DNA of 20,000 nucleotides, taken from IMG/VR virus record IMGVR_UViG_3300034062_003925, positions 54,967 to 74,966 of that record; one strand, given 5' to 3'. The position numbers and the translations under genes were made by a program. This document shows positions 1-20,000 of this stretch, in pieces. Each line of letters opens with the position of its first letter. Positions within the stretch are counted from its first letter, which is position 1. The stretch is from an uncultured virus (IMG/VR IMGVR_UViG_3300034062_003925). Lineage: Duplodnaviria > Heunggongvirae > Uroviricota > Caudoviricetes. Under the pieces are notes generated by a model. It made no database searches. It saw only the letters and a program-made list of their open reading frames with translations, and was not told where the DNA came from.

Positions 1-585
1 ATCGGTTGCTAACGAAGCAAAGAGGTGATTACAAACATATTCAGAATAAAATAATTCCAACCTGCCCATATTCAAACTATATCCGTATGGAAACTCTGAT
101 GATACTGACATAAATTCTGTGGTGTTATATGTGTCTAAGTTTGTGTAGTTATAAGGATAATCAAACTCTAACTCAAGTCGGTTAGTATAATTAATTGAAT
201 TAAGGTGACTCTGTTTATAATGACTTTCTAATCCACTTCTTACTTGATTAATAGTATGTTGATGATATAATGGTCTCTCACTATTATAAAGGTCAAAATA
301 GTGGTCTAATTGACCAATAGGTTCTTTGTATTCAATGATGTCTATAAGGTTAATCTGTTTAACTCCTAAAGAAGTTAAGACCTCTTTGTTTTCTTTGTAA
401 AAAGATTCTTTGATTACCGATAAGTCTAATATTTTATCTGAGTTGGTATTACCATTGACAACATAAAATGTTTTAAAGTCGGTTACCTGTAATCGGGTTG
501 TTTTTGATTTATCTATTTGACTTAAAATATAATCGGCTAATTTGTTAACAATACCTCTTCTTGAATTTGGGTTAATATATCTCAT
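1..585 (-). CDS. Hypothetical protein, partial (runs off left edge); possibly a highly diverged S-adenosylmethionine synthetase-like fold
   Basis: Manual translation from ATG at 585: MRYINPNSRRGIVNKLADYILSQIDKSKTTRLQVTDFKTFYVVNGNTNS...SEFPYGYSLNMG..., open to position 1. Not in the ORF track. The MetK resemblance is by eye only. Confidence 0.75.
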   Translation of the reverse strand, partial: MRYINPNSRRGIVNKLADYILSQIDKSKTTRLQVTDFKTFYVVNGNTNSDKILDLSVIKESFYKENKEVLTSLGVKQINLIDIIEYKEPIGQLDHYFDLYNSERPLYHQHTINQVRSGLESHYKQSHLNSINYTNRLELEFDYPYNYTNLDTYNTTEFMSVSSEFPYGYSLNMGRLELFYSEYVCNHLFASLATD

Positions 586-641
586 ACACATTTATTATGT
601 GAAATTAATAGTTAAAAAAAAGACAATGTTAAATAGATTAT

Positions 642-667
642 AAAAAAAAAGAGGGATAAACCCTCTT
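642..667 (-). terminator. Intrinsic terminator after the 690-833 gene
   Basis: Minus strand AAGAGGG-TTTAT-CCCTCTT followed by a T-run. Confidence 0.75.
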
Positions 668-689
668 CAATTCTGATAATGTAACAATA

Positions 690-833
690 TTACTTTTTAT
701 TGTAATACTTCTCAACTACTTTCTTGATTGACTCTTGAATAGTAGGGGATTTAACTTGTTGAGATTGGCTAGGTTGAGCACTTTGTGCTGGTTTAGCCTG
801 AGTTCCATTATTTTTGTTTTTACATCCGCACAT
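690..833 (-). CDS. Small 47-aa protein with N-terminal CGC motif
   Basis: Manual translation MCGCKNKNNGTQAKPAQSAQPSQSQQVKSPTIQESIKKVVEKYYNKK*; TATTTAT motif upstream on the minus strand (873-883) and terminator downstream. Confidence 0.7.
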   Translation of the reverse strand: MCGCKNKNNGTQAKPAQSAQPSQSQQVKSPTIQESIKKVVEKYYNKK

Positions 834-947
834 GGTAAATTATTTTTAAAGGTTTATTTTTAGTTTTATTATATAAATAAATATCTCCAATAATCTTAAT
901 TTGTAAATAAAATCAATTATTTTATTAATTACAAGGTATTTATTAAT

Positions 948-2360
948 ATGAGAAAAAAAATCATACTAACTGAAAGTAAACTACGTAAGATAGTTAGGAA
1001 TATAGTTGAACAGGTAGAAGACGAGTTTTATAAAATAAGTCCTGAAGAGTATGTGGAGTTAATGAAGTTATCTGGGTATCATGGGAAAGGAATTAGTAAG
1101 TTACCAAAGTTCCAAGGTAAACCATTATGGATAACAGGAGATTTAAACCTTAGTCATACACCAACGGATTCCTTAGGTAATGTTGGATATATTGAAGGTT
1201 CGTTAAATATTGCTAATACAAACATATCAGATATTTCAGGTATAGAGGTGAAAAGATATGTTTGGGATAGTGACACACCAATCGAAAGAAAAAGAAAGGC
1301 TCGTGAATTAGCCATAAAAATGGCGGATGGTGAGGAAAGAAGACAGAATAATGAATGGTCGATAGATGATATGGATGATGAAGGTCTTAAAGCCAATGCG
1401 TTATTTAAATGGTTAGTAAGTGAAGGTGAGATTAAAGAGTTGGACGATGAACAAAAAGAAACACTTAAAAATTTAAAGATTGAATTAGAACGATTAACTG
1501 AGGAATACGACAAAGAAGAGGAGTCTGATAGATATAATCAATTGAATGATAGGATTAGTGAGATTGAAGATGAAATAAGTGAATTGGAAGAAGACACTGC
1601 GGATGTTTATAATATATTTCCAACCACATATAAGTTCTATGGTATGGGACAATTTGAGGTTATTGGTGTGGATGACTTAGTGAATAGAATGTATACTGTA
1701 GGTACGGACTCGGAAATGGAAGAAGGGGCTTTAGATTACGCTGAAGGGTTTGTTGATGAGGTAGGTGTCGAAGGATTAAATAAAAGTTTTATTGAAGACC
1801 ATATTGATACAGATTATCTTAAAAGTTATGTTGAAGATTATTATGAGGATGATATTTGGCAAAATCCTGATGTATACTTTAATGATGATGATTTTGAACT
1901 AACTACAGAACAAGAAGAACGACAAGAACATTTGGAAACTTATATTGAAGAGTTAGACGAATATATTGAAAGAATGGAAGAACAACAATCTGATTTAGAG
2001 GATGAGATTGAAGATGCTGACGAATATTCACAAAGACATGATGAGATTCAAAAAATGATTGATGACGCGACAGAGAATCGTGATAAAGCCCAAGATGAAT
2101 TAGATAATATTGAACCAGATAAAGAACCAACTCAAGAAATGGTTGACAAAGTTGTTGAGGGTAGAGTTAATGATGCGTTGTATAACCCAATATCGTTTAT
2201 TAATGACTGGGGTTTAGATATTAAAAATTTTATTGATGAAAAAGAATTAGCTCAAGCGTTAGTTGATACTGATGGATGGGGGGTTATGAATGGTTATGAT
2301 GGTAGTTACGATTCGGAAAGTTTTAACGGTGAAACATATTATATCATGAGAGTTGAGTAA
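948..2360 (+). CDS. Hypothetical, very acidic coiled-coil protein with short LRR-like segment
   Basis: 470-aa ORF, D/E-rich heptad stretches, GDLNLSHT..GSLNIANT repeats, N-terminal KIILTESKL motif. Confidence 0.85.
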   Translation: MRKKIILTESKLRKIVRNIVEQVEDEFYKISPEEYVELMKLSGYHGKGISKLPKFQGKPLWITGDLNLSHTPTDSLGNVGYIEGSLNIANTNISDISGIEVKRYVWDSDTPIERKRKARELAIKMADGEERRQNNEWSIDDMDDEGLKANALFKWLVSEGEIKELDDEQKETLKNLKIELERLTEEYDKEEESDRYNQLNDRISEIEDEISELEEDTADVYNIFPTTYKFYGMGQFEVIGVDDLVNRMYTVGTDSEMEEGALDYAEGFVDEVGVEGLNKSFIEDHIDTDYLKSYVEDYYEDDIWQNPDVYFNDDDFELTTEQEERQEHLETYIEELDEYIERMEEQQSDLEDEIEDADEYSQRHDEIQKMIDDATENRDKAQDELDNIEPDKEPTQEMVDKVVEGRVNDALYNPISFINDWGLDIKNFIDEKELAQALVDTDGWGVMNGYDGSYDSESFNGETYYIMRVE

Positions 2361-2405
2361 CTCTATTTATTTATTGTAAAACTTTATTTATATTTTTTTA
2401 GTAAA

Positions 2406-3197
2406 ATGAGTATGGTTAGAAAAAATAAATTAAAGTTTGTGATGGATACAGATTGGTTATTTGAAGGAGTTATCGATTCCGAACAAAAACAATATATCTT
2501 ACTTGGATATTTCCAAAAACTAAATAAAAATCTTGAGGAGATGAAGGTGTACCCTATGTTCACCGAACTATCCCTACATTTAGGGAATATACAAACTTTA
2601 CTTAATCAAAATCAAATTTTATATACTGAAAAAATTTTATCGTCCTTTGACGATGAGTTAATGTTATCTGACCTTAAGGTTAAGAATATTCCTGTCATGG
2701 CTGAAGATGAGTTTTTGGAATATCAAAAGATTCTAAAATATAGTCACCCAAAATTACTGGATTATTTTGGAATAACTAAGTCAATATGGTCTATTGTGTA
2801 CGACTCAATAAATATTAATGTTAAAAAAAACAAGAACAATTTAGAATCAAAAATTGGATTTTTTTACTATAAGACTAAAGAAGTCTTATATGTTTGGAGA
2901 TATAATACAAGAAAAATGTCCAAAACAGATATACAAAGTAAAACATTTTTGAAATTAATATATCAAGGTAAAGAAGATGATTTGACAATTAACGATATTA
3001 TCCTTAATTTTTTATCAACTAAAGAAAAAGTTAAGACCCATAAATTTCCATTATTTGAAGTTTTGTGTGATGAGATATTCCCTTTAGAGGAAACACTGGT
3101 TCCGATATTCAAAAGGAAGATTATGTCTTACATTATTCAGACAGTTAAAAAAGAAAATAATCAAACTAAAAAAATATTATTAAATGGGGTTCAATAA
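2406..3197 (+). CDS. Hypothetical protein
   Basis: 263-aa ORF, overlaps the start of the next gene as in an operon. Confidence 0.8.
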   Translation: MSMVRKNKLKFVMDTDWLFEGVIDSEQKQYILLGYFQKLNKNLEEMKVYPMFTELSLHLGNIQTLLNQNQILYTEKILSSFDDELMLSDLKVKNIPVMAEDEFLEYQKILKYSHPKLLDYFGITKSIWSIVYDSININVKKNKNNLESKIGFFYYKTKEVLYVWRYNTRKMSKTDIQSKTFLKLIYQGKEDDLTINDIILNFLSTKEKVKTHKFPLFEVLCDEIFPLEETLVPIFKRKIMSYIIQTVKKENNQTKKILLNGVQ

Positions 3198-3381
3198 AAG
3201 AATTGTTACATTAGAAAATATAAAAGAATTTTTAAAAAACGAATATTCGTTATCAAAAGTTTTTTCTGCCGATGCTTTAATCTTTACTGATGATGCGTCC
3301 ACAAAAATATTCAAACTATATGAAAAAGGTGTTGAAGATAAAGAAATTTTAAAAATGATTGAGAATGGAGAAATTGTTTAA
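3184..3381 (+). CDS. Small hypothetical protein
   Basis: 65-aa ORF overlapping both neighbours. Confidence 0.7.
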   Translation: MGFNKRIVTLENIKEFLKNEYSLSKVFSADALIFTDDASTKIFKLYEKGVEDKEILKMIENGEIV

Positions 3382-3553
3382 TACTAAATTACTTTTTTCA
3401 AAATTAAGACAACCATTGGATTTGAAATTTATCAGTTCTAATATCTTAAAGACGAATCAATTTGAGGCTAAAGAATATTTGGATGGTTTGGTTGAAGATG
3501 GAATCCTTAGTAAAGAAAATAATTACTACACTATAAAAAATAAAAACAAATGA
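3359..3553 (+). CDS. Small hypothetical protein, possible winged-helix (start may be 3365)
   Basis: 64-aa ORF; EAKEYLDGLVEDGILSKENNYYTI resembles a wHTH recognition helix plus wing; ATGA overlap with the next gene. Confidence 0.65.
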   Translation: MRMEKLFNTKLLFSKLRQPLDLKFISSNILKTNQFEAKEYLDGLVEDGILSKENNYYTIKNKNK

Positions 3554-4668
3554 CAAAAATTGAATACATATGGCTTGATGGTTATACGCCTGAACCAAAT
3601 TTAAGAAGTAAAATTAAAGTTGTTGAAGAACAAAACTGTGAATTACATAAAATTCCTGAATGTAATTTTGATGGGTCATCAACACTACAGGCGGAAGATA
3701 ATAATTCTGATTGTATTTTAAAACCTGTGAGAGTTTATTGGACAAATGTTGACACATCTAAAATATACGTTTTATGTGAGGTTATGAATCCTGATGGGAC
3801 TCCTCACGAAACTAATAGAAGAGCACAGTTAGGTGACGAAGATAATGATATGTGGTTTGGATTTGAACAAGAATATTTTATCCGTGAAGGTAAAAACAAA
3901 CCAGTGTTAGGACATAGTGAAGGGTTGATTGAAGGTCAAGGAAAATACTATTGCGGTGTAGGTTCTAATGTTGTTGGTAGAGATATTGTTGAAGAGCACA
4001 TGGATTTATGTTTAAATATGGGAATCACCATTACAGGTGTGAACGCTGAAGTGGCTTTAGGACAATGGGAATATCAAGTATTCTCAAAAGGTAAATTAAA
4101 GGCTGGTGACGACCTTTGGATGTCGAGATATCTAATGGAAAAACTATCTGAGAAATATGGATATTATATTGAATACCATCCTAAACCGATTAGACATGGT
4201 GAATGGAATGGGTCAGGATTACACACAAACTTTTCGACAGATATAATGAGAAATAAGGGTGGGGAGGAATACTTCAACGTAATATTTAATTCTTTGGAAT
4301 CAAGAAGATATCAACATATTGAAGTTTATGGTTCAGATAATGAACTAAGACTTACAGGTAAATACGAAACACAATCAATTGATAAGTTCAGTTGGGGGAT
4401 TAGTGACCGAGGAGCATCTATCCGAGTTCCTGTGTCAACGGCTAAAGAGTGGAAAGGTTATATTGAAGATAGAAGACCAGCATCAAATGCAAACCCTTAT
4501 GACATAGTTAAAGTTATTTCTGAAACGATTGATATGGCTAACGAACTTCTCGCAACAACCCACAACATGTATAGTAATGTTAGTGTTAAAAACTTTGATG
4601 AGGTTGCTAAAAAATACAATGGAATCCTTACTACCGAAGAATTATTAAACGAATATAAAAAAGATTAA
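3550..4668 (+). CDS. glnII: Glutamine synthetase, type II (GSII)
   Basis: Motifs EYIWLDG, LRSK, FDGSST.QA, WFGFEQEY, QG.YYCG.G, NAEV..GQWEYQ, HPKP...WNGSGLHTNFST, RLTG..ET, DRGASIR.P, YIEDRRPASN..PY; 372 aa. Confidence 0.95.
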   Translation: MTKIEYIWLDGYTPEPNLRSKIKVVEEQNCELHKIPECNFDGSSTLQAEDNNSDCILKPVRVYWTNVDTSKIYVLCEVMNPDGTPHETNRRAQLGDEDNDMWFGFEQEYFIREGKNKPVLGHSEGLIEGQGKYYCGVGSNVVGRDIVEEHMDLCLNMGITITGVNAEVALGQWEYQVFSKGKLKAGDDLWMSRYLMEKLSEKYGYYIEYHPKPIRHGEWNGSGLHTNFSTDIMRNKGGEEYFNVIFNSLESRRYQHIEVYGSDNELRLTGKYETQSIDKFSWGISDRGASIRVPVSTAKEWKGYIEDRRPASNANPYDIVKVISETIDMANELLATTHNMYSNVSVKNFDEVAKKYNGILTTEELLNEYKKD

Positions 4669-4670
4669 AT

Positions 4671-5063
4671 ATGGAAAAATTTAAACATTTTGTGCCTTTT
4701 CAGCCTTTAATGGAAAATAGATGGATTATTAAAACTCACCCAATAAACATTAACCCGTACTTGTTTAGAAAGTATAAGATGTATAATGAAGGAGAATCAA
4801 TCGTATTCAAAACTGAGTTTTTTGAAACGGTTACAGACTCATATAACCCAAAAGAATTATTGGAGATTACTGATATAACCTTAGAGTATTTAGACCCAAC
4901 AGGAGTTGTTGTTGGAGGATTAAAAATGATTGTTAAGGGTATTAACTTTGAAAGAAAACATTCTTATTCTGGTGACGACTTGATGATAACAAAACTTAGA
5001 GTTATTATTGGTGAGACAGATTTATTATTAGAACCAATTAGTTATGGAGAACCAAAAAAATAA
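4671..5063 (+). CDS. Hypothetical protein, possible short tail-tube (gp19-like) paralog
   Basis: 130-aa ORF; QP..ENRWII and DITLEYLDPTGVVV...YSGDDL..KL recall myovirus tail tube proteins (by eye). Confidence 0.5.
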   Translation: MEKFKHFVPFQPLMENRWIIKTHPININPYLFRKYKMYNEGESIVFKTEFFETVTDSYNPKELLEITDITLEYLDPTGVVVGGLKMIVKGINFERKHSYSGDDLMITKLRVIIGETDLLLEPISYGEPKK

Positions 5064-5277
5064 AGAACAAGTAGACCACCCGAGTCATTATGGGGGAAAA
5101 AATAATGAATATGAAGCCATTAAGGTTATTGATGCTTGGAACTTGGGATTCTCACTTGGGAATACTGTGAAGTATATTTCAAGAGCAGGGAAAAAAGAAA
5201 CAGATAAAGAGTTACAAGATTTGAAAAAGGCTTTATGGTATTTAGAACATCACATTAAAACATTAGAAAAGAAATGA
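5044..5277 (+). CDS. DUF3310 (SaV / T7 gp1.7-like) protein
   Basis: VDHPSHY, EAIKVI, GNTVKYISRAGKK, DLKKALWYL signature. Confidence 0.9.
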   Translation: MENQKNKEQVDHPSHYGGKNNEYEAIKVIDAWNLGFSLGNTVKYISRAGKKETDKELQDLKKALWYLEHHIKTLEKK

Positions 5278-6140
5278 TAGAAAATTATACGGGTAAAGTT
5301 ATTAATGGTGATTGTATTGACATAATGTCAAAAATGCCGATAAACTCAATTGACTTAATTGTGACTAGTTGTCCTTATGGTGTTGGGATTAATTATGATG
5401 TTCATAATGATGATGTATATTTTGATGAATATCTAAAATTTACTAAAGAATGGTTAACTGAAGCGTATCAGTTATTAAAAGACGATGGTAGAATTGCGTT
5501 AAATATCCCCTACGAAATAAATAGACAAGATAAAGGTGGTAGAATTTTCTTTTGTTCTGAAGTCTATCAAGTTATGAAAAGAATTGGTTATAAGTTCTTC
5601 GGTATCGTTGACCTTGAGGAAGACAGTCCCCATAGAAGTAAGACGACTGCTTGGGGTAGTTGGATGAGTCCATCCAGCCCTTATATTTATAACCCAAAAG
5701 AGTGTGTTATATTAGCCTACAAACATAAACATATTAAGACTGTTAAGGGAGAACCCCAATGGAAGGGAGTTCCAACTGATATTGAACAAGAGGATGGAAC
5801 AATTAAGAAAAAAGTTGTTTATGAGGATGTGGATAAGAAAGAGTTTATGGAATTGGTGTTTGGGCAATGGAAATATTTTGCTGACACTAAATCCTTAACC
5901 AAGGCAACATTCTCAATGGATATCCCTACAAGGGCGATTAAGATATTATCTTATAAGAATGATATTGTTCTTGACCCATTCAACGGAAGTGGAACGTCAT
6001 GTGTTGCTGCTGAGATATTAGATAGGAGATGGATTGGGATTGAATTAAGTCCTGATTATTGTGAAATATCTCGTAAACGAATACAAGCATTTGTTGATGA
6101 TAAAAAACAAAGTAAATTAGTTTTTGAAGAAGGGGTTTAA
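5274..6140 (+). CDS. DNA methyltransferase, N4-C/N6-A beta class
   Basis: GDC..IDLIVTSCPY (motif IV variant) precedes VLDPFNGSGTS (motif I) and IGIEL. Confidence 0.9.
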   Translation: MIENYTGKVINGDCIDIMSKMPINSIDLIVTSCPYGVGINYDVHNDDVYFDEYLKFTKEWLTEAYQLLKDDGRIALNIPYEINRQDKGGRIFFCSEVYQVMKRIGYKFFGIVDLEEDSPHRSKTTAWGSWMSPSSPYIYNPKECVILAYKHKHIKTVKGEPQWKGVPTDIEQEDGTIKKKVVYEDVDKKEFMELVFGQWKYFADTKSLTKATFSMDIPTRAIKILSYKNDIVLDPFNGSGTSCVAAEILDRRWIGIELSPDYCEISRKRIQAFVDDKKQSKLVFEEGV

Positions 6141-6155
6141 TCAACCCCTTTTTTT
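6130..6155 (+). terminator. Intrinsic terminator
   Basis: AAGGGGTT-TAATC-AACCCCTT then T-run. Confidence 0.8.
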
Positions 6156-6190
6156 ATTTTCTATGATATTTATAAATAAAAATATATCAT

Positions 6191-7333
6191 ATGAATAAAT
6201 TATCACTTACCGAATCGGAACTAAAAGAAACGATGGTTAAAATATACAAAGAAGAACAAATAAAACTTCTTGACGAAAAATGGAATAAATTATCAGGAAT
6301 TGATAGACAATTTGTTCTTGAATTTTTAAAAGTAATTTACCCTGAAAAGGCTATGTTGGTCACCGAATCTCGTTGGTATAATACAGTTGGGGATATTGTG
6401 GGTATTTTTGACCCTACAGGTGTTGTGGATATTGTTAATGGAATTAGTTATTGGAGACAAGGAGATAAATTATTTGCAATTTTATCTTGGGTATCAGCAG
6501 TACCATATTTAGGAGATTTACTTGCAAAACCTGTTGTGGGTGTTATGAAAATAGGTGGAAGTGCATCCAAAGCGTTTAAAGCCGCAACAATCGCAGGAGA
6601 TGCTACCAAAATGGCTAAGACCGCAAAAATGGCGGGTGGACCTATTGCCAAATTAGTTGAGAAGGTTCCTTCTTGGGGAAGTAAATTAATTGCGATGTTA
6701 AGAGCTTCTGTTGGAAGAGTACCATTATTAGGTACTGGATTAGTAAAAACTGTTGAAGAGTTTGTTAGTATTTTTGGTAAAGCAAGTAAAGAAATGAAAG
6801 CGTCTACCGAAATTACAGGTAAACTTATGGCTAAAGGTGAGGCGGCGTTAACTAAATCTGAAAAAGAATTATTAGCAACCGAGTTAAAGAAACAAAGTTC
6901 ATTTAGAGGTTTCAGAGACTATAAAGGTGAAGGACAAAGTTTTGCAAATAAATATATTTCGGGTGGTATGGGTAGACTTTGGGGTAACAGAGCAACAAGG
7001 TCACTTATGAGAAGAACAAAATGGTATTTAGGATTGTTAGATTTTTTAGGGGTTGCTAATTTTGTTGGTCCTGATGAGTTAGAAGAACAATATGGTAATT
7101 TACAAGGTAGAGTTGATGAATACGAAAAAACTAATCAAGCCCAACAATACGCACAAGAAGATTTAGGTCAAGGAGAGGTTTCCCCACCACCTCCACCGAC
7201 ATCATCAACATCATCAACGTCACCTCAATCTTCAGGAGGTGGAGGAGGAGGGTTAGACCCAGTATCTGCCTTAGCATCATTATTCGGAGGTGGGGGAGGA
7301 ACTGCGAGTAAAGTTATTGGAGCGTTAATATAA
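6191..7333 (+). CDS. Hypothetical protein with pre-toxin-like amphipathic segment and P/S/G-rich tail; possible virion protein
   Basis: 380-aa ORF; DIVGIFDPTGVVDIVNG...SAVPYLGD segment; low-complexity C-terminus; N-terminal LSLTESEL motif. Confidence 0.8.
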   Translation: MNKLSLTESELKETMVKIYKEEQIKLLDEKWNKLSGIDRQFVLEFLKVIYPEKAMLVTESRWYNTVGDIVGIFDPTGVVDIVNGISYWRQGDKLFAILSWVSAVPYLGDLLAKPVVGVMKIGGSASKAFKAATIAGDATKMAKTAKMAGGPIAKLVEKVPSWGSKLIAMLRASVGRVPLLGTGLVKTVEEFVSIFGKASKEMKASTEITGKLMAKGEAALTKSEKELLATELKKQSSFRGFRDYKGEGQSFANKYISGGMGRLWGNRATRSLMRRTKWYLGLLDFLGVANFVGPDELEEQYGNLQGRVDEYEKTNQAQQYAQEDLGQGEVSPPPPPTSSTSSTSPQSSGGGGGGLDPVSALASLFGGGGGTASKVIGALI

Positions 7334-7334
7334 T

Positions 7335-8741
7335 ATGAAAAAGTTAATTAAAGAAAGTGGGTTACGAGATATTAATCTACTAGCTAAAAGATATCCTAAA
7401 GCGGAGATTTATTTCCATCAAGATTTAGATGGTGTTACTACCGCAATTGCGATGAAAAAATATCTTGAGGACAACGGGGTTAAAGTAGTTGATGCCCATG
7501 TCATCCAATACGGGGACAAAGAATTTTCCGTTAAAAAGAATGATGCTCAGGGAGATACAATGCCAGTCCTTGTTGATTTTGCTCACGGTAAACCAATGTT
7601 TGTTATTCATACTGACCATCATGATAGACAAGCGGGAGCTGAGGACACAAAATCAGTATCATTTAGACACTCAAGGTCCAACGTAGAGACAATTTCCCAA
7701 GTGGTATCACCAAGAGAAATATTCCCAAGTAGTGATATCTTATTAATTTCGACTGTAGATTCCGCAAACTTTGCAATGAATGATATTTCTGTTGACCAAG
7801 TTATTAATTACTTATTTAAGTTAGATAAAGATTCGTCTTTAACCAAAAACAAAATGGCTTTAGGTTTGGTCGCAAATAAATTGTTATTGGCCTTTAAAAA
7901 CAAACCAGGGTTTTTAGAAGAACTCGTATTAAAATGTTCACCATCTTTAATGAATATATTACAAAACATTAAAAGAATTATGGTTGAGAAAGGTTATGCA
8001 AAAATACCTGAATTACAAAAGAATAAAGAAACCTATATCAATCAAATGAAAACCAATCCGAATGTTAAAGTTGAGGGTAACATTATTGTTCAATACGGTG
8101 GTGGGAATATGATGAAGCCAGGGTCTTATGATAGATACACCCCATTCAAAAATAATCCTGAAGCGGATTTTATTGTTATTGCTTGGCCGTTAGGTTTGGT
8201 ACAAGCGTCTTGTAATCCTTATAAGAAAGAAAGAGAATTAAAGGGGGTTAACTTAGGAGAAATTGCCCAAGAAGTACTTTCAAAGTGGGAAGGTAGTTTA
8301 AAAGAAAAAGAAATCCCATTATCAACAATTAAGTGGATATCGGAAAGGTCAAAAGGTTTTGGACCGGAGTCTGTCGGTTTTACATTTAAAGACTTTGTTG
8401 CTTTATATGGTAACAAATACAAAACAATGGACAACGGTAAAGAAACATTAACTCATATTGGTAAAATGATGGAAAAACCTTTTACCGAATTATCTGAGGA
8501 GGAAAAAGAGATGTTAGATAAGATTACAATTAATGCTTGGGATTTGATTCAGGCTAACAGTGGGGGTCATAAATGTATCACTAACATTTCGGGTTTAAGT
8601 TATCTTGGAAGGTCAAAAAGACCACCGGCAGGAGCTTATAAATATGATTCTGAGAGCGAAGACTCACCATATGTTAAATTCACAAAAATGATTCAGAATG
8701 AATTTGTGAGAGTTTTACAAAGTAAGATTAATAACGGATAA
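7335..8741 (+). CDS. DHH-family phosphoesterase-like protein
   Basis: Ordered motifs HQDLDG, VLVDF, TDHH and C-terminal SGGH. Confidence 0.8.
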   Translation: MKKLIKESGLRDINLLAKRYPKAEIYFHQDLDGVTTAIAMKKYLEDNGVKVVDAHVIQYGDKEFSVKKNDAQGDTMPVLVDFAHGKPMFVIHTDHHDRQAGAEDTKSVSFRHSRSNVETISQVVSPREIFPSSDILLISTVDSANFAMNDISVDQVINYLFKLDKDSSLTKNKMALGLVANKLLLAFKNKPGFLEELVLKCSPSLMNILQNIKRIMVEKGYAKIPELQKNKETYINQMKTNPNVKVEGNIIVQYGGGNMMKPGSYDRYTPFKNNPEADFIVIAWPLGLVQASCNPYKKERELKGVNLGEIAQEVLSKWEGSLKEKEIPLSTIKWISERSKGFGPESVGFTFKDFVALYGNKYKTMDNGKETLTHIGKMMEKPFTELSEEEKEMLDKITINAWDLIQANSGGHKCITNISGLSYLGRSKRPPAGAYKYDSESEDSPYVKFTKMIQNEFVRVLQSKINNG

Positions 8742-8755
8742 AATCATCCATAATA

Positions 8756-9070
8756 ATGAAATATATAATAACGGAAAATAAGTTAAACAATGTCGTGTTA
8801 AGTTGGATGAACAAAAACTTTGGTTTAGACCAGTTAGAAATTGTTAAATCTGAAAAATATCCTAATTCAATTTTTTTTAAAAAAAATGGAGAAGTTGTGA
8901 TGGAGCAGGATAAAAAAAATAAAGATTTTTTGTTTGATTATGATGAAATTTGGTCATTTTTTGAATCGTTTTTTGGTATGGAATACCAAGAAATACAGGA
9001 ATTTCTGAGTTACTGGTTGGAAGAGACTCTCAAATTAAAGGGTTATACACCGAGCCATTTCCAGTCTTGA
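8756..9070 (+). CDS. Array-linked small protein A (paralog of 10168-10476)
   Basis: 104 aa; shares EIWSF..SFFG.EY.....I/L.YWLEET..LKG.TP with 10168-10476; its C-terminus is encoded by repeat 1 and spacer 1. Confidence 0.85.
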   Translation: MKYIITENKLNNVVLSWMNKNFGLDQLEIVKSEKYPNSIFFKKNGEVVMEQDKKNKDFLFDYDEIWSFFESFFGMEYQEIQEFLSYWLEETLKLKGYTPSHFQS

Positions 9071-9234
9071 ATGCGTTAGTAGTTGGAAGAGACTCTCAAA
9101 TTAAAGGGTTATACACCTGAAAGACGGTTCAGCGGAAAGCATGACTAGTTGGAAGAGACTCTCAAATTAAAGGGTTATACACCACGCTTCGCAATTCGCT
9201 CCATTACATCCAGTTGGAGGATACTCTCAAATTA
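9016..9234 (+). CRISPR. CRISPR-like mini-array 1: three perfect 36-nt repeats, one degenerate truncated repeat, three spacers
   Basis: GTTGGAAGAGACTCTCAAATTAAAGGGTTATACACC at 9016-9051, 9082-9117, 9148-9183; partial copy 9213-9234 with 2 mismatches; unique spacers of 30, 30 and 29 nt. Confidence 0.85.
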
Positions 9235-9573
9235 GTATAGAATCTTATCCCCCTCTTTAATACTTAATTCCCCGCAAGTACCGCCTCTAAGTTCTAAAAT
9301 AGTATCTCCTGTTCCGACATAACTAGGACAGTCTTCCGATTTACATGGAGGACAACTATGGTGTATTTTAGTTATTGTATTACCGTCAATAAAAATAATA
9401 TCCAATGGGATAATACAATCCTTCATCCAAAAACCGTGAGGACCTTTGTCCATTAGAAATAACATACCATTAAAGTTAGAATCAAAGTCACGACCCATCA
9501 TACCCTTTTGAGTATCTTTTTGAGTCATCATTACCATCACTTTAAATTTGTTATCGTTGATTTTTAATATCAT
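9232..9573 (-). CDS. DUF192 family protein
   Basis: KGMMGR...GMLF...FWMKDCIIPLDIIFID...CP.Y...LELRGG signature. Confidence 0.9.
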   Translation of the reverse strand: MILKINDNKFKVMVMMTQKDTQKGMMGRDFDSNFNGMLFLMDKGPHGFWMKDCIIPLDIIFIDGNTITKIHHSCPPCKSEDCPSYVGTGDTILELRGGTCGELSIKEGDKILY

Positions 9574-9661
9574 ATTTATAAATATCTTTTTCTTTTTAAA
9601 AAATTTGTTATATTTATAACCTAAATAGTCCCAACGACCCCTTTCTTAGTTGGTTAATATT

Positions 9662-9698
9662 AAACCCTGGTGAATGTAAAAATTTGTTAGGGTTTTTT
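9662..9698 (+). terminator. Hairpin plus T-run (terminator-like)
   Basis: AAACCCTGGTGAAT-GTAAAA-ATTTGTTAGGGTTT with G-U pairs, then T-run. Confidence 0.55.
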
Positions 9699-9723
9699 GT
9701 TTTTTATATTTATCTTTGTGTTT

Positions 9724-10149
9724 ATGAAGATAAAAGTTCGTATTGAGAATAAAAAAGTTAAGTTTGAGTATTTTATTGAGGAAACATTCTTGGCGGGTAT
9801 TAAATTGACTGGTGTTGAGGTTAAGAGAATCCGAGAAGGGAAAGTCTCTATGACTGACTCGTTCTGTTATTTTAATAATGGGGAGTTATATATGAAAGGG
9901 GTTCTTATCCAAGGAATTGGGAATGATAATATTGCTACCGATAAAAAATTGTTATTGAAGAAAAAACAATTAAGAAAACTTGAATCAGAGTTGGTTAAGG
10001 GATATACAATCATTCCTCATGTATTATATGAGAATGACAGGGGATTATTGAAGGTTGATATTGTGTTGGCTAAAGGTAAAAAACTATGGGATAAAAGAAA
10101 TTCTATTAAATTACGAGATTTAGATAGGGAATCCAAACAATCTATATAA
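9724..10149 (+). CDS. smpB: SsrA-binding protein SmpB
   Basis: NKK..FEYFIEETF.AGI.LTG.EVK.IR.GK, KLLL.K, KGYTIIP, AKGKK.WDKR..IK.RD; ATG at 9724 preferred to the track's TTG 9697. Confidence 0.93.
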   Translation: MKIKVRIENKKVKFEYFIEETFLAGIKLTGVEVKRIREGKVSMTDSFCYFNNGELYMKGVLIQGIGNDNIATDKKLLLKKKQLRKLESELVKGYTIIPHVLYENDRGLLKVDIVLAKGKKLWDKRNSIKLRDLDRESKQSI

Positions 10150-10167
10150 TAAAGAATTAAAGATAAA

Positions 10168-10476
10168 ATGATTAAAAATAAATTAGATAAGGTCGTGATA
10201 ACATGGCTTAACGATAAATTTGGTAATTTAAAACCAATAGTTAAGGGTGATAGAACAATTTATGTTAATGAAGATAGATTACCATTATTTTATTATTATC
10301 AGGATAAAAAAAATGGGTATGTTTATATAAATTACAATGAAATTTGGTCGTTTTTAAAATCCTTTTTTGGGTTGGAATATGAACAAATGAAGGGTATTAT
10401 AACATACTGGTTGGAAGAGACCTATAATTTAAAGGGTCTAACACCTTTTTCAAATAATAACCTGCGTTCTTTATAG
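10168..10476 (+). CDS. Array-linked small protein B (paralog of 8756-9070)
   Basis: 102 aa; C-terminus LEETYNLKGLTP-FSNNNLRSL* encoded by repeat and spacer; the stop TAG uses the first G of repeat 2. Confidence 0.85.
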   Translation: MIKNKLDKVVITWLNDKFGNLKPIVKGDRTIYVNEDRLPLFYYYQDKKNGYVYINYNEIWSFLKSFFGLEYEQMKGIITYWLEETYNLKGLTPFSNNNLRSL

Positions 10477-10511
10477 TTGGAAGAGACCTATAATTTGAAG
10501 GGTCTAACACC
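10410..10511 (+). CRISPR. CRISPR-like mini-array 2: two 36-nt repeats, one 30-nt spacer
   Basis: GTTGGAAGAGACCTATAATTT(A/G)AAGGGTCTAACACC at 10410-10445 and 10476-10511; spacer 10446-10475; first repeat 28/36 identical to the array-1 repeat. Confidence 0.75.
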
Positions 10512-10533
10512 GGATATTTAGTCTTTAAATAAA

Positions 10534-10565
10534 TTTGGCCAATTAAAATAATGTGCTTATATTTG
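10534..10565 (+). promoter_or_regulatory. Bacteroidota sigma70-type promoter (-33/-7)
   Basis: TTTG 10534-10537, 20-nt gap, TATATTTG 10558-10565. Confidence 0.75.
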
Positions 10566-10590
10566 TAAAACAAACACAAAAACTTCTACC

Positions 10591-11361
10591 ATGACCCTAA
10601 AAGAACACCAACAAAAACACATCAAAGACAATATCGCCTCAGCTCAAAAAACTGCGGATAATTTCAAATCTGAACAGACAAAAATTGAGTCTGAGTGGGA
10701 TAGGTACTTCAAAGAAATTCAAAAACATTCCGATAAATTTGAGTTGGTTAAAACTCAGAATATTCAAACTTGGCCTGTAAATGTTTATAAATTAGACTCT
10801 CAAGGTAACCGTATTGGTTATAACCAAGTTAAAATTGGGGAAATTTCCGAGAACTATAACAGTTCTAAAATTGTTTACAAGGGTGAACTACCTGAAGGTG
10901 AGTCTAACAATCGTATTACTGTTTATGTTGAAGAGCACACAACAACTCCAAGGGGTGGTTGGAGAAGTAAGAGTCATGGTTATAAGTTAAGAGTTAAAGT
11001 TGGTAGTGATGATACTAAGACCTATTACAAAACAGGTAAACCTGTTGTAACAATTGTTGAGGACTACGTTAAAGGAATGTGGGATGTTCATAACCGAAGA
11101 ATTAAAGATAACGAAGTTCGTATGAGCGCCTTCGGTGAAGCGTTCAAACGTTACAGAAATTCTGACATTGATTTTGGTGGTAACAAAGTTAATAATATTA
11201 ACACTACAAGAAACCAAATCGTGGTAAAAAATCCTAACGGAAGTGCGGTTATCCTTAACTACGCAGAGGTTGATGGTAAAATCGTGTTCACTATCTCTCA
11301 AGTATCTATGGGAGGAAATAGTGCTGATTCTGTTATCGAGGCATTAGGAAATATGAAATAG
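10591..11361 (+). CDS. Hypothetical protein
   Basis: 256-aa ORF after a host-type promoter and A-rich leader. Confidence 0.85.
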   Translation: MTLKEHQQKHIKDNIASAQKTADNFKSEQTKIESEWDRYFKEIQKHSDKFELVKTQNIQTWPVNVYKLDSQGNRIGYNQVKIGEISENYNSSKIVYKGELPEGESNNRITVYVEEHTTTPRGGWRSKSHGYKLRVKVGSDDTKTYYKTGKPVVTIVEDYVKGMWDVHNRRIKDNEVRMSAFGEAFKRYRNSDIDFGGNKVNNINTTRNQIVVKNPNGSAVILNYAEVDGKIVFTISQVSMGGNSADSVIEALGNMK

Positions 11362-11394
11362 TTTTTGTAAATTTGTAGAATAAATCAAATAGAT

Positions 11395-11670
11395 ATGACA
11401 ACTTCAACATACAACATCAGAATTGAGAACGAGAAATTCGGTAAATTGGTTGACGAAACATTCGTGGATGGAACACAGTTCAAATTGTTCCTTAAAATAA
11501 TCCACGGATGTTTGGAACTGAAGAACGACTTAACATTCTTCAATGGGGTGGACTTCTTAGTACACATACCATTCAAACACTTGGTTGATTCAATCGTATT
11601 AACATCGGTAGACAGTTATGGTTTGGCTGACCACATGAAAAGTAAAGTAGAAGCATTAGTAACAAAATAA
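11395..11670 (+). CDS. Hypothetical protein
   Basis: 91-aa ORF; TAAATTTG -7 element at 11368-11375. Confidence 0.8.
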   Translation: MTTSTYNIRIENEKFGKLVDETFVDGTQFKLFLKIIHGCLELKNDLTFFNGVDFLVHIPFKHLVDSIVLTSVDSYGLADHMKSKVEALVTK

Positions 11671-11682
11671 AAATAAACAATT

Positions 11683-11916
11683 ATGGGATTTCTTATATTT
11701 TTAGCGGTAATTTTATACATCTTATTTAAAACTTGGAAACAAGTTGTTAAGTTGATTTTCATAGGACTTATTCTTATGTTTGCCTTTACGGTGATTAAGT
11801 TGAAAGAGGGTTATGATTATTTATCAAAACCAACTCAAACCGAACATATTGTTGAAAACCAATCAAATGTTGATAGCGTCATTACAAATGATAATGCAAG
11901 TCTTATTTCTGAATAG
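11683..11916 (+). CDS. Small membrane protein
   Basis: 77 aa with two N-terminal hydrophobic stretches. Confidence 0.75.
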   Translation: MGFLIFLAVILYILFKTWKQVVKLIFIGLILMFAFTVIKLKEGYDYLSKPTQTEHIVENQSNVDSVITNDNASLISE

Positions 11917-11976
11917 TTTTGTTTCCTTGTTTAGAAAAATAAGGTGGTGGATTCGCTGAATTATCGGCCCCAAATT

Positions 11977-12004
11977 AAGGAGATGAGAAATCGTCTCCTT
12001 TTTT
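11977..12004 (+). terminator. Intrinsic terminator
   Basis: AAGGAGATGA-GAAA-TCGTCTCCTT then T-run. Confidence 0.8.
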
Positions 12005-12039
12005 ATGTTACTGTTGTATATTTATAGATAAAGACTAAC

Positions 12040-12357
12040 ATGAAAAATATTATTATATCGGAAAAACAATTGGAAAAATTAACTAACCGAGTTAAAAATT
12101 CCTTGACTGAAAATCAAGAAGAGGGGTCTTACATGTCAAAGCAACAGTTGTTCACCATTGCGACATTAGCTTATAAGATGTGGGAAGAAATGGAAGACGG
12201 AGAACAACTTGAAGACTGGCAGGAAACTAAGATAGCCCAAGCGGAACAAAGTATTACATCTGTGGTTCAATCATTTATGTATGATGAGTTTACCAGTAAA
12301 GAATCTAATGATGGTATGGGAAAATTAAACTTTGATGATTTAATTATTGGTAAGTAA
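12040..12357 (+). CDS. Hypothetical protein with N-terminal IISEKQL motif
   Basis: 105-aa ORF, TATTTAT at 12019-12025, own terminator. Confidence 0.85.
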   Translation: MKNIIISEKQLEKLTNRVKNSLTENQEEGSYMSKQQLFTIATLAYKMWEEMEDGEQLEDWQETKIAQAEQSITSVVQSFMYDEFTSKESNDGMGKLNFDDLIIGK

Positions 12358-12377
12358 TTTATTAAAAATATCTTATT

Positions 12378-12406
12378 AAGACCCCTCCAACAAAGAGGGG
12401 TTTTTT
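12378..12406 (+). terminator. Intrinsic terminator
   Basis: ACCCCTC-CAACAAA-GAGGGGT then T-run. Confidence 0.8.
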
Positions 12407-12485
12407 ATGTTTTAAAGTTTGGATTAAAAATAAAAAAATGGAGAATTATTTTTATTCCCCAATTTTTTTATTATCTTTGTATTAT

Positions 12486-12614
12486 AGTCAGGTGGCGAGT
12501 TGGAACACGCACCGAAACATTGACGTAAAAACTTTCTGACAGAAGTACAACGGAGTATCTGCTTTATCAATGTGCTGATGGATACTATCACAGGTTCAAG
12601 TCCTGTCCTGACTA
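12486..12614 (+). ncRNA. tRNA-like RNA 1 (129 nt, long insert in place of the anticodon arm)
   Basis: Acceptor AGTCAGG/CCTGACT+A, D-arm GCG..TGG..CGC, T-arm ACAGG-TTCAAGT-CCTGT; -7 element TATCTTTG at 12472-12479 directly upstream. Confidence 0.7.
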
Positions 12615-12648
12615 CTAAAAAAATAAAAGTATAAATGAAAAATATATC

Positions 12649-12882
12649 ATGAAAAAAACACCAATAACCACATTTAGAGATTGGTTCGCAACTGAATCAA
12701 ACGCTGCAAAAACATTAACTGATAAGAATATTCAAGAAATCAACGAGAAGCTTGAGCAATTGCTTTCCGTGGAGAAAGAACTTTTAGAGGAATTTCATAG
12801 GGAAGGAATTAGTTTTGTAAAGTATGGTAAAAAGTGGGGTAATGTTAGCACAGATGATATTTATGATGAATACTTTAAATAG
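12649..12882 (+). CDS. Hypothetical protein
   Basis: 77-aa ORF with A-rich leader. Confidence 0.75.
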   Translation: MKKTPITTFRDWFATESNAAKTLTDKNIQEINEKLEQLLSVEKELLEEFHREGISFVKYGKKWGNVSTDDIYDEYFK

Positions 12883-12888
12883 AATAAC

Positions 12889-13161
12889 ATGGCAGGAAAA
12901 ATAGTGAAATTCAAGTTAGGCGGTATAACTGTGAAAGGGGTATTTCGTCACAAATGGGACTCACCGGGAGACTTATACACTACAGTTCATGAGTATAAGG
13001 TTAAGAAACTTGGCATATTCTTTAGAAAAGATATGTGTCTTCGTATAGGTAGTGGAAATCTAAAATATAGTCTATATCCCTCTTTCATGTTAGGACTAAA
13101 TCTAATATGGGCTAAATGTTGGATAGAAATTAATCACAATATTCATCACTCAGAAGTGTAA
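12889..13161 (+). CDS. Hypothetical protein
   Basis: 90-aa ORF starting 6 nt after the previous stop. Confidence 0.7.
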   Translation: MAGKIVKFKLGGITVKGVFRHKWDSPGDLYTTVHEYKVKKLGIFFRKDMCLRIGSGNLKYSLYPSFMLGLNLIWAKCWIEINHNIHHSEV

Positions 13162-13165
13162 AGAA

Positions 13166-13197
13166 TTTGGAAATACGAAATAAAGTTCGTATATTTG
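13166..13197 (+). promoter_or_regulatory. Bacteroidota sigma70-type promoter (-33/-7) upstream of tRNA-like RNAs 2 and 3
   Basis: TTTG 13166-13169, 20-nt gap, TATATTTG 13190-13197. Confidence 0.75.
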
Positions 13198-13226
13198 TTA
13201 TAAGATAAAACACAGAAGGAAAATAT

Positions 13227-13332
13227 AGTCAGGTGGCGTAGTGGTAACGTATCACCATCAAGGTTGAGATAACAGCTAATGGCACTCTGTATGACAAAGA
13301 AGTTACAGGTTCGATTCCTGTCCTGACTACCA
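13227..13332 (+). ncRNA. tRNA-like RNA 2 (106 nt, encoded CCA, non-canonical centre)
   Basis: AGTCAGG/CCTGACT-A-CCA; D-loop TAGTGGTAA; T-arm ACAGG-TTCGATT-CCTGT; no canonical 5-bp/7-nt anticodon arm found. Confidence 0.7.
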
Positions 13333-13409
13333 TCACAAGTAGAACTAATGGCCGTGTAAAGGTGCCACTACCTAGAAATTTAGTTGACAGTTTGGAAAGA
13401 CAAGTAAAT

Positions 13410-13482
13410 AGTCAGGTGGCGAAATTGGTTAAACGCTTTGAGCGATTGCTCTATTGTATAGGTTCGAATCCTGTCCTGACTA
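13410..13482 (+). ncRNA. tRNA-like RNA 3 (73 nt, 4-nt loop at anticodon position)
   Basis: AGTCAGG/CCTGACT+A; D-arm GCG-AAATTGGTTAAA-CGC; GAGC-GATT-GCTC hairpin; T-arm ATAGG-TTCGAAT-CCTGT. Confidence 0.7.
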
Positions 13483-13504
13483 CAAATAAATAAAAATAAA
13501 TAAT

Positions 13505-13759
13505 ATGTTAAAAATCGAAGACAAACCAAATTACTTTCTTATAGTAACTCCTGGAGTATATGATGGTCATGAGTTCAATATCCTTGATACTGATAAAGGG
13601 TTATATGTTATGTTCACAGACTACTACGAGAAAGACTCACAATCATTCAACGATATTCAGGATGAAATTAAAAAACAATACCTAAATACTAAGATAGTAG
13701 GGGTCAATTTAGGTTCTAAGTTCTATATTGAGGATGAACCAGCAAAATACGGAATATAA
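13505..13759 (+). CDS. Hypothetical protein
   Basis: 84-aa ORF, TAATG overlap with the next gene. Confidence 0.75.
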   Translation: MLKIEDKPNYFLIVTPGVYDGHEFNILDTDKGLYVMFTDYYEKDSQSFNDIQDEIKKQYLNTKIVGVNLGSKFYIEDEPAKYGI

Positions 13760-14055
13760 TGTTAAACAAGAAATTTAGATTTTTAGATGCTCGTACTAGT
13801 GTTGGTGAGTTGGTAAAGGAGTCAGCAGTTAATTTCATGTATGGATTTATTGCTAATACAATTACCGTGTTTATAATTATGAAATATGATATTGCAGTGT
13901 TGATTAATTTTCTAATATACTATATGTTTGTGAGTATAGTTATTAACCGAGACAAGTATGAAACCCGAGTAGGAAAATACATGATATTTCCAGCGGCAGC
14001 CGCATTGGGAGCATTTGTTGGATACAAATTAGCGTTTATTTTATCGTTAAAATAA
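13759..14055 (+). CDS. Small membrane protein (about 3 TM segments)
   Basis: 98 aa with three hydrophobic stretches. Confidence 0.75.
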   Translation: MLNKKFRFLDARTSVGELVKESAVNFMYGFIANTITVFIIMKYDIAVLINFLIYYMFVSIVINRDKYETRVGKYMIFPAAAALGAFVGYKLAFILSLK

Positions 14056-14114
14056 TCTATTAATATTTATGGTTAAATAATTCGATACATTAAAATAAAA
14101 TTAAAACAAAAACA

Positions 14115-15551
14115 ATGAAGTTATTTAAAATTCTGGTCCTAATGACCATCCCATTTCTATCAATGGGTCAATCAACAATATTCACAGAAAACTGTGGTAA
14201 TCCATCGTCAACAACATCAGTCTCATCCTTCACTGGATGGCAAAATTATGGGGTGTTATCCTACACTGGAACTGCAGACGTTAGAACTACTTTACCATCA
14301 TCTGTGTATGTTGGAGCTAGTGGGCAAGGAAATACATTTATAACAAATACTGTAGGCACAAACGTAACATTTGGAACAATTAACACTACCAACTACACTT
14401 CACTATCGTTGAGTTTAGGTATTTTAAAGACGACAACGGCATCTAATGGTTCTAACTTAAAAATAGAAGTTAGTACTGATGGTGTAACATACGACACACT
14501 ATCATTTACATTATCAACAGGGGCGGGAACCGCCAATACATGGTCTCGCATAACACCAACAGGAACTATTCCTGCAACTGCTAACTTAAGAATTAGGTTT
14601 AGAATGAACACAAATACAGTTGGTTTGCAGTTTAGAATTGATGATATTAAATTAACAGGGTGTTTAATCCCAAGTTCTCCTACTCCAACTTACACTTCAC
14701 CTACTTGTTTATCTACAGTAGCCACTTTTCCGGCCAATTCGTATTTACAATCGTCAGCGGTTGGGGTAAGTACTTCTTTACCATCACCCCAAACCATATC
14801 AACAACAGATACTCAATACTTAAGAACGGTATCAACGGTTGTTGGTTGTACTGGTGTTTGGTCAACTCCAACTACATTTAACGTCACTATTCGCTCAAAC
14901 CCAACCATTACTACTAATCCAATAGATACAACCGCAATTGATGGGTCAACTGTAAGATTTATATCTTCATCTCCAAATAACCATATATGGCAATATTCAT
15001 CCGATTCAGGAATTAGTTGGAGTAACGTAGATACTATTTCACGAGATACTTTAACTATTAGTCCTATCTCCTATAGTATGAATGGATTTAGATATAGAAT
15101 CCAAGCATCAAACTCACCTTGTAGTCCAATAACATCTACATCTGCTAGATTAAACGTATTACCAAACACATTACCTGTGAAGTGGTTGTATTTTAATGGT
15201 GTGTCAATAGATAATATCAATCATTTAAAATGGGTAACTGCGACCGAAGTGGATAATTGGAAATTTGAAATACAACGTTCATTAAATGGAGAGGAATGGG
15301 GTGTAGTAGGATATGTCTTAGGACATGGAACAAGTTCTTTCCAAAACACCTATGTATTTTATGATAAATATGAATACCCTAATATAACTAACATATATTA
15401 TAGATTAAAACAAATCGATTTTAATAATAATTTTGATTATTCGGATATTATATCGATTGACCATCTTTCGTTAGATAATGGAACTACAAAATATTTTGAT
15501 TTATTGGGAAGAGTGGTTAAACAAAATTCGTTATTCATATTAACAAAATAA
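14115..15551 (+). CDS. Secreted Thr/Ser-rich beta-sandwich/Ig-like protein of Bacteroidota T9SS-cargo type, with truncated C-terminal sorting-like domain
   Basis: Signal peptide MKLFKILVLMTIPFLSMGQ; FRIDDIKLTG; Ig-like PTITTNP..WQYS.D.G..W..NGFRYR; LPVKWLYF...LKW.TATE..N..FEIQRS.NG..W...YYRLKQIDF...YS; tail YFDLLGR. Confidence 0.85.
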   Translation: MKLFKILVLMTIPFLSMGQSTIFTENCGNPSSTTSVSSFTGWQNYGVLSYTGTADVRTTLPSSVYVGASGQGNTFITNTVGTNVTFGTINTTNYTSLSLSLGILKTTTASNGSNLKIEVSTDGVTYDTLSFTLSTGAGTANTWSRITPTGTIPATANLRIRFRMNTNTVGLQFRIDDIKLTGCLIPSSPTPTYTSPTCLSTVATFPANSYLQSSAVGVSTSLPSPQTISTTDTQYLRTVSTVVGCTGVWSTPTTFNVTIRSNPTITTNPIDTTAIDGSTVRFISSSPNNHIWQYSSDSGISWSNVDTISRDTLTISPISYSMNGFRYRIQASNSPCSPITSTSARLNVLPNTLPVKWLYFNGVSIDNINHLKWVTATEVDNWKFEIQRSLNGEEWGVVGYVLGHGTSSFQNTYVFYDKYEYPNITNIYYRLKQIDFNNNFDYSDIISIDHLSLDNGTTKYFDLLGRVVKQNSLFILTK

Positions 15552-15559
15552 AATTAACT

Positions 15560-15591
15560 AAATCCCCATCCTAAATAAGGTGGGGATTTTT
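15560..15591 (+). terminator. Intrinsic terminator
   Basis: AAATCCCCATC...GGTGGGGATTT then T-run. Confidence 0.75.
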
Positions 15592-15593
15592 AT

Positions 15594-15854
15594 ATGGAGC
15601 AGTTCACTAAATACTATAGGGGTAAACCAATTTACTTTAATATTCCATCTGAGGGTGGGATAAAATTGTCGTTTAATATAATTGAAGTTGGTAATTTTAA
15701 TGGGGATATTAAAGAGATTACTTTGTCTTTAACTAATCCTGAGGAGTATAAAATGTTTACTGAAAAAATTATCCGACATTACATTAATAAAGAAATAAAA
15801 AACATTATGAAATTGTTTTCGATATATGATGATTTTATGATTAATTTTTCTTAA
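15594..15854 (+). CDS. Hypothetical protein
   Basis: 86-aa ORF. Confidence 0.65.
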   Translation: MEQFTKYYRGKPIYFNIPSEGGIKLSFNIIEVGNFNGDIKEITLSLTNPEEYKMFTEKIIRHYINKEIKNIMKLFSIYDDFMINFS

Positions 15855-15883
15855 TTGTTAGGTATTTATTGTTAAACATTATT

Positions 15884-16324
15884 ATGAACCAAGATTTTAA
15901 AGATAGACTATTTGAAGAAGTGACCAAACGAGGTTTACTAATCGAACAAAAAACAAACACTAAAGATTTTATTGAGATGGTGTCGTTATTGTTTCATTCA
16001 AGAACTCAAGCACATACTTTACATTTACAAACTAAATCATTCGCTGAACACAGTGCATTGGGTGGATACTATGACGAGATTGGAGATATTGTTGACGGTT
16101 TAATTGAATCTTATCAAGGTAAGTATAGTATTATTAAAGGGTATAAAAAATATGACATTGAGGATTATAAAGACACCACAACAACGGTTAACTATTTTAA
16201 AGACTTATACAGTAAAGTTGAAGACTTAAGAGATTGTTGTAAAGATTCATACATCCAAAATGAAATCGACAATGTTTGTAAGTTACTTAATTCGACTTTA
16301 TATAAATTAAGATTCTTAAAGTAA
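15884..16324 (+). CDS. Ferritin-like / Dps-like four-helix bundle protein
   Basis: QAH..HLQT.SFAEHSAL..YYD.I....DGLIE.YQG and QN.ID....L....YKL.FL; ATG 15884 preferred to TTG 15869. Confidence 0.8.
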   Translation: MNQDFKDRLFEEVTKRGLLIEQKTNTKDFIEMVSLLFHSRTQAHTLHLQTKSFAEHSALGGYYDEIGDIVDGLIESYQGKYSIIKGYKKYDIEDYKDTTTTVNYFKDLYSKVEDLRDCCKDSYIQNEIDNVCKLLNSTLYKLRFLK

Positions 16325-16340
16325 AAATTAAAAAATAATC

Positions 16341-16372
16341 AAGACCCTCACTATTTTTAGTGGGGGTTTTTT
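16341..16372 (+). terminator. Intrinsic terminator
   Basis: ACCCTCACTA-TTTT-TAGTGGGGGT then T-run. Confidence 0.8.
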
Positions 16373-16426
16373 ATTATCTTTGTGTTTATGAATGAACTTT
16401 CTTTTTCATGTATATTTATATGTAAC

Positions 16427-17377
16427 ATGAAAAATTTAATTAAAAGAATATTAAGAGAACAATTGGAAGGTTCTGACGACAAACCATTATCTGAGAAAGA
16501 AATTAGATTGTTCAAATACCTTAACAAACATAAGGATGAAGTCAAAACTCAACCAAAATTACTTGAATTAATTAAGGTAATGATGCCAATGATTGGTAGA
16601 AGTCCTAACGACGCAAGATTCTACTATGAGGTTTATACCGCCAACTACAGACCAGAAGGTGATTACGAAAAATTAGATGGTAAGAACTTTGTTCATTATA
16701 GAGATTTCAAACAAAGAAGAACACCTAACAACAGTGCATATAATTACACGACAGGTAGAATCCCATTCAAAGGGTCTAATTTAGAAGGACATTGGGATGT
16801 TAACCCTAATAACCAATGGTATTATGTTGTTACATCATATAATTGGTATCCAATTTATTTATTTATAGAAGACCAATGGTATCGAGTAAGTAATAGTTAC
16901 TCATCATCAACAGGAAAACATTTATCAGGGTCAAACCCCAAAAGAAATTCTTATGATAGTAATATAAAAGATGAAGTTATTTCTGTAACACCTGATGAGA
17001 TAAAATCCATCATGAATGGTGAGAGTTTATCTAATGTTAAAACTAATAGAGTTAGTAACTTTAGTGATAAGTTTACTAAAGTGTTGAAAGGGACTAAAAA
17101 ACTATTAACTATAGGATGGGGAGATGATAAGAAGAAGGTTGACTATACTATTACAAACGCTAAAAAAGTTAGAGATAAGATAAAGTTTGAAATTACTATT
17201 AATAAAGCGGGAACTGTTGAGGGAACCAATAAAATGGTTGTTAATCCTGATGGGTATATTCACCCTAGTCCATTCTCTGAGGATTTAGAAAGAGGAATTA
17301 TAGAAAAAATTATTTCTGACAATAGAGACTATTTGTCAAAAGATAATACTATCTTTGTATTTCAACACCCACATTAA
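16427..17377 (+). CDS. Hypothetical protein with N-terminal LIKRILREQ motif
   Basis: Long ORF; ATG 16427 follows TATTTAT at 16413-16419. Confidence 0.85.
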   Translation: MKNLIKRILREQLEGSDDKPLSEKEIRLFKYLNKHKDEVKTQPKLLELIKVMMPMIGRSPNDARFYYEVYTANYRPEGDYEKLDGKNFVHYRDFKQRRTPNNSAYNYTTGRIPFKGSNLEGHWDVNPNNQWYYVVTSYNWYPIYLFIEDQWYRVSNSYSSSTGKHLSGSNPKRNSYDSNIKDEVISVTPDEIKSIMNGESLSNVKTNRVSNFSDKFTKVLKGTKKLLTIGWGDDKKKVDYTITNAKKVRDKIKFEITINKAGTVEGTNKMVVNPDGYIHPSPFSEDLERGIIEKIISDNRDYLSKDNTIFVFQHPH

Positions 17378-17379
17378 TT

Positions 17380-17910
17380 ATGTCCGATATAACACCAAAT
17401 AAAATTCCTGAAAAAGCGATATTAAGTTATGCTCAAATGGGTAATCCTATGTTTGAGTTTAAAATTGAACAACGTCATAATGATTTTTATTTAATGTTGG
17501 TGGTTGATTGTGAGAAGATGGATAAAAATAGTGGTAAGTTTGATAAAAAATATACAGAAGAATTGGTTAATGATTATAGACCAATCGAAAAGATAGAATA
17601 TATTGCTGAGGAAATTAAAAAGTTTTTCGATGTTAATCTTAGAGTTTCCTTCAATTTTAAAAATTACAAATACTTAGACCAAATTGAACACAAGATACAA
17701 AGAGCGATTAAACAAACTAGTCGTCCTGAAGTTAATGTGGTTATATCTGCGGAAGGGGACAATCCTGTTGTTAGATTTGGGTTATATGACCACAAAAATA
17801 CTTGGAAGGAAAAAGATAGGATAAAATTTGTTGACGAACTTCAGAAAGTTTTAGGTTCCGAAATAGATTTAGAATCTTATAGATGGTTTACCACTTCTGG
17901 TCAAAAATAA
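17380..17910 (+). CDS. Hypothetical protein
   Basis: 176-aa ORF starting 2 nt after the previous stop. Confidence 0.8.
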   Translation: MSDITPNKIPEKAILSYAQMGNPMFEFKIEQRHNDFYLMLVVDCEKMDKNSGKFDKKYTEELVNDYRPIEKIEYIAEEIKKFFDVNLRVSFNFKNYKYLDQIEHKIQRAIKQTSRPEVNVVISAEGDNPVVRFGLYDHKNTWKEKDRIKFVDELQKVLGSEIDLESYRWFTTSGQK

Positions 17911-17920
17911 TTAAAATAAA

Positions 17921-17952
17921 TTTGGGTAATCGTTAAAAGTTATATATCTTTG
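17921..17952 (+). promoter_or_regulatory. Bacteroidota sigma70-type promoter (-33/-7)
   Basis: TTTG 17921-17924, 20-nt gap, TATCTTTG 17945-17952. Confidence 0.75.
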
Positions 17953-17972
17953 TAAAACAAAAACAAAGACAT

Positions 17973-18713
17973 ATGACAACTACAGTAACAACTACATCAA
18001 AAATCAAGAATTATCAAGGAAATAACTCTTTCGTTCTTAAAATGAAGGACTCATTATCTAAATACGGTCGTTTGACTGAGAAACAATTGGCGGCAGTTGA
18101 GAAGGCCTTAATGACCAAGTCTGAAGTGAAGGTAGATGAATTACCTGAGGATATGAAGAGAATTGCTAACTACGTGGGAGAGAACTCTTTCGTATTGGAC
18201 ATCAAGAAAAAATTGTTGTCTTACGGAACTCTTACTTTCCCTCAGACATCTGCGGCGGTTAAACAAATCCAAAAAGAGGAAGACAAAGCGAACACTCGTA
18301 AGATGAATATCCCTACTATTGGTGAGACAATCAAAGTTGGACGTTCTATCGGACAACAGATGAAGGAACAATATGGTTTGAAATTCAATCCAATCCTTTT
18401 GGACATCACTAAAGTATTGGCAGTGTCTCCAAAGGCGGTTAAGTTCTCAGGTAAGATGACAGTAAAACGTGGTGATGTTTGTGTGTGTTGTGCTAAAACA
18501 TTGACTGATGAGTTCTCAATGTTAACTAAGATGGGTAAGACATGTGCTAAACACATGGGTGTTGAATACATCACTGACCTAAGTCAAGCAGAGCGTTTCC
18601 GAGAGGATTATTTGAAAAAGGTGGAAGAGATTGGGATTTTAGAATTTTGGGTTCCTAAATCACGTATCATCAAATGGGATGGAAAGACCGAAGTCATCTT
18701 GAAGATGATTTAA
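17973..18713 (+). CDS. Protein with duplicated N-terminal helical repeat and DUF6011-like zinc ribbon
   Basis: Two copies of NY.G.NSFVL..K..L..YG.LT..Q..A..K; CVCCAKTLTDEFS...MGKTCA matches C..C.R.LTD..S...G.GP.C. Confidence 0.8.
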   Translation: MTTTVTTTSKIKNYQGNNSFVLKMKDSLSKYGRLTEKQLAAVEKALMTKSEVKVDELPEDMKRIANYVGENSFVLDIKKKLLSYGTLTFPQTSAAVKQIQKEEDKANTRKMNIPTIGETIKVGRSIGQQMKEQYGLKFNPILLDITKVLAVSPKAVKFSGKMTVKRGDVCVCCAKTLTDEFSMLTKMGKTCAKHMGVEYITDLSQAERFREDYLKKVEEIGILEFWVPKSRIIKWDGKTEVILKMI

Positions 18714-18717
18714 TCTT

Positions 18718-18743
18718 AAGGGGAGAGATGACTCTCCCCTTTT
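18718..18743 (+). terminator. Intrinsic terminator
   Basis: AAGGGGAGAG-ATGA-CTCTCCCCTT then T-run. Confidence 0.85.
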
Positions 18744-18776
18744 ATTTAACTAACATCAAACCAAAATATATATATC

Positions 18777-18995
18777 ATGCAAACTTTAGTTTTTAACACA
18801 AAAGACAAGACAATTTCCTTAACATCTGGACACAGAGGGGCGTCAACAATTATGGAGAGAATGGACAACATAACGACTGTGAAATGTTCGGATAATGGTT
18901 TCTATGAGGTTATGCAAAAACCTAATGAGGACAGTAACGCTCTCCCTGTGATGAGATTGCCAATCGCAAATACGAATATGTTTATTGTTTCGTAA
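18777..18995 (+). CDS. Small hypothetical protein
   Basis: 72-aa ORF with A-rich leader. Confidence 0.75.
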   Translation: MQTLVFNTKDKTISLTSGHRGASTIMERMDNITTVKCSDNGFYEVMQKPNEDSNALPVMRLPIANTNMFIVS

Positions 18996-19026
18996 TTTGT
19001 TTTTAATTAAAAAATTATTATCTTTG
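18996..19026 (+). promoter_or_regulatory. Bacteroidota sigma70-type promoter (-33/-7)
   Basis: TTTG 18996-18999, 19-nt gap, TATCTTTG 19019-19026. Confidence 0.7.
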
Positions 19027-19030
19027 TAGT

Positions 19031-19555
19031 ATGAAATCAACAGAAGAAAAAATAAGATGGGTTATTACCCAACACAAAAATACTAATCACATGTATGCGG
19101 AATATCTTCCATATGAATATCATTTACGAATGGTTGTTGGGGTATTTGAGAGATTCAAACATTTGGTTGAAGAGATAAAACGAGAAGATGTTAAAATGGC
19201 TTGTTTTGGGCACGATTTAATCGAGGACACTCGTGTTACTTACAATGATGTTAAATCGGAGTTAGGTCATTACGTTGCCGATTTGGTTTACGCTTTAACT
19301 AATGAGAAAGGTAAAACTCGTAAAGAACGTGCAAATGATAAGTATTATGAAGGTATTAGGTCAGAAAAATACGGTATATTTGTTAAGATGTGTGACCGAA
19401 TCGCAAATGTTGAATACTCTAAGATGTCAGGTAGTCGTATGTTCGAGATGTATAAGAAAGAGAATGAGGATTTCATTAAAAGTTTAGACATTAAAGAATA
19501 TCACATGTGTTACTCAATGAAAGTATATTTAGATAAGGTTTTTGGGGTGAACTAA
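19031..19555 (+). CDS. Standalone HD-domain hydrolase, RelA/SpoT hydrolase-like (small alarmone hydrolase/Mesh1 type)
   Basis: PY.YHL..V, HDLIEDT, VA.LV.ALT, VK.CDRIAN motifs; 174 aa; no synthetase domain. Confidence 0.88.
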   Translation: MKSTEEKIRWVITQHKNTNHMYAEYLPYEYHLRMVVGVFERFKHLVEEIKREDVKMACFGHDLIEDTRVTYNDVKSELGHYVADLVYALTNEKGKTRKERANDKYYEGIRSEKYGIFVKMCDRIANVEYSKMSGSRMFEMYKKENEDFIKSLDIKEYHMCYSMKVYLDKVFGVN

Positions 19556-19580
19556 ACCTCAAAACCTTATATTTATGTAT

Positions 19581-20000
19581 ATGAGAATTAAAATTACTGA
19601 AGACCAATTAGATAAAGTAAAAGAACAAGAGTCTTATAAAAAGATGTTGTTTAAATATTGGGACAAAGTTGGTCCTGGATTAACTGATACAATGACAAAA
19701 TTATTTGGATTTCAGTATCATGGCGGACTTAAAAATCAAACAGGTATCAGAATGGTCGATGTCCAAAGATGGTTAACCGAATATCTTGGTGTAGATAAGG
19801 CTCAAGAAATCGCCATGGAGTTCTTCAATAAGAAAGAACATACCATAAACAAATGTGGTGGTTATGAATTTAATTTTACTATTGATAATGTTGAGGATGA
19901 TGGAGCACAATTTATTGTTACGGTAACGGTTGATGACATTAACGGCACGGTAATCTTACTTGAGGATGGAACTTTACATAAGTTGGAAGAGGCTAGAAAT
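19581..20000 (+). CDS. Hypothetical protein, partial (runs off right edge)
   Basis: Manual translation MRIKITEDQLDKVKEQESYKKMLFKYWDK..., open to the window end; TATTTAT at 19570-19576. Confidence 0.8.
   Translation, partial: MRIKITEDQLDKVKEQESYKKMLFKYWDKVGPGLTDTMTKLFGFQYHGGLKNQTGIRMVDVQRWLTEYLGVDKAQEIAMEFFNKKEHTINKCGGYEFNFTIDNVEDDGAQFIVTVTVDDINGTVILLEDGTLHKLEEARN

Follow-up and report, generated by a model that had tools for sequence, protein, structure and literature searches.

Coding mini-arrays fused to paralogous small genes of a huge lake phage: candidate cas-less type VI-B CRISPR elements

The window, the whole 20,000-nucleotide stretch of DNA analysed here, is the terminal part of a 75-kb huge-phage fragment from lake water, an IMG/VR virus record that is 26% complete. 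Baseplate and tail genes are present on the same 75-kb IMG/VR record as both arrays described below, and SprB repeats point to Bacteroidota as the likely host of the phage. According to run listings, 17 lake-water DNA runs from 2020-2024 contain at least 0.93 of the sampled words of the window, which says nothing on spacer stability, and three lake metatranscriptome runs contain 5-6% of these words, a count of word presence alone.

Small gene 1 (8756..9070, plus strand) is an ORF of 104 aa. Its 13 last conserved residues come from repeat 1 of array 1 (9016..9051), a 36-nt stretch that is coding sequence and repeat at once, and its stop codon lies inside spacer 1 (9052..9081; 30 nt, GC 0.43). 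Repeat 2 (9082..9117; 36 nt, identical to repeats 1 and 3), spacer 2 (9118..9147; 30 nt, GC 0.47), repeat 3 (9148..9183), spacer 3 (9184..9212; 29 nt, GC 0.48) and a degenerate terminal repeat (9213..9248) follow, all on the plus strand. The terminal repeat retains the first ~22 nt, has a stop codon at its end in the frame of the gene, and runs into the 3' end of the DUF192 gene convergent on array 1 (9232..9573, minus strand; Pfam PF02643, E 5.7e-22), which is listed here as context. Small gene 2 (10168..10476, plus strand; 102 aa) is a paralogue of gene 1 with its C-terminus encoded by repeat 1 of array 2 (10410..10445, 36 nt, coding) and its stop codon at the junction of the spacer (10446..10475; 30 nt, GC 0.23) and repeat 2 (10476..10511; one mismatch to repeat 1), all on the plus strand. 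The phage gene for the ribosome-rescue factor SmpB (9697..10149, plus strand; Pfam PF01668, E 2.9e-40) sits between both gene+array modules, again as context.

These coordinates agree with a sequence-only reading of the window, which had described two paralogous genes of about 100 aa ending inside arrays of 36-nt repeats and ~30-nt spacers, the conserved C-terminal motif of the family being encoded by repeat 1 in both genes. Its further claims of a degenerate repeat at the gene-distal end of array 1 and of a distinct repeat variant for each paralogue (28/36 identical) also hold, the variants of arrays 1 and 2 differing at 8 of 36 positions. A non-coding leader upstream of repeat 1 is absent, as it had stated; the coding 3' end of the conserved gene stands there and includes the repeat. 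In both genes repeat 1 opens with the last base of the conserved Trp codon, and in every paralogue the repeat is the last 36 coding nt of the gene itself. The tandem structure of array 1 received a TRF score of 233, the repeat pattern occurs five times in the 75-kb record, always on the plus strand (reversed-pattern control, 0), and the window spacers are mutually unrelated in sequence.

The two small proteins are 40% identical over ~100 residues (BLASTP E 2e-26). We collected 198 homologues of gene 1, and at E<=0.001 the family comprises 2001 representative clusters, or about 2000 at the level of 50% identity. The gene 1 protein is predicted to have a confident fold (AF2 pLDDT 90.4), and the residues encoded by repeat 1 belong to the confidently folded domain in two AlphaFold models, so that the proposed double use of one sequence as protein code and repeat is borne out at the level of predicted structure. 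No family match was found in Pfam or PHROGs, no sequence relative in the PDB (best E 0.71) and no fold match (Foldseek best E 0.077, VIA-align best Z 4.6); the Atlas neighbours are viral hypothetical proteins exclusively. The suggestion in the sequence-only reading that the protein may bind, process or deliver its cognate RNAs gained no support from these results. The protein type of one related locus (L034), used as a query for further loci, matched itself alone. Identity with AcrVIB1 was considered by way of host genomes: five Cas13b-bearing bacterial genomes, including one of Riemerella anatipestifer, contain no homologue of the small protein (best E 0.056), and we saw no sign of such an identity there.

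The combination of gene and array recurs and is a genuine module. Arrays start in the homologous codons at 18 or more of the 36 related viral loci, with differing spacers; two further loci have arrays on a neighbouring paralogue and 16 of 36 have no array. Read-through into a second repeat exactly 22 residues on was detected in 37 of 120 close homologues and, with the same period, in 19 of 150 family representatives, the inserts being all different in both sets. The layout is kept across proteins that are only ~30% identical, with the repeats co-varying, and one relative (L015) has a single gene-embedded repeat and no array. A complete 309-kb relative (G001) carries five gene-fused arrays and one free-standing array, with several different repeat variants within the one genome.

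Comparison of the relatives showed that spacers are neither invariant nor copies of each other, and that the flanks are conserved. Two loci (L030 and L032) have only the distal, gene-far spacer in common. The terminal unit and trailer of array 1 recur behind different spacers in L010, and the trailer after repeat 2 of array 2 is identical in L016, whose two spacers differ from that of the window. Spacer gain polarised towards the leader-proximal end was thus seen between relatives, as distinct from the window's own lineage followed over time. Insert length across the arrays is fixed at 29-32 nt, and mean spacer GC is 0.359 compared with 0.317 for 30-mers of the phage, a difference reached by 2 of 5000 resamples.

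Among 185,579 species genomes scanned, we found 57 loci, mostly in Bacteroidota, in which 36-nt repeats share the ends and spacing of the window repeats. Of the large ORFs beside these loci, 14 were tested and ten exceeded the NCBIfam cut-off for Cas13b. Gapped alignment of the window repeats with repeats next to confirmed cas13b genes gives 27/36 identity; in the inner 25 nt, which the search pattern left free, 0.05% and 0.2% of 2000 shuffles were as similar. A joint alignment places the phage repeats and the bacterial ones in one family. The identical repeat is absent from all 57 loci in these species-representative genomes (best 24/36 ungapped), the true host possibly lying outside the collection. 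Against a covariance model of 15 bacterial repeats, the free-standing array of the complete relative scored E ~3e-6 and the fused array of L034 E 0.003; the window repeats scored weakly, at 8.9-14.6 bits (E about 0.1-2 in 20 kb), with repeat 3 of array 1 as the best match (14.6 bits, E 0.096). Taken together, the alignments suggest a place for the window repeats within the type VI-B (Cas13b) repeat class, the covariance score of their own copies being weak.

The window repeats end in CACC, not CAAC, which weakens or breaks the terminal stem. A central 6-bp hairpin is predicted in them at the same position as in the bacterial repeats, with a stability no higher than in shuffled sequences (z 0.08 and -0.94). 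Because of the weak model scores, the CACC end and the shuffle-level hairpins, recognition of the window repeats by Cas13b is putative. Across inner repeats the hairpin is retained in 91% of cells, compared with 34-51% in slid controls, and when the upstream coding RNA is folded in silico together with repeat 1, the repeat's own hairpin remains free. Rfam searches of the whole window (E<=1) and of 9000-9260 (E<=10) detected no CRISPR repeat family. RNAalifold gave no structure for an ungapped alignment of 35 repeats, in which a 1-nt indel shifts the hairpins. Covariation among 25 L034-class repeats was not above shuffles; two pairs have double changes, and the score was reached by 78 of 500 shuffles.

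The absence of a recognisable cas gene in the 20 kb, noted in the sequence-only reading, was confirmed for the 20 ORFs of the window (Pfam, PHROGs), and none was found among the 48 ORFs of the other 55 kb (Pfam). Neither the 75-kb record nor the complete 309-kb relative gave a Cas13b match (NF038190), the same search being positive in two host genomes, and nothing above the Cas1 cut-off was detected in either phage sequence. Of the 40 ORFs of at least 450 aa in the complete relative, 36 were examined and none was recognised as an effector. The suggestion that the module may exploit host Cas machinery has gained support from the probable Cas13b repeat class and from the lack of Cas13b and Cas1 on the fragment and its complete relative.

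We favour, with moderate confidence, the explanation that the arrays are cas-less type VI-B (Cas13b) mini-arrays of a huge Bacteroidota phage, which the host fills and processes and which occupy or redirect Cas13b. II-C Cas1 supplies VI-B arrays with spacers in trans, taken from phage as well as host DNA, through a plastic machinery (PMC8092290, partial text). By analogy with II-C Cas1-Cas2 acting on the VI-B arrays of Flavobacterium columnare, a host adaptation complex would insert spacers in trans at the gene-proximal repeat. Each insertion would duplicate the gene's own last 36 nt, and since repeat 1 is gene sequence, this copying would give every paralogue its own repeat variant. The array would be transcribed as the tail of the gene mRNA, in the sense orientation required for guide-repeat crRNAs, and host Cas13b would bind and cut the array units. 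One of the units would be an 'extraneous' crRNA consisting of the gene's last 30 nt and repeat 1. The phage would thereby load Cas13b with self-chosen guides; the most likely effect would be titration of Cas13b from the host anti-phage crRNAs, by analogy with RNA anti-CRISPRs, and redirection is a possible second effect. One could speculate that the phage SmpB rescues ribosomes from Cas13b-cut, stop-less mRNA and is functionally linked to the modules; a search for tmRNA in the 75-kb record and the complete relative found none, so this ribosome-rescue idea stays speculation.

Several points count against the favoured explanation. They include the weak model scores, the CACC end and the shuffle-level hairpins given above, as well as the absence of a protospacer match for any spacer and the translatable arrays of a sister clade, both described below. 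No bacterial species representative carries the same repeat, whereas published viral mini-arrays have host-identical repeats (PMC11656645, partial text). Several repeat variants occur in one phage, so a single Cas13b would need tolerance for all of them.

The type VI-B arrays of Bacteroidota (Bergeyella zoohelcum, Flavobacterium columnare) share with the phage arrays the 36-nt repeats and 30-nt spacers, the 5' end of the repeat, the predicted position of the central hairpin and 27/36 identity, as well as the sense orientation for guide-repeat crRNAs, with the variable end transcription-proximal. The phage arrays differ from them in having no cas13b nearby or in the complete relative, a coding leader and repeat 1, the CACC end with the weak score against the bacterial model, and several variants per genome. 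When a functional extraneous crRNA is supplied in trans, it sequesters Cas13b and defence declines; host VI-B arrays block extraneous crRNA by a leader-repeat hairpin (PMC13187072, partial text). Repeat 1 of the window with 30 nt upstream has exactly the extraneous-crRNA configuration described in the available part of that source; unlike in the host arrays, the 'leader' is translated and the repeat hairpin is free in the predicted fold.

The sequence-only reading knew of no described system with this layout. No printed description was found in the literature that we searched, but close kin are published, namely virus-borne mini-arrays, RNA anti-CRISPRs and VI-B extraneous crRNAs. The cas-less mini-arrays of archaeal portogloboviruses and various phages are likewise short and viral and are presumed to use host Cas proteins (PMC11656645, partial text). 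In the portion of that source available, they have host-identical repeats and spacers against related viruses; for the window arrays our searches found neither, and these are probably of type VI and are gene-fused. The RNA anti-CRISPRs (Racrs), solitary phage repeat units that mimic host repeats, are proposed to occupy Cas proteins (PMC10651486, partial text), as in the mechanism favoured here; the window repeats differ in carrying spacers (three in array 1, one in array 2) and in lying inside a gene. According to its accessible text, the Racr survey found repeat units of every CRISPR type but VI and masked ORFs before the search (PMC10651486), so gene-embedded repeats would escape it. Phage single-guide RNAs against Cas9 likewise are phage guides that sequester or redirect a host nuclease, but they use Cas9, involve no array and are not gene-embedded, according to the partial text of bioRxiv 10.64898/2026.06.01.729453.

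Alternatively, the arrays could be a weapon between phages, with spacers matching transcripts of rival phages, so that host Cas13b armed in this way blocks superinfection, in the manner of archaeal-virus mini-arrays. That role is the established one for mini-arrays carried by viruses (PMC11656645, partial text), and the related phages differ in their spacers, the GC content of which differs from that of the phage itself. Matching targets were not detected. A local BLAST of about 58 spacers (first 40) against the fetched loci, the 75-kb record and the complete relative (~0.9 Mb) gave no protospacer, and most of these spacers, including that of array 2 in the window, were compared with this local related-phage DNA alone. 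Spacers 1-3 of array 1 had no match in five related viral records and no significant match by BLAST in 50,697 GenBank phage records (best E 0.2), and an exact scan of IMG/VR with the first 28 nt of spacer 2 returned the array itself as the sole match. In 401 Flavobacteriaceae genomes we found five partial spacer matches with E 0.004-0.009 per genome, which is chance level for 401. The large collections were searched by exact word or BLAST alone, and these are weak tests. Activation of Cas13b leads to collateral RNA damage and dormancy, which would hurt the resident lytic phage too. We regard a role as a weapon against other phages as unlikely.

Neo-CRISPR arrays (Nivala et al. 2018) reportedly arise from off-target Cas1-Cas2 integration, the repeat copying resident non-CRISPR sequence beside the site. 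The window arrays are similar in that the repeat is a duplicated resident sequence of native repeat length, and they could be a functionless by-product: a 3' gene end that either resembles a VI-B repeat or acts as a solitary mimic of one would occasionally receive off-target integrations by the host, which leave neutral scars. The identity of each array's repeat with the gene's own sequence, the single repeat of L015, the array-free loci (16 of 36) and the shortness of the arrays (1-3 spacers in the window) would fit this account, as would the plasticity of the adaptation machinery on VI-B arrays, which takes up much host DNA (PMC8092290, partial text). However, the resident sequence here is itself similar to repeats of the native class, and the layout is not sporadic but conserved in a large gene family: it persists at ~30% protein identity with co-varying repeats and at six places in one genome. 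Direct repeats should collapse fast if unselected. The hairpin retention in inner repeats and the strong selection on array content in the sister clade, described below, also argue against neutral scars, which we consider improbable.

The sister clade (L034, L035 and the complete relative) carries arrays that can be translated. All 26 of its spacers are multiples of 3 in length and have no in-frame stop, which about half of random spacers would have, and database ORFs of up to 760 aa span five domain-array modules. Such arrays, kept translatable, are not predicted by a purely RNA-level function. Protein-level function would mean that CRISPR-type insertion adds variable 10-residue cassettes to the tail of a translated protein. 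The window and its clade do not fit this: both ORFs of the window stop in or right after spacer 1, and in the clade 11 of 23 spacers have in-frame stops and 13 of 23 have frame-breaking lengths. The translated array of L034 (residues 113-260) is predicted to be disordered (pLDDT <50), and the open-array spacers resemble stop-filtered random DNA, frame 0 being best for 13 of 26, where filtered random DNA gives 33% and genuine coding sequence 81%. The open frames could reflect avoidance of transcriptional polarity, since a same-strand gene lies within 84 nt downstream of all seven open arrays; yet four arrays with stops also have a same-strand gene behind them.

A more inclusive version holds that CRISPR-type spacer capture writes into a coding gene, the 3' end of which would simultaneously form part of the protein, act as a Cas13b repeat and offer the host integrase a landing site. 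Some lineages would translate the in-frame 30-nt pieces and diversify a tail or polyprotein linker, and the window modules would be the untranslated form. We hold this version to be quite improbable, and a protein-level function of the arrays by itself to be very improbable. Ordinary tandem duplication or slippage of the gene 3' end, unrelated to CRISPR, would account for a repeat that is gene sequence and for the 66-nt period as a multiple of 3, but duplication would copy the whole unit, and the lack of mutual similarity of the inserts between identical repeats, their fixed length of 29-32 nt, the Cas13b-like repeats and the polarity of shared versus unshared inserts make it extremely improbable.

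Returning to the favoured explanation of cas-less VI-B mini-arrays, components of most CRISPR types are known from phages, with none of type VI in the survey of Racrs (PMC10651486, partial text), and plasmids carry all CRISPR types except VI (PMC11656645, partial text). Should Cas13b accept the array RNAs, this would be the first natural case of a phage making guides or decoys for a CRISPR enzyme that targets RNA. Surveys of repeat mimics that mask ORFs overlook a large class of elements, considering the size of the gene family. The diverged repeats, if they still load Cas13b, would chart the tolerance of the enzyme. The translated arrays of the sister clade raise the question of whether CRISPR adaptation has been co-opted for varying a protein. 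A single 36-nt stretch serving as protein code, RNA handle and integration site would be a rare natural case of three overlapping constraints.

The window carries two small genes that each run into a short repeat array, as the sequence-only reading described, and its account was right on every point checked. Gene 1 (8756-9070, 104 aa) and gene 2 (10168-10476, 102 aa) encode proteins that are 40% identical (E 2e-26). Behind gene 1 lies array 1, in which three identical 36-nt repeats (starts at 9016, 9082 and 9148) and a degenerate fourth (9213) are separated by spacers of 30, 30 and 29 nt; gene 2 runs into array 2, which has two 36-nt repeats (10410 and 10476, one mismatch) and one 30-nt spacer. 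In the reading frame of the gene, the degenerate terminal repeat closes with a stop codon (9213-9248; L010:3392-3427 in a related viral locus), so arrays with all spacers in frame terminate inside it, which explains a cluster of homologues at 117 aa; in a second cluster, at 115 aa, the stop is carried by the repeat in the +1 frame.

Repeat 1, the gene-proximal repeat, codes for the family's conserved C-terminal motif; its first base is the third position of a Trp codon that is nearly invariant. The AlphaFold model of the window protein (50-sequence alignment, pLDDT 90.4, pTM 0.81) predicts a helix followed by a four-stranded sheet, then two more helices and a strand at the end. Repeat 1 supplies the residues that finish the last helix and lead into this strand, to which the first residues from spacer 1 also contribute, and the placement is the same in the modelled paralogue of the related viral locus L034. 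Since these residues belong to the folded part in both models, repeat 1 is truly dual-use, and the earlier proposal that one sequence serves as protein code and as repeat is borne out. The searches found no fold, family or PDB relative of the small protein, and five bacterial genomes that carry Cas13b yielded no homologue of it.

The gene with its array is a recurrent module, not an accident. We detected 198 close homologues of the small protein in the clustered protein collection, and the family profile matched 2001 clusters at 50% identity (E<=0.001). The coupling of array and conserved codons noticed in the window recurs at 18 of 36 related viral loci, where an array of period 65-68 nt begins in the homologous codons; two loci carry arrays on the neighbouring paralogue and the remaining 16 have none, several of the 36 being one phage sampled repeatedly. 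The repeat co-varies with the gene: at L030-L033, whose proteins are ~30% identical, each locus has as its own repeat the last 36 coding bases of its gene. A second copy of the C-terminal motif lies exactly 22 residues downstream in 37 of the 120 listed close homologues and in 19 of the 150 best family representatives, counts that are a lower bound for array presence, and the 10 residues between the copies differ in each homologue. The complete relative phage G001 (309 kb, CheckV 100%) has six arrays. Five are joined to genes of the family, each with a different repeat variant. The sixth, free-standing array (G001:291949-292224; L117:19003-19235, minus strand) has a non-coding leader and repeats closest to Chryseobacterium-type repeats.

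In the sister clade (L034, L035 and three G001 arrays) every one of the 26 spacers has a length divisible by 3 (30 nt in 25, 27 nt in one). None contains an in-frame stop, against an expectation of about one in two for random spacers, so that ORFs of 174-264 aa traverse the whole arrays. Spacers of the window's clade differ: 11 of 23 have an in-frame stop and 13 of 23 a frame-breaking length. The open-array spacers resemble stop-filtered random DNA, not true coding sequence, and the translated array is predicted to be disordered. All 7 open arrays are followed by a same-strand gene within 84 nt, so avoidance of polarity is a sober explanation of the open frames, although four arrays with stops likewise precede same-strand genes. 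The open arrays are not predicted by a purely RNA-level role. Three database ORFs, P0124 (760 aa), P0159 (588 aa) and P0123 (346 aa), hold 3-5 copies of the family domain in one open frame; in P0124, with five domain-array modules, and in P0123 the domain copies are followed by 1-3 repeat units, and no such periodic units were flagged in P0159. These ORFs give the impression of a polyprotein read from tandem gene-array modules.

Spacer content differs among relatives, and no spacer of arrays 1 and 2 is related to another, in agreement with the CRISPR-like character first proposed. L030 has three spacers and L032 two, with the gene-distal spacer alone in common. A terminal unit and trailer sequence are common to the window, L010 and L016, which have no spacer in common. 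Unrelated inserts of fixed length between identical repeats cannot arise by simple duplication, which is rejected as the origin of the arrays. The mean GC of the 58 unique spacers is 0.359 vs 0.317 for random 30-mers of the phage genomes (reached in 2/5000 resamples), suggesting that part of the inserts probably came from elsewhere. Protospacers were found for none of the spacers in weak tests, BLAST or exact-word searches that for most spacers covered related phage DNA and for some also phage collections and Flavobacteriaceae genomes.

Support for the Cas13b (type VI-B) repeat class, as judged from sequence comparison, is uneven. We scanned one genome per species (185,579 species) for pairs of 36-nt units, 28-32 nt apart, having the same bases at the first 7 and last 4 positions, and obtained 57 loci, mostly in Bacteroidota, including Bergeyella, Chryseobacterium, Flavobacterium columnare, F. 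covae, Capnocytophaga, Riemerella and Aquimarina. Tests of 14 large ORFs next to these loci identified 10 as Cas13b (above the NCBIfam cut-off); one matched weakly and three had no match. Each window repeat variant has 27/36 gapped identity to bacterial repeats from the scan, and the similarity of the inner 25 nt, left free by the scan pattern, was equalled by 0.05% and 0.2% of 2000 shuffles. The bacterial and phage repeats can be aligned as one family with a 6-bp hairpin at the matching position (single-sequence folds); the window hairpins do not exceed those from shuffled sequence in stability, and their terminal stem is weakened because the window repeats end in CACC instead of CAAC. A covariance model of 15 bacterial repeats from the scan, 9 from loci with Cas13b above the cut-off, matched the free-standing G001 array at E about 3e-6 and, at E 0.003-0.014 (505 kb searched), an L034 array that is fused to a gene. 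The window repeats reached only 8.9-14.6 bits (E 0.1-2 for 20 kb), although five of the eight best matches were theirs. Rfam gave no match to the repeats, and the window's repeat is absent from all bacterial genomes of the species-representative collection.

The bacterial repeat closest to window variant 1 without gaps (24/36) is in a 25-unit array of a Flavobacterium MAG (L070, ~8001-9600). The adjoining 950-aa protein (L070:5069-7921) aligns to the Cas13b model over just the model's N-terminal quarter, at 42 bits and below the cut-off, and may be a divergent effector. Some bacterial genomes, from Aquimarina, Flavobacteriaceae RhTr2 and uncultured Flavobacteriaceae (L053, L061, L073, L076, L091, L050), have many short VI-B arrays spread across a few kb, with 2-6 units and a conserved leader apiece, in contrast to the single long array of model strains.

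The absence of cas genes noted for the window extends further: Cas13b was found neither in the 75-kb record nor in G001 by a search positive in the B. zoohelcum and F. columnare genomes, and Cas1 gave nothing above the cut-off. PADLOC matched no Cas effector in 36 of the 40 G001 ORFs of at least 450 aa, the other four being ORFs that span locus boundaries and lay outside the scan.

The source record (74,966 bases, the window being its final 20 kb) has a CheckV completeness of 26%, which indicates a huge phage. Its remainder encodes baseplate and tail-like proteins, a sigma factor, DnaJ, thioredoxin and two SprB-repeat proteins; these repeats and the lake-water origin of the runs holding the DNA point to a Bacteroidota host. 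The window genes include a phage-encoded glutamine synthetase (3550-4668), a DNA methylase, DUF192, SmpB and tRNA-Gln. A 478-aa secreted-looking protein (14115-15551) has a C-terminus that we take to resemble the Bacteroidota type IX secretion sorting domain. An Rfam tRNA match (13227-13329, 47 bits), carrying 45 extra nt in its anticodon region and not called by ARAGORN, adjoins the ordinary tRNA-Gln (13410-13483) and may be intron-bearing or disrupted. Many unrelated ORFs share a short N-terminal signature (Met, a basic residue, two or three aliphatic residues, Thr/Ser-Glu, x-x-Leu), with starts at 948, 6191, 8756, 12040 and 19575; it occurs in the first 14 residues of 9 of 402 G001 ORFs vs ~0.4 expected and is presumably reminiscent of the capsid-targeting and prohead-protease sites of T4-like phages. 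The smpB gene (9697-10149) lies between the two modules, and tmRNA was not found in the 75-kb record or in G001. It is only a thought that a Cas13b cut after repeat 1 would leave a stop-less mRNA needing ribosome rescue.

Virus-borne mini-arrays and RNA anti-CRISPRs are already in print. In the available text of the respective papers, solitary repeat units are listed for all types except type VI, in a survey run on ORF-masked sequence (PMC10651486); the repeats of viral mini-arrays match the host's exactly, their targets are mostly related viruses, and plasmids carry all CRISPR types except VI (PMC11656645); type VI appears solely in the references of the huge-phage paper (PMC7162821). Full-text searches, supplements aside, yielded no description of phage-borne Cas13b-type arrays or of gene-fused arrays.

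These are probably VI-B-like CRISPR-type arrays made by CRISPR-type insertion. The VI-B array of F. columnare is reported to be filled in trans by the II-C Cas1, with spacers from phage and host DNA alike and with different leaders and repeats tolerated (PMC8092290, in part). With every spacer that a host integrase inserted at the repeat nearest the gene, the last 36 nt of the gene would be copied, and the array would be transcribed on the gene's mRNA. According to the accessible part of PMC13187072, the VI-B crRNA configuration is guide-repeat, so the first repeat with its upstream sequence would give an "extraneous" crRNA, which a leader-repeat hairpin blocks in host arrays; in trans, a functional extraneous crRNA sequesters Cas13b and lowers defence. 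In the window, by contrast, translated coding RNA lies upstream of repeat 1, and predicted folds of this RNA with repeat 1 leave the repeat's own hairpin free. That host Cas13b is occupied or redirected by the phage array RNAs is a tentative proposal, and the several repeat variants within one phage, which the host enzyme must all accept, count against it; insertion and Cas13b occupation or redirection, taken as one reading, we slightly favour. Host Cas13b would then bind the units, and the phage would either occupy the enzyme, like an RNA anti-CRISPR, or redirect it.
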